Counted from the first letter of the stretch, positions 1-64,000 are shown. The stretch is DNA of 64,000 bases from an uncultured Methanosarcinaceae archaeon (GCA_963727895.1 CAVSHT010000004.1:320001-384000); one strand, 5' to 3'. Notes: generated by a model from the sequence alone, not told the origin. A program made the numbers and translations.

Positions 1-453
1 GAAATTATATTCAGCAGTCAGTGGCAATGGATAAGGCTCTCCACCCGCAAACATTGTTCCTATTTTGTAAACTGGATATCCAGGCTCAGTGTAGAGCACG
101 ACATCGCCGGGGTTGACAAAAGCGAGTGGGATATGCGCTACTGCTTCCTTTGACCCGAGCAGGGAAAGGACTTCAGTTGCAGGGTCAAGTTCAACCCCTT
201 TGTATTTTTTACACCAATCTGCCGCCGCTTTCCTGAAATCCGCTCTTCCAGCGTAAGACGGATACTGGTGCGTTTTTGGATCGCAAACAGCTTCTCGCAT
301 AGCCTCGACAATGTGAGGGTGTGTCGGCATGTCAGGATCTCCAACACCAAGGTCGATGACGTCAACTCCCTTGGCAATTAATTCGTCTCTTGCTTCATCT
401 ATTGTAGCAAAAAGGTATGGGGGTAATGCATTGATTCGATCAGAGTATATCAA
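1..453 (-). CDS. dapL: LL-diaminopimelate aminotransferase, 5' part (runs off window start)
   Basis: Manual translation from TTG at 453: MIYSDRINALPPYLFATIDEARDELIAKGVDVIDLGVGDPDMPTHPHIV...GSKEAVAHIPLAFVNPGDVVLYTEPGYPVY (class I PLP aminotransferase); AGGTGA RBS upstream; missing from ORF track. Confidence 0.85.
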   Translation of the reverse strand, partial: MIYSDRINALPPYLFATIDEARDELIAKGVDVIDLGVGDPDMPTHPHIVEAMREAVCDPKTHQYPSYAGRADFRKAAADWCKKYKGVELDPATEVLSLLGSKEAVAHIPLAFVNPGDVVLYTEPGYPVYKIGTMFAGGEPYPLPLTAEYNF

Positions 454-611
454 ATAAAGTCACCTAAAGATGATTGGCATGCTTAAGTGAACCATAGTTA
501 CGGTATTTTGAATATTAAAATGTATGGGATGAAGATACGTGAAGTGGAAATTGAAAATTAAACTTGGTATAAGTATGGTTAACAGAAGTAAATTAAGAAG
601 CATCTACAGAT

Positions 612-647
612 TTGTTGCTTTTTAGGAACTTGTTGCTTTTTAGGAAC
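612..647. repeat. 18-bp tandem duplication TTGTTGCTTTTTAGGAAC x2
   Basis: Direct reading. Confidence 0.9.
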
Positions 648-1020
648 GGTTCATCCGAGTTTTTAACAGGAACTTTATCTAGTCTTGGATTCTATTAACT
701 GAAACTCTAAATATTTATTATTATTTATAAGGGTTGTATTTTGCTCTAGGACCAATAAAAACTCTTAGTGGTAAAGTTTCTGAGGTTACAGCTGCATGAA
801 TTTTTATTCTTTTCTTTTAAATATTCGATAGATTTCATTAACTAAAGATTTGATAATAATTTTCATAATTAATATTTTAATGTTGTCTGAGAAAATAACA
901 TTTAGTACGGAAATATTATTTGTTCGTAACCAATTTTTCATATAATTAATTTTAAATAAATTTGAAAACTATTATAATTTGTAACCACCATAAAATAAGA
1001 GTAGATCAAAAAGAGTATCT

Positions 1021-1060
1021 TAGACCATGTAAGACAAAATTAGACCATGTAAGACAAAAT
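1021..1060. repeat. 20-bp tandem duplication TAGACCATGTAAGACAAAAT x2
   Basis: Direct reading. Confidence 0.9.
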
Positions 1061-1859
1061 GGATGGATCAACACAAGTGGAGAAATAGAGAACTGACTGG
1101 TAGGATATGTGAGTAAAGAATTGCCTGGAAGAAGTCCTAATCCAATAAATATATTGATGCGGTATATTTTTTGGATTATTTTATCGGGGGATAGAATGAC
1201 AGGAATAAAAATCTTCCAGGCTTCCTTTAATCAATTCTATTATGATTTTCCCTCTTTTTCATTAATTAAGATATTCACTATTTGGGATATTTGTTAAAAC
1301 AATAATTTTTCTGCTTCTTTTAGGCATCATATACAATAAATTATTTTAGATAATGAGGTTTTCATTTCCGAAAAAATTGATTTTGAAAATCTAAATATTT
1401 TTGATTTATTATTTGTGAATATTCTGGCTATGTAGAAATTCTCTCATTTCTATTTTTGCCCAAAATATTATTATATTAAAAAAGTAGAATTCTCATACAG
1501 TGATCAATTGATGAGAATTCCTGTACAATATTTTTGTCTGATCTTGTTTGCTATGCTTTAGGTATGTAAACATAAGATAAAAACGATATATAATTACCTG
1601 AAATTAAATTTTAAGCATTTATGGATATTGGTTAACGTTAAAATGTTTAACGAGAGTAATTATTTTAACGGTATTACCTATTTTTTATTGGAATAAATAA
1701 TTTAAATGGAAAAATTGAAAAAAATTAAGCTCAATTTTTCGGCAATAAATGAAGTCTCTGTATATAGTCTCATAGACCTTGGCATTTGTGTATAGTTTCA
1801 TTACCCGATACTATTCCTAAAAAATGTATACTTGTTTTATTTTCTTTAATTCCAAAAAA

Positions 1860-4289
1860 TCAGCTACTCTGGTCCATTATTTTATAATACTTCACTTTCA
1901 GAAAATCGGTTATAACAAAAGCCACAAGTGCATAGATCCAGACAAAACCTGCCAGCTTCCATCCTATAGCAGATATATATAATCCGTACACTTCAACGAG
2001 TGTTGCCAGAATTTTTGTAATCACTGCAGCCCAAAAGAGAAGTTTTCCCGGGGGAGGAGACCAGAAGTGCCCACGATTGCGAGCAACAAATGTGGTCAGA
2101 TGCCCAGCTATTGCAAGTTTCAGGAAAATAAAAGACTGCAGTATATCAGGACTGAGATGAAGAACCCTGGCTCCGATATAGTATATTAAGAATGAAGCAA
2201 TCACACCTATGATTCCCAGAAATGTGGATATCCTCAGGACTTCTCGCATGTTCCATTTTTCTGGTTTTTGAGAATAATGCACATTATCATATGCAATAGC
2301 CATTATAGGAGCATCATTGAAAATTGCAAGCAAAACAATCATTACAGCGGTTACGGGATAAAAATTAAACACAATTATTGCAGTGGCAATGAAAAAAAGT
2401 ACCCGGACAGTTTCGGCAATTCTGTAGATGGAATAGCTCTTCATCCTCTGGAATATCTTGCGGCTTTCCTTTATTGCATTAATAATGACCGAAAGACCTG
2501 AAATTGTAAACACGATATCTGCAGCGGATTTTGCAGCATCTGTAGCCCCCGCAACAGCAATTCCCGCATCAGCCATTTTCAGGGCAGGGACATCGTTAAC
2601 TCCATCGCCTGTCATGCCGACAATATGTCCTTCTTTCAGAAGGAGTCCAACGATCCTGTATTTGTGTTCGGGAAATACCTGGGCAAACCCGTCTGCTTTC
2701 TCTACAACTTCCTTTGCTTCAGAATCAGATTTTTCTGTGAAATCGTCAGCTGTAATTATATTCGTGCCAAGGCCTACCTGTCTTGCTATCTCCCTGGCAA
2801 TGGCAATGTGGTCCCAGTTACCATTTTCACGTCTACATTTAAAGAATTTGCTGTCTTTATGGTATCAGCGGAATCTTCATGTGGTGGGTCATAAAGTCCA
2901 AAAAGTCCTGCAAACCTGTATTTTCCCTTTTCTTCCACACACATTCCAAGGGCACGATATCCTTTTGAAGCCAGAAAATCTACTTTTTCTTCTACTTTCT
3001 GCCTTATTTCCTCTTTATTGCTTGACATGTCCAGAATAACCTGGGGTGCACCTTTTGCAACTTTAAGCTCCCATCAGGCCCTTTAACTGTAGCCTCGGTG
3101 TGCTTTATGACGGGGTCAAATGGCGTGAACTCCTTGACTTTATAAGTACCTATTTTTTCTTTAATTGATCCTTCAGCCTTTGCCTTCTGGAGGATTGCAT
3201 TATCAATCGGGTCATTATCTTCTTCCCTTGAAGCCAGCGAACCGTAGATCAGAAAGTCGTTTTCGTTAAAGTCTCCGAGAGGTACGAATTCGGACAATTT
3301 TAATTTGTTCTGGGTAATTGTACCGGTTTTGTCTGAACATAGAACGTCCATTCCGGCCATTTCCTCTATAGAGACCAGTTTACTGACAATGGCTCCTTTT
3401 TTTGCGAGTTCAGTGGCGCCCACGGCCATTGAAAGGGACATTACAGCAGGAAGGGCTGCAGGAATTGCAGCTACTATCAACACAAGAGCAAACTGGAGAG
3501 TTTCCAGAAAAGGAGTGTGCCTGAAAAGTTATTCAATAACTAAAACAATTGCAACAATAAAACCTGCAAGGACAATCAGGTAGTTTCCTATTTTGAGGAC
3601 AGCTTTTTGAAAATGGCTCCTTGTCCTAATCTCAGCTACCAGTTTTGTTGTCTCGCCAAAATAGGTATTCATTCCAGTAGCCACAACCAGAGCATTCATT
3701 TCTCCTTTCTGGATAACGGATCCTGAATAAGCAATGCCATCATATTTTTTTTCTACAGGCAAGGATTCTCCAGTAAGGGCTGATTCGTCTACCTGCAGAT
3801 ATTCTCCTTCTATAAGCTTAAGGTCGGCAGGCACAATATCTCCTGAACGTACACGGACAACATCCCGTGGGACAAGTTCCCTTGCAGGTATTTAGGTCCA
3901 TTGCCCTCCTCTAAGTACTCTGGCATTCAGAGCCATTTTCTGCTTAAGGAGTTCAATTGCGTTGTCAGCTTTGTGTTCCTGCCAGAATCCCACAACTCCA
4001 TTTAAGATAAGAAGCAAGGAGATGATCACAAAATCTTCCCAGCGCTGGATAATTCCTGAAATTATAGCTGCCACTTCGATCATCCAGGGAATTGGGCCCC
4101 AAAAATAACTTAAAAATTTTTTAAGTGGACTAACCTTTTTTCGGAAATTTCATTATAACCATACTGCTTAATCCGGCTCTCAGCTTCAGATGAAAAAAGT
4201 CCCTTATTACTTGAATCAAGTTTTTTCAGGACTTCATCTGCAGGTAACTCTTTTATTTCATCAACTTTGAGCTTCACATTTTCCTTTAT
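1860..4289 (-). pseudogene. Plasma-membrane proton-efflux P-type ATPase (P3A), disrupted
   Basis: Consecutive fragments carry DESALTGES, CSDKTGT and MTGDGVNDVPALK; TAA stops at ~3892 and ~3529; 1-bp frameshifts at ~4138, ~3070 and ~2815; start uncertain. Confidence 0.92.
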
Positions 4290-4330
4290 GAATAAACCCC
4301 CACAGCCATGATTTTTCCCAATATCTTTTT

Positions 4331-5088
4331 GGTATTGTTATCTAAATATATCTAGTTCTTTATTTCTGTATTTCATCAATAGAATAACCGAGTACTTTAG
4401 CATTTCAAGACTTTTTGTATAACACTTTGTCTTTCTTCTCAACCTTGCCAAAAAGTGCCTCAATATGCTGTTATATCCTTCAACTGTAAATGTTTCTGCT
4501 TTTGATTGAGTATGGATCTTTTCTGGAAAAAACTCTGCATATGCTCTCCAGTGATCTGTCATCACTTCTCCAATCTCTTTTTTCTTCACTTTTTCCCAGA
4601 GTAGTTTTCCAGTTTCCGTTCCTCTGCTACCAAAAGAGCAGTTGATGAACTTTTTCCCATCTCTATCAACAGCAATCCAGATCCAGCAATATTTTTTTTG
4701 TTACCGATGTGAGTGTGCATTTTATCCATTTCAACAATAGATATCTCATTTTCACTTTTTAGGTCCTCTAACTCCTGACCAAATTTCTTTATCCATCTTT
4801 GGACAGAAACATGACTCACCCCTAAAAATCGTCCTATTGAACGAAAGCCTAATCCTTCAAGGTAAAGTTGTAAAGCCTGTTTTTTAACAGAGGCAGAAAA
4901 AGCAGTTGATTTTAGCTCTACTGTATAGTTATATCCACAATTATGGCATTTGTGGCGTTGACGACCACCAACTATACCGTTCTCACCAACTATACCATTC
5001 TTTTTGTGATTAGAACTATTACATTTTGGGCAGTTCATGAAGAAATATGTGTTATAAGCACATATATCTATTTTTGTTTACCAATGCC
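4331..5088 (-). mobile_element. IS1-family element, copy 1 (InsA/InsB joined by A8 -1 frameshift site)
   Basis: Ends GGTATTG...CAATGCC; CPKC/CHNC zinc finger, HTH, YCWIWIAVDR, TDHWRAY, VEGYNSILRHFLARL; 18-bp in-frame duplication; no target duplication. Confidence 0.92.
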
Positions 5089-5357
5089 AAAAATTTTAGT
5101 AAATTTTAAAATAATATATTATCAATAAATTTTAAAATAATATCTCATTTTTTCAGTCATAAAAAATCTATAAACAATATCAAATTCCGATTTATATATT
5201 GAAGCTGAAAAATAAAAATATATAACATAATTTCATTATTAAATAGGAAGCTCTAGTCCACCTATACTGTAAATGATTGATCTGTGAAAGATTGACCGTG
5301 AAATTAAACCTTTTAATAGTCTTTATTTCCCTGTTTTCTTCAAAACTATTTGCAGTA

Positions 5358-6320
5358 TTATTTAGGACATTGTGTCCCAGGACATTCACGGATATACTGC
5401 AGAACATCTCTCATTTTTGCACTTGCCATTGATACAGATGTATCTGCACTACCGTAATAAATGCGAAGTTCATCTTCAACTACAACCCATCCACAGGGAA
5501 AAACAATATCATTAACGTCTCCACTACGTTCATACATTTCACGAGGCCCGAAAATCCATCCCTCTGACCTGTGGAGCACTTTTCTTGGATTTTCAAGGTC
5601 AAGAAGAGCTAGTCCTACCCGATAACTCGTTTTAGCTGTTGTTCTGCGTGCTCCATAGTACATAATTAACCACCCATCAGGTGTTTGGATTGGATGAGGA
5701 GACAATCCTATCTTGTCTGCATCCCACCATCCTCCATCTCTAGAATACAGAAGAACCTGATGGCTTCCCCAATGTTTCATATCAGGTGAAAAAGATATCC
5801 AGATATTTATTTTTGTACCATACATGCAGGATACAGGTCTGTGTAACATTGCCCATCTGCCATTAAACCTTACAGGAAAAAGAGCAGAATCCTTATTTTC
5901 AGGAGGTAGTGTAGCACCCATTCGATCAAAATTCCGGAAGTCTTCTGTAAAGGCAAGTGAAGTTAAGGGTCCAGAAGCTGAAAATGCCGTGTATGTTACA
6001 GCCCATTTTTCCAGCTCATCTATGTAGGTTATACGCGGATCTTCGATACCGTATATCTCTTCAGGATAATTTATGGAATCCGGAGCAAAAGTTGGTTCAG
6101 AATCAATTTCCCAACCATCAATCCCGTTCTTACTCCTGGCTACCGTAAGGTGAGAAAAGCCCCTGTGATCTTCAACCCTGACAAGCAGCAGAGTTTTCCC
6201 ATCGACTATAGCAGCTGCAGGGTTAAAAACTGAATTTGCCTTGTAAGGCCAATTGTCAACGGTAAGTATAGGATTTTTTTTGCATCTTACAAATAGTTCC
6301 CCCTGTTCTTCCCATGTCAT
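5358..6320 (-). CDS. GH130-family glycosidase/mannoside phosphorylase
   Basis: VFNPAA, GIEDPRIT, NKDSALFP, LHRP, VFPCG and YYGSADT motifs; likely start MTWEEQ. Confidence 0.85.
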   Translation of the reverse strand: MTWEEQGELFVRCKKNPILTVDNWPYKANSVFNPAAAIVDGKTLLLVRVEDHRGFSHLTVARSKNGIDGWEIDSEPTFAPDSINYPEEIYGIEDPRITYIDELEKWAVTYTAFSASGPLTSLAFTEDFRNFDRMGATLPPENKDSALFPVRFNGRWAMLHRPVSCMYGTKINIWISFSPDMKHWGSHQVLLYSRDGGWWDADKIGLSPHPIQTPDGWLIMYYGARRTTAKTSYRVGLALLDLENPRKVLHRSEGWIFGPREMYERSGDVNDIVFPCGWVVVEDELRIYYGSADTSVSMASAKMRDVLQYIRECPGTQCPK

Positions 6321-6396
6321 ATTATCCCCTCTATCGAGCAATTTCATTTAAACAGTGCTAATTTCTCCAACAGAAATTTCTAACTTACTTATGCTC

Positions 6397-6570
6397 TTAT
6401 TCATAAGGCACCGAGAACTTTGATTCAACTGAATCCCTATAAAATATATTGTATGTGCAAAAAGGAATTATTCTACCATCTGATGTGGCATAATGTACCC
6501 CGCATTTTTTGATTATTTTTAGATCTATGTTATACAAATCCTGAAAATGCAGTGTTCCAAAGAATAGTGT
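6397..6570 (-). pseudogene. C-terminal remnant of a Tes/MJ0619-like radical SAM protein
   Basis: LHFQDLYNIDLKIIKKCGVHYATSDGRIIPFCTYNIFYR resembles the family C-terminus; N-terminal domains absent. Confidence 0.65.
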
Positions 6571-6779
6571 ATTTCTGTAGTTAACTGTTAGAACTCTCAA
6601 CTCTAAAAAAGTATTAAATGTGGTCTTTTTTGCGTAAAACCTGAATATATAACTTTATTGAATATAGAACTTTATTGAATAAAGTCAACCAAAAACAAAG
6701 CTCGAAGCTTTCTAAGATGATATTTCGGATCATTCTCCATATCGAGACTTAGATATCCATGTCCTCTTTGTTAATGTTT

Positions 6780-7796
6780 TCATTTGTTACATAGTCCAAT
6801 AGCCTTATTTGTCTTATCAATTGACTTTGCACCTTCGCTTTCAAGTTCCATCATAGCCCTTATAGCGTCAACGTTTTCCGGAACTACAATAGACTCCTGA
6901 TGGACAGCATGGAAGAAGTAAATCTCTTTTTCAGTCACTGTAACGGATTCGGGCCAGATACAGAGCTCCCACATATCATTTCTTGGGCGTCTAATATCTC
7001 TAGCAAATTCAATTATTTCGGCTGTTGAAGTAATTCCCTGTCCTACTAAACGGATCCTGGACTGAGAACCAAAAATACTCCGAACGTCTTCTGCAGTGCA
7101 GTCCTTATTGACTTCCATATTTACAGTGTGCACATGCATAAGGGTCGTCGGGACTTTTATAGCTGCAGTTGTTATGTTTATGTGAGGGAGAACACTCCTG
7201 ACATCCGGTCCGTGGTGAGACGGAAGCTTTATCGGGTTAAGTATGATTGCATTAACAGGGCCCTTTTTAATTTCATTGGGATCAACTGCTCTTCTTGTAA
7301 GACTTACTCTTACTTTTTTTACTTCCAACTCCTTGTCTAGCGGATAAATAGCCCTGCAAAGTGCTGTAGTATTACATGAAACAACTCTTACCAGATCGTG
7401 TCCCAAAGCCTGTTCGTAATTACTCTCTGCATTAAAGGAAAAGCCTGCAAGTGGATGGCTTTCGCCTCCCTGCCAGATTGCCTTTATTCCAGCCTTTTCA
7501 TAAAGTGGCTTATTTTTTTCCCCAACTCCCCCTGGAGTGCAGTCCACAACAAGATCAGCCTTTTCGACCATTTCTTCAATTGTTCCGGCTGTTTGCATTC
7601 CTTCTTTCTCAAAAGCTTCAGTGTTCTCAGCAGGAGCATATATATCGTATCCAAGTTTATGTGCCACTGCAGCCTCATAATTTGGCTTTGTCTTGGAAAC
7701 CCCAACAACTTCCATGTCGTCCTGAGCCTTAACGGCATCTGCAACCCTTTTTCCTATAGTTCCGTAACCATTTATCGCAATCTTTGCTTTAGCCAT
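6780..7796 (-). CDS. gap: Type II (archaeal) glyceraldehyde-3-phosphate dehydrogenase
   Basis: NGYGTIGKRVADAV, VVSCNTT catalytic Cys, HQESIVVPENVDAIRAM. Confidence 0.97.
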   Translation of the reverse strand: MAKAKIAINGYGTIGKRVADAVKAQDDMEVVGVSKTKPNYEAAVAHKLGYDIYAPAENTEAFEKEGMQTAGTIEEMVEKADLVVDCTPGGVGEKNKPLYEKAGIKAIWQGGESHPLAGFSFNAESNYEQALGHDLVRVVSCNTTALCRAIYPLDKELEVKKVRVSLTRRAVDPNEIKKGPVNAIILNPIKLPSHHGPDVRSVLPHINITTAAIKVPTTLMHVHTVNMEVNKDCTAEDVRSIFGSQSRIRLVGQGITSTAEIIEFARDIRRPRNDMWELCIWPESVTVTEKEIYFFHAVHQESIVVPENVDAIRAMMELESEGAKSIDKTNKAIGLCNK

Positions 7797-8062
7797 TGTT
7801 ATCCTATCCTTTTATTTTCTATATCTTAGGATTTACGCGCTTAAAGTCCAAAATCAGGTACATTCGATGTGATGGTTCAGTTTACTTCTCAGACTGTTAA
7901 AGGTTAACAACATTGATTTCTCAGTTTAACTGCATAATTCCTGCATTCAATTCCAGATAATTCTTATTAGAGACCTATCCGTGAGATTTCGTGGCATATT
8001 CTGTAACCATAAAACAGACTATAACTTTTCAACTGGTAGTTTTGACTTTTCGGACAGACTCA

Positions 8063-8611
8063 TTATTCAAACGCTGTAAATTTTTCTTTCAATGCACCAC
8101 ATATAGGGCATACATCAGGTGCATCTCCTTCAAGGGTATATCCGCATACCTCGCAAACCTGAACAGGGCCCAGTTCTACGTCTTTTCCTGAATTCACCGA
8201 GTCTAATGCTTTTTCATAAAGTATTTTATGCATTTTTTCAGTACCCCAGGACCATTCAAAACTTCTTTGTGCGCCTTTTTCTTCCTGGAATTTGGCAACT
8301 TCAATGTATGTTGGATACATTTCTTCAATCTCGTATGTTTCACCGGCAATGGCAAGTTTAAGGTTTTTCCTGGTATCTCCAGGACCAAAAGCTGCCATGC
8401 TATTTGCGACAAATCCTCCATCAAGGTGTTTTAACTCTCGAAAGTGGTCTCCTGCATGTATATATTCAGCGTGAGCAATTGCACTAAACAGTCGAGCCAC
8501 ATTACTATATTTTTCGTTTTCAGCCTGATTTGCAAAATGTGCATACCTCATATATGCCTGACTTTCTCCCCCAAATGCATTGATGAGATTCTGTTGTGTA
8601 GTCATCCTCAT
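8063..8611 (-). CDS. Rubrerythrin
   Basis: AFGGESQA, ExxH diiron motifs, C-terminal CEVCG...CPICG rubredoxin domain. Confidence 0.93.
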   Translation of the reverse strand: MRMTTQQNLINAFGGESQAYMRYAHFANQAENEKYSNVARLFSAIAHAEYIHAGDHFRELKHLDGGFVANSMAAFGPGDTRKNLKLAIAGETYEIEEMYPTYIEVAKFQEEKGAQRSFEWSWGTEKMHKILYEKALDSVNSGKDVELGPVQVCEVCGYTLEGDAPDVCPICGALKEKFTAFE

Positions 8612-9012
8612 TTGAAGCCCCCCGTTTCAATAAATCTAATCGTTTCGTGTCTTTAGGACTTGAGAATTTTAGAGCAAAAAAGCATGAGTAAGCTGTTACA
8701 ATACTACAACTAAAAAATTTCAATCTCATGCTATTTATTTTAGTTTACTGCGTAAGTCCTGAGTCATATTATTTAGATTTAAATATAATTAAATAAAATG
8801 TCATAGAATACAAAGCCTTTTGCATCGGTTAATTGTCTTAAAAGTAGTAATCAAGGAATTCTTTGTGAATATAGAAATTGATTAACGCAGTTAAATTGAA
8901 AAATAATAGCACAAAATTTCAAACTGCTTGAATTGGTATCTATAACTGACTTTTTCGGGTTCACCTACAGAGCGAATAAATAACTTAAAGCTAGTGTTGG
9001 TATGGCGATAGT

Positions 9013-9585
9013 ATGAAGGAATTAACTATTGATAAAGCCAAAATAGCTCTTGTGGTTATAGACTTACAGAAAGGAATAGTTTCTCAAGCAACAAAGCCCT
9101 ATCTTGCACAGGACGTTATAAAAAATGCCGCAAAACTCGTGAATACATTTAGGAAAAATGATATGCCTGTATTCCTTGTGCATGTTATAATTACAAAAGA
9201 AACAATGATCAATGTTTTAAGCGATGAATCATTTTTGAGTTCCTCAGCCCCGTCTCCTGACTGGTCTGAATTTGTGCCTGAAATGTCTCCTACTTCAAAG
9301 GATATTGTTATATCCAAAAAACAATGGGGAGCATTTTATGGAACAGACCTGGAACTCCAGTTACGCAGGCGTGGAATGAATACAATTGTGCTCTGTGGAA
9401 TTTCAACCGACTTTGGCGTTGAGAGTACAGCACGTTTTGCCTACGAGTACGGTTTCCAACAAATTTTTGCTGAAGATGCTATGGCTGCCAGATCTGAGGA
9501 ACAACATAATGCAGCTATAAACTTTATATTCAAAAGAATAGGCAGGGTAAGGAAAACGGATGAAATCCTTAAAGCTCTGCAATAA
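9013..9585 (+). CDS. Isochorismatase-family cysteine hydrolase-like protein
   Basis: ALVVIDLQKG, KKQWGAFYGTDLELQLRRRG, GISTDFGVESTAR. Confidence 0.9.
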   Translation: MKELTIDKAKIALVVIDLQKGIVSQATKPYLAQDVIKNAAKLVNTFRKNDMPVFLVHVIITKETMINVLSDESFLSSSAPSPDWSEFVPEMSPTSKDIVISKKQWGAFYGTDLELQLRRRGMNTIVLCGISTDFGVESTARFAYEYGFQQIFAEDAMAARSEEQHNAAINFIFKRIGRVRKTDEILKALQ

Positions 9586-9729
9586 AGGTTTACTTGTATT
9601 AAATTTGATAGCCAATTATTCATATTAATAATTTTATACCAGATGCTAGCACTAATGAAATGTTTAACAGAATAAGGAATCAGATCACAGTTTTTTCATT
9701 ACCTTAAAATATTCAAGAAGGCGAATATA

Positions 9730-10545
9730 ATGAGTGAAATTGACTGGGATACCCCAGAAAATGCTGAAAATTATGATCAAAATTGCGATCACCAGTTTCA
9801 GAAAGGTCAAACACTGATAGAAATGATGAGAATAAAGAGCGGAGATTCTGTACTTGATATAGGCTGCGGAACAGGATGGCAGGCTGCAAATGTCTCGAGA
9901 CTTATTGGGCCACCCGGCAAGCTTATATGTATCGATCCTTCCTCGTATCGTATAGAACTTGCACGGAAAAAGTTTGGCGTTGATTCTCTCAATAGTGTCC
10001 TTTTTCTTGTAGGACAGGCTGAAGATCTTAGTGAAATACCTGACAACTCAATCAAACATGCTTATTTCTGTTCTTCATTCCACTGGATTGATGACAAGAG
10101 AACCGCTCTCAGTGAAACATATAGAGTGCTTCAATCAGGGGGCAGTGTAGGAATGACAACGCTTGATAGAGACAGTCCTGATATGATGAAAATGCTTATA
10201 GATCCTATTTTGGCAAAATATAACATTACAAGGAATTATGAATTACATAGGGGAATAAGTAGAGTCAATGCACAGGAACTCCATAATCTTCTGTCGGAAG
10301 CCGGTTTTACCTTTATTTCAATTGAACCAAAAACGATTCCAAGACATTATCGTTTACCTGAAGAATTTTTGAAAAACCTGGAAGAAAGGAATAGTATGAG
10401 GAGTTTGTTGAAAGATATCCCAGAAGAAATTAAGGAAAAGATTAAACAGGATATTTACGAAGAACTCGCTAAGATCCAAAAACCGGTCTTTGCTGAGTTT
10501 GGAATTGTTACATTGTTCGCAATTGCAAAAAAATCACAAGAGTAA
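9730..10545 (+). CDS. Class I SAM-dependent methyltransferase
   Basis: VLDIGCGTG, SSFHWI, VLQSGG. Confidence 0.88.
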   Translation: MSEIDWDTPENAENYDQNCDHQFQKGQTLIEMMRIKSGDSVLDIGCGTGWQAANVSRLIGPPGKLICIDPSSYRIELARKKFGVDSLNSVLFLVGQAEDLSEIPDNSIKHAYFCSSFHWIDDKRTALSETYRVLQSGGSVGMTTLDRDSPDMMKMLIDPILAKYNITRNYELHRGISRVNAQELHNLLSEAGFTFISIEPKTIPRHYRLPEEFLKNLEERNSMRSLLKDIPEEIKEKIKQDIYEELAKIQKPVFAEFGIVTLFAIAKKSQE

Positions 10546-10862
10546 CATTTATAGAAAATATATATCTGAAATAATTATTTTATACGGCAAGGCTAATTCC
10601 AAACCTTTCCAATTTTGTATTTTGTTATTTTCTTTTCTGTTGTGGATCATTTTTGAAAGATGAAGGAAAAAGAAAACGATGAACTATAATAAAGCAAGGT
10701 ACTTGTAATCATTTGACAAATAAGGTATTTGTAATAACTTTACAATGCAATAACTTTACAACTTTTTTTAATAATTTGTGTACACAACCAGAGAAAGATA
10801 AATATAAACTATTATCTAAGTGAAGGGAAAGTATCAAATACTCTTAACTTATCAGGGAAAGT

Positions 10863-11336
10863 ATGCTAGTTACTTCTTCTCGAAAACCCTCTCCAAAGAG
10901 CCGGGTACTTTGTAAGTTGCTTTCTCGGTTTATAAAAGGCAAGTATATACCACGTGGAAAGATGGGAATGCGGGAGCTCATGGAGTTTTCAGAGAATGAG
11001 TTTTTAATAGTTATAGGAGAGTATCACGGAAATCCAGGGGATCTCAGTTTTCATGATGAAACTGGAAAGCTTCTTTTTTCGCTAAGATTTACAGACTGGT
11101 ATTCGAAAGAACTGGATTCTTACTGGTTTCCGGATGTTGAGCCCGCACTTTCAGGTTCTGGAGATATTGCAGATGCCCTTGAGTCTTTTTTCCATTTTCA
11201 AAGAATTGAAAGCGATAAAATAGATCAACTTCCTGCCAATTCCACCTTAATAGTAATTGAGGAAAAAGATATTGATTTTATAGGAAATGGAAAGTCCCTT
11301 TTTAAACTTAATCTTCGAGGTTTTAAAAATTATTGA
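10863..11336 (+). CDS. Brix-domain rRNA maturation protein
   Basis: [23 protein letters not shown]; directly upstream of pcc1. Confidence 0.88.
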
Positions 11337-11468
11337 TTTATAAACCCTTTAAAACCGAATGTTATAAACCAATTTTTTAAAATTAATATTAAAATCAACT
11401 TCCAAAGCAAATTGTAAATTTATTATTTCTTATCCACTTCAAAAATAGGTTTGTTCAGGAGGAATTCT

Positions 11469-11720
11469 TTGAAACTTTTCGCAGAATTCATTTTTGAATC
11501 AGAAACTGCAGATACTATTTACAGAGCTCTTCTACCAGAGCTCGCTGATAATTTTTCAGACAGGTCGGCAATAGATCTGTCTCTGGAAGACACAAATAAG
11601 CTGATACTAGATGTAAAAGCTCAGGATGTGATTTCTCTTCGCTCAGCTTTAAATACATGGTTCAGGCTTATCCAGATTTCCCAAGAGGTCCTTGAAGCTA
11701 CAAATGAAGCAAGTTGTTAA
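11469..11720 (+). CDS. pcc1: KEOPS complex subunit Pcc1
   Basis: IYRALLPE...A.DVISLRSALNTWFRLI; GGAGG RBS before TTG at 11469. Confidence 0.88.
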   Translation: MKLFAEFIFESETADTIYRALLPELADNFSDRSAIDLSLEDTNKLILDVKAQDVISLRSALNTWFRLIQISQEVLEATNEASC

Positions 11721-11847
11721 TCGTTCGAGTTCAGTATAGATAGAGGATTGACTAATGGAATGAAATTTACAGGTTATAAATTCTCAAGTAGATTTTTAAT
11801 TATCCTTTAAATAATAAGAACGAGAAAATTGAAACTGCTAGATCATG

Positions 11848-12704
11848 GGTTCCGTTGCAAAAAATCTTAGAATAAGCCTGTAAATCTATGAATAATGAAT
11901 AAAAGTTAAAATATTCAAAAAGATATGTCAATATTATAGAACTATTCCAAATAATTGATTAATATATTTAGCTTCATTAAAGCCAGAGTAATTTAAGTTC
12001 TTGATTTGTCCTTTTTTAATCATATTCATAGCTTCAATTCCTTTTAAAGTTTTAATGGCTGTATGAAAAGACTGAAATCCTAACATTGGATTAACTATTC
12101 GTTTAATGGATCTATGATCCTGTTCTATAATGTTATTCAAATATTTGATTTGTCGAATGCCTACGTTTATAGGTAGTATTTTATCATTTTTCAGTTTATC
12201 TATAGCAGGTGGATAAGCTGGATTTTTGTCAACTGTGATTACTCTTGGAATTTGATTATGATTAGAGTTCAAAGCTTTCTTAAAGAAACGTTTTGCTGCT
12301 TTTTTATTTCGTTTTGCACTTAACATGAAATCAATTGTATCTCCATTTGAGTCAACTGCTCGGTAAAAATATTTCCATTCACCTTTAACTCTGATATAAG
12401 TTTCATCAACTCTCCAAGAGTCGTTTGTTGGTCTTAAATGCCTTCTGACCTTCTTTTCGATTTCAGGTGAATATTGATGTACCCATCTCATAATGGTTGT
12501 ATGGTTGACTATTATCCCTCTTTCTGCCATCATTTCCTTTAAATTTCTATAACTAAGTGGGTATTTTAAGTACCATCTAACATTCAATAAAATAATTTCA
12601 CCAACAAAGTGCTTCCATTTAAAGGAATTAGATAGCATATCACTATCTTTGATTTCATTTTTATTTTAATTATATCCTTAGCAGATATTTTTTGCAACGG
12701 AACC
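11848..12704 (-). mobile_element. IS6-family element, copy A (transposase 11934-12638)
   Basis: Terminal IRs GGTTCCGTTGCAAAAAAT; 234-aa DDE transposase (WRVDETY, TVDK, NNIIEQDHR). Confidence 0.96.
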
Positions 12705-13042
12705 GTTTTTCTGAAGACGTGCTTTCTAAAGATATACTTTTTAGATCTTTGCTTTTAAGTAGCTTTATTTCTTGAATTGTAGGCATGATACGTATTTACT
12801 TCCATTAAATATTCCTTTCTTATTTATATTTCTATTAATATTATATTTAATTAATACTAATGAGTAGTAATACAAATCGAAATTGAGACTTTCTGCAACT
12901 TCTGGGTTTTTGATTTCAGTCAATAGAAAGTAAGATAAATAGCAAAGTTTAGTGACTGCAGAAAAGTCAAAGTCTCTAAAAACAATCGATTGTATTATCA
13001 AAAACAAATTTTTGCTCAGTATTTATAAAAGGGGGTAGTTAA

Positions 13043-13279
13043 ATGCACGAAGAACAAGCGATGGAGCACACTTCAGGACATTGTAGGTTACCTATTGACG
13101 TGTTAAAAGAGTTAACTGCAGAACAAAAAAAGGAACTTGCAGTTATGTACATAGACATGAAAATATTATTTTTTGAAACGAGAATTAAAGACATGGAAAA
13201 TACTATTGAAATGAAAAAAAAGATAATAGCTAACTTGAAAAAAGCTCAAGATGTTCTGAAATATGGAAAGACCTATTGA
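13043..13279 (+). CDS. Small hypothetical coiled-coil protein
   Basis: GGGGG RBS-like stretch, 78-aa ORF with heptad-like pattern. Confidence 0.55.
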   Translation: MHEEQAMEHTSGHCRLPIDVLKELTAEQKKELAVMYIDMKILFFETRIKDMENTIEMKKKIIANLKKAQDVLKYGKTY

Positions 13280-13389
13280 AATGAAAAAAAGTTATGTTGC
13301 AGTAAGAAATCTTAACCTAAGTTTGATCGAACCATACAATTAAAAAACGGATTAAAATTGTAGCATTGTAAATTAAAGGGAGTGGAAAA

Positions 13390-13659
13390 ATGATTAAACA
13401 AATATTTGGTAAAACAAAAAAGACATTAGCTATTTTACTGATAGTTTTATTCATTCTATCAGTAACAGCTACGGCAATAAATGCAAAAACGGACATGAAA
13501 ACTTCAGGGATTAAAGATGTAACTAAGACTACAATAGCAGGTAAAAATGCTACTGCAACTAAGACAACAATAGCAGGTAAAAATGCTACTGCAACTAAGA
13601 CTACAATAGCAGGTAAAAATGCTACTGCAACTAAAGTCACTGTGACTAAGAAAATCTAA
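13390..13659 (+). CDS. Small secreted Thr/Lys-rich protein with three 12-aa repeats
   Basis: Basic N-terminus plus hydrophobic signal; (TKTTIAGKNATA)x3. Confidence 0.7.
   Translation: MIKQIFGKTKKTLAILLIVLFILSVTATAINAKTDMKTSGIKDVTKTTIAGKNATATKTTIAGKNATATKTTIAGKNATATKVTVTKKI
13521..13634. repeat. 36-bp in-frame tandem repeat, ~3.2 copies
   Basis: AACTAAGAC(T/A)ACAATAGCAGGTAAAAATGCTACTGC. Confidence 0.9.
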
Positions 13660-14063
13660 GACTGTCTTATAATTCCCCAGTAAAAATTAACATTCAATTC
13701 TTTATAATTTCAAGTCATTTTTTTATTTTGATTTGTTTATTATTTTTTTAGACTTGATAATAGAAGAAATTGAAAACAATCCATCATATAAAGGAAATCT
13801 GTTCATCCAGTTTTAATTGATGAGGACTTTTCAGGACTTTTCACATCAAGTGCTTTTACTTTTCCTAATTTATTCCAAGAAATGTTTTTTCATAGGTATT
13901 GGGTAGTTTGAATATCCAAGTTCTGTAGATAAAGTTTTTCATGCTTAACGCATGTGCTAAAGACTCATGAGGGTTTATACAGAGCCTTTTTTAGAGTTAT
14001 TTTTACATTGCCTCTTATAGCGCAATTAAGAGTAAATTAATAAAAAGAAAATAGACCTCACAG

Positions 14064-14768
14064 TCAAGATAAATCCGAAACGACAACTTTTCTCCCAAAC
14101 ATCACTGCAAAATGATAGAATTTATATACACAGCTAACATCACAAAAACCTGCTTCTTTAAGCCAGTTCATTTGTTGGTCTAATGTTGATTCTTTATCAA
14201 GCTTAATTCTTTCATAACCAGCAAGGATTTCTTCTTTAGGCAGGCCACTGTTTTCTATATAATGTCTCCATATATTTTTGTTAAGGGTTTCTATAAAAGG
14301 AGTTTCTCCATATACCTGATCAGCATTAATAAAAATCCCATTTTTTTTGAGTAAAGAATAACTTTTTTTGTAAATTCTCTTTTTTTCTTCATCTTCTAGA
14401 TGATGGATAGATAAGGCTGAAACTACCAGGTCATATTTTTCAACAAAAGAATATTTTGAATAATCGGCTACAATATATTTTACATTTGATTTCCCCTTAA
14501 ACCGGGATTTTGCTATATCCAACATCTTTTCCGATATATCAATAAGGGTAAATGAAGCATCTGGATATCTTTCCATAAGAAATGCTGATAAAAGTCCTGT
14601 TCCAGCTCCTATATCCAGTATTTTTGGATTTTCCGTATCTATGGATGCTGTGGATACTGATACTCCATAAAAATCATCGAAACAAGGAATAAACTTCTTT
14701 CTCTGCCCATCGTATTTTTGTGAAATATCATCAAATTTTCGTTGGATTTCGTTCATATTTTTCCCCAA
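14064..14768 (-). CDS. Class I SAM-dependent methyltransferase
   Basis: ILDIGAGTG, VSALSIHHL, GIFINADQ; start may be ATG at 14756. Confidence 0.88.
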   Translation of the reverse strand: MGKNMNEIQRKFDDISQKYDGQRKKFIPCFDDFYGVSVSTASIDTENPKILDIGAGTGLLSAFLMERYPDASFTLIDISEKMLDIAKSRFKGKSNVKYIVADYSKYSFVEKYDLVVSALSIHHLEDEEKKRIYKKSYSLLKKNGIFINADQVYGETPFIETLNKNIWRHYIENSGLPKEEILAGYERIKLDKESTLDQQMNWLKEAGFCDVSCVYKFYHFAVMFGRKVVVSDLS

Positions 14769-15104
14769 AGTTTTGCATATTTATTTTTAACCATCATGTT
14801 GCCAGAAATTCTAAAACTTATTTAATACAGGTGAAATAATACCTATATTCATAACATAATAATAGTTCGTATTTATCTATAGTTACTCAATGAATCGGAA
14901 ACTCTTAATAAATTTATTTAAACTTTCAAATGAGTATTTCTAGCGACAAAGATATAACAAAAAAGTGAGTCTATAAAACTAGAATTTTTTGAAATTTTAT
15001 CTTTTGATCTTCCTAGTAATACTAAAGACCGAAATATCTAAATATTAATTTCTGCGCTGTCACAGAACAATTTAAACTCTTTAATTAAATAAACTGGTTC
15101 AGAT

Positions 15105-15911
15105 ATGAATTCAACAAATTCAGACTTTTTGAAATTATCTAGGGAGGCTTTTAAAGCCGCGTCAGATTCTATATGTGATCTCGCAGGTACTGATGCTGCA
15201 AGTAGTTTTATTTGTATGGGAGCTGATGGAACTCCTACTACCAAAATAGACCTTGCAGCAGAGGATGCTATTGTTGAAGTCCTAAAAGAAGACGGCAGGT
15301 CCATGAGAATTATCAGCGAGGAGCTCGGAGAACTTATTTTAGGAGATTCACCCGAGTTTTCTGTTGTTCTGGACCCACTTGACGGGACATATAATTCTTC
15401 TGTAGGGATTCCATTTTACAGTGTGTCTCTAGCCGTTTCTTCTCATGACCTCTCAGATCTCAGGTTCGGATATGTGAGTAACCTTGCATTACGCGAAGAA
15501 TACTATGCAGAAGCTGGAAAAGGAGCTTATCTTAACGGGAAAAAAATAAAAACTTCTGTTAATTCGGAACTGAAGAAACTATGTGTCAGTGTTTACGGCT
15601 ACAGGCAAAATGTAGAAAGAACCCGAAAAATAGCTAGTAGTGTCAGAAGAGTGAGGTTATTTGGGAGTGTAGCCCTTGAGCTTTGCTATGTAGCTTCAGG
15701 TAGGCTTGATGCTTTTGTAGATGTCAGAAATGCTTTGCGTGTGACCGATGTGGCAGCAGGACAGTTGATTCTGGCTGAAGCAGGAGGGCTTGTTACGGAT
15801 GGATACGGAAATTCTTTAAGACTTCCCGATAATGTTACTTCAAGAGTGGAAATGATCGCATCCAATGGACACGTACATAAAAAACTTTTAAAATTGCTCT
15901 CTGGGGGATAA
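15105..15911 (+). CDS. suhB: Bifunctional inositol monophosphatase / fructose-1,6-bisphosphatase
   Basis: GADGTPT, SEE, DPLDGTYN, GSVALELCYVASG, DVAAG. Confidence 0.9.
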   Translation: MNSTNSDFLKLSREAFKAASDSICDLAGTDAASSFICMGADGTPTTKIDLAAEDAIVEVLKEDGRSMRIISEELGELILGDSPEFSVVLDPLDGTYNSSVGIPFYSVSLAVSSHDLSDLRFGYVSNLALREEYYAEAGKGAYLNGKKIKTSVNSELKKLCVSVYGYRQNVERTRKIASSVRRVRLFGSVALELCYVASGRLDAFVDVRNALRVTDVAAGQLILAEAGGLVTDGYGNSLRLPDNVTSRVEMIASNGHVHKKLLKLLSGG

Positions 15912-15912
15912 G

Positions 15913-16740
15913 TTGGCGATAAAGAAAATAGGAATAGCTGCGCGCTGCGACAGGCCTGAAGTAATTGAAAAGGTAAGAGAGATTCTTGCCCACTTCAGCT
16001 CGAAGGTTAAAATTTTTGTCGCCACACCCACGGCTGAGGTACTCGGAATAGAAGGCACTCCAGTTGAAAGAATGAGGGAAAAAGGAGTGGAACTTATCAT
16101 CAGTGTAGGAGGCGATGGCACAGTTCTCCGAAATATTGCTAAGATGAAAGATCCTCTTCCTATACTTGGAATCAACATGGGTACATTAGGCTTTCTTGTA
16201 GACGTTGAGCCCGAAAATGCTATTGAAACTATAGAAGAAGTGCTTTATGGTTTTTCGTACCTCGAGAGAATGCGAGTTGATGTCTTCCTTAATCGAGAAA
16301 TGATTGAAACCGCAACGAATGAGATTGCGATAATGTCTGCAAAGACAGCAAAGATAATCCAGTTTGAAGTTTATGTAGATGACTGTCTTCTCGACTCAAT
16401 ACGTGCGGATGGTGTCGTTTTTGCAACTCCTACAGGTTCTACTGCTTATGCAATGAGTGCAGGCGGTCCTATTATAAGCCCCAGAGTAAATGCAATAGTA
16501 GTTGTTCCTGTAGCTCCTTTTAAACTTTCCTCAAGGCCCTGGGTAATCCCCTCAGATAGCGAAATCACAATAAAGCTATCAGCTCCAAAAAAAGAGGCGG
16601 TTATTGCAATTGATGGACAGAAGTCTTACAGGATCAAGCCTGATGATATTGTCAAACTTAAAAAATCCAAATTTCCTGCCCGTTTTGTGAAGATCTCAGA
16701 TGCCTGTTTCTATGAAAGGGTGCAGAGAAAGCTTACTTGA
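15913..16740 (+). CDS. nadK: NAD kinase
   Basis: GGDGT, GINMGTLGFL, ATPTGSTAYAMSAGGP. Confidence 0.95.
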   Translation: MAIKKIGIAARCDRPEVIEKVREILAHFSSKVKIFVATPTAEVLGIEGTPVERMREKGVELIISVGGDGTVLRNIAKMKDPLPILGINMGTLGFLVDVEPENAIETIEEVLYGFSYLERMRVDVFLNREMIETATNEIAIMSAKTAKIIQFEVYVDDCLLDSIRADGVVFATPTGSTAYAMSAGGPIISPRVNAIVVVPVAPFKLSSRPWVIPSDSEITIKLSAPKKEAVIAIDGQKSYRIKPDDIVKLKKSKFPARFVKISDACFYERVQRKLT

Positions 16741-16752
16741 GAAAAACTTTTA

Positions 16753-17681
16753 GGTTCCGTTGCAAAAAATTCAAAAAAATATGTAAATCTATGGCATTGT
16801 TAATTAAACATAGTTAACTCTTTATTTCTGTATTTCATCAATAGAATAACCGAGTACTTTAGCATTTCAAGACTTTTTGTATAACACTTTGTCTTTCTTC
16901 TCAATCTTGCTAGAAAATGCCTCAATATGCTGTTATATCCCTCAACTGTAAATGTTTCTGCTTTTGATTGAGTATGACTCTTTTCTGGAAGAAACTCTGC
17001 ATATGCTCTCCAGTGATCTGTCATTACTTCTCCAATCTCTTTTTTCTTCACTTTTTCCCAGAGTAGTTTTCCAGTTTCTGTTCCTCTGCTACCAAAAGAG
17101 CAGTTGATGAACTTTTTCCCAACTCTATCAACAGCAATCCAGATCCAGCAATATTTTTTTTGTTACCGATGTAAGTGTGCATTTCATCCATTTCAACAAT
17201 AGATATCTCATTTTCACTTTTTAGGTCCTCTAACTCCTGACCAAATTTCTTTATCCATCTTTGGACAGAAACATGACTCACCCCTAAAAATCGTCCTATT
17301 GAACGAAAGCCCAATCCTTCAAGATAGAGTTGTAAAGCCTGTCTTTTTACAAAAGCGGAAAAAGCAGTTGATTTTAGCTCTACTGTATAGTTATAGCCAC
17401 AATCAGAGCATTTGTACCGTTGACGCCCGCCAACTATACCGTTCTTTTTGTGACTGGAACTATTGCATCTGGGGCAGTTAATGAAGAAATATACTTTCTA
17501 ATAGTATATAACTATGTTTAAGTATCAAAGCCAAATCTATAAGTAATGAGTAGAAATCAAAATATTCAAAGAAAATATATCACTAGTAAAGAACTATTCT
17601 AAATAATTGATTAGTATATTTAGCTTCATTAAGAATAGAGTAATTAAAATTTTTTATTTGTCCTATTTTAATCATGTTCAT
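16753..17681 (-). mobile_element. Diverged IS6 3'-end relic interrupted by IS1
   Basis: GGTTCCGTTGCAAAAAAT at 16753; after the IS1 the sequence resumes as a diverged transposase C-terminus (MNMIKIGQIKNFNYSILNEAKYTNQLFRIVL). Confidence 0.85.
16793..17532 (-). mobile_element. IS1-family element, copy 2, with 8-bp target duplication AAATCTAT
   Basis: GGCATTG...CAAAGCC ends; AAATCTAT at 16785-16792 and 17533-17540; InsA start codon reads ATT. Confidence 0.92.
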
Positions 17682-17895
17682 GTCCCTTTTGCATAACCCT
17701 TACGTCTTCCAATCCAATAGTCTGCCCACCTACTCCCCAGCTTCCGCTCTTTACTTCCTGAACTACTACCAATGTATAACTACGGAGACTTTCTCCTATA
17801 AACGAGACTATAACATCTGTTATGTCCTTGATGAGCTTCTCTTTCTCGTTAGTGGATAATACACCTTCAATGAGTTTGATATCAACTAATGGAAT
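17668..17895 (-). CDS. 4-oxalocrotonate tautomerase-family protein with ATT in place of the start codon (possible pseudogene)
   Basis: (I)PLVDIKLIEGVLSTNEKEKLIKDITDVIVSFIGESLRSYTLVVVQEVKSGSWGVGG; Pro1 and WGxGG motif; GGGGGA upstream. Confidence 0.75.
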   Translation of the reverse strand: MPLVDIKLIEGVLSTNEKEKLIKDITDVIVSFIGESLRSYTLVVVQEVKSGSWGVGGQTIGLEDVRVMQKGHEHD

Positions 17896-18077
17896 TTTTT
17901 CTTCCCCCTAATCTACTAACCTATCTTTTTTTCTTGTTTTTATTTGCAAAATATTACAATGCTATCCATCTATAATCTTACAGCATCTTTTTTAAATCCC
18001 TAGCCCAAATGTTTATACACGAAAAATAAACAGTATAACAGAGTATAGATTCTGTTTTCCTCTTATGTTATTGCAAA

Positions 18078-18118
<41 letters not shown>

Positions 18119-18145
18119 TAACTAATATGAAAATTTAAAAAATAT

Positions 18146-18887
18146 GGCATTGTTACTTAACTATATTTAATTATTTATTTCTGTATTTCATCAATAGAAT
18201 AACCGAGTACTTTAGCATTTCAAGACTCTTCGTATAACACTTTGTCTCTTTCTTCTCAATCTTGCCAGAAAGTGCCTCAATATGCTGTTATATCCTTCAA
18301 CGGTATACGTTTCTGCTTTTGATTGAGTATGGATCTTTTTTGGAATAAACTCTGCATATGCTCTCCAGTGATAGGTCATCACTTCTCCAATCTCTTTTTT
18401 CTTCACTTTTTCCCAGAGTAGTTTTCCAGTTTCCGTTCCTCTGCTATCAAAAGAGCAGTTGATGAACTTTTTCCCAACTCTATCAATAGCAATCCAGATC
18501 CAGCAATATTTTTTTTGTTACCGATGTAAGTGTGCATCTCATCCATTTCAACAATAGATATCTCACTTTCACTTTTTAGGTCCTCTAACTCCTGACCAAA
18601 TTTCTTTATCCATCTTTGGACAGAAACATGACTAACCCCTAAAACTCTTCCTATTGAACGAAAGCCCAATCCTTCAAGGTAAAGTTGTAAAGCCTGTTTT
18701 TTAACAGAGGCGGAAAAAGCAGTTGATTTTAGCTCTACTGTATAGTTATATCCACAATCATGGCATTTGTAGCGTTGACGCCCGCCAACTATACCGTTCT
18801 TTTTGTGACTGGAACTATTGCATTTTGGGCAGTTCATGAAGAAATATATGTTATAAGCACATATATCTATTTTTGTTTACCAATGCC
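18146..18887 (-). mobile_element. IS1-family element, copy 3, with 8-bp target duplication AAAAATAT; InsB C-terminus frameshifted
   Basis: GGCATTG...CAATGCC; AAAAATAT on both flanks; 2-bp insertion near 18248 gives RRKRQSV. Confidence 0.92.
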
Positions 18888-19005
18888 AAAAATATAAGTA
18901 AGAATCAAATTCTTAAACTTTGCTAAGACTAAATTTTGGTAAAATGTGCTCTGAATTTATGCATAGGTTTTATCGTAAAATCTATTTCTTTATGGAATAC
19001 AAGAT

Positions 19006-19226
19006 TTTATTCCAGTCGAATACCCAGCTAGCTTGCTGCGGGGATGGAAACTTCCCCGATAACCGTTGATGATAACATAATTTACCAATTCCATTTTTTG
19101 GTTGCTAACTTCTGCTCAAACTAAATTGTTTAGGGTTATTATTTCCTTTAACGGAGTTCGAGCGGTGGCGTGAATATAACCCCCCCATTGCTTGCAGCGG
19201 GGTGCGCCAGCACAACTTTGATTTTT
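19006..19226 (+). mobile_element. Non-autonomous IS200/IS605-type miniature element
   Basis: Left CAGTCGAATACCCAGCTAGCTTGCTGCGGGG and right CTTGCAGCGGGGTGCGCCAGCACAACTTTGAT hairpin ends; same ends at 62865-63039. Confidence 0.6.
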
Positions 19227-19550
19227 ACATATGACTTTTAACTGAAAATTTATTCGTGAAAACTGAAGTATCTAATTTAATTTTATATTTATTTTGATTT
19301 TCGATAAACCATTACCGGAAATTCAATTCCTCCTAGGAAAACATTTATACATATGAAGGTAAAGCTATGCTTAATTTTGACAAGATACAAGATTTTCTGA
19401 CTTTTAGGGATGTTTGAACCCATTATTTGCTTATCCAGCCTTTGAGTTATTTTTTAGACAGATTATCTATATATCATAAAAAATAATTATGAAATCTAAA
19501 TTTATCAGGAAATACCTCACAATAATTAAAAATCACAGGATGTAATTGTA

Positions 19551-20768
19551 ATGTCAGAGAGCGAGCAGTATTCCAGAAATGAACTTATGGATTTTATAGA
19601 ATATCGCCCCCTAGATATCGAACTCTGTGACGTGACTTTACGCGATGGAGAACAGACTCCTGGCGTTGTGTTCACGAAAGAACAGAAGCTGGCTATGGCC
19701 AGTGAACTTGATTCTATGGGTGTCGAGGTTATAGAAGCCGGATTTCCAGTAGTTTCTACAAATGAGAAGGAAACCGTTAAGGAAATTACAAATCAAGGCT
19801 TAAATTCAAGAATCTGCTGCCTCTCAAGAGCAGTAAAAGGAGATGTAGATGCTGCCCTTGAATGTGATGTTGATATTGTGAGTATCTTTATTGCAATGTC
19901 GGACATGCATCTCAAATACAAGTACCACCGAAGTTTTGAAGATATGCTCGACTGCGCCAAAGAAACTATTGAATATGCAACCGACCATGGCTTAAAAGTA
20001 CGTTTTGCAGCTGAAGACGCAAGCCGAACTCCAATCGACCGCCTTAAAAAAGCTTTCAAGGAAGCAGAAAATGAATATAAAGTGCAGTACGTAAGCCTTG
20101 CAGATACTATAGGTATTCTTAACCCTACAACGACTCACTATCTTGTTAGCGAAATATTCAAGGAAGTCAATACCTCAATCTGTATTCACTGCCATGACGA
20201 CCTTGGGATGGCTACTGCAAATACTCTTGCAGCCGCCGAAGCTGGAGCAAAACAGCTCCATATTACCGTTAATGCAATCGGAGAAAGGGCAGGAAATGCT
20301 TCCCTTGAAGAAGTAATGGTTGCACTAAGGGTTCAGTACGGAATAGACCGCTATGATACCACAAAACTGACAGCTCTTTCTAAAATGGTCTCGGAATATT
20401 CAGGCATCACACCTTCCATAAATAAAGCTGTTGTCGGACAAAATGCCTTTACCCATGAGTCCGGAATCCACGTCGCAGCAATCCTTGAAGAGCCGCGTAC
20501 CTATGAACTATTTCTCCCAGAAATGGTTGGCGGGAAACGCAACCTTGTTGTCGGAAAGCATACAGGCACAAAAGCTCTTAAAGGTATAATTAACAGCATA
20601 GGTTTCTGTCTTGAGCGAGAGGAACTCTGTTCCCTGATAGATAAAGTCAAGGTCTGCACCGAAGAAAAACATAAAAGCATCTCAAGAGAACAGCTTGAAA
20701 AGCTGATTACACAGGTCAGACAGGAAAAAAAGACTAATGAAAAAGGAGAAGAGAAGTTTTCTATTTGA
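19551..20768 (+). CDS. aksA: Homocitrate synthase family (AksA-like, coenzyme B pathway)
   Basis: [40 protein letters not shown]; 405 aa without LeuA regulatory domain. Confidence 0.75.
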
Positions 20769-20879
20769 GAATCTTCTCTCCGTTTGAAAACTTTTGGTTT
20801 AGTTTTTTATTAATTTCCATTTTTTGCTATTGTTTATTATTTCTTTTAGATTATAATTTACTATTCCGTTCAGCAAAAA

Positions 20880-21324
20880 TTAAGAAATGTATGTGGAAGT
20901 CCACTCTGGTCTATTAGGTGGGTTTGCCCCCAACATTTATCTCCATTTTTCATCGGTCAGGCAGTCAGACATGGGCTGTTTGAACTCATAGTAACTCACA
21001 ACGGGCCCTGCTCCTAGAAGTATCCTGCCATCAGGAACTTTGTAAGCCACAATCACCATATCCACGTATCCTGTTCCTTCCTCAAGCACGGTTTCCGTGT
21101 TCCCATCGGTATGAACATCATCCACAACTGTGGTTTTGCTGGCTTTCTCATCAACGTCCCCTACAGTGCCTTCAAGCTGATCTCCTAAATTTTTGATAAA
21201 TTCGTACTCTTCATCGGTCAGTTTTTTATTTTCGAGTTCCTTTTCCAAAATTTTCTGAAGCCTGGAAAGTATATCCTCAAGGTTCTCAAGTCTTGACTTT
21301 GAAACCGAATCAAGCACTCCCATT
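20880..21324 (-). pseudogene. C-terminal fragment of DUF3160-type protein, cut by IS6
   Basis: DVHTD...VLEEGTG...GPVVSYYEFKQPMSDCLTDEKWR* then MLGANPPNRPEW; abuts IS6 copy B. Confidence 0.7.
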
Positions 21325-22181
21325 GGTTCCGTTGCAAAAAATATCTGCTAAGGATATAATTAAAATAAAAATGAAATCAAAGATAGTGATATGCTATCTA
21401 ATTCCTTTAAATGGAAGCACTTTGTAGGTGAAATTATTTTATTGAATGTTAGATGGTACTTAAAATACCCACTTAGTTATAGAAATTTAAAGGAAATGAT
21501 GGCAGAAAGAGGGATAATAGTCAACCATACAACCATTATGAGATGGGTACATCAATATTCACCTGAAATCGAAAAGAAGGTCAGAAGGCATTTAAGACCA
21601 ACAAACGACTCTTGGAGAGTTGATGAAACTTATATCAGAGTTAAAGGTGAATGGAAATATTTTTACCGAGCAGTTGACTCAAATGGAGATACAATTGATT
21701 TCATGTTAAGTGCAAAACGAAATAAAAAAGCAGCGAACAGATTCTTCAAAAAAGCTTTGAACTCTAATCATAATCAAATTCCAAGAGTAATCACAGTTGA
21801 CAAAAATCCAGCTTATCCACCTGCTATAGATAAACTGAAAAATGATAAAATACTACCTATAAACGTAGGCATTCGACAAATCAAATATTTGAATAACATT
21901 ATAGAACAGGATCATAGATCCATTAAACGAATAGTTAATCCAATGTTAGGATTTCAGTCTTTTCATACAGCCATTAAAACTTTAAAAGGAATTGAAGCTA
22001 TGAATATGATTAAAAAAGGACAAATCAAGAACTTAAATTACTCTGGCTTTAATGAAGCTAAATATATTAATCAATTATTTGGAATAGTTCTATAATATTG
22101 ACATATCTTTTTGAATATTTTAACTTTTATTCATTATTCATAGATTTACAGGCTTATTCTAAGATTTTTTGCAACGGAACC
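21325..22181 (+). mobile_element. IS6-family element, copy B (transposase 21391-22095)
   Basis: Same IRs, intact 234-aa transposase. Confidence 0.96.
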
Positions 22182-22547
22182 AAAGAAAGAATGTTTATTT
22201 ATAGAGAGGTCAAAACAATTAAAAATAAATACAAACAAGAGATGGATGAGAAACAAGTGAAAATAAATGCACTGAATAAAGAAAGAAAATGAATAAAATG
22301 TCGCTCATTAGTTTTTTGGAAAATTGTCAGAAATCGGATTGAGTGAGTTCCGAACAAAAATTGCAAGTTCCTTATAAAATGCTCATGATTTGCAATTCCA
22401 ATCCTCAAACCAAGGTTGCGACTCTTTTATAAAGACGATCTGCAATGTTTTTTTCTTGTATGATATTTATAAAATATGACATTTATAAAAATAAATATGT
22501 CTTTTGTGAATAATCATTGATCAATTATAATATTGATAATATTGGAT

Positions 22548-22772
22548 TTAATAACGGATTGGATTAGAACCATACCTTGTACCTTTTTTCGTTTCTTCTT
22601 CCACCTTTGTTTCGTGAGATACAGTTGAATCAGTTTGTTGTTCCTCTTTTACCTTTATTTTATGCCAACCGCACAAACTGCAACCTTTTTTGTAATGCAT
22701 AATATGTTTTACAACACAAGCAAATCCTATGGTTGCTAAGGTATAACCCACTACTTTAGTCAATTTATGCAC
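22548..22772 (-). CDS. Small hypothetical protein with N-terminal hydrophobic anchor
   Basis: GGAGTGAG RBS, GTG start, TM-like segment, CSLC, charged tail. Confidence 0.5.
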   Translation of the reverse strand: MHKLTKVVGYTLATIGFACVVKHIMHYKKGCSLCGWHKIKVKEEQQTDSTVSHETKVEEETKKGTRYGSNPIRY

Positions 22773-23072
22773 AGTTACTCACTCCATACTATTATTGTAC
22801 TTTATCCTTTATGAAGCTAAGCAAATATATAGGTTTATCATAAGCCTAGTGTAGAAGAAAAAGAATAGTAAAAAGCAATCTCTATTCAAAAACAGATTTT
22901 TCTTTACTATACTGACGAGAAACCTACCCAACTTCATCCAAAAAAGCCTCTATGAAGTATAAATAAGTTTTTCTATTTGAGCCAATAGGGACACAAATAT
23001 CAGAATGAATTAAACCTTTATCCAAAACCATCTGTTTCATCTCAATCGGTTTAGAGATTATTCATTATCCCT

Positions 23073-23532
23073 TTAGATTTTCTCAATCTTTGTTGTTAAG
23101 TCCAATGGTTTTGCATAATAAGGAGCACTTATAACAATAATATCCACAAGCTGTGCGTATTCTGGGATTTTTTTCGCTTCAATTCCTCCTACGGCAATTT
23201 CAAGTTTTGGATTGAGTTGCTTAAGTTCAGGTCCGATCTTTCTCAATTCCTCAGGAGAAAAGTGGTCAAGAAGCATTATTTCTTCATCTTTTGCATATCT
23301 GAGAGCTTCTTCTCTTGATCTTGGCTCTATTTCTATTTTCTTTATGGACCGAAGTTTTCCTAATTTACCAACAACTTCAAGGTGATTCTGGCTGATCTGG
23401 ATGGAATCACTAAGGGAGTTTCTGTGGATTTCTCCTCCTACTGCCCGGACAGCTTTAATCTCAAATATTCTGGACCCAGGATGGGTTTTTCTGCTTGTTG
23501 CAATAATTATGTTAGTATTTTCTTTTCTTCCT
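23073..23532 (-). pseudogene. ModD/NadC-family protein, 5'-truncated
   Basis: IATSRKTHPGSRIFEIKAVRAVGGEIHRNSLSDSI...IMLLDHF...AVGGI; N-terminal half missing. Confidence 0.75.
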
Positions 23533-23668
23533 GAATAGCTGATTTAGAGTATGATCCTGAAAGACCTTATTGAGAAAGCAAATTAGAATAAAAACAATTT
23601 CAAGTATTCAAGCAACCTTTTTAATCGCTTATGGATTAATATAATTAGGTAATTTTTATAACTCTTTT

Positions 23669-24298
23669 TTATAGTTTTCCTACTTTTAGTTCTATGATAT
23701 AGGGATCATATGCCGCAGTTGAACTGCGTGAGCAGCGTGCAATATAATAGTCTGCAACAATACATGCTTGTTGCTCGCGGTTATATTCTCGAAAATGCTT
23801 TTTTTCACCTAGTCTGTATTTATATCCTTCACTTGCTTGGGCATAAAAAGCTTCAACCAGATATTGTGAACCTGTATTTTCCATCTGTGCTACATGAGTT
23901 AATTCATGTATTAGCCACTTCATGTCAGAATTGCCTGCAGCAGTATTAAGCTTTCTATTAAAATTGATTGTGTGAAAAGTAGTAATCCCCATACCTGAGT
24001 ACTTTTTTAGCTTTGCTACCATCCAGGCGATGAATGATGCTTCGTCAATGTGTACTTTCTGGTAATTTATTCTGTTTTCAAATATGCTTTTAGCTTCCTG
24101 TTGCTCAATTTCGGTAAAGTTTCGAGTATCAAACTTAATAATCTGCCACAAATAGTCCATTACCGCAGGAAATGCACAAATATCAAGAATTTTTGCAATA
24201 ACCAAACCAGTATTAAAAGCAAGGGATAATAAATTATATCGCATAAATTCGTAGGAATTCTCGTATCGCTGACATATTAGAGTTTTGACGGCTTTCAA
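23669..24298 (-). CDS. HExxH protein resembling the DUF4157/eCIS-core domain
   Basis: GITTFHTINF...WLIHELTHVAQ...YNREQQA; start uncertain. Confidence 0.55.
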   Translation of the reverse strand: MKAVKTLICQRYENSYEFMRYNLLSLAFNTGLVIAKILDICAFPAVMDYLWQIIKFDTRNFTEIEQQEAKSIFENRINYQKVHIDEASFIAWMVAKLKKYSGMGITTFHTINFNRKLNTAAGNSDMKWLIHELTHVAQMENTGSQYLVEAFYAQASEGYKYRLGEKKHFREYNREQQACIVADYYIARCSRSSTAAYDPYIIELKVGKL

Positions 24299-25261
24299 AC
24301 AATCACCATATGTAAATTAATTTTTTGCAAACGTCAACCCTCTTGGTTTCTAGAACTTTTAACTCAATAAATTATAGTTTGATATATGGATTGAATATTT
24401 CTATTCAGTTTTTACAAATGATAATGACCTTGATGTTCTATTTAATTTATTTTTAAGTATTATTTCCATGTATTTAATTGTTTGAATAAACCTGACAGGT
24501 AATTTTCTTTCGTTTGTATTCCATATAAATTCTATAGGATTTTAGATCTAGTGAATGGCAGAAGAAATATGAGCATAATTCCTAATTCTTTTGTTTTTAT
24601 TTTGTTTTGTCTGCTGTATTTGCTTTGATTAAGGAGTTCATCTCATCAGGACTTAACTTCCTATCAATAGCATTTGTTATTTCTTTATTATATTAAAGAA
24701 CACAATAGTTAGTCTGTGTAATAGGTTGCGTCAAGAAAAATAGACATAGAAAAATGAATAAAGACTCTTAATATCCATATCAAAATCAGTTTTATATGTA
24801 GATTCAACTCAAATATATAACAAATTTATAAAGAGAAATTTAAAAATAAAATATAAAAAAAATTGTTGTTAAATAGAAGTAATAAAGTTTATATAAAAAT
24901 AACTGTTTACGTTTTTGTTGGAAACAAAACTAAGAGCTTGTCTTAAAATTAAACTTGTTTCTATGATTGGGATAAAGCTTATGCATATTATGCATTGAGC
25001 TAAAAACGTTTTTATTGAATTTTTTAACAGTTTAAGTGGTAATTTTAATCAATAATAGTTATTTCACTGGATTTTAGACTTCAAATACATAAGTCTATGG
25101 AATAAAATAATATATTTCAAGTCGCAGAATATCTAAATCGTTGAAATTATTCACAGTATAAATTTTAAAGTTAATGTTGTTCATTATCCAATTATATGAA
25201 TAATTTGGATTTTAAGATAGACTCTTAATATAAAAACATTATCAGAGAAGTGATCGGCTAA

Positions 25262-27751
25262 ATGAATGTTGTAGCAAAAAATAGGGTGGTTAAGGCAACA
25301 CTTGAAAGTTTTATTGGTTTAACCATACTGTCACTGACACCGGCACTGGCATCTGCCAGTGAAGCGAATCTTAAAATACCGAACTTGAGCCCAGAACAAA
25401 ACAATCTATTGTTCTACGGTATTATTGTCTGTATATTAGGCATGTTATTCGGTCTTTATCAGTTTACAAAAGTAAAGAAAATAAAGGCTCACCAGTCCAT
25501 GCTGGATGTGGCTAACACAATTTACGAGACCTGTAAGACCTATCTTATCCAACAGGGAAAGCTGTTGTGTATATTATTTGTTTTTATAGGCGTATGTATA
25601 GCCTTCTATTTCGGATTCTTGCAGGAAACACCTCTTAGCGGAGTATTGCTAATCCTTGCCTCTACCATTATAGGAATACTTGGTTCTTACAGTGTAGCAT
25701 GGTATGGAATTCGTATGAATACTCTAGCAAATAGCAGGACTGCATTCGTATCCCTTGAAAAAAAACCACTTAAACTCTTAAACATTGCTCTTGACGCAGG
25801 AATGAGTATAGGAGTACTTCTTGTCTGCGTTGAGTTAATAATGATGTTAATTATATTGCTTTTTGTTCCAAGGAATCTGGCTGGAGCAAGCTTCGTAGGC
25901 TTTGCAGTTGGAGAGTCTCTTGGAGCTAGCGCATTACGTATTGCAGGCGGTATATTCACCAAAATCGCAGATATTGGTTCTGACCTGATGAAAATAGTTT
26001 TCGGAATAAAAGAAGACGACCCACGTAATCCAGGAGTTATTGCTGATTGTACTGGAGATAACGCAGGAGATAGTGTCGGACCTACTGCAGACGGATTTGA
26101 AACCTATGGTGTAACCGGAGTTGCACTCGTCTCATTCATTGTTCTGGCTGTGCAGCCTGCTTTGACAGCGACGCTGCTTACATGGATTTTCGTAATGCGT
26201 GTACTCATGATTATCACTTCAGTAACTTCTTTTTACATCAACAGAACACTCAGTCAAGTAAGATTTAGCAACAAAGACGATTTCGATTTTGAACAGCCTC
26301 TTACCAGCCTTATATGGATCACTTCTATTCTTTCCATAGTAGTAACATTTGCAGTAAGCTATTACTTGCTGGGTCCGGGTTCTCAGGCACCTGTTCAGTT
26401 ACAAAACGTATGGTCTGTGCTGGCAGTAATAATAAGCTGTGGTACCTTGGGAGCAGCTTTAATTCCAGAATTTACCAAGATATTTACAAGCCCGAATTCA
26501 AAGCATGTAGCTGAGGTTGTTAAAGCTTCTAGAGAAGGTGGTCCGTCTCTCAACATACTTTCCGGACTAGTTGCAGGTAACTTCAGTGCATTCTGGATCG
26601 GCATGGTATTCCTTTTACTGATGTACTTTGCCTATTTCGCCAGTGGTTTTGGCTTGAGCGAGATAATGATTTATCCTTCCATATTTGCATTTGGCCTGGT
26701 AGCTTTTGGGATGCTGGGCATGGGCCCTGTTACTATAGCAGTTGACAGCTATGGACCGGTAACGGATAACGCTCAGTCCATTTACGAACTGTCACTTATT
26801 GAAACTATCCCAAAAATAAAGGAGCAGATCAAGAGAGAATTCAACTTTGAACCGGATTTCGATAAAGCCAAACATTATTTGGAAGCAAATGATGGAGCAG
26901 GAAATACTTTTAAGGCCACAGCCAAACCGGTTTTGATAGGTACAGCTGTGGTTGGTGCTACAACCATGATCTTCTCTTTGATTCTTGTCATTAAGGAAGT
27001 TCTTGGTGTACAGCCAGAACAAATTCTGACTCTGCTTAATCCATATACAATTTTCGGATTATTAGCAGGAGGCTGTGTAATTTACTGGTTTACCGGAGCA
27101 TCAATGCAGGCCGTAACTACCGGAGCTTACAGGGCAGTTGAATATATCAAAGAAAATATACAGCTTGATGAAAATGCCAGTCAGAAAGCATCTACTGAAA
27201 AGTCAAAAGAAGTGGTAAAAATCTGTACCCAGTATGCACAGCAGGGTATGTTCAATATATTTGTAGCCATATTTTCTTTTACCCTGGCGTTCTCTTGCCT
27301 CTCCGCTCCTATAGCTGGAAATGATTCTGTTGCATTCTTTGTCGCATATTTGATTTCCATTGCAGTATTCGGACTGTTCCAGGCAGTATTCATGGCAAAT
27401 GCTGGCGGATGCTGGGATAATGCCAAAAAAGTAGTGGAAGTAAACCTTCAGGAAAAAGGCACAGCTTTACATGAGGCAACCGTGGTAGGCGATACTGTAG
27501 GAGATCCATTTAAAGATACTTCCTCAGTTGCCCTGAATCCTATAATCAAGTTCACTACTTTGTTTGGATTGTTATCTATGGAAATGGCTATCTCAGAGTC
27601 GTTCAGAAGTATGGCACCATATGTAGGCGGCGTATTCCTTTTGATTGCGTTAGTATTTGTCTGGCGTTCATTCTATAGAATGAGAATACCTCAAAGAGAT
27701 GAGAGCTCAAGCAGAGGAATTGTGAAAGAATCAATTGTTAATCAGGACTAA
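25262..27751 (+). CDS. hppA: Membrane-bound ion-translocating pyrophosphatase (K+-independent signature)
   Basis: GGIFTKIADIGSDL, EDDPRNPGVIADCTGDNAGD, DSYGPVTDNA, GNTFKATAK, GDTVGDPFKDTS. Confidence 0.95.
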   Translation: MNVVAKNRVVKATLESFIGLTILSLTPALASASEANLKIPNLSPEQNNLLFYGIIVCILGMLFGLYQFTKVKKIKAHQSMLDVANTIYETCKTYLIQQGKLLCILFVFIGVCIAFYFGFLQETPLSGVLLILASTIIGILGSYSVAWYGIRMNTLANSRTAFVSLEKKPLKLLNIALDAGMSIGVLLVCVELIMMLIILLFVPRNLAGASFVGFAVGESLGASALRIAGGIFTKIADIGSDLMKIVFGIKEDDPRNPGVIADCTGDNAGDSVGPTADGFETYGVTGVALVSFIVLAVQPALTATLLTWIFVMRVLMIITSVTSFYINRTLSQVRFSNKDDFDFEQPLTSLIWITSILSIVVTFAVSYYLLGPGSQAPVQLQNVWSVLAVIISCGTLGAALIPEFTKIFTSPNSKHVAEVVKASREGGPSLNILSGLVAGNFSAFWIGMVFLLLMYFAYFASGFGLSEIMIYPSIFAFGLVAFGMLGMGPVTIAVDSYGPVTDNAQSIYELSLIETIPKIKEQIKREFNFEPDFDKAKHYLEANDGAGNTFKATAKPVLIGTAVVGATTMIFSLILVIKEVLGVQPEQILTLLNPYTIFGLLAGGCVIYWFTGASMQAVTTGAYRAVEYIKENIQLDENASQKASTEKSKEVVKICTQYAQQGMFNIFVAIFSFTLAFSCLSAPIAGNDSVAFFVAYLISIAVFGLFQAVFMANAGGCWDNAKKVVEVNLQEKGTALHEATVVGDTVGDPFKDTSSVALNPIIKFTTLFGLLSMEMAISESFRSMAPYVGGVFLLIALVFVWRSFYRMRIPQRDESSSRGIVKESIVNQD

Positions 27752-27760
27752 ATATATGCC

Positions 27761-27793
27761 AAGCCTTACAACAAATCTAATGTTGTAAGGCTT
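27761..27793 (+). terminator. Perfect 13-bp stem-loop just after the hppA stop
   Basis: AAGCCTTACAACA-AATCTAA-TGTTGTAAGGCTT. Confidence 0.55.
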
Positions 27794-27997
27794 CTTACAT
27801 AAAAAACTGAAAGCAAGTACTTCTGAGGACTTTTACAAGCTGAAATAAATAGATAAATATACTTTTTATTTGACGACAATAAAAAGTTCTCCTCATTTTT
27901 TGGGATAAATAAGAAGAAATTTTAAAATATTATTTTGAGAAATTTATTGGGTAAAAAAGAATTTAGAGTATTTCTATAAAGCCGATATTTCAGAGCA

Positions 27998-28756
27998 GGT
28001 ATTGTTACTTAACTATATCTAGTTCTTTATTTCTGTATTTCATCAATAGAATAACCGAGTACTTTAGCATTTCAAGACTTTTTGTATAACACTTTGTCTT
28101 TCTTCTCAATCTTGCTAGAAAATGCCTCAATATGCTGTTATATCCCTCAACTGTAAATGTTTCTGCTTTTGATTGAGTATGACTCTTTTCAGGAAGAAAT
28201 TCTGCATATGCCCTCCAGTGATCTGTCATCACTTCTCCAATTTCTTTTTTCTTCATTTTTTCCTAGAGTAGGTTTCCAGTTTCTGTTCCTCTGCTACCAA
28301 AAGAGCAGTTGATGAACTTTTTCCCAACTCTATCAACAGCAATCCAGATCCAGCAATATTTTTATTTGTTGCCGATGTACGTGTGCATTTCATCCATTTC
28401 AACAATAGATATCTCATTTTCACTTTTTAGAGCCTCTAACTCCTGACCAAATTTCTTTATCCATTTTTGGACAGAAACATGACTCACCCCTAAAAATCGT
28501 CCTATTGAACGAAAGCCTAATCCTTCAAGATAGAGTTGTAAAGCCTGTCTTTTTACAGAAGCGGAAAAAGCAGTTGATTTTAGCTCTACTGTATAGTTAT
28601 AGCCACAATCAGAGCATTTGTACCGTTGACGCCCGCCAACTATACCGTTCTCACCAACTATACCGTTCTTTTTGTGACTGGAACTATTGCATCTGGGGCA
28701 GTTAATGAAGAAATATACTTTCTAATAGTATATAACTATGTTTAAGTATCAATACC
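27998..28756 (-). mobile_element. IS1-family element, copy 4, inactivated
   Basis: GGTATTG...CAATACC; ATT start; slippery A-run mutated to AAATAAAA (TAA); carries the 18-bp duplication. Confidence 0.9.
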
Positions 28757-29264
28757 TTATATTCGAAATTTAATTATATTCCACCACAAAAAAAGTCGTG
28801 CACAAATAAAAGAGATTTATACACTTGAGCAACTAATCGAACATCTAGATGAAAAGTATAGAAAGAGTGACTGCATAGCTATATATATTGGTCCTGGCTT
28901 CGAAATTATTATTGAGCAGCAAAATATATAGAACAAGTTCCACTCGAGTGGAATTCAAAAGCTGCTCTGCGAACACTTTGGCATAGAATGTGGGCTGGTA
29001 GAATATGAATTTACAGGCACTGCTGGCAAAGGACAAGTGAGAGTTAAAGACGTATCTATTATAACTTCTTTATAAAGCCTCTAGACAAGCTGGCTGCAGG
29101 GGTAGGAGGAAAAATCGACTCAGTCAGCTCTTCAGGCGAAAAAATATTTAATCTATTAACTATTTTTTTTATTGTCGCTTCTTCTAGAATTGCATTTTTT
29201 ACACTTTAGTTGCAAAATGATGTAGTGAACCACACAAATAATTTTGAGAGTCCAAAAATAAATA

Positions 29265-29752
29265 TTAAATCGATCCAATATCTCTTGAATAAATCTTCAG
29301 AACCCTCTCAACTGCCTCTTCAGCGCGCTTGCTATAAAAAGTCCAGATAGCTTCTTTCACCAGAATTGAAAGCTGGTCTTCAGGAGCATTTTTCGGAATC
29401 TCTACTATAAGTTGACAATCATTGAAAGAAGTAAGAGGTTTTTTGATATTATCCATCAATTTGATTTTTAGAGGATACTCTTTACCCAGATAAAAGTAGA
29501 TTTCACCTTCAAGATACTGCTTTTTTTGATCTGGCAGCCTATTTGCTTCAAACCATTCAAGCTTTTTTAAGATCCAAAGAGCTTTCTCTCAACCATTTCT
29601 CGAATAATATTCGTACTCATCCCATGAGGTGCTCGAAACTCAACTTTCATATCTGGAAAAACAAAAATAGCTGCCCTCTTTCTATTTCTACTGTAAACGA
29701 TCTCATAACTTATAGTTTTACCACAGGCTTTAATGATATCGTTTTTTCTCAT
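29265..29752 (-). pseudogene. YgjP/DUF45 (M48-like) metallopeptidase, frameshifted and truncated
   Basis: ISYEIVYSRNRKRAAI...VEFRAP; frameshift ~29582; YLEGEIYFYLGKEYPL; no HExxH half. Confidence 0.78.
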
Positions 29753-29834
29753 CTCGAAGTCCTCAGTTTATAACAAATTTCCAACCCCACTGTTCTTCTA
29801 ATTACTTTTTCTAATTTCGATCTCATCGTCTTTC

Positions 29835-30614
29835 TCATTCATTGAATTTCTTGTAGAGATAATTTGCCGTTACCTGGAAAAGCAGGATAAATATTACCAA
29901 CAACAGGATATCTAGGACAGGTGAAAATAACGATTTACCGGTATATGCGTACTCAATCAAATCATTTCCATATGTGAGGGGAGACACCAGTGCAATCTGC
30001 TGCCCAATCTTAGGCATGGTTGATATAGGAATAAAAACGCCGGAAATAAAAATAAGCGGTAGTCTAACCGTGTTTAGCATTGACATAACTTCTCCCACAT
30101 TCTCTGTAGGATATGCGGCAAATAATGTCCCAAGAGTTGCAAAACAGAATGCTGTAAGTATCATAGAAATAATAAGGATCGGTACGTTCATTATAGGAGT
30201 GCCGAACACAAGAACACCTATGGCAAGCGGTAAACAAGCGATGCCGAGGCTATATAGAAAACCACTCAGACTTTCACCTGAAACCAGTGAATATAAAGAA
30301 ATCGGTGCAGAAAGTAGACGTTCAAAAGTTTTTACCCGTCTTTCGATAGGTATCGAGACCGGTTCTATTGATGAAGCAGAAAATAGGAGGGTAATTGATA
30401 TTAATCCCGGGATGAGGACACCTGGAGCCGTATTTTTTCCAATAGCAAAGGCGAGGAACATAAAAAGCGGGAAGAAAATGCCGGAAACTATGATATTAGG
30501 CTTGAAATAGTAAATCCGCATATCTTTTTTTGCAATCGCCCAGGCGGCGGAAATTTCAAAAGACAGACGCTTTATCAGTCCTGTATTATCAGTCAATTGC
30601 ATGAATTTTCTCAC
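29835..30614 (-). CDS. ABC-2 type transporter permease
   Basis: ERLLSAPIS, PLIFISGVFIPI, SPLTY; ~6 TM segments. Confidence 0.92.
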   Translation of the reverse strand: MRKFMQLTDNTGLIKRLSFEISAAWAIAKKDMRIYYFKPNIIVSGIFFPLFMFLAFAIGKNTAPGVLIPGLISITLLFSASSIEPVSIPIERRVKTFERLLSAPISLYSLVSGESLSGFLYSLGIACLPLAIGVLVFGTPIMNVPILIISMILTAFCFATLGTLFAAYPTENVGEVMSMLNTVRLPLIFISGVFIPISTMPKIGQQIALVSPLTYGNDLIEYAYTGKSLFSPVLDILLLVIFILLFQVTANYLYKKFNE

Positions 30615-31548
30615 CTGTTGCCCGTTGTAGACCTGTTAACTTTATGAATACATCTTCTAGGCTCGGACCAAGAGTTGTGATACTTATAACTTTAAGGTTA
30701 TTTGCATGAGCGTAATCCATTAAGGCATTGATAGCTTCAGAAGGATCTTCAGTATAGAGCTTAAATTTATCACCTTCTTTTTGTGCCTCGTTTACCATGG
30801 AGAAACGTCTGAGCTCGTCAAGCTGATCTGCTGAATTATAATCAAAAGAAACTTCAATCGACTGCACGCTTTCTATTGTTTTCTTCAATGATTCAGGAGA
30901 GTCAATTGCAACAATATGCCCTTTATTAATAATTGCTACCCTATCACACATGACATTTGCCTCCTCAATATTATGCGTCGTTAAAAAAACAGTAACACCA
31001 TCCTTAACAAGATCTGAAACCACATCTCGAATGATAAGATTGCTTTGTACGTCGAGTCCTGAGGTTGGTTCGTCCAGGAACAATAAATGTGGACTATTAA
31101 CCAGTCCCATTGCGAGCGTCAGACGCCGCTTCATCCCCTTCGAAAAACCATGCGCTTTATCATTGCGCCGGTCATATAATTCAAATTTATTAAGTAGTTC
31201 GGTTGCCTTATTTTCTCTTTCTTTCCGCCCCACATGATAGAGCTCGGCGGAAAACATTAGATTTTGCCATGCTGTCAGGTCATCATAAACATTGGAATTT
31301 TCGGCAACAATCCCCATTGACTGCCTTGCAGCAATAGTATCGTGCTCAATATCATGGCCAAAAATAGCTGCCGTTCCAGATGTAGGTCTTGAAACTCCAG
31401 TCAAAATACGAATTGTAGTAGTCTTGCCAGCCCCATTGGGACCCAAAAAACCAAATGTTTCTCCTTCACCAACTGAGAAACTAATATCATTGAGTGCAGT
31501 AAGAGAACCAAATTTCTTGATTAGGTGAGATACCTCAATTGCTTGCAT
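30589..31548 (-). CDS. ABC transporter ATP-binding protein (DrrA-like)
   Basis: GPNGAGKTT, FSKGMKRR, LFLDEPT, TTH. Confidence 0.95.
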   Translation of the reverse strand: MQAIEVSHLIKKFGSLTALNDISFSVGEGETFGFLGPNGAGKTTTIRILTGVSRPTSGTAAIFGHDIEHDTIAARQSMGIVAENSNVYDDLTAWQNLMFSAELYHVGRKERENKATELLNKFELYDRRNDKAHGFSKGMKRRLTLAMGLVNSPHLLFLDEPTSGLDVQSNLIIRDVVSDLVKDGVTVFLTTHNIEEANVMCDRVAIINKGHIVAIDSPESLKKTIESVQSIEVSFDYNSADQLDELRRFSMVNEAQKEGDKFKLYTEDPSEAINALMDYAHANNLKVISITTLGPSLEDVFIKLTGLQRATGEKIHAID

Positions 31549-31710
31549 ATATCCTGATACTACATTTAATACTTAAATCATTCTCACAAGATGATTTCAA
31601 AAAAGAACGCCTATTTCCGGATGGAAATCAGAAACCGGAGGCGCCGTTTAATCCCTTTTTAATAACCCTAAATTTAACTGAATTTCCCTTGATAAATTTA
31701 AAGTTGATTA

Positions 31711-32094
31711 TTAGTTCTTTTCTTCATAGCACTTTGATGGTTGCCATCCTTCAATTTCTAGTGCTTCCAGTACTGTATAAACTCTTCTATCTGTAGTCCC
31801 GCTGATTTCTGCTATTTCTTCTATGGTTGCTTTAGAAATCATTCCGTTATTTTCAGTTTTACATTGAACCAGCAATGAAGCTATTTCATTGAATATCTTT
31901 TTAGCTCCATTAAATTCTTTGATCTTGCTGTAGTCTTCTATGTTTGATAATTTTAGAAAATCTCTTGCAAATTGCCTTGATGTTTCACTAACATTCACTC
32001 CCTTATCTGGAGTCCATTCTAAAAAATCTAGTTTACATGCTTGCAATTCTGAAAAATACATTTCCTCATTTTGATCTCCCATAAAGTTTACCAA
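31711..32094 (-). CDS. Hypothetical protein with C-terminal helix-turn-helix-like segment
   Basis: AAGGAG RBS; TIEEIAEISGTTDRRVYTVLEALE. Confidence 0.5.
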   Translation of the reverse strand: MVNFMGDQNEEMYFSELQACKLDFLEWTPDKGVNVSETSRQFARDFLKLSNIEDYSKIKEFNGAKKIFNEIASLLVQCKTENNGMISKATIEEIAEISGTTDRRVYTVLEALEIEGWQPSKCYEEKN

Positions 32095-32449
32095 CTCCTT
32101 AAACTACTATTTTATCTTATTTATTCGCCCACTATAACTAGGCATTTAAGTAATAAAATACTTTTTAATTCAGGGGTCTGTGGAACCCCTAATTTATGTA
32201 AATAATTACTACAACTTTTTTGTTTACATTATAGACTATCAGTTTAATTTTTATTTCTTTTACTTGATTATAGAATTTTTTTGCTTTAGTTTCTCCAAAC
32301 TTCTTTTTAGCAACAGAGAAAGTTTTATCCGCTATGTTTCTTTCATTGTATTTAGTTTTGTTAATAATTATAATTATATTGTAAACTGGGTTTACTCTTT
32401 ATAGCCAGTTATAATATTTTACCAGTAAAAATGTAAAATGGGTTTTGTT

Positions 32450-33676
32450 ATGCATTTTCAAAAAGAAAAAGATAATTTCATAGAAAAACGAAATGGAGAA
32501 TTAAGAACTAATTTAAAAGGGACGGTGCTGCTACTGGCTCTTTTGACCGTATTTCCCCCTCTGTCCACAGATATATGATCCTGCCTGCAATTCCTTCCCT
32601 TGCCAAAACCTGGAACCAGCCGCTGTCTATAGTTAACCTGATTATAATCAGCTTTTTCGTTACTTATGGGTTTTGTCTTCTTTTCTACGGTCCGGTTTCA
32701 GACCGGTTTGGACGCCGAAAGCCTCTCCTTTTTGGACTTACAGTATATATAATTGCAAGTTTTTTCTGCGCTATGGCTTCAAACGCTTCCACACTTATTT
32801 TCTTACGCATTTTACAGGCAGCAGGAGCTGCTGCAAGCTCTTCTATTTCAATGGCAATGACAAAGGACATTTTTTCCGGGAATGAAAGAGAAAAAATTTT
32901 GGCTTACATATCTGTAATTATAGCTCTTGCTCCTATGATTGCTCCCGTACTTGGAGGCTGGATACTCACCAGGTTCTCCTGGCACTGGATATTTATTATA
33001 CAGGCAACCGCTGGAGTTATAGGGCTACTTGGTGTTCTACGTTTTTCAGAGACGCTTTCTCAGGTGTCCGATGTTCCTTTATCAAGAATGATACACAGTT
33101 ATGGCTGACTGCTGCTCAATCCTTCCTATATTGTTCTGGTTCTTGTCATGTCAATAAGCCTTTTTCCCTTATACACATTCATTGCAGGCTCTTCTGCCAT
33201 TTATGTTAATTAATTTGGGCTGAACGAGCAGAATTATAGCTATTTTTTGCCTTCAATGCTCTAGCCTTGATGGTAGGTTCTTTTTCCTGCCTTCGGTTGA
33301 TAAGAAGCACAAGTTCAAAGCATCTAATGACGATTGGATTTGCTGGAATTTTTCTGGGTGGGATTATTCTCTTTTTCACTGGACAACATAGCACATGGAG
33401 TTTTGCCCTGCCAATGTTCCTTGTCACATTTTCAATAGGTCTTAGCCGTCCTCCAAGCAACAATCTCGTACTGGAACAGGTCGATAAAGACGTTGGATCA
33501 GCTTCTTCCTTACTGATTTTCACCTATTTCACCCTCGGAGCTGTAGGCATGCGGCTCATATCCCTTGAATGGGAAGACAAAATCCCTGTACTTGGAGCTA
33601 TCATCGTTGGCTGTGGGCTTTAGTGATTGCAGCATGGACTATTCTACAAAAAAGAGGTATAAAGGGAACTACCTGA
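32450..33676 (+). pseudogene. Bcr/CflA-family multidrug MFS transporter, disrupted
   Basis: FPPLSTD.Y.PA, GPVSDRFGRRKP, APMIAPVLGG; frameshifts at ~32573, ~33245 and ~33618; stops at 33106 (TGA) and ~33211 (TAA). Confidence 0.88.
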
Positions 33677-33781
33677 AAACAATAATCAAAATGAGAAAAA
33701 TGTTAACAAAAAGATGCATGTGATATAAATGGACAAAGCAATAGTAAGGAGCTTATCCTGAGATTCAAATGTTCATCTTTT

Positions 33782-34450
33782 TTATTTCCTTACTTCCATT
33801 TCTTTTTGTCGCTTTACGAACTTTGCTCCCATCTCAAAAGCTTTCTGACAGTCCAGCGGAAAAACTTCCTTTCTCCTTTTTGCTTTTTCCTCGAGATCAA
33901 ATTTGTCTGCCACATACTTTGAATAGTCGTCAAACTGATAAGTATCGGTACTGCAAAGTGATTCAGAATATCCAAAGATCCTCTTCGTAAAATTTTCATT
34001 TAATTCTATAGTTTTCTTGAGCCCAAACATATCAAAATATTCTTCCTTTATCCCCATCGTGTAGATAAAACCAACAGGAATGTTTTTTGGATAAAGCGAG
34101 GGAAGACTATCGGAATAAACGAGGTATGGAAATACATAACGCTCCATGAATGATCTCATCTCGCCTGTAGAGTTCCCAAGGTAAATTGGCGATCCGAGTA
34201 TCACTGCATCTGCATCTTTCAACCTCTCAAGCACAGGTGTCAAATCGTCATGCATTGCACATTTTCCATAGCTTTTTCCGTCCTTCAATTTGCAGGCAAA
34301 ACAACTTGTACAGCCTTTAAAATTGAAGTCATAGAGGTGGATTATTTCTGTTTCTGCACCCTCTGAAGTTGCTCCTTCAAGAGCTTTTTCAAGCAGGGTT
34401 GCTGTATTCCATTTCTTTCGAGGACTTCCGTTTATCGCTATTACTTTCAT
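33782..34450 (-). CDS. Flavodoxin-family iron-sulfur flavoprotein-like protein
   Basis: INGSPRKKWNT, CTSCFACK...C, GSPIYLG. Confidence 0.88.
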   Translation of the reverse strand: MKVIAINGSPRKKWNTATLLEKALEGATSEGAETEIIHLYDFNFKGCTSCFACKLKDGKSYGKCAMHDDLTPVLERLKDADAVILGSPIYLGNSTGEMRSFMERYVFPYLVYSDSLPSLYPKNIPVGFIYTMGIKEEYFDMFGLKKTIELNENFTKRIFGYSESLCSTDTYQFDDYSKYVADKFDLEEKAKRRKEVFPLDCQKAFEMGAKFVKRQKEMEVRK

Positions 34451-34722
34451 GACTTTTACCTCTTATTTTCAATTTCTTTTATATTTATATTCATAATTTG
34501 GATACTGAATTTTCTGTATGCGATCACTACGCTTTTTTCTCTGATTAGAGGTAATTTTTTAAATCAGTAATGAAATTAGGCAAGTTATTTACAAAGTTCG
34601 GTATATCTCATATAATATTGTGAAAACCTCCGAGATATTAACTCCAGTATTTTTAAGTTCGATATATAAAGAATATTAACAGCTTTCCAGTCAACTGATG
34701 CTTTTCCAGAGTTAAGAGTTTC

Positions 34723-35683
34723 ATGAATAAGCAAAAAGCCATACTGATATTATTATTTCTCCTTCCCCTTCTTTTCGTGTTGTATCTTTATGTTCCTTCA
34801 TAATTATGTCTTTTATTGACAGTTCATGGTACCATTCCAAGGAAATCGATATTGGGCCTCTTAATTACAGTCCCGTACTCACGAAAGCGGAGAAAGCCGG
34901 CTATGAAGTGGAAGGCGCCTAGTCCTAGCCCGGAAACTTTTCGGGCTTTGAACCCGGGGATGTCCCGGAGATTCGGAAAAGCTTTGGAAGTGCTCCTCTT
35001 GTGCAGGATATAAGGCTTAACTATAACGATAACTCTGAGATTATAGTCTTTGTATGCGAAGACAGGTCGGAAAACTGGACAAGAACCTGCGTTGCTGTCT
35101 CGAACTTTAGTCACTCTGATCCAAATTCTCCTTTACAGAGATCGGAATTCCCAGATGACTTCTGGACGCTTGAAAAACTCAGGCTCCTCTTTGGCTCGGA
35201 TGAAAAAGTCCCGGAAAGTATCTTGAGGCTCTGAAAAAAGCCGCACAAAACCAGACATGGGATGCTGAAATACAGGTGAACGAATCTCCAGATATTCCAG
35301 CTGTATATGCTTATCTTATGGAAAACAGTAACATTTCCAGTTACAGATCCAGTTTGGGTATTTTATACCCCACAACAGGTTCGGGCATGGAATTTTTTTT
35401 AAAGGACGGGAACCGGCTGGGTTCGGCAAGATGTTTTATTCCGGAGGCAAGGGTAATAAATTATGATAAGGGGAACAGAGGTACACAGGAAACAGGTACA
35501 TAGTTGAACTCAGTGCTTCAGGAAAAGTCAGGCTCGAAATCATAATGCATCTCGGAAGCGGTGGAGAATCGATACCTTAAGAGGAATATCGTGCATTTTT
35601 CAAGAAGATGTTTGAAGAAATGGGGCTTTCTCCTGAAGCAGTGGACAACTTTGAATTTTTTTACACTTCTTTAATGATGTGAT
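34723..35683 (+). pseudogene. Degraded membrane-anchored hypothetical protein
   Basis: MNKQKAILILLFLLPLLFVLYL start followed by coding-like, higher-GC fragments broken by stops and frameshifts. Confidence 0.45.
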
Positions 35684-35739
35684 GAAACTGCCTGAAGCTT
35701 AAGCAATTTCTTTATCTCGCGGGAACTGGAGTTTATAAC

Positions 35740-36396
35740 TATAGTCTTGAATGCAACTTCTTACACGTATTACCACTTCTCTATTCTTATGGTGGGAAAA
35801 GAACACATTCCTATTTATCAAAATATAACTCTTGATGAGATTAACGTTTCAATCAGACATGAAAACAATTCAAGAATGCTTAAAAGACTCTATTTTGTCA
35901 AATCCGATTTTTAGGGGATTCTGTTGAAAAAGCTACAACTAAAGTTGGAGCTACTAAGAAAACAGGATATTATTGGCAAGAAAATTGGAATAAAGGTGGC
36001 TATGCCGCCTTAATACCAAATTTTGGTGGAGGACGAAAACCCAAGCTTACCGATAAGCAAATAAAAGAATTAAAAATTTTGTTAGAAAAAAAGGATTACT
36101 GGACTACAAGAAGTGTTTTAGAGATAGTAAAGGAAAAATATGGTGTAGAGTATTCACAGAAGCAAATTTGGGTCATACTACATAATTTTAAGTATCATTC
36201 AAAACCATATACTCTTAACTATAGAAGACCTGAAAACGCTGAGGAAATTTTAAAAAAGTTAATAAAAGCAATTCCAGAGTATATTGGTCCAGATGACCAA
36301 TATATCATAGGTTTTCTGGATGAATCTTCACCACAAACAAAAGCAAATACGCAACGATTATGGTCATTTAAAAAGCCTTTAATGCTTAAAAATACG
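35740..36396 (+). mobile_element. IS630-family transposase relic, frameshifted and truncated by IS6
   Basis: RLYFVK, WNKGGYAALIPNFGGGRKPKLT, wHTH, FLDESSPQT; cut at IS6 copy C; left boundary approximate. Confidence 0.82.
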
Positions 36397-37253
36397 GGTT
36401 CCGTTGCAAAAAATATCTGCTAAGGATATAATTAAAATAAAAATGAAATCAAAGATAGTGATATGCTATCTAATTCCTTTAAATGGAAGCACTTTGTTGG
36501 TGAAATTATTTTATTGAATGTTAGATGGTACTTAAAATACCCACTTAGTTATAGAAATTTAAAGGAAATGATGGCAGAAAGAGGGATAATAGTCAACCAT
36601 ACAACCATTATGAGATGGGTACATCAATATTCACCTGAAATCGAAAAGAAGGTCAGAAGGCATTTAAGACCAACAAACGATTCTTGGAGAGTTGATAAAA
36701 CTTATATCAGAGTTAAAGGTGAATGGAAATATTTTTACCGAGCAGTTGACTCAAATGGAGATACAATTGATTTCATGTTAAGTGCAAAACGAGACCAAAA
36801 AGCAGCGAACAGATTCTTCAAAAAAGCTTTGAACTCTAATCATAATCAAATTCCAAGAGTAATCACAGTTGACAAAAATCCAGCTTATCCACCTGCTATA
36901 GATAAACTGAAAAATGATAAAATACTACCTATAAACGTAGGCATTCGACAAATCAAATATTTGAATAACATTATAAAACAAGATCATAGATCCATTAAAC
37001 GAATAGTTAATCCAATGTTAGGATTTCAGTCTTTTCATACAGCCATTAAAACTTTAAAAGGAATTGAAGCTATGAATATGATTAAAAAAGGACAAATCAA
37101 GAACTTAAATTACTCTGGCTTTAATGAAGCTAAATATATTAATCAATTATTTGGAATAGTTCTATAATATTGACATATCTTTTTGAATATTTTAACTTTT
37201 ATTCATTATTCATAGATTTACAGGCTTATTCTAAGATTTTTTGCAACGGAACC
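36397..37253 (+). mobile_element. IS6-family element, copy C (catalytic Glu mutated)
   Basis: Same IRs; VDKTY and NNIIKQDHR instead of VDETY and NNIIEQDHR. Confidence 0.95.
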
Positions 37254-37341
37254 TTTCTTTATATTGGAATACTTAGACAAAATATTGGTTTTAAAATTGG
37301 ACTTTGTATTCGCTTCCAATATTCATGCCTCATGGGGATTA

Positions 37342-39756
37342 TTACCTTCCAAGCTTCTTTTCCGTTTCAAGAACTTTAAGAGTAACTTTCATAATCGAAT
37401 CCGGATTAAGTGAAATGGAATCTATCCCCTCTTTTACCAGGAACTCTGCGATTTCGGGATAGTCACTGGGTGCCTGTCCACAGATCCCGCTGTGTCTTCT
37501 ATTCTGCTTTGCTCCCTGTACAGCCATTGCCATTATTTTCATAACTCCTGGATCTCTTTCATCAAACTCTGCAGTAAGGATTTCCGAGTCTCTGTCAACT
37601 CCAAGAGTCAGCTGGGTCAGATCGTTTGAGCCTATCGAGAAGCCATCGAAATATTTACTGAATTCGTCAATTTGAAGAACATTATTTGGAATCTCGCACA
37701 TGACATAGATCTGAAGCCCATTTTCTCCCCTCTTTAAACCGTTTTTCTCCATTTCTGCAATTACTTTTTGAGCTTCTTCAACGGTTCTGCAGAAGGGAAT
37801 CATAATAATTAGATTTTTAAGCCCCATTTCTTCTCTAACTTTTTTCAGAGCTCTGCATTCAAGGGCAAAACCTTCCCTGTAACGCTCATTGAAATAACGA
37901 GAAGCTCCCCTGAACCCCAGCATTGGATTATCCTCTTTTCCTTCAAAATAACTGCCTCCAAGAAGGCTTTCATACTCATTGCTTTTGAAGTCGCTTGTGC
38001 GGACTACAACACTTTTTGGGTAAAAAGCAGCAGCAATGGTTCCAACTCCCTGAGCAAGTTTCTCTACAAAATATTCTTCTTTGTTATCAGAATTTTGCGT
38101 AAGTTCCTCAATTTCCTGAAGGATCTTCGGATCCTTAACCTTTTCAGGATGCACTAGAGCCATTGGATGGATCTTGATATAGTTTGAAATAATAAATTCC
38201 AGCCTTGCAAGCCCAATTCCATCGTTTGGGACCATGGAAAGGCTAAAAGCTCCTTCAGGATTTCCAAGATTCATCATAATTTCAGTTTTAGGGCGTTTTG
38301 TGCCTTTAAGGCTCAATGTATCTTTGTGGAAAGGAAGAATTCCCTCGTACACAATCCCATCTTCACCTTCAGCACAGCTTACGGTAATTTCCTTACCCGT
38401 CTCGAGAACTTCGGTCGCGTTACCTGTTCCCACAACTGCCGGAACTCCCAGTTCCCGGCTAACAATTGCAGCATGGGAGGTTCTTCCTCCCCGGTTCGTG
38501 ACAATTGCAGCCGCTATTTTCATCACAGGCTCCCAGTCCGGAGTTGTAGAATCAGCAATCAGGATCTCTCCCTGTTTAAAAGAAGGCAGATCTGAAACAT
38601 TGGGGATTACATGTGCTTTTCCAGCAGCAATTTTGTCTCCTATGCTCTTGCCTTTTGCAAGGACATTAGATTTCTTTTCGAGCACATAAGTTTCCAGAAT
38701 GTCTTGACTTTTTTGAGACTGAACAGTTTCCGGTCTCGCCTGCACTATAAAGAGTTCTCCTGTTATCCCATCCTTTGCCCATTCGATATCCATGGGCATG
38801 GGCTTCTTATTTTTATTTGAGTAATAGTCTTCAATGGTAATAGCGTACCATGCAAGTTTAAGCACTTCTTCATCATTGATACAGAATCGACTTCTATCAG
38901 CCTCAGAAACCTCGACATTCCGGGTAAGCATTTTGGAACCGCCTTGCCCATAGATCATCTTAATTTTTTTATCTCCCACATTTTTTTCGAGAATCGGCTT
39001 GTACCCGTCCTTGAAAGTTGACTTGAAAACGTAGAACTCGTCTGGATTGACCTGACCCTGCACGATATTCTCCCCAAGCCCATAGGAGCCTGTGATAAAA
39101 ACTACGTCCCTGAAACCTGTTTCTGTATCCAGAGTAAATATAACGCCGCTTGAAGCCATATCAGATCGGACCATTTTCATTATTCCTATTGACAGAGCCA
39201 CTTTAAAATGGTCAAAGTTATTTATTACTCGATAAGAAATAGCCCTATCAGTAAAAAGTGAGGCAATACAGCGTACGCAAGCGTCCCGAAGTGCTGGATA
39301 ACCCCGGATATTAAGATAAGATTCCTGCTGGCCCGCAAAAGAAGCAGTTGGAAGATCTTCAGCTGTAGCCGAACTCCTTACGGCAACATCAGTGTTTTCT
39401 CCATATTGCTCACATAAATGGTCATATCCAGCTTTTATTTCCTGCCATAGATCATCCGGAATTCCTGCACCAAGAATCAAATCCCTTGCAGCTTTTCCTT
39501 TTTTTGCAAGGTCAGCTACATTTGAGGTATCAAGTCCTTCCAGAGTTTGCTTGAGCTTTTCTAGAATTCCTCCGGTTTTGAGGACATGCCAGTAGGCTTC
39601 AGCAGTTACTGAGAAACCGTTTGGGATTTTTACTCCCTTTGGAGTAAGTTCCCTGTACATTTCCCCAAGAGAGGCATTTTTTCCACCCACAAGTGGAACA
39701 TCTTCAATCGACGTTTCATTAAACCAGCGTATGTATTTGCTTTGATTCTCATCCAT
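37342..39756 (-). CDS. ppsA: Phosphoenolpyruvate synthase
   Basis: VGGKNASLGEM, AVRSSATAEDLP, GGRTSHAAIVSRELG phospho-His, FSIGSNDLTQ, GICGQAPSD. Confidence 0.97.
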   Translation of the reverse strand: MDENQSKYIRWFNETSIEDVPLVGGKNASLGEMYRELTPKGVKIPNGFSVTAEAYWHVLKTGGILEKLKQTLEGLDTSNVADLAKKGKAARDLILGAGIPDDLWQEIKAGYDHLCEQYGENTDVAVRSSATAEDLPTASFAGQQESYLNIRGYPALRDACVRCIASLFTDRAISYRVINNFDHFKVALSIGIMKMVRSDMASSGVIFTLDTETGFRDVVFITGSYGLGENIVQGQVNPDEFYVFKSTFKDGYKPILEKNVGDKKIKMIYGQGGSKMLTRNVEVSEADRSRFCINDEEVLKLAWYAITIEDYYSNKNKKPMPMDIEWAKDGITGELFIVQARPETVQSQKSQDILETYVLEKKSNVLAKGKSIGDKIAAGKAHVIPNVSDLPSFKQGEILIADSTTPDWEPVMKIAAAIVTNRGGRTSHAAIVSRELGVPAVVGTGNATEVLETGKEITVSCAEGEDGIVYEGILPFHKDTLSLKGTKRPKTEIMMNLGNPEGAFSLSMVPNDGIGLARLEFIISNYIKIHPMALVHPEKVKDPKILQEIEELTQNSDNKEEYFVEKLAQGVGTIAAAFYPKSVVVRTSDFKSNEYESLLGGSYFEGKEDNPMLGFRGASRYFNERYREGFALECRALKKVREEMGLKNLIIMIPFCRTVEEAQKVIAEMEKNGLKRGENGLQIYVMCEIPNNVLQIDEFSKYFDGFSIGSNDLTQLTLGVDRDSEILTAEFDERDPGVMKIMAMAVQGAKQNRRHSGICGQAPSDYPEIAEFLVKEGIDSISLNPDSIMKVTLKVLETEKKLGR

Positions 39757-40167
39757 TTCCCCGAACTCCCATTTAAAATTATTATAGTTTTGAAATAATC
39801 ATAACTTGTATTTACGGTTCCGTAAATTAGTTGAAACGTTCCCCATAGCGTATTAGCTATTCCCAAATAAAGGCCCCAATATAATTATGCATCAATGAAA
39901 GAAATGAATTTCCCCTGTTCAAACTGTTCTTTTTTATGACCCATATAATAAGTCACGAAATATACGTTAAAAAGATATTTGTATCAACTGAAGTAAAAAT
40001 GCTCTTTAATTAGTACTCACACAGTAATAATTGTATTTAACAGTAAAATGTATATTACCGTAAGTACAAGGTATATCTTAAGAATTCTAAATAAAATTGA
40101 ACTGTGTGCTCCATTTTAACGGGGAGATGAAACATACATTTTTTAGAGAAATGGGGGGACAAATACA

Positions 40168-40310
40168 TTGCTAGATAGTGAAATAAAGAATCTCAAACAT
40201 CCTGCCGAAATACCTCTTTTTGTTGTTTCTTTATTAATTAGTGTTTTTATTTATGCCGTATTAATGACAATACCACTTCTCTATCCTGAAAAACTCGGGA
40301 TTGAGTATAT
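40168..40310 (+). pseudogene. N-terminal stub of a membrane protein (possibly M48 peptidase), cut by IS6
   Basis: GGGGGA RBS; LKHPAEIPLFVVSLLIS TM start; ends at IS6 copy D. Confidence 0.45.
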
Positions 40311-41167
40311 GGTTCCGTTGCAAAAAATATCTGCTAAGGATATAATTAAAATAAAAATGAAATCAAAGATAGTGATATGCTATCTAATTCCTTTAAATGG
40401 AAGCACTTTGTTGGTGAAATTATTTTATTGAATGTTAGATGGTACTTAAAATACCCACTTAGTTATGGAAATTTAAAGGAAATGATGGCAGAAAGAGGGA
40501 TAATAGTCAACCATACAACTATTATGAGATGGGTACATCAATATTCACCTGAAATCGAAAAGAAGGTCAGAAGGCATTTAAGACCAACAAACGACTCTTG
40601 GAGAGTTGATGAAACTTATATCAGAGTTAAAGGTGAATGGAAATATTTTTACCGAGCAGTTGACTCAAATGGAGATACAATTGATTTCATGTTAAGTGCA
40701 AAACGAGACCAAAAAGCAGCAAAACGTTTCTTTAAGAAAGCTTTGAACTCTAATCATAATCAAATTCCAAGAGTAATCACAGTTGACAAAAATCCAGCTT
40801 ATCCACCTGCTATAGATAAACTGAAAAATGATAAAATACTACCTATAAACGTAGGCATTCGACAAATCAAATATTTGAATAACATTATAGAACAGGATCA
40901 TAGATCCATTAAACGAATAGTTAATCCAATGTTAGGATTTCAGTCTTTTCATACAGCCATTAAAACTTTAAAAGGAATTGAAGCTATGAATATGATTAAA
41001 AAAGGACAAATCAAGAACTTAAATTACTCTGGCTTTAATGAAGCTAAATATATTAATCAATTATTTGGAATAGTTCTATAATATTGACATATCTTTTTGA
41101 ATATTTTAACTTTTATTCATTATTCATAGATTTACAGGCTTATTCTAAGATTTTTTGCAACGGAACC
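40311..41167 (+). mobile_element. IS6-family element, copy D (transposase 40377-41081)
   Basis: Same IRs, full-length transposase (SYGNL variant). Confidence 0.96.
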
Positions 41168-42199
41168 ACAAAAGCTACCAGCCCGAAAATTGCGTTTGAG
41201 GTATTTACTCCGGAACTTGAAATTATGAATTCTTTCGAACTCTCAAGTGTTGCAGGATTACTGGCATAAGGATCAGAATAGAGAGAAGTTTTTAGCTTTC
41301 CAAGCTCAGGTTCGGAGGTTTTTTTCTTAAGGGGAATTCTGTCAAAATCCACTTTTGCGGCAAGACCAGTGAGAAGTGCTGCAATTGCTGAAGAAAGTCC
41401 TGGGAGCCATGCCACAAGTGAACCCGCTGCACTGCCTGTAAGGATTCCTCTCAAAATTCGTTTTCGAGAAAGTTTGAGTGCAGAAACAGATTCCTCTGGA
41501 ATTTTAGAGCTTGTTAGAAGGCTTATAATTAATTGGGATGCTCCGAAAAGCCCACTCAAGAGGGGAAGGAGTATAGAAGGTTCTCCAAAACTTACAATTG
41601 GAACCATTAGAAATTCTCTGGAAAATGCAAAAAGCCCAAGTAAGCCTGTGATCAAGAATAAAACTAACGCAAAAAATTTGTACTTATATTTTGCAAGTAG
41701 ATTTCTCTTTTTAGAATCGTCATCTTTTTCATTTTTTTCACTTGCAAGCATCAGAAATACTATTAAAATAAGAATCCATGCCATATGCGCTTCAATATAA
41801 GGATAAACAGCTTTAAAAAAGAGAGAAAAAGGTACCACGAAAATCAGAGCGGCAACTACCGAGCCCGCGCTTCCAAGTGCTGAAAGGCGAACTGCTTCGG
41901 CTCCTGCTCCATCAAGCAGAAGCCTGTGTCCTGGCAGGACTGTTAGTGCGGTATCTCCATCCGGCGCTCCTAAAAATATTGATGGGATTATGTCATGAAA
42001 GATCTGAGATATAGCGTTTGAAAAAATAATCACAGCTATGTAAAAAGGTGCAAGTCCTTTCTCAGCTAGGAATGGGGCAAAGGCTACTAGTGCAAGTGCA
42101 AAATTATTTTATGTATTCCAGGAAGAAGACCTGAGATTATGCCAAGAAGGTAACCCCCTAAAATTGACAAAAAAGTAAGAATAAAGAGACACCTTCCAC
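41168..42199 (-). pseudogene. Archaeal TctA-like (DUF112) membrane protein, frameshifted and 3'-truncated by IS6
   Basis: GIISGLLPGIH (frameshift ~42110), IPSIFLGAPD, VLPGHRLLL, LLSGLFG, SGVNTSNAIF then IS6 end. Confidence 0.82.
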
Positions 42200-42629
42200 T
42201 TAGTAACCACCCAATACTTTGTTTAAATCTTTAAAAACTATTACAGGTAGTTACAATTATTTCTATAAACAGATATTTTAAGCATACTTGTGAAAAGAAA
42301 TTGCTTATCATTCAAAATGAAGAATTAAAATAATAGAATAGAATAAGAAAGTGATAAAAAGAAATAGGAACGTTATAAAAAAGAAATAAGAAAGTAGTTA
42401 GATTAATTTAACTATACTAAAAAGATTTAGTTCTTTAATTTTAAAAGTTATAATATAAATTTTTTGTGGTGGAGTTCCGTAATCTTTTATGATATTTTGG
42501 AAGCATATATAAAAATATAATCTAACTGGTTGATAAGTGCCTCAAAATTTTTTGTTCCTTTGATCACATCAAAGAAAATAAAAAATCAATTCCATTTATG
42601 TTTTATATGTGACCGATATCTTATATTAT

Positions 42630-42930
42630 GTAGTTCTAAATGCTAATTTTGAATGGGGTTCATGAGTAGCATTTAGTGAATATGTAGAGCAAGGATACCG
42701 AGGTTCGCCATTCCTCAACCTTGTCCTCCATAAGTCAGAAGCTCTCCCTTAATCAGAAGCCACCGAGGTTTTTTGCCATTCCTCAAGCTTTAGTTTCAGG
42801 AGATACTTCATATGGGAAACGGAAAGAGGTTCGCCATTCCTCACTTCCGATTCCCTTAATTTCAGAAGCAAAAAGAAGTGAGAGGTAAATCCCTCTCAAT
42901 ACTGTTTTTCCTCTCACTTCAATTGCCTTC
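42630..42930 (+). ncRNA. Candidate structured small RNA with three repeated GAGG-UU(C/U)GCCAUU-CCUC stem-loops
   Basis: Five predicted hairpins; GC-richer island in an AT-rich intergenic region; TATA-like TTTATAT at ~42602; strand inferred. Confidence 0.55.
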
Positions 42931-43318
42931 TTTATGATCACATTTTCATAGTTAGTGTTGTTTTATTTCTCTCCGTTTTTCTAGTATTATTGTTACAATT
43001 TCTATCTCAGCATACTGATGAAATGAAAATTCCTGTCAAACTAGATAATAAATTCACTAATAATTCACTAAAATCAAGAAATAACTTCATCAAAAACAAT
43101 CAAGTTTCCAAAATTGGGATTTTCGGGATTGGAGTAGTCAGAAAAAAGAGAGCTGTAAATATTTGTTATTAAAAACACATACAAAACCATATATATGAGC
43201 GGTTCCTGTTCTAAAAGAACCCTGACATAATATTATTAAAAAAACTTGATTATGTATCTATAGGTAAGGTTTAATTTTTTCAGATTATTTTCAGCAATTC
43301 GTAGAAAAAAGGATTTAG

Positions 43319-44227
43319 ATGACAATCAAATGCAAAAAATGCAATCATGAAGCTATCGTTTTTCAGAAATATTCCGGAATGCATCTTTGCAAAAAACATT
43401 TTGTAGAAGATGTTGAAAGAAAAATCAAACTGACAATCCGGAGAGAATACAGTATCCAAAAAAACGATGTAATAGCTGTTGCCTTAAGTGGGGGTAAAGA
43501 TAGCTCAGTTGCTCTCTATGTAATGCATAAAATTCTAGGGAACAGACCTGACATTAAAATCATAGCAATCTCAGTGGATGAAGGAATAAATGGATACCGT
43601 CCGCATTCCCTAGAACTCGCAAAAAGCCTCACAAAGATGCTTGGAGTCCAGCATGTTATAAAATCTTTTAAAGATGTACATGGAGTAACTATGGACGAGC
43701 TGGCGGCAATGGATCGGGAAAAAGGCGCATGCAGCTATTGCGGAGTTCTTAGGAAAAATGTCCTTAATAAAGCTGCACTCGAAATAGGAGCAACAAAACT
43801 CGTCACAGGGCATAATCTGGATGATGAAGCCCAGACAATCCTTCTTAATCACTTAAGGGGAGATATGGAGCGCATGGTCAGGCTTGCTCCGCCGGCAGCT
43901 ATTGACGGCCTGGTGTTACGGGCAAAACCTCTAAGGAATATTCCTGAAAAAGAAGTGGCACTTTATGCCATTGTAAATTCTCTACCTGTGGATTTTAGTG
44001 AATGTCCTTATGCAGGAGAAGCTTTGCGAGGGGAAATACGTGAGCTTCTGAATAACTTTGAGGCAAAACATCCGGGAACTAAATATTCTTTACTCAGAGG
44101 TTTTGACAAGCTTGCGGGAGCTCTTGCAAAAGAAATGCCTCCTGCACATCTCAAAAAATGCAGGATTTGTGGAGAGACCTGCAATGAAGATGTATGCCAG
44201 ACCTGCAAATTGCTAGGTCGGGCTTGA
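43319..44227 (+). CDS. ncsA: tRNA 2-thiolation protein (TIGR00269; NcsA/TtuA/Ctu1 family)
   Basis: N- and C-terminal Zn fingers, PP-loop SGGKDS, CSYCGVLR, GHNLDD, ECPY. Confidence 0.85.
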   Translation: MTIKCKKCNHEAIVFQKYSGMHLCKKHFVEDVERKIKLTIRREYSIQKNDVIAVALSGGKDSSVALYVMHKILGNRPDIKIIAISVDEGINGYRPHSLELAKSLTKMLGVQHVIKSFKDVHGVTMDELAAMDREKGACSYCGVLRKNVLNKAALEIGATKLVTGHNLDDEAQTILLNHLRGDMERMVRLAPPAAIDGLVLRAKPLRNIPEKEVALYAIVNSLPVDFSECPYAGEALRGEIRELLNNFEAKHPGTKYSLLRGFDKLAGALAKEMPPAHLKKCRICGETCNEDVCQTCKLLGRA

Positions 44228-44317
44228 AAATAAAAATAAAGGCAGTAGCCTTTTAGAGGCAATCTATCAGAAAGGTCTTTTTGAATATTTTTTGAAAATA
44301 TATATGAAGCCAATCTT

Positions 44318-45214
44318 TTAGAAGCTTTCGTAGGAAAGCAGATATGAAGGGTCATAAAGTTCTTTTCCTTTTTTCGTTAGGTAAATACGTGTCCATAGAA
44401 CGGTCGCAAGAGGCTTTAATATCAAAATCGGCACAAGAGAGCTAGCTGCTATCAGAATACTTCCTGAGCCTGCAAATTCACTAACGAACGCGTTGAGTAA
44501 CGTGAGCCCTGTATAAATCATCCATATGACGAAAACATCTAGCTTGTTATTCATAAAGAAACGGAACCCTGCACTCAAAGCCTCGAGGGGTCCAAGCTCT
44601 TCGATTACAAGGGCATATGTACTGAGGGAAAATACAAGATTTATTATTATTAAGTAAGTAGTCCATAAAATAATTCCTACAGCTAGTACGGCTGTACCTT
44701 GTATAGAATTTGGATTTTCAAGAATCTTAGTAAGGTTCCCTATAGAAAGTGCTCCAGGCACCAGAAATACTATTCCTACAAACAGGATTAATGTAAGTAG
44801 TAGGGTTGTCATAAATAATCTAAAGGCGTTTTTCGAACCTGAAACCAGCATGTCCGAGAGAACAGTATCTCCTGTTTCCAAGGACTTCTTTGCCATTCCT
44901 ATTGCTCCTGCTGTGAAATAGGACTGCACGAACATCAAGAACAGGAAAAATCCAAGAATAAGAGATATTGACAATACTATATTCTTAGAAAATCCTTCCC
45001 ACATCATGGCAAAAAGTTCTTCATTGGAAAGGCTGGAAGTATTTACAACACTTCCGGCACTTGAAGTAAAGAGTAAAATGCCCATTAAGCCAAAGAAAAG
45101 GACATAAAGAATAAGTTCAATAAGAAAATTAATGGTGAAAGGAATACAGATATTTAAATTTCTAAGCCAGCTTTTGAATCCGTTATTGAGTAATGTTCCA
45201 AAGTCTTCATGCAT
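44318..45214 (-). CDS. Multi-pass membrane protein, hypothetical
   Basis: 298 aa, ~6 hydrophobic segments, EELGPLEAL motif. Confidence 0.8.
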   Translation of the reverse strand: MHEDFGTLLNNGFKSWLRNLNICIPFTINFLIELILYVLFFGLMGILLFTSSAGSVVNTSSLSNEELFAMMWEGFSKNIVLSISLILGFFLFLMFVQSYFTAGAIGMAKKSLETGDTVLSDMLVSGSKNAFRLFMTTLLLTLILFVGIVFLVPGALSIGNLTKILENPNSIQGTAVLAVGIILWTTYLIIINLVFSLSTYALVIEELGPLEALSAGFRFFMNNKLDVFVIWMIYTGLTLLNAFVSEFAGSGSILIAASSLVPILILKPLATVLWTRIYLTKKGKELYDPSYLLSYESF

Positions 45215-45425
45215 ATGCCGTGACCTTCCAATATAAAGACAGTGTACCTACACTTTTTTGCAACTGTTCTCAACAAATTACAAAAATATTGATTGTATGC
45301 AGGATCACAGATTCCATTTTTCGGATAGATATGCCGAGGATAAATATAAAATCTCTTGTCTAATGCAATGAAATCTGCAATTTACTCAAGGCACTACAAA
45401 TACCAGGCGAATAAAAGTGATTAAT

Positions 45426-45929
45426 ATGAAAAATTTGGAAACAAATGATTCTTCTCTGATTTCTGAAAAATCCACTATCGGTAGCGATAACGAAAAAGTT
45501 TTGGTTATAGGTCACTGCCTTCTCAACCCGCTTGCGAGGGTAAAAGGAGTAAAACCCACCCAACCTATTGATATACGAGGCGCGAATGTTATCCAACTCC
45601 CTTGCCCTGAAACCATATTTTTCGGTATGAAACGCCGTGAAATTACTAAAGACCAGCTCGATCATCCTGCCTACCGGTGTTTTTGCAGAGAAATCTTTAC
45701 CCATTTTGCAGACCTGCTCGAAGACCTTGCAGTCAACGGCGTAAATATAACAATTATCGGAGTTTCCAAAAGTCCCTCCTGCGGCGTGGAAATTACCAGC
45801 GTCGGCGGAGAGCCAGGCAAAGTTAAAGAATTTCACCACAGGCATGCACAAGAGCATGGCGTGTTTATGGAAGAGATTATAAAAGAGCTTAAGAAGAGAA
45901 ATATAAATTTTGAGATAGAGGATGCGTGA
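45426..45929 (+). CDS. DUF523/TudS-related Fe-S protein
   Basis: HCLLN, QLPCPE, SPSCG three-Cys pattern. Confidence 0.72.
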   Translation: MKNLETNDSSLISEKSTIGSDNEKVLVIGHCLLNPLARVKGVKPTQPIDIRGANVIQLPCPETIFFGMKRREITKDQLDHPAYRCFCREIFTHFADLLEDLAVNGVNITIIGVSKSPSCGVEITSVGGEPGKVKEFHHRHAQEHGVFMEEIIKELKKRNINFEIEDA

Positions 45930-45966
45930 AAGTAAAAATGATTTTTGATTTATTAAGAGATTAAAG

Positions 45967-46823
45967 GGTTCCGTTGCAAAAAATATCTGCTAAGGATATA
46001 ATTAAAATAAAAATGAAATCAAAGATAGTGATATGCTATCTAATTCCTTTAAATGGAAGCACTTTGTTGGTGAAATTATTTTATTGAATGTTAGATGGTA
46101 CTTAAAATACCCACTTAGTTATGGAAATTTAAAGGAAATGATGGCAGAAAGAGGGATAATAGTCAACCATACAACCATTATGAGATGGGTACATCAATAT
46201 TCACCTGAAATCGAAAAGAAGGTCAGAAGGCATTTAAGACCAACTAATAACTCTTGAAGAGTTGATGAAACTTACATCAGAGTTAAAGGTGAATGGAAAT
46301 ATTTTTACCGAGCAGTTGACTCAAATGGAGATACAATTGATTTCATGTTAAGTGCAAAACGAGACCAAAAAGCAGCAAAACGTTTCTTTAAGAAAGCTTT
46401 GAACTCTAATCATAATCAAATTCCAAGAGTAATCACAGTTGACAAAAATCCAGCTTATCCACCTGCTATAGATAAACTGAAAAATGATAAAATACTACCT
46501 ATAAACGTAGGCATTCGACAAATCAAATATTTGAATAACATTATAGAACAGGATCATAGATCCATTAAACGAATAGTTAATCCAATGTTAGGATTTCAGT
46601 CTTTTCATACAGCCATTAAAACTTTAAAAGGAATTGAAGCTATGAATATGATTAAAAAAGGACAAATCAAGAACTTAAATTACTCTGGCTTTAATGAAGC
46701 TAAATATATTAATCAATTATTTGGAATAGTTCTATAATATTGACATATCTTTTTGAATATTTTAACTTTTATTCATTATTCATAGATTTACAGGCTTATT
46801 CTAAGATTTTTTGCAACGGAACC
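45967..46823 (+). mobile_element. IS6-family element, copy E (nonsense mutation in transposase)
   Basis: Same IRs; TGG>TGA at 46255-46257 splits the ORF. Confidence 0.95.
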
Positions 46824-47123
46824 GAATTGTTTATATTTGGTTTTAGTTGTAGTTAGGACTGAAGGTATCTGTACATATCCAGACAGGTCATTATAAGACT
46901 GTAAGCTATAATAAGATGTTTAATACGAAAAAATACTATATTTTAACTTTATTTTTTGAAAAACTAAAACATAGAAGAAGAACTTTGTTTTTAAGAGGTC
47001 ACAACAAAAAAGCAGAAAAACAGTTATAATAATATACACCAAAACACAATTAATAATTTTGATTAGTTTTGAGATAATCGGGTGACAGAAAAATATGTGA
47101 AAAATAATTAAGGACCTATCTTT

Positions 47124-48707
47124 ATGAATATTGTTAAACTCTTTAGGACCAGAAGTAAAATAAAATTTTCAAGTTTTATCTCAGGTTTTATTCTTATTTT
47201 TCTACTTGCCTGGACTATTCTTCCTGCTTCAGCCGCAGGAATAGAAGCAAGCCGAGAACTCTCTGCTAGAAGTGTTTATCCAGGTGAAAGTTTTGCGGTG
47301 ACTGTAAACATAAAGATAGACCAGGATATTGAAGCCCTTACACTTGATGAAGACCTTCCTGATGGATGGCAGATAAGCCAGAGAGGAAATACTGTTACTG
47401 CGTTCCAGAACAGCAGCACATTTAAAGAATCTACTCTTGAGTGGATATGGACCGAAAATCTGTCAACTGGAGAAGAAAAGACAATTGTATACAATGTAAC
47501 TGTGCCTTCGAATTCCAAGCCTGGAAACTTTACATTATCTGGCAATATTTCTGCTTATTCTGTCCCTGCTGCCCCTGTAAAAGGATCTTCAGAAGTAACA
47601 GTGGCATCTCAGATAGCAGAAGCAAATTTTTCTGCAAATCCTCTTACGGGATATTCACCTTTGACTGTCCAGTTTACAGGTTTATCCACGATTAGTCCTG
47701 ATTCATGGGAGTGGGATTTTGATGGAAATGGGAACATTGACTCAAAAGAAAAGAATCCGATTTATAGATATGAAAATCCCGGTAATTACACTGTAATATT
47801 AAAGACAACTAACAGTACGTATGGAAATAGTACCAGGACAAAAACAGGATATATAACTGTTATTGAAACATCACCCATTTTTGAAACAAGTAAAGAAAGT
47901 GACGAAAATGGAAGTAGTGAAGAAAGTAGCAGTCGTAGCAACAGTGGAGGAGGAAGCGCAAGTAGTGGAACAGAAAGCACTAGTAGCGGAGGAGGAAGTT
48001 CTAGTAGTGGAGGTGGGGGAGCTGCAGTTTCTCCTGAATCAACAAAGAATATCGAACTAAAGGAAATATCTAATGTACAAATATTCAAAGGTACTCACAC
48101 ATGTTTTACTTTTAAAAATGAAACAAATGAAATTGTTAGCGTGGAGTTTGATCCAAAAAAGAGTTTTGGAAAAACAACTGCTATTGTAGAGATGCTTAAA
48201 AATACTTCTTCAATTGTTAAGGAACCTGCCCCAGGAACTGTGTATAGAAATGCAAATATATGGATAGGAAACAGTGGTTTTTCAAGCTCTGAAAATTTTG
48301 AAAATGCCAGAATAAGTTTTAGAGTAAAAAAATCCTGGATTTCTGAAAACAACATCAATGAAAGTACAATAACCCTGTATAGATACGATCAGAATTCATG
48401 GAATAAATTACCTACAACTCTTAGTGGAGAAGATGAGATTTATCTTTACTTTACCGCAGAAACTCCAGGATTTTCTCCCTTTGCAATTTCAGGCACTGAA
48501 AAGAAAATTCAATCAATAGAGATATCTCCAGCAAAAATAAGAGAAAACCAGACCCAAAATAAAGTAACAATGTCTGATATAGAAAAACAGGAAAATATGA
48601 CTTCAAATCTAAAAAATAACGAAAATAAAAGTTCTCCAGGATTCGAAGGAGCCTTTACAATTGTTGAATTACTAACTTTATATGGTATATTGAAGAAAAA
48701 AAAGTAG
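47124..48707 (+). CDS. Cell-surface protein with PKD and PGF-pre-PGF domains and PGF-CTERM sorting signal
   Basis: Signal peptide, PLTVQF/WDFDG PKD, Ser/Gly linker, AETPGFSPFAI, C-terminal SPGF-hydrophobic-KKKK. Confidence 0.92.
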   Translation: MNIVKLFRTRSKIKFSSFISGFILIFLLAWTILPASAAGIEASRELSARSVYPGESFAVTVNIKIDQDIEALTLDEDLPDGWQISQRGNTVTAFQNSSTFKESTLEWIWTENLSTGEEKTIVYNVTVPSNSKPGNFTLSGNISAYSVPAAPVKGSSEVTVASQIAEANFSANPLTGYSPLTVQFTGLSTISPDSWEWDFDGNGNIDSKEKNPIYRYENPGNYTVILKTTNSTYGNSTRTKTGYITVIETSPIFETSKESDENGSSEESSSRSNSGGGSASSGTESTSSGGGSSSSGGGGAAVSPESTKNIELKEISNVQIFKGTHTCFTFKNETNEIVSVEFDPKKSFGKTTAIVEMLKNTSSIVKEPAPGTVYRNANIWIGNSGFSSSENFENARISFRVKKSWISENNINESTITLYRYDQNSWNKLPTTLSGEDEIYLYFTAETPGFSPFAISGTEKKIQSIEISPAKIRENQTQNKVTMSDIEKQENMTSNLKNNENKSSPGFEGAFTIVELLTLYGILKKKK

Positions 48708-48900
48708 TCAAATGAGAATAGAGATAAATGAGGAAAAAATGTGCCTATCAAGTTTGGGTAAAATCTTTCCTTTTCAGAATATATTTTTTCTTCAATTATT
48801 CTCTCATTTCTAACTGCTTGATATAAAAACTTATGACTTGAAACAGAAGTTTAGAGCTTGAAACAGAAGCCTCTGTTATTTTAGTTCTTTTTTCTTCTTC

Positions 48901-49842
48901 TCATATATATCCACATTGTTCAAGCCAGGTAAGCGACCTTATCCATTCCCCTTTTGGCTCTCTTGAAGTGCCTACTACAAGCCGCTTTATATCTCCGACT
49001 TCTTCGACAATGCCGCAAGCTTCTATAATTTCCCCAGGAAGTGCCTGACCTGCATAAGTATGGGTATATGAGAGTACGTGGTCGATTTCATCGTGCTCGA
49101 CTTTGTAATATGCAGGGCTGTCAAAGGCAAAGTCGGCATTTGTAACTTTGGCTTCGATTTTCATTTTGACGGTGTCTTTTCCGCGCAGAAGAGGCTCTTT
49201 TATCTGGTCCCACTCCCTTACGAAAAGAAGATCAAAATAAGTGCCATCAACCATGCCCCTGTTGCCTTTTCTGGACTCGTGGAGCATGAATTCGTCAAAT
49301 GAAATCTCCGGAATTCTCTTTCTGTAGATTCTCTGCCACATTTCTTCATCAATTTCTTCAATGGGACCTTCCTGTTGTTTTGCAGCAGTTATTGCATCCC
49401 TTGCCCTGAACCATACAGGACCATATACAACAAAGTCAATATCCGAACTCTCATTCTGGAGACCTGCAAGCATCGAACCTGTAACTCCCATGCTTGTTCT
49501 GGGAATGCCTGCCAGATCAAGTGTTTTTACAATTGCCCTTACGCGGTTGTCAGAATTTACAAGTTTGGGAATCACGTCTGAAGGACGAAGCACCTGCTTT
49601 ACCTCGGATTCAGGAACTACATGAACATCCTGAACCCATTCAGGCCTGTGCTTCCTCATGAACTCAAAAGCCGGACCAAAATCGTATTTTTTATATCTAA
49701 TTCCATTTAACTCCCTCTCCCCGTTCTCATCGGGCACATAGCGGAGCGTGGCCCGGATTCCATCACTACGGAAATAGTCGGAAACCGCAAAAAGCCAGTT
49801 ATCTTTCGTGACAAGAAAATCTCTCAGGCGTGTTTTGAGCAT
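48901..49842 (-). CDS. Archaeal nucleotidyltransferase-domain protein (COG1665-like)
   Basis: GVTGSML...SDIDFVVYG Pol-beta motif. Confidence 0.82.
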   Translation of the reverse strand: MLKTRLRDFLVTKDNWLFAVSDYFRSDGIRATLRYVPDENGERELNGIRYKKYDFGPAFEFMRKHRPEWVQDVHVVPESEVKQVLRPSDVIPKLVNSDNRVRAIVKTLDLAGIPRTSMGVTGSMLAGLQNESSDIDFVVYGPVWFRARDAITAAKQQEGPIEEIDEEMWQRIYRKRIPEISFDEFMLHESRKGNRGMVDGTYFDLLFVREWDQIKEPLLRGKDTVKMKIEAKVTNADFAFDSPAYYKVEHDEIDHVLSYTHTYAGQALPGEIIEACGIVEEVGDIKRLVVGTSREPKGEWIRSLTWLEQCGYI

Positions 49843-50200
49843 TTATACCATCATCCTGGAACTTATAAAAGTACCTAAGAGTACTCGGATTTAAGGAACC
49901 TTAACGTCCAGGGCTTTATAATAATTATAATAAATAGTCAGGAAATGTATTGTACCATTCCTGTATATAATTATCAGGTATAAACCTGTTAGTAAAAGCT
50001 TTCAGATAACTGCAGGATAAAAGCTTTTAAAAATCATTTAATACAGTAGCTTTTAAATAAATTACAAACTTTTGAAGAAACTATTTGAAAAATCCTACTT
50101 TGAAATACAACTATGTTTTAAGACGAAACTTTCTGGGTAAATAACATGCTTAACTTTTACAATAATGGAATATATATAGAGGAGTTTACAGATATTAAAT

Positions 50201-51520
50201 ATGGCAGATATATTAAACGGAACAGACTGTAGGTGCAGAACATCCGAGGTAATGCTTTTGAGAGAGAATCCGAGTGCAGAAGCGCTTGAAGCCTGGATTA
50301 TACAGCTCAGGCGCGAATTTCACAGATACCCCGAACTCAGTTTTGAAGAATATGAGACCCAAAAGAAAATCCTGAAAATACTTGGAGAACTGGGAATAGA
50401 AGCCAGAAAAATTGCAGATACCGGCGTACTTGCAAGTATTCGGGGAACACTACCGGGCCCTTGCATTGCCCTTCGTTCGGATACGGATGGATTACAGGTG
50501 CAGGAAGAATTAACTGGAAGAAATAATGACTATGTCTCCAGAAATGAAGGAGTAATGCACGCCTGCGGACATGATGGGCATATGGCAATGCTTTTTGGGG
50601 CTGCACGGCTTTTTCAGGAAAATAGGAATTTTCCAGGGGAAGTTCGCCTTATCTTCCAGCCTGCAGAGGAAATTCCACCAGGAGGTTCGGAAAGGGTAAT
50701 TGCAGAAGGAGGGCTTGAGGGTGTGGATGCGGTTATGGGTATGCACATCTTTACCAATCACGAATCAGGAAGTGTGGGTTTCCGTCCAGGACCTTTTATG
50801 GCAAGCACCAACAGATTTGAAATAACTCTCACAGGAAAGGGAGGCCATATCTCAAAGCCTGAAAGCTGTATTGATCCCGTCAGAATAGCAACGGATTTTC
50901 TTAGCAGCCTTTATCCTACTCTGGAAAAACGGCTTGAACCGGATAAGTATATCATTGGAGTTGGAAGGATTCGAGGAGGAGCCCAGTTCAATAGAATTCC
51001 TGATACTGTAGAAATTCTTGGAAGTTATCGGACTTTTGATCGGGAAACTACAGATATCATTGACAGGACAATAAAGGAACGTCTGGATGAGGTAGTAAAA
51101 AGATACGCAAAAGCAGGAGAAGAATTTTCAGGTTTTCCTGACTACAAGCTTGATATACTGCATGGATATCCTGTCCTTGTAAATGATCCTGTGTTCACAA
51201 ATGCTGTAAATTCAAAGCTGCAGGAGAGTTTTCCTGAACTTACAGTCTACCCTGAACTAGAAAAAACCTTTGCTGCCGAAGATTTTGCAAGTTACCTGCA
51301 GAAAGTTCCAGGAATTTTTATTTCTCTGGGCACCAGAAACCCGGAAAAAAAGATAGTGGAAATCAATCATTCATGCAAGTTTGATATTGATGAAGAGATC
51401 CTTATTACCGGCACGAAGATATTTTACACTGTATCTCTAGATTTTCTCAAAAATCCGGCAAAATATCTTAATTCTCAGAGTTATTTGAACCCTGGACCAT
51501 CAAAAAAGCCTGAAAACTGA
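50201..51520 (+). CDS. M20D amidohydrolase
   Basis: RREFHRYPELSFEE, MHACGHDGH, FQPAEE, AEDF. Confidence 0.92.
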   Translation: MADILNGTDCRCRTSEVMLLRENPSAEALEAWIIQLRREFHRYPELSFEEYETQKKILKILGELGIEARKIADTGVLASIRGTLPGPCIALRSDTDGLQVQEELTGRNNDYVSRNEGVMHACGHDGHMAMLFGAARLFQENRNFPGEVRLIFQPAEEIPPGGSERVIAEGGLEGVDAVMGMHIFTNHESGSVGFRPGPFMASTNRFEITLTGKGGHISKPESCIDPVRIATDFLSSLYPTLEKRLEPDKYIIGVGRIRGGAQFNRIPDTVEILGSYRTFDRETTDIIDRTIKERLDEVVKRYAKAGEEFSGFPDYKLDILHGYPVLVNDPVFTNAVNSKLQESFPELTVYPELEKTFAAEDFASYLQKVPGIFISLGTRNPEKKIVEINHSCKFDIDEEILITGTKIFYTVSLDFLKNPAKYLNSQSYLNPGPSKKPEN

Positions 51521-51556
51521 CAAATGAGCTAAAACTGCCATTTTGGAGCGAAATAG

Positions 51557-51994
51557 ATGATAATCGAGAGATACGATGATTCCAGAAAGGAAGAAGTCCG
51601 TGAGGTTGTGCTTGGAGTTTTGGCAGAACACGGTTTTGAACCAGACAGGTTAAAAGATGCCGACCTCAACGACATAAACGGTTACTATTTTGGAAGCGGA
51701 GGCGCATTTTTTATAGGAATCGTCGACTGTAAAGTTGTAGGCACGGCAGGTGTTCAAAAACTTAAAGGAAATTTGTGTGAAATCCGGCGTATATATCTTA
51801 AAAAGGACTTCAGAAGCAAAGGCAATGGAAAACGGCTTTTCAGGACTGCTCTCGATTTTGCTGAAAAAAACGGTTCAGGTGCGGTTCTTAAAACCGATTC
51901 AACTCTCACGAAAGCAATAGACATGTACCTCAAACACGGCTTCACTTTCAAGAAAGAAGAGAACGGGTACCTGTATTTTGAGAAAATGTTTTAA
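51557..51994 (+). CDS. GNAT acetyltransferase
   Basis: VVGTAG, EIRRIYL, RSKGNGKRL, MYLKHGF. Confidence 0.88.
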   Translation: MIIERYDDSRKEEVREVVLGVLAEHGFEPDRLKDADLNDINGYYFGSGGAFFIGIVDCKVVGTAGVQKLKGNLCEIRRIYLKKDFRSKGNGKRLFRTALDFAEKNGSGAVLKTDSTLTKAIDMYLKHGFTFKKEENGYLYFEKMF

Positions 51995-52132
51995 CGCCCG
52001 AATTCCGTCACCCGAGTTCCATCACCCGAGTCCCGTCACCCGAGTCCCGTCTCGGGAGGACGGTGACCTTTTTTCGCTACCCGAGTTTCGCTTCGGGAGC
52101 ACGAAGCCCTTTTCGCTTCGCTCAAGAGGGCT
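51994..52132. repeat. GC-rich 14-bp tandem repeat plus palindromes between convergent genes
   Basis: TCACCCGAGTCCCG-like x4, then CGGGAGGACGGTGAC inverted partner and AGCCCTTTT-CGCTTCGCTC-AAGAGGGCT hairpin. Confidence 0.8.
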
Positions 52133-52258
52133 GAATCATAAGAATCATAACAAAGACATTTAGATGAGACAAGAATATCTATTTGTAGAACATTTATTTG
52201 CCTTATGTGTGTATTTTTTGTAATCATCTTTATAATTTTATTTTTCTAAATAATTACA

Positions 52259-54254
52259 TTAACAGCCTTCTTTTTTCTCAAGGGCTTGTAGATATTCGAG
52301 GACAGCAAGGATGTAGGCTGAATGGGACCAGGCAAGGGGGAGAACTGAGAGAGATTTGCCTTTATCATCGATTTGTTCAGAGAAAAGACCTGTTGGGTGG
52401 GCGTGAACTGCACACCAGTTCAGGATTTCAAGAGCTCGGTCAAGATTACCAACTGCTGAATGCCATTGGGACAGCCAGAGAGTGCAGATAATCCAGCTGT
52501 TCATGTAACCAAAGTAGGTGTCGTGAAGATACCTGGCAATCCCGCCTGAAGGACGCTTAAGTTCACGTTCAATAGCCTTCATTGTCTGGACAATTCTGGG
52601 ATCATCGGGAGGGAGAATTTTAAAGTACCAGACCGCAAAGACCGAGGAATCAAGAGTTGGATCATCAAGAGAACGGCGGAAACGCTTTAGTCTTTTATCG
52701 TAAAGGTTCTCCAGAATTGATTTATGGATTCGATCTGCAGCTTCTTTCCAGATGTTTGCATTGTCATAATCGCCAAGAGAACTGGAGAGTTCATAGGCTC
52801 CATTGAGGCCAGCATAAACTGTACATGAACTATATGTATGCACACCCTTTCGCTCTTCCCATAAGTCAAAACTCGATATTGGGAGGTCTGTTTCTTTATC
52901 AATCGCTTTTGTAAGATAATTTGCTGTTGGGATCACAAGCCTTCGGTAGTATCTGCCAGTGGTCCAGACACTCTTTGAAATCTCCCAGTTGTTATACAGG
53001 GCATAAAGAGGAAGCCCTGTTTCATCTATCTGAATCATAGGGACAGGATGCCATGTGCTTCCGAAATCTCCTGCAGGCGTATACTTGTGAAGAAAGTTAC
53101 CTCTGGGTGTGATGACTTTTGAGAAAAACTCAAATGTCTCGGCGCTAAGGTGATGGTATCGCGCCCTATCGAGTGCAAGGCAAATCCAGGCGGCATCCCT
53201 GGGCCAGCAATAGCTGTAAAGGTCTGCTCCGAATTGCTTTATATCCGAATCGCAAGATGCAACTACCGAGCCCGTAATATCCATGTGAGCAACAACTGCA
53301 AGGAGACTTCCTATAAAAGCACTGAAAAATATTTTGGGGTAACTGAGACATTCGTGCAAATTCCGGAAGGACGGACACTCTTTCAGTAAACGAGTTCCAG
53401 AAATTGAAGTTATGATGAAAAAGAGCTTTTCCTCCAGCTTCTTTTTCCTGTTTATGAATCTGAAGCACACTGCAGTATTTTTTGCCAAGAATTATCCAGT
53501 AATGTATTCTTGTTGATTCTCCTGGCTTCAGTTCAGGGAGGGTCCAACCAAGAGTGGAATCTACAGAACCATGAGATACGGGATTTCCACTGAGAGAGGA
53601 GTCATTTTCCATATCTTTCCATGTGCCTTCAAGTCCTCTCCATTCTGCAGTCCCAACTGCATACTGGTCAAAAGCAGGATCACTTGCATGCAGAAAATAT
53701 CTGTCACGCTTGTAATGGATAAGCCTAGTTTTATCGATTACAGCAGTTTCTCCTATTTTGGTCTCAAGAATCCGATAATTCTGGTTTGAGAAAAGGCGTA
53801 AATGTTTAGATTCATTTGAAGTATTCATCACCTCAAAGGTCCTGTAAAAAATATTTACCGAAGGGTGAACAGCTTCCCAAACTGTAATTTTGAGTCCGAT
53901 CTCAGAATTTTCGAATACTGTTTCTCCTATATTTGAGATAATTCCCTTGCAGACCTCAGGAATTTGCCGGTTTCCTTCCTGACTACCGTATTTTTTATTT
54001 ATTTTCCTGCCCTCTCCTGAGTTTTCAAGAAGACGCTTGCAGAAGTCTTCCTTAAACTCGGATTTATATCTCTGTCGAATCTTCCAGTTTTCAAGCCAGC
54101 TACAATAAAGGGATTCAAGGTCACATATGCCAACTTTTATCGAATTTCCATGATTTTCGAGTCCTACATATGGAAAATATATATCCCTTATAATCCCTTT
54201 TTCGTCTTCACAGATCAGGATTCTCCCATTTCCGAAAATTAGAGGTCTAACCCC
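52259..54254 (-). pseudogene. GH15 glucoamylase-family protein; start codon lost and frameshifted
   Basis: VRPLIFGNG...DIYFPYVGLENH N-terminus preceded by GGG after a GGAGGT RBS; +1 shift ~53310; YSYCWPRDA, QIDETG, DLWEE, PLAWSH. Confidence 0.85.
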
Positions 54255-54558
54255 GATACCTCCTGTTTTCCTTTGTGAAAATACCCTATTACGAGAGATG
54301 AATTTATTACCTCAAATAGCTTAGTATAAAAAATTTGGTGAAAACTGGATTTTAGCCATAGAAATATTTTATCAAAAACATTAGTAAAAATAAATATACG
54401 TGTCAAATTTTCATCGTCTAAACGGCATTTAAGGGGAAATGTGTTTCTTTATATTCCGTTTTTAAAAAGTAAGAACAGACTCGTCAGTAGAAAACATTAA
54501 TTTCTTATTGAAGATATATATAAATTTAATAAGAATATTTATATTTTATTATGCTATC

Positions 54559-54624
54559 TTAGTAAATGTCTTATAGATAAATATTAAAAATTTAGTAAAT
54601 GTCTTCTAGACAAATATTAAAAAA
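54559..54624. repeat. Imperfect 33-bp tandem duplication
   Basis: TTAGTAAATGTCTT(A/C)TAGA(T/C)AAATATTAAAAA x2. Confidence 0.85.
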
Positions 54625-54654
54625 TTACTTACATACAGAAAGTACGTGTTTATA

Positions 54655-54816
54655 ATGTCTCACGTGAAAAAAACATGCCCCATTTGTGGAAAAGAATTCT
54701 TTGTCCTTAAAAAAGTTGAGGAAAAAGCAATTTACTGTACTCTGGAATGCCTGATAAAAGCTCAGGAGATGTATGAACCCAGAGAATTTTCCCAACCCCT
54801 GGTTGAGATCTTGTAA
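54655..54816 (+). CDS. Small CPxCG zinc-finger protein (53 aa)
   Basis: MSHVKKTCPICGKEFFVLKKVEEKAIYCTLECLIKAQ...; too short for the ORF track. Confidence 0.7.
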   Translation: MSHVKKTCPICGKEFFVLKKVEEKAIYCTLECLIKAQEMYEPREFSQPLVEIL

Positions 54817-54888
54817 GGTAAGAAACAAAAAATGTGGAGAACTCCCTTATAAAGGGTTTTCCAATATTTTTTAGTTATAGAATCTCTT

Positions 54889-55518
54889 TTATTTTCCAGC
54901 AAGTTTTTTTGCAATTTGAGCTACATATCTGCCCTGATAACGAGCCATTTCAAGCTCATTCTCAGAAGGTTGACGGTTTTCATCAGCTCCTGCAATCGTG
55001 GAAGCTCCATAGGGACTACCACCTGTGATCTCATCCATACTTCTCTGTCGAGTTTCTGAATAAGGAAGCCCTACAATAATCATTCCTAGATGAAGCAGGG
55101 TAACATGTGTTGTTAAGATAGTAGATTCCTGACCTCCATGTTGTGTTCCACTGGAAGTAAAGATACTTCCAACTTTTCCAACAAGAGCATTTCTGCTCCA
55201 TAATCCTCCAAGACCATCAAAAACCGTACGCATCTGGGCTGACATATTTCCAAAACGTGTGGGTGTCCCAAAAATAATTGCATCTGCCCCTGCAAATACT
55301 TCTTCATACATGCTTCTGGTAACTACAGGAATATGCGAAAAAAGATTTTTTGTTTCGATTGCCCCCATTTTTTCCAGAACTTCATAAGGTAGAGTTTCAG
55401 GAACCTGATAAATCTCTACTTCAGCTCCTTCAACTTCTCTTGCTCCTTCGGCTATAGCTTCTGCCATTTTGTAAATATGACCATGAATACTGTGAAATAC
55501 AACGTTTACTTTAACCAT
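54889..55518 (-). CDS. wrbA: NAD(P)H:quinone oxidoreductase WrbA
   Basis: FGTPTRFGNM, TSSGTQHGGQE, GGSPYGAST. Confidence 0.95.
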   Translation of the reverse strand: MVKVNVVFHSIHGHIYKMAEAIAEGAREVEGAEVEIYQVPETLPYEVLEKMGAIETKNLFSHIPVVTRSMYEEVFAGADAIIFGTPTRFGNMSAQMRTVFDGLGGLWSRNALVGKVGSIFTSSGTQHGGQESTILTTHVTLLHLGMIIVGLPYSETRQRSMDEITGGSPYGASTIAGADENRQPSENELEMARYQGRYVAQIAKKLAGK

Positions 55519-55803
55519 TCAGATCCTCCATTAAGACCAATTGGGACGTAAATAAAATGATTTCAATAATAAAACGGATTAAGAATCCCCAGAAAAGTTA
55601 AGATTCCCTCTTAAAAATAGTTTTCTGATATTATATATCTTGTTAGCAAAAGTTAATTTTTTCTGACTAAGATTTGTGATCGACTTATTCCTAAGAGTCC
55701 TGTACTCCTAATTTACTTCATTAGTTAATTGCGAATATTTAAAAAAATTGAATGTGTATAGATTTCAGTAAATATAATCTATCAAAATAGTTATTAGGAT
55801 ATA

Positions 55804-56952
55804 ATGCTTTATAAGCTGGACATGCCCTCTCTTTCTATCGTAATGCCTTCCATGAATGAAGAAGAAACCATTCGAATTTGCATAGAAAAAGCTCAGTCTA
55901 TATTCAAAAAATATGGTTTAGAAGGAGAGATAATAATTGCTGACAACTCTTCAGACAGGACTGCAGAGATTGCGTCATTAATGGGTGCAAAAGTCATAGG
56001 TCCAATAAAAGGTTACGGAAATGCTTACCTTAAAGGGCTGGCTGAAGCAAAAGGGGACTATATTGCTATTGCCGATGCAGACAATACATACGACTTACTT
56101 GAGTTGGATAAGTTCTTTGACCCACTTATGGCAGGAGAAGCAGACTTTATAATGGGAACCAGGCTTAAAGGCGACATCAAAAAAGGAGCTATGCCATGGC
56201 TGCATCAATATATAGGAAATCCTTTCCTGACAGCAATGTTAAACTTTCTTTTTAAAACAAAAATCTCGGACGCTCACTGTGGAATGCGAGCTTTTACAAA
56301 AGAAGCACTTGAGAAAATGAACCTTAAAACTCACGGCATGGAGCTTGCATCTGAGATGGTAATTGAGGCTGCAAAATGTGGATTGAGAATTAAAGAAGTT
56401 TCCATAACTTATTATTCACGAAAAGCTCCTTCCAAACTGCGTTCATTTCACGACGGCTGGCGTCATATCAGGTTTATGATGTTATACCGCCCTCTACCAT
56501 TTCTTCTTCTGCCTGGAGCTGTAGTTTTTGTTCTTGGTATTTTGGTAATCTGTTCTCTTCTGTTTAGTGGTGAAGGAGCACAAAACAGACTCCATTCATT
56601 TATTTTAGGCTGTATGCTCTTAATTATGGGAGGACAGACTCTATCTACTGGAAGCTATATGAAAATGTATAGTCTTGTCCGGGGTGGGCACCCTAAGAGT
56701 AAAAACATTAATTCAAAGTGGCTGAACTATCATTCTCTTGAAAAAGAGTTGCTTGCAGGTTCAATAATCCTGGGTGTAGGAATTTTGCTCGGACTAAGAG
56801 TAATATACACATGGATCAGTTCAGGGTATGGATCTCTCTCAGAAGTGAAAAGTGCAGCTGTTTCTATGGTTTTTGCTTTTATCGGTCTTCAAATGATTTT
56901 TTCAGCTATTGTCCTGAGCGTAATGCTTCTTGAAGTAGATACTGACTGGTAA
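55804..56952 (+). CDS. GT2 glycosyltransferase with C-terminal TM helices
   Basis: SIVMPSMNEE, GYGNA, DADNTY, SDAHCGMRAF; start may be 55822. Confidence 0.9.
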   Translation: MLYKLDMPSLSIVMPSMNEEETIRICIEKAQSIFKKYGLEGEIIIADNSSDRTAEIASLMGAKVIGPIKGYGNAYLKGLAEAKGDYIAIADADNTYDLLELDKFFDPLMAGEADFIMGTRLKGDIKKGAMPWLHQYIGNPFLTAMLNFLFKTKISDAHCGMRAFTKEALEKMNLKTHGMELASEMVIEAAKCGLRIKEVSITYYSRKAPSKLRSFHDGWRHIRFMMLYRPLPFLLLPGAVVFVLGILVICSLLFSGEGAQNRLHSFILGCMLLIMGGQTLSTGSYMKMYSLVRGGHPKSKNINSKWLNYHSLEKELLAGSIILGVGILLGLRVIYTWISSGYGSLSEVKSAAVSMVFAFIGLQMIFSAIVLSVMLLEVDTDW

Positions 56953-56960
56953 GTGGTATA

Positions 56961-58130
56961 ATGAAGATCGCCTTTGTTTATGATGCTGTCTACCCCTGGG
57001 TCAAAGGTGGTGCAGAAATGCGTATCCATGAGCTAGGAAAACGGCTTTCAGACAAAGGTTATGAAGTACACATTTACGGTGTCAAATGGTGGGAAGGAGA
57101 AAATACCATCAGATATGAAAGTATGACCCTGCATGGAGTTTGCAAAGCTCGAGATCTATATGTAAACGGCAGGCGTTCAATCTCTGAAGCAATTGTCTTT
57201 TCCATAAAACTGTTTCCAGAACTCAGGAAAGAGAATTTTGACCTTATAGATGTAAGTGTCTTTCCCTATTTTTCTTGCTTTACCGTAAAAATGATTTCAA
57301 TCCTGAAAAAGACTCCCGCAGTGTTTACCTGGCACGAAGTGTGGGATGATTACTGGTACGTATATATGGGAAAAGCAGGATTTTTTGGAAAATTGATCGA
57401 AAAAACGGTTTCGAAATTATCTGATAAACACATTGCAGTTTCGGAATGGACAAAAAAGAGGCTTAAAGATCTTAAAGTTCCTGAAGAAAGGATTCAGGTT
57501 ATTCATAACGGGATAGATCTTAAAGAAATTTCCAGGATTGAGCCCGAAGGCAGAACATCTTTTCTGGAATTTGAGAATAAAAGATACGATATTATTTTTG
57601 CAGGCCGGCTTATAAAAGAAAAAAATGTTGATCTCCTGGTTAAAGCTGTATCTCTTCTTAAAGAAGATTTTCCGAATGTCAAATGCTGTATTGTTGGAGA
57701 TGGACCTGAAAAGTTATCGCTGGTTGAACTCGCAAAAAAAACTGGAGTTTATGAGAGTATTGAGTTTTCAGGTTTTCAGGAGTATAAAGCACTTATCGGA
57801 AAAATCAAGGTTTCAAAGGTACTTGTGCTGCCCTCAAGCCGAGAAGGATTTGGAATGGTTGTTATTGAGGCTTTTGCCTGTGCAGTACCTGTGATAACCG
57901 TAAGAGCAAAGTACAACGCTGCACAGGGACTGGTTGAAGAGGAAATTGATGGATTTGTTGTTCAACCGGATGAAAGAGACATTTCAAGAGCCATAGAAAA
58001 AATAATTGAGAAAAACTCGGGTTATAGAAAGATTTCAAACGCTGCTCATCAGAAAGCTGAGAAATACGATTGGGAAAAAACAGTTGAGAAATTAAATTTA
58101 ACTTATGAAGCTTATACGAAAGAATCTTAA
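56961..58130 (+). CDS. GT4 glycosyltransferase
   Basis: GGAE, FAGRLIKEKN, PSSREGFGMVVIEA. Confidence 0.92.
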   Translation: MKIAFVYDAVYPWVKGGAEMRIHELGKRLSDKGYEVHIYGVKWWEGENTIRYESMTLHGVCKARDLYVNGRRSISEAIVFSIKLFPELRKENFDLIDVSVFPYFSCFTVKMISILKKTPAVFTWHEVWDDYWYVYMGKAGFFGKLIEKTVSKLSDKHIAVSEWTKKRLKDLKVPEERIQVIHNGIDLKEISRIEPEGRTSFLEFENKRYDIIFAGRLIKEKNVDLLVKAVSLLKEDFPNVKCCIVGDGPEKLSLVELAKKTGVYESIEFSGFQEYKALIGKIKVSKVLVLPSSREGFGMVVIEAFACAVPVITVRAKYNAAQGLVEEEIDGFVVQPDERDISRAIEKIIEKNSGYRKISNAAHQKAEKYDWEKTVEKLNLTYEAYTKES

Positions 58131-58270
58131 AATCAGGTTCAGTTGTTTTTACTTAAAGGAATATTAAAGATAGTGGTAATTAAAAAACTGTGAGAAATAT
58201 TTAAACCACAAACTTTGTTTACTATTTCTACTATTAAAATAACCTGATTTATCTGGGTAGTGGAATTACC

Positions 58271-59127
58271 GGTTCCGTTGCAAAAAATCTTAGAATAAGC
58301 CTGTAAATCTATGAATAATGAATAAAAGTTAAAATATTCAAAAAGATATGTCAATATTATAGAACTATTCCAAATAATTGATTAATATATTTAGCTTCAT
58401 TAAAGCCAGAGTAATTTAAGTTCTTGATTTGTCCTTTTTTAATCATATTCATCGCTTCAATTCCTTTTAAAGTTTTAATGGCTGTATGAAAAGACTGAAA
58501 TCCTAACATTGGATTAACGATTCGTTTAATGGATCTATGATCTTGTTCTATAATGTTATTCAAATATTTGATTTGTCGAATGCCTACGTTTATAGGTAGT
58601 ATTTTATCATTTTTCAGTTTATCTATAGCAGGTGGATAAGCTGGATTTTTGTCAACTGTGATTACTCTTGGAATTTGATTATGATTAGAGTTCAAAGCTT
58701 TTTTGAAGAATCTGTTCGCTGCTTTTTTATTTCGTTTTGCACTTAACATGAAATCAATTGTATCTCCATTTGAGTCAACTGCTCGGTAAAAATATTTCCA
58801 TTCACCTTTAACTCTGATATAAGTTTCATCAACTCTCCAAGAGTCGTTTGTTGGTCTTAAATGCCTTCTGACCTTCTTTTCGATTTCAGGTGAATATTGA
58901 TGTACCCATCTCATAATGGTTGTATGGTTGACTATTATCCCTCTTTCTGCCATCATTTCCTTTAAATTTCTATAACTAAGTGGGTATTTTAAGTACCATC
59001 TAACATTCAATAAAATAATTTCACCTACAAAGTGCTTCCATTTAAAGGAATTAGATAGCATATCACTATCTTTGATTTCATTTTTATTTTAATTATATCC
59101 TTAGCAGATATTTTTTGCAACGGAACC
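58271..59127 (-). mobile_element. IS6-family element, copy F (transposase 58357-59061)
   Basis: Same IRs, intact transposase. Confidence 0.96.
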
Positions 59128-59204
59128 CTTTTCAGTAACTGAATCTAAAAATCAAATTCTTTAACTGCTTTTGAGATCATTTTAATTCCATGCCTTTTAT
59201 TACA

Positions 59205-59476
59205 ACGGGAGCGCAGAGGGTCACGAATACCCCATTCTTTAGATTAGGGATGAAGTGGACCCTCGCCTCTTCTTATTTCTCTTTGAATATCTAAACCATA
59301 GCTTCCTTTTATGTAGATAGTAAATCGGATAGGAAACCGAGGTCAAAATTTCAATCACTTATAGTAAGGAAACTTTGTTAAAGGATGCTTAATCATCTGT
59401 CTCCAATTAATCGGGCGGACGGCCCGAAGCATACTCCATCCTTTAGGGTGGGGTGGCCGCACGCAACTTGATTTTA
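59205..59476 (+). mobile_element. Non-autonomous IS200/IS605-type miniature element, variant family
   Basis: CGAATACCCCATTCTTTAGATTAGGGATG and ACTCCATCCTTTAGGGTGGGGTGGCCGCACGCAACTTGATTTT hairpin ends; no ORF. Confidence 0.55.
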
Positions 59477-59742
59477 CTGTATATATAAAAGACAAATATT
59501 ACTATGATAATTTTCTTTATTTCAATTTTGGAATTTTGATTAAAATGTAGAGCAATAATTCAATGTATCATTAAAAAACCAGAAAAAATAATTAGCATAG
59601 AGGCGTTATTCAAATACCTTCAAGCATGTTCAAGATACATGACTGTTATTACTAAATTCTAAAAATAAGTGATTCTGTAAATTAAACATTACTAGAAGCC
59701 CTAAAATAACCCTAAAAACAACTTTCATTAAGAAAATAAAAA

Positions 59743-61272
59743 ATGATCCCTATGCATCCTAAAACTCAACAGATCCTCGAAGTCTTTGAAGAAATTAATA
59801 AAATTCCAAGACGTTCAAAGCATGAAGAACAGATTTCAATATGGCTTCAGGAATGGAGCCGATCTAGAGGTTTTGAAGTAAAAACTGATTCCTTAAACAA
59901 CGTACTTATCAAAGTTCCTGCAACGGCTGGATATGAACAGTCTCCCACACTTATCCTGCAGGGACATATGGATATGGTCTGCGAGAAATGTAAAGATTCA
60001 AAACACGACTTTTCCAGAGACCCTGTGAAATGCGTTTGTGATGGAAACTGGTTGCGAGGAGATGGGATTTCCATAGGCGCAGATAATGGTATTGCACTTG
60101 CAATTGGACTTGTACTGGCAGAATCCGGGAAAAAAGGAGAAATAGAACATCCTCCCCTTGAGCTGCTTTTTACGGTAGATGAAGAGACAGGCTTGACAGG
60201 AGCAAGGAGACTTAAAGCTGATTTTTTCGAAGGAAAAATACTTCTGAATCTTGACTCAGAGGATGAAGGAATTTTTGTAATAGGGTGTGCAGGCGGGCAG
60301 AATTCGCTGATTACATTACCTGTTGAATGGGAAATATTTGATGTTGAAGAAGAAAATTTATTCCATTTTTTCAGGCTCTCGGTTGAAGGATTAGAAGGCG
60401 GACATTCTGGAGTTGAAATAAATAAGCAGCGAGCAAACGGAATACAACTGTTTTCCTTTGTATTGGCTGGACTCAGAGAAAAGCTTGGGCCAGAAAATAT
60501 AAGGCTCATTTTGCTGAATGGAGGAAGTGTCCATAATGCAATTCCAAGTACTGCAGAATCCTTTGTTGCAGTCAATAAGGAAAAACTCGAAGACACAGAA
60601 AGAGCCTTGTCGAGTCTAAAGCAAACATTCAAGGCTGAGTATGCAAAAACTGATCCAAAACTTACTTTGAATCTTGAAGAAATTAGTAGAGAAATAATCT
60701 TTGAAGTTGCTGAATATAAGATACAAAAAGAAAAAGTATCTCATATTCGGGTTTTTTCAGCCAAAACCGAAGAGAAGCTAATAGAGCTAATTCTGGGACT
60801 GCCGCATGGAGTTTACAGAATGTCAGAGAATATTCAGGGACTCGTCGAAACCTCAAATAACCTTGCAACAGTAAGAACGGTGGAAAACAAAGTAATAATC
60901 GTATCAAGCCAGCGCAGTTCAAATAACTCCCGGCTGGCTGAAATTAGTGGAAAATTAGAAGCTGTCGCAAAACTTGCAGGTGCATTGGTTGAACATGAAC
61001 CCGGATATCCTGCCTGGGAACCTGAAACGAAATCTGAACTACTCTTAAAATGTAAACAGGTCTATACCGAGACTTTTGGAGAAGAGCCTGAGATTGAAGT
61101 GATTCATGCAGGACTTGAATGTGGAATAATTGGTTCAGTGCATAAGGGTATGGAAATGATTTCTTTCGGGCCGACGATTAAATATGCACATAGCCCTTCG
61201 GAAAGGATCTTCATTCCTTCGATAGAGAAAGTCTGGATATTCCTCGAAAAACTGCTTAAAACTTATTGCTGA
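59743..61272 (+). CDS. pepD: Aminoacyl-histidine dipeptidase (M20C)
   Basis: LQGHMDMVC, GADNGI, TVDEETG, NLDSE, GGHSG, IHAGLECG, AHSPSE. Confidence 0.93.
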   Translation: MIPMHPKTQQILEVFEEINKIPRRSKHEEQISIWLQEWSRSRGFEVKTDSLNNVLIKVPATAGYEQSPTLILQGHMDMVCEKCKDSKHDFSRDPVKCVCDGNWLRGDGISIGADNGIALAIGLVLAESGKKGEIEHPPLELLFTVDEETGLTGARRLKADFFEGKILLNLDSEDEGIFVIGCAGGQNSLITLPVEWEIFDVEEENLFHFFRLSVEGLEGGHSGVEINKQRANGIQLFSFVLAGLREKLGPENIRLILLNGGSVHNAIPSTAESFVAVNKEKLEDTERALSSLKQTFKAEYAKTDPKLTLNLEEISREIIFEVAEYKIQKEKVSHIRVFSAKTEEKLIELILGLPHGVYRMSENIQGLVETSNNLATVRTVENKVIIVSSQRSSNNSRLAEISGKLEAVAKLAGALVEHEPGYPAWEPETKSELLLKCKQVYTETFGEEPEIEVIHAGLECGIIGSVHKGMEMISFGPTIKYAHSPSERIFIPSIEKVWIFLEKLLKTYC

Positions 61273-61344
61273 CATGAATACTAAAAACGACACCTTAGGC
61301 GTGATCAACCGGCGCAACGGTTGGTTGATCTAAAAATAAACAGC

Positions 61345-62094
61345 CTATCCTTGTAAGTATACTTTTCCAGGTTGATAGTCCCGTAATAACCAGATGCCAT
61401 AAAAGAACAGAATAAACGAAAAAAGTACTAACACTAGCCCCTGAGAAGGACTTGTCAGAAATACCAGGCAGTCCCATAGCCAATGAATAATGATTAACGG
61501 AATTACTGTGTCGATACGTATACGTAAAGCTATCGTCCAGACCCCAAACATAACTGCAAAAAAAGCCTGAACTACGCTTGCCTTAAAATCTCCTGTTATT
61601 AATCCATTTAATGTATGAACCGAACCAAAAATAATTGCCGTAATCCACACTGCACGCCAGATACCAAATGCTGATGAAGTTCCATGGAACAATACGCCCC
61701 GAAACATCAACTCTTCGTTGATACCTACTATTAAGGTATTGAGAACTACAAGTAAAAGTACTCGGGTCGGCGGCAAGTCTGTAAATAAAACTGTCACCAG
61801 CAAGAAGAGAAGAAATATTGTAGGTAGCCATAACAGACGTAAATTCTGTAAATTATTCGGGCCTTTCCACCCTACCCGATTCCACCAATTTAAATATGTA
61901 AGTACCATATACAAAAAAATAACTGCACCAAGCACTCCAAAAACAAGCTGGTTTTTAACTAATTCATCAAGTTGAGTAGGCTTGCCTCTGACCTGTAGCA
62001 GTCCTCCTCCTACAACGATAATCAGCCAAATAGTAAATATTTTCAGTGAAGTAAACCAATCTTTTCTTGATGTATTCATCTTGTTTTTCTCCAA
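61345..62094 (-). CDS. CPBP/Abi (CAAX) intramembrane protease
   Basis: EELMFRG, FGSVH and HWLWD motifs. Confidence 0.88.
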   Translation of the reverse strand: MEKNKMNTSRKDWFTSLKIFTIWLIIVVGGGLLQVRGKPTQLDELVKNQLVFGVLGAVIFLYMVLTYLNWWNRVGWKGPNNLQNLRLLWLPTIFLLFLLVTVLFTDLPPTRVLLLVVLNTLIVGINEELMFRGVLFHGTSSAFGIWRAVWITAIIFGSVHTLNGLITGDFKASVVQAFFAVMFGVWTIALRIRIDTVIPLIIIHWLWDCLVFLTSPSQGLVLVLFSFILFFYGIWLLRDYQPGKVYLQG

Positions 62095-62114
62095 TCGGAT
62101 TTAATAGTGTTCTT

Positions 62115-62854
62115 GGCATTGTTATTTAAATATATCTAGTTCTTTATTTATGTATTTTATCAATAGAATAACCGAGTACTTTAGCATTTCAAGACTCTTC
62201 GTATAACACTTTGTCTTTCTTCTCAATCTTGCTAGAAAATGCCTCAATATGCTGTTATATCCCTCAACTGTAAATGTTTCTGCTTTGGATTGAGTATGGA
62301 TCTTTTCTGGAAGAAACTCTGCATATGCTCTCCAGTGATCTGTCATCACTTCTCCAATCTCTTTTTTCTTCAATTTTTCCCAGAGTAGTTTTCCAGTTTC
62401 CGTTCCTCTGCTACCAAAAGAGCAGTTGATGAACTTTTTCCCAACTCTATCAACAGCAATCCAGATCCAGCAATATTTTTTTTTGTTACCGATGTAAGTT
62501 GCATCTCGTCCATTTCAACAATAGATATCTCATTTTCACTTTTTAAAGCCTCTAACTCCGGACCAAATTTCTTGATCCATCTTTGGACAGAAACATGACT
62601 TACCCCTAAAACTCTTCCTATTGAGCGAAAACCCAATCCTTCAAGATAGAGTTGTAAAGCCTGTCTTTTTGCAGAAGCGGAAAAAGCAGTTGATTTTAGC
62701 TCTACTGTATAGTTATATCCACAATCAGAGCATTTGTAGCGTTGACGCCCACCAACTATACCGTTCTTTTTGTGACTGGAACTATTGCATCTGGGGCAGT
62801 TCATGAAGAAATATATGTTATAAGCATACATATCTATTTTTGTATACCAATGCC
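62115..62854 (-). mobile_element. IS1-family element, copy 5
   Basis: GGCATTG...CAATGCC; InsA/InsB ORFs; A9 slippery run. Confidence 0.92.
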
Positions 62855-62864
62855 AAATTTACAT

Positions 62865-63039
62865 ATCAAAGTTGTGCTGGCGCACCCCGCAGCAAGGGGG
62901 CTGTCCGATAATTACCGTCGGTAATCAAAGAATTCTCTCTTTTTTGATTTAAATGTCTTATTTGCTTTCTTTTTAGCGCTTTTTTATTACGACCAAATTG
63001 TACAGCCTCCAAGCCAGCGGGGTATTCGACTGAATAAAA
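62865..63039 (-). mobile_element. Non-autonomous IS200/IS605-type miniature element (same ends as 19006-19226)
   Basis: ATCAAAGTTGTGCTGGCGCACCCCGC and GCGGGGTATTCGACTGAATAAAA are reverse complements of the 19-kb element ends. Confidence 0.62.
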
Positions 63040-63751
63040 ATAGACTTCTTCTTAACTCCTTTTTCTTTTTAATTACATCTTTTGACACACTTATAGTTGA
63101 GTTATATACTATAAAATAATATTATTAGGAGGTAAAAATATACATTTATTCAATAGGCATAATCAAAAAATTTATTAGACTTGTTAGACTCTTGCCTTCA
63201 GGTAATATAGAGTATATGTTGAGAAAATGAGTTTATGCAAAATAATGTATGCAATTAAATTCAGTTTTTTAATGAAACAACATTTCTTGTTCATCTATCC
63301 CTGAAATTTTCAACGGCATTAAAATTTAAAATGAAAGAGAATGATTATATGCAATTAAAACTTTTGGTATGGATAGGTTTTTTGGGGCGATTATGATATA
63401 TATATCTCATACCTGTATAAGTATATAGATTAAGAGTTATGGGTTTCCTCTTAATCTTTGGGTTGGATCGCAGGTAGGGTTCGAGAATAGGGACTCGGTA
63501 ACCCTACCATCTACTTTCAAATTAATTTTTAAACAAACCTACACTATTTTGTATAGATATTATGTATAATAAATCTTATGACCGTTCCTAAATTCATATT
63601 ATTATTTATACTGAAGGTTACTGATTTTTAAATAAACTATCAAATTAAATAATTTGTTATTTTTCTTTAGCTTCATTCAATAATCAAGATTCATTATATT
63701 TTTTTGCAACTTGTGTATAAGGCCAAAGCAAACTAAAGTTCACTTCCATAA

Positions 63752-64000
63752 AATAGAAGTTTCCATAATAGAAGTTTCCATAATAGAAGTTTCCATAATA
63801 GAAGTTTCCATAATAGAAGTTTCCATAATAGAAGTTTCCATAATAGAAGTTTCCATAATAGAAGTTTCCATAATAGAAGTTTCCATAATAGAAGTTTCCA
63901 TAATAGAAGTTTCCATAATAGAAGTTTCCATAATAGAAGTTTCCATAATAGAAGTTTCCATAATAGAAGTTTCCATAATAGAAGTTTCCATAATAGAAGT
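63752..64000. repeat. Perfect 15-bp tandem array (AATAGAAGTTTCCAT), at least 16.6 units, runs off window
   Basis: Direct reading; no spacers. Confidence 0.97.

What the first reader, a model, noticed from the sequence alone, without database searches (positions are those of the whole stretch)
42630..42930. Candidate multivalent RNA: three hairpins displaying the same anti-start-codon loop
Seen: in an ORF-free gap between divergent genes, GAGGTTCGCCATTCCTC (~42700 and ~42826) and GAGGTTTTTTGCCATTCCTC (~42765) each cap a different lower stem (CAAGG/CCTTG, AAGC/GCTT, GGGAA-CGGAA/TTCCG-TTCCC). Loop and closing pairs are conserved while the stems vary. A linker motif (TAA-N-TCAGAAGC) recurs three times. 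A 5' hairpin (CTAAATGCTA/TAGCATTTAG) and an 11-bp 3' hairpin (GAAGTGAGAGG/CCTCTCACTTC) bracket the array, with TTTATAT ~28 nt upstream. Inference: this is the architecture of a protein-sponging RNA (CsrB-like logic) or a multi-seed sRNA. The loops are complementary to GAGGA-AUG-GC(G/A)-AA, i.e. translation starts of Met-Ala proteins. Alternative reading: on the minus strand the same motifs open three micro-ORFs (MANLFPFPI, MAKNLGGF, MANLGILALHIH), although GAGG sits only 1 nt from the ATG.
Basis: partly seen in the sequence, partly recalled or inferred. Interest (0 to 1): 0.8.

Follow-up and report, generated by a model that had tools for sequence, protein, structure and literature searches.

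The report
Methanosarcina sRNA124 ortholog, three-loop RNA
The three look-alike hairpins are real and belong to an abundant small RNA that is already catalogued in Methanosarcina mazei as sRNA124, though its structure and job appear never to have been described.

Summary
Window 42636-42920 (+) contains a 5' hairpin, three hairpins each capped GAGG-loop-CCUC with the invariant GCCAUUCCUC, and an 11-bp 3' hairpin.

It is not new as a gene. The orthologous locus in M. mazei Go1 is annotated as sRNA124 (NC_003901.1:3356386-3356686, minus strand, 301 nt) in the supplements of PMC11456600. There it is very abundant (35,000-65,000 rpkm), does not respond to nitrogen, and has very low ribosome occupancy (TE 0.04-0.09).

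What I add:
- It is single-copy and present in 44 of 59 genomes of the genus and in 4 of 4 sampled genomes of one sister genus. It was not found in the other genera searched.
- Covariation supports all stems, while the GCCAU loop core stays fixed.
- G.U pairs, the promoter and the published annotation all place the RNA on the + strand.
- The minus-strand micro-ORFs and the 91-codon ORF_08 are not conserved.
- Metatranscriptome contigs from two studies cover only the RNA, at high depth.

No paper text that I could search mentions sRNA124, so its function is open. My best guess is a trans-acting RNA with three redundant seeds that pair with translation-start regions. I found no conserved target. 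A protein-decoy role is not excluded.

The parts
42530..42623 (+). Conserved upstream block with an archaeal TATA-like box (TTTATAT, 42602-42608). It lies about 22-30 nt before the projected 5' end.
   Evidence: Alignment of 20-21 orthologous loci; still conserved in the sister genus. Its role as a promoter is inferred from position, not measured.
42624..42927 (+). Projected transcript: the ortholog of M. mazei sRNA124 (301 nt there).
   Evidence: The ends are projected through the alignments from the annotated NC_003901.1:3356386-3356686(-) in the supplements of PMC11456600. Metatranscriptome contigs cover 42643-42884.
42636..42676 (+). 5' hairpin: a 10-bp outer stem (CTAAATGCTA / TAGCATTTAG) with an inner GAAU-GGG-GUUC hairpin. 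It is nearly invariant. It contains the 9-11-codon sORF that M. mazei lists as sORF_252.
   Evidence: (15 pairs; 13 of them never vary and 2 change on one side in 1 of 20 sequences).
42687..42728 (+). Hairpin A: lower stem GAG-CAAGG / CCTTG-..-CTC carrying cap A (42700-42716, loop UUCGCCAUU).
   Evidence: Covariation (MAFFT alignment, 88% paired against 42-54% when slid; 5 of 8 lower-stem pairs change on both sides).
42738..42809 (+). Hairpin B: a long composite stem carrying cap B (42765-42784, loop UUUUUUGCCAUU).
   Evidence: helices 3-5: 10 of 16 pairs change on both sides; many G.U pairs.
42814..42855 (+). Hairpin C: lower stems GGGAA and CGGAA / TTCCG and TTCCC carrying cap C (42826-42842, loop UUCGCCAUU).
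   Evidence: all 8 lower-stem pairs change on both sides.
42856..42874 (+). Single-stranded linker with the conserved A-T-(A/T)-TCAGAAGCAA motif (TCAGAAGC at 42862-42869).
42875..42920 (+). 3' hairpin: 11-bp stem GAAGTGAGAGG / CCTCTCACTTC. Its conserved 24-nt loop holds CCCUCUC (42891-42897) and a T5 run (42905-42909).
   Evidence: 4 of 11 pairs change on both sides, AU to GC. The M. mazei annotation ends 7 nt after the distal arm.

Best explanation
This is the ortholog of Methanosarcina mazei sRNA124. It is an independent, single-copy gene for an RNA of about 300 nt, transcribed from its own TATA promoter on the + strand, divergently from a TctA-family membrane-protein gene.

The RNA folds into five modules: an invariant 5' hairpin, three stem-loops and a 3' hairpin. 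In each stem-loop a variable, covarying lower stem holds up the same 4-bp cap (GAGG/CCUC). The 5' half of the cap loop is a U-rich spacer of variable length. The 3' half is the invariant GCCAU(U).

Shown:
- Its identity as the sRNA124 ortholog, its strand and its structure.
- Its distribution across genomes.
- In M. mazei: high abundance regardless of nitrogen supply, and very low ribosome occupancy.

Inferred: it acts in trans. Each loop nucleates pairing through GCCAUU with AAUGGC-type sequences. Pairing can extend into CCUC by opening the weak cap stem, giving up to 10 bp with GAGGAAUGGC. Alternatively CCUC pairs with a Shine-Dalgarno GAGG and GCCAU with AUGGC, with the mRNA spacer looped out. 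Either way it would mask translation-start regions, as M. mazei sRNA41 and loop 2 of sRNA154 are reported to do. Three seeds would give redundancy or let it bind several sites in polycistronic mRNAs.

I am about 95% sure of the identity and about 40% sure of the base-pairing mechanism.
For: Identity:
- The window region matches single-copy loci in 20 of 24 genus genomes at 74-86% identity.
- The flanking proteins of the G012 locus are in the M. mazei Go1 gene table next to MM_2798.
- The feature annotated there, sRNA124 at 3356386-3356686(-), prints the same sequence as G012, with the three caps.

Expression:
- RNA rpkm is 35475, 52901, 65410 and 45269. TE is 0.086 and 0.037. RNA log2FC between nitrogen conditions is -0.15 (p = 0.65).
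- In the metatranscriptomes, contig depth is 91-356 (X1) and 53-396 (X4) over 42640-42879, against 0-2 in the flanks. These are two studies.

Strand:
- The conserved TATA and upstream block lie only on the + side.
- Cap variants form G.U pairs that would be C.A on the other strand (G157, G177, G182, G165).
- There are many G.U pairs in the stems.
- The published strand agrees.

Structure:
- Hairpin C plus the 3' hairpin: 96.5% of cells paired against 41-61% when slid. 13 of 23 pairs change on both sides. 81 such cells against 21.6 +/- 3.6 in shuffles (0 of 500).
- Hairpins A and B: 91.7% paired against 37-64% when slid; 15 of 32 pairs; 73 cells against 26 +/- 5.7.
- The cap stem itself is kept by compensation (AAGG/CCUU in G167, G171 and G052).

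Seed-like pattern:
- The 5' half of the loop varies (UUCG, UUUUUUG, UUUG, UCG, CCG, UACG, UUAUG, UGUG), while GCCAU is kept in all three loops across two genera.
- UUCG and UUUG fit the YUNR U-turn motif of antisense recognition loops. That motif is recalled from general knowledge, not tested here.
- The caps pair better with start regions than their reversed sequences do: 500 against 142 sites at or below -16 kcal/mol among 14129 candidate starts.

Non-coding.
Against: No conserved target was found.
- The exact 10-mer complement occurs 12 times in G000. Three are the RNA itself, 7 lie in two repeat families and 2 are singles, against roughly 3 expected by my own base-composition estimate.
- The best single site is a 15-nt match to cap B before a 30-codon ORF. 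It has an ortholog in only 1 of 58 other genomes, and the match is lost there.
- The IS21-like transposase site is found in only 31 of 59 genomes.
- No M. mazei gene row was found with GAGGA directly before ATGGC. I am not certain that search can cross table cells.

The enrichment is what any CCUC- plus CAU-containing sequence would give, and it ignores accessibility.

CCUC is paired inside the cap, so only 5-6 nt are freely exposed.

Five genus genomes that are 89-98% complete lack the RNA, so it is dispensable in some lineages.

Three identical, rigidly displayed motifs on an abundant, constitutively expressed RNA would equally suit a protein-binding scaffold.

Run X5 showed only low-depth contigs on the upstream flank and none on the RNA. 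Run X2 had a single contig at depth 3.
Confidence: 0.45

Rival explanations
1. It is a multivalent decoy or scaffold. The three identical capped hairpins are binding sites for an RNA-binding protein, or for the small ribosomal subunit through the SD-like GAGGU. The abundant RNA would titrate or assemble that partner, following CsrB/RsmZ or 6S-like logic.
For: - Three copies of one rigidly conserved stem-loop sit on variable stalks. The stem is kept by compensation rather than by sequence, and the loop length is free on one side only.
- Abundance is very high and constitutive.
- No conserved mRNA target was found.
Against: - No candidate protein exists. CsrA was not found in G000, which is 84% complete, and the control genomes did ring.
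- RRM_1 was found in 0 of 59 genus genomes.
- The loops have no GGA.
- Ribosome-footprint signal relative to RNA is lower than for the non-coding control sRNA162: 3442/48828 against 668/5063 baseMean. This argues against ribosome binding.
Confidence: 0.25
2. It is a dual-function RNA or a small mRNA. The conserved element would be the 9-11-codon sORF inside the 5' hairpin (M. mazei sORF_252, MLILNGVHE[SI]) or another sORF, with the hairpins as UTR structure.
For: - The Ribo-seq authors' curation column reads 'yes' for sRNA124, and DeepRibo calls sORF_252.
- The peptide MLILNGVHE(SI) is kept in 35 of 43 orthologs.
Against: - TE is 0.04-0.09.
- The sORF's start and stop codons both lie inside a 10-bp stem.
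- In three of four sister-genus copies, a 1-nt deletion shifts the frame while the nucleotides stay nearly identical.
- G158 and G154 also change the peptide.
- ORF_08 has a start codon in 26 of 43 orthologs and closes after 8-60 codons in 42 of 43.
- About 250 nt of covarying structure lies outside any conserved ORF.
Confidence: 0.1
3. It is a cis-acting leader or 3' element of a neighbouring gene (ncsA downstream, or the divergent TctA gene) rather than a free RNA.
For: It is co-directional with ncsA, 390 nt downstream. The left neighbour is kept in 23-26 of 37 loci.
Against: - The right neighbour differs between genomes. It is a convergent pirin gene in 22 of 37 loci, and NcsA is within reach in only 8 of 37.
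- A covariation-supported 3' hairpin with a T run ends the RNA.
- The M. mazei annotation is a discrete 301-nt sRNA.
- Contig cover stops at 42884.
Confidence: 0.03

Closest known systems
M. mazei Go1 sRNA124. It comes from the sRNA catalogue of Jager et al. 2009, as used in PMC11456600. I saw supplementary files 3, 5, 6 and 9, plus passages of the main text.
   Same: Orthologous sequence, the same three caps, the same strand relative to the TctA-family neighbour, and the same length class.
   Different: It is from another species, 74% identical to the G012/M. mazei type. The pirin gene that follows the RNA in most genomes is missing here. Two extra TCAGAAGC copies are specific to this species.
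M. mazei sRNA41 and sRNA154 (anti-RBS, loop-presented seeds). Sources: PMC5867862 passages and PMC3177094 passages. The primary papers were not held.
   Same: Intergenic Methanosarcina sRNAs with their own promoters and conserved single-stranded loops. These are reported to mask ribosome-binding sites, for sRNA41 at several sites within one polycistronic mRNA.
   Different: - sRNA154 is 130-132 nt, has two loops, is induced by nitrogen limitation and has an NrpR operator. Its printed sequence lacks the cap motif.
- sRNA124 is about 300 nt, has three identical caps and is not nitrogen-regulated.
- I could not see the sRNA41 sequence.
Bacterial sRNAs with repeated C/U-rich loop seeds: Staphylococcus RNAIII and the Rsa RNAs, and the CcsR/'cuckoo' RNAs of alphaproteobacteria. 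Recalled from general knowledge.
   Same: Several hairpins display the same pyrimidine-rich anti-SD-like motif.
   Different: There is no homology. Here the motif also contains CAU (the complement of the start codon) and is half buried in a 4-bp stem. Targets are unknown.
CsrB/RsmZ protein-sponging RNAs.
   Same: Repeated identical stem-loops on an abundant RNA.
   Different: The loops have no GGA, no CsrA was found in the genome, and this is an archaeon.

Membership tests
sRNA124 of Methanosarcina (catalogued sRNA) | Sequence homology to the annotated sRNA124 over its full length | tested here: met
   The window matches G012 at 74% over 377 nt. The G012 sequence reads the same as the printed sRNA124 sequence.
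sRNA124 of Methanosarcina (catalogued sRNA) | Same genomic context and strand: divergent from the MM_2798-type TctA-family gene | tested here: met
   The left neighbour is kept in 23-26 of 37 loci, including the window.
sRNA124 of Methanosarcina (catalogued sRNA) | A discrete transcript of about 300 nt exists | tested here: inconclusive
   This is shown for M. mazei by published rpkm values. For the window's own type there are only metatranscriptome contigs at 42643-42884, which cannot show ends or strand.
Anti-RBS trans-acting sRNAs (sRNA41 / sRNA154 type) | Conserved single-stranded loop complementary to the RBS or start of identified targets | tested here: inconclusive
   The loop is conserved and complementary to generic SD plus AUG features. 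No conserved specific target was found.
Anti-RBS trans-acting sRNAs (sRNA41 / sRNA154 type) | Sequence relationship to sRNA154 or sRNA41 | tested here: not met
   The printed sRNA154 sequence has no cap motif and is unrelated by eye.
CsrB/RsmZ-type sponge | GGA motifs in the hairpin loops, and a CsrA/RsmA partner encoded in the genome | tested here: not met
   The loops are UUCGCCAUU and UUUUUUGCCAUU. PF02599 was not found in G000, which is 84% complete, and the control genomes did ring.
Rfam families (any) | Match to a curated covariance model | tested here: not met
   The best hit had E = 0.64 and was far below the gathering score.
Dispersed repeat / MITE | Many copies per genome | tested here: not met
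   There is one locus per genome. The cap motif occurs in tandem only at this locus.

The most novel reading that the evidence does not exclude
sRNA124 is the first archaeal multivalent decoy RNA. Its three identical GCCAU-displaying caps would not pair with mRNAs. Instead they would titrate a so-far unidentified RNA-binding protein, or a translation-initiation component that normally reads 'SD plus AUG', setting a global level of translation initiation in Methanosarcina.
Probability: 0.15. Interest if true: 0.8.

Novelty: already known. Interest (0 to 1): 0.35.

Why it matters
sRNA124 is among the more abundant small RNAs of a model methanogen, yet none of the paper texts I could search says anything about it.

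This analysis gives it:
- a structure supported by covariation,
- a defined conserved element: GCCAU in three loops,
- a phylogenetic range of two genera, with losses in some lineages,
- evidence that the ORFs listed on it are not conserved.

That makes a focused experiment possible: loop mutants, a tagged pull-down and a deletion. The result would show whether archaea use multi-seed anti-start-site RNAs or protein-sponging RNAs. As a discovery of a new element, however, it is ordinary, because the transcript was already catalogued.

Tried and rejected
1. **Rfam.** Searched at E up to 10; nothing credible.

2. **RNAalifold on the whole MAFFT alignment.** It paired cap A with cap C because the caps are identical. 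On single modules it predicted only the caps, because MAFFT misregisters the bulged stems. I used covariance-model alignments instead.

3. **Shuffled-flank control.** Enclosing base pairs were 9.6 against 5.9, 25.5 against 15.1 and 12.5 against 7.9. This is only weakly discriminating, because shuffling keeps the complementary base composition.

4. **Paper searches.** Searching for the motif strings found only unrelated primer hits. 'sRNA124' gave 0 papers. The 'sRNA 124' variants gave only an Acinetobacter paper.

5. **Papers not held.** Buddeweg 2018, Prasse 2017, Prasse and Schmitz 2018 and Jager 2009.

6. **Earlier findings of this scan.** Nothing on this locus.

7. **Candidate targets.**
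   - The C9:386395 site is rejected.
   - The three-copy GAGGAATGGC locus turned out to be a dispersed multi-copy repeat.
   - The IS21-like site is not universal.

8. **Intramolecular pairing** of the caps with GAAUGG in the 5' hairpin: rejected, because three of four sister-genus copies lose the U.

9. **Other RNA classes, rejected by inspection.** For K-turn, H/ACA, C/D-box, T-loop and anticodon-loop mimicry, the required GA pairs, boxes, U33 or loop sizes are absent. The motif definitions are recalled, not tested.

10. **RRM-protein partner idea.** 0 of 59 genus genomes.

11. **Parts of the stretch without contig cover** (42885 onward; run X5 on the RNA) are not evidence of absence.

12. 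**Adapter-like loose ends.** Three junctions in X1 and X4 all place read 1 on the minus strand, which would mean a + strand RNA in a dUTP library. I count this only as a weak hint, because the adapter identity is recalled and the library type is unknown.

Full report
**1. The observation**

- 5' hairpin: 42636-42645 pairs with 42667-42676.
- Cap A: 42700-42716, GAGG-UUCGCCAUU-CCUC.
- Cap B: 42765-42784, GAGG-UUUUUUGCCAUU-CCUC.
- Cap C: 42826-42842, identical to cap A.
- 3' hairpin: 11 bp, 42875-42885 pairs with 42910-42920. A T5 run (42905-42909) lies in its loop.
- A TATA-like TTTATAT at 42602-42608.

Each cap sits on a different lower stem.

GCCATTCCTC occurs three times in the window against 0.18 expected; 0 of 100 shuffles reached three. 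The region folds better than shuffles on both strands (z = -4.1 and -4.7), so folding energy does not pick the strand.

TCAGAAGC occurs three times in the RNA. Only the last copy is conserved in relatives.

**2. What it is**

A BLAST search of related genomes found one matching locus in 20 of 24 genomes of the same genus. Identity was 74-86% over about 365 nt. Outside the genus the only hit was a 29-nt chance-level match.

One of these genomes is G012. Its locus is flanked by a TctA-family membrane-protein gene and a pirin gene. I looked for the N-termini of those two proteins in the supplementary gene tables of the M. mazei Go1 Ribo-seq paper (PMC11456600). Both are there, next to MM_2798.

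The feature annotated between them is 'sRNA124', NC_003901.1:3356386-3356686, minus strand, 301 nt. Its printed sequence is the same as the G012 sequence and carries the three caps. The strand agrees with the window's + strand, because the TctA gene is divergent in both.

According to the paper's Discussion (passage seen), these sRNAs come from Table S5 of Jager et al. 2009. I could not read that paper.

**3. Published numbers for sRNA124**

| Measure | Values |
|---|---|
| RNA rpkm | 35475, 52901 (the condition in which sRNA154 is high, i.e. nitrogen limitation); 65410, 45269 (the other condition) |
| Footprint rpkm | 4185, 2888, 2030, 1956 |
| Translation efficiency | 0.086 and 0.037 |
| RNA log2 fold change | -0.15 (p = 0.65) |

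So the RNA is very abundant, does not respond to nitrogen, and is poorly occupied by ribosomes. Its footprint-to-RNA ratio is lower than that of sRNA162, which the authors use as their non-coding control.

The authors' curation column nevertheless reads 'yes'. It lists a 12-codon sORF in the 5' hairpin (sORF_252) and a 91-codon ORF_08. DeepRibo also lists an antisense sORF_251.

No main text in the searchable library contains 'sRNA124'. Variant spellings gave only an unrelated Acinetobacter paper. Rfam has no matching family.

**4. Expression of the window's own type**

Eleven metatranscriptome runs hold 5-12% of the sampled words of the stretch. I laid four of them at 80% likeness or more.
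- X1 and X4, from two studies, have contigs at depth 91-356 and 53-396 over 42640-42879. Depth in the flanks is 0-2.
- X2 has one 190-nt contig (42666-42855) at depth 3.
- X5 has only depth-2 contigs on the upstream flank (42401-42615) and none on the RNA.

Contigs cannot give ends or strand. Three adapter-like loose ends all put read 1 on the minus strand. I count that as only a weak hint for a + strand RNA.

**5. Distribution**

The pattern of two caps 20-120 nt apart occurs in 44 of 59 genomes of the genus, G000 included. It occurs in 0 of 118 genomes of 15 other genera of the family. The reversed control pattern gave no hits anywhere.

A covariance model of hairpins A and B, run on an order-wide sample of 151 genomes, gave these results:
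- all 12 sampled genus genomes plus G000 were found;
- 4 of 4 genomes of one further genus (g16) were found;
- 0 of 32 genomes of six other genera of the family;
- 0 of 102 genomes of five other families.

Five genus genomes that lack the pattern and are 89-98% complete also give no model hit. The RNA has therefore been lost, or is unassembled, in some lineages.

The g16 copies keep the promoter block, the 5' hairpin and cap A. Their caps B and C differ (UGUGCCAUUCCUU; UUUGCCAUAUCCUU or UACGCCAUUACCUU). The element common to all loops in both genera is GCCAU.

**6. Structure**

I compiled 43 intact orthologs. There is also one damaged copy in G008, which has an insertion of about 75 nt and has lost half of the 5' hairpin.

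*Caps.* There are 129 caps in total. Among them:
- two are AAGG/CCUU, a compensated change;
- four have a G.U pair;
- one has a mismatch.

The 5' half of the loop varies in length and sequence, while GCCAUUCCUC is almost constant.

*Hairpin A on a structure-blind MAFFT alignment.* 88% of cells are paired, against 42-54% when the partner column is slid. There are 19 double-change cells against 9.8 +/- 2.1 in shuffles.

*Covariance-model alignments.* These lean towards the model.

| Region | Cells paired | Slid controls | Pairs changed on both sides | Double-change cells vs shuffles |
|---|---|---|---|---|
| Hairpin C + 3' hairpin | 96.5% | 41-61% | 13 of 23 | 81 vs 21.6 +/- 3.6 |
| Hairpins A + B | 91.7% | 37-64% | 15 of 32 | 73 vs 26 +/- 5.7 |

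All eight lower-stem pairs of hairpin C covary. Four pairs of the 3' hairpin covary as well, including its distal arm beyond the T5 run. That fits the M. mazei 3' end, which lies 7 nt after that arm.

The frequent G.U pairs fit the + strand.

**7. Coding potential**

- *ORF_08.* The frame has a start codon in 26 of 43 orthologs and closes after 8-60 codons in 42 of 43.
- *Minus-strand micro-ORFs.* They share only MANL or MAK, and then diverge in sequence and length.
- *5'-hairpin sORF.* It reads MLILNGVHE(SI) in 35 of 43 orthologs. In three of the four g16 copies, however, a 1-nt deletion shifts the frame while the nucleotides stay almost identical. The constraint therefore looks to be on the RNA, not on a peptide.

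**8. Neighbours**

The TctA-family gene on the left is found in 23-26 of 37 loci that have flanks. A pirin gene follows the RNA in 22 of 37. NcsA is within 1.5 kb in 8 of 37.

In the window the pirin gene is missing. The TctA gene is short (profile positions 44-304 of 423) and lies next to an IS6 transposase gene.

The RNA is thus an independent gene, not a leader of ncsA.

**9. How it may work**

The loops are complementary to AAUGGC and, with the 3' arm of the cap, to GAGGAAUGGC. I looked for targets in several ways.

- *Exact complements in G000.* The 10-mer occurs 12 times. Three are the RNA itself. Four are copies of an IS21-like transposase gene, at ATGGAGGAATGGC. Three belong to a dispersed repeat. 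Two are single sites.
- *The transposase site.* It is also in the M. mazei table, but is found in only 31 of 59 genus genomes.
- *A 15-nt match to cap B.* It lies before a 30-codon ORF. That locus has an ortholog in only one other genome, and the match is lost there.
- *Duplex-energy scan.* Over 14129 candidate starts, the caps pair better than their reversed sequences: 500 against 142 sites at or below -16 kcal/mol. Any sequence containing CCUC and CAU would do the same.

Base pairing with translation-start regions therefore remains the best-fitting model. The reasons are:
- analogy with sRNA41 and with loop 2 of sRNA154 (passages in PMC5867862);
- the seed-like conservation pattern;
- a YUNR-like 5' half of the loop (a recalled motif).

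It is not demonstrated.

The decoy model is equally compatible with the anatomy but has no candidate partner. CsrA was not found and RRM proteins are absent from the genus.

**10. Verdict**

The transcript is already catalogued, so the gene itself is not new.

The following appear to be undescribed in what I could read:
- the covariation-supported three-cap structure;
- the invariant GCCAU loop core;
- the two-genus range with losses in some lineages;
- the lack of conservation of the ORFs listed on the RNA.

The primary sRNA papers and the 2009 supplement were not available to me and may bear on this.

Noticed in passing
window 40377-42033: An IS6-family transposase gene (40377-41081, +) lies directly beside the TctA-family gene (41140-42033, -). 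That gene covers only profile positions 44-304 of 423, so it looks truncated, possibly by the insertion.
   Followed up: partly
G000 C3:44961, C4:29142 (outside the window), C5:347882, C6:22271: There are four copies of an IS21-like transposase gene. Its first codons (ATGCTGAAAATGGAGGAATGGC...) contain the exact 10-nt complement of the sRNA cap. The same gene start is in the M. mazei table. The motif, with at most 1 mismatch, occurs in 31 of 59 genus genomes, with up to 15 copies. It is a possible but non-universal target class.
   Followed up: partly
L066 (G000 C4:181600-182100), L067, L068: This is a dispersed repeat family with up to 13 matches per genome, often at contig ends. It also carries GAGGAATGGC at the start of a degenerate ORF of about 28 codons (..KVEERF).
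   Followed up: partly
L021 (G008 C91, about 18130-18480): The G008 copy of the RNA is damaged. An insertion of about 75 nt with inverted ends (CTAGTGTCG...CGACACTAG) sits between hairpins A and B. The 5' half of the 5' hairpin has been replaced and cap A has changed. It amounts to a natural mutant.
   Followed up: no
L065 (G000 C9:386250-386650): A promoter-preceded 30-codon ORF (MAKMITEVDFEQKLSNL...) is conserved as an ORF in only one other genome of the genus (G160).
   Followed up: partly
L126-L129 (genus g16): The sister-genus homologs keep the promoter block, the 5' hairpin and cap A almost unchanged, but have altered caps B and C. They are useful for defining the minimal motif (GCCAU).
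   Followed up: partly
window 42530-42600: About 70-100 nt upstream of the TATA box is conserved across two genera. In most genomes, though not in the window, it includes a TAAGC-C-GCTTA palindrome. This may be a regulator site shared with the divergent TctA gene.
   Followed up: no
window 42880-42897 versus 42910-42920: The 5' arm of the 3' hairpin can pair in two ways. One partner is the invariant proximal CCCUCUC, which would give a short hairpin followed by the T run. The other is the distal arm. Only the distal pairing covaries. This could be an alternative terminator form.
   Followed up: no
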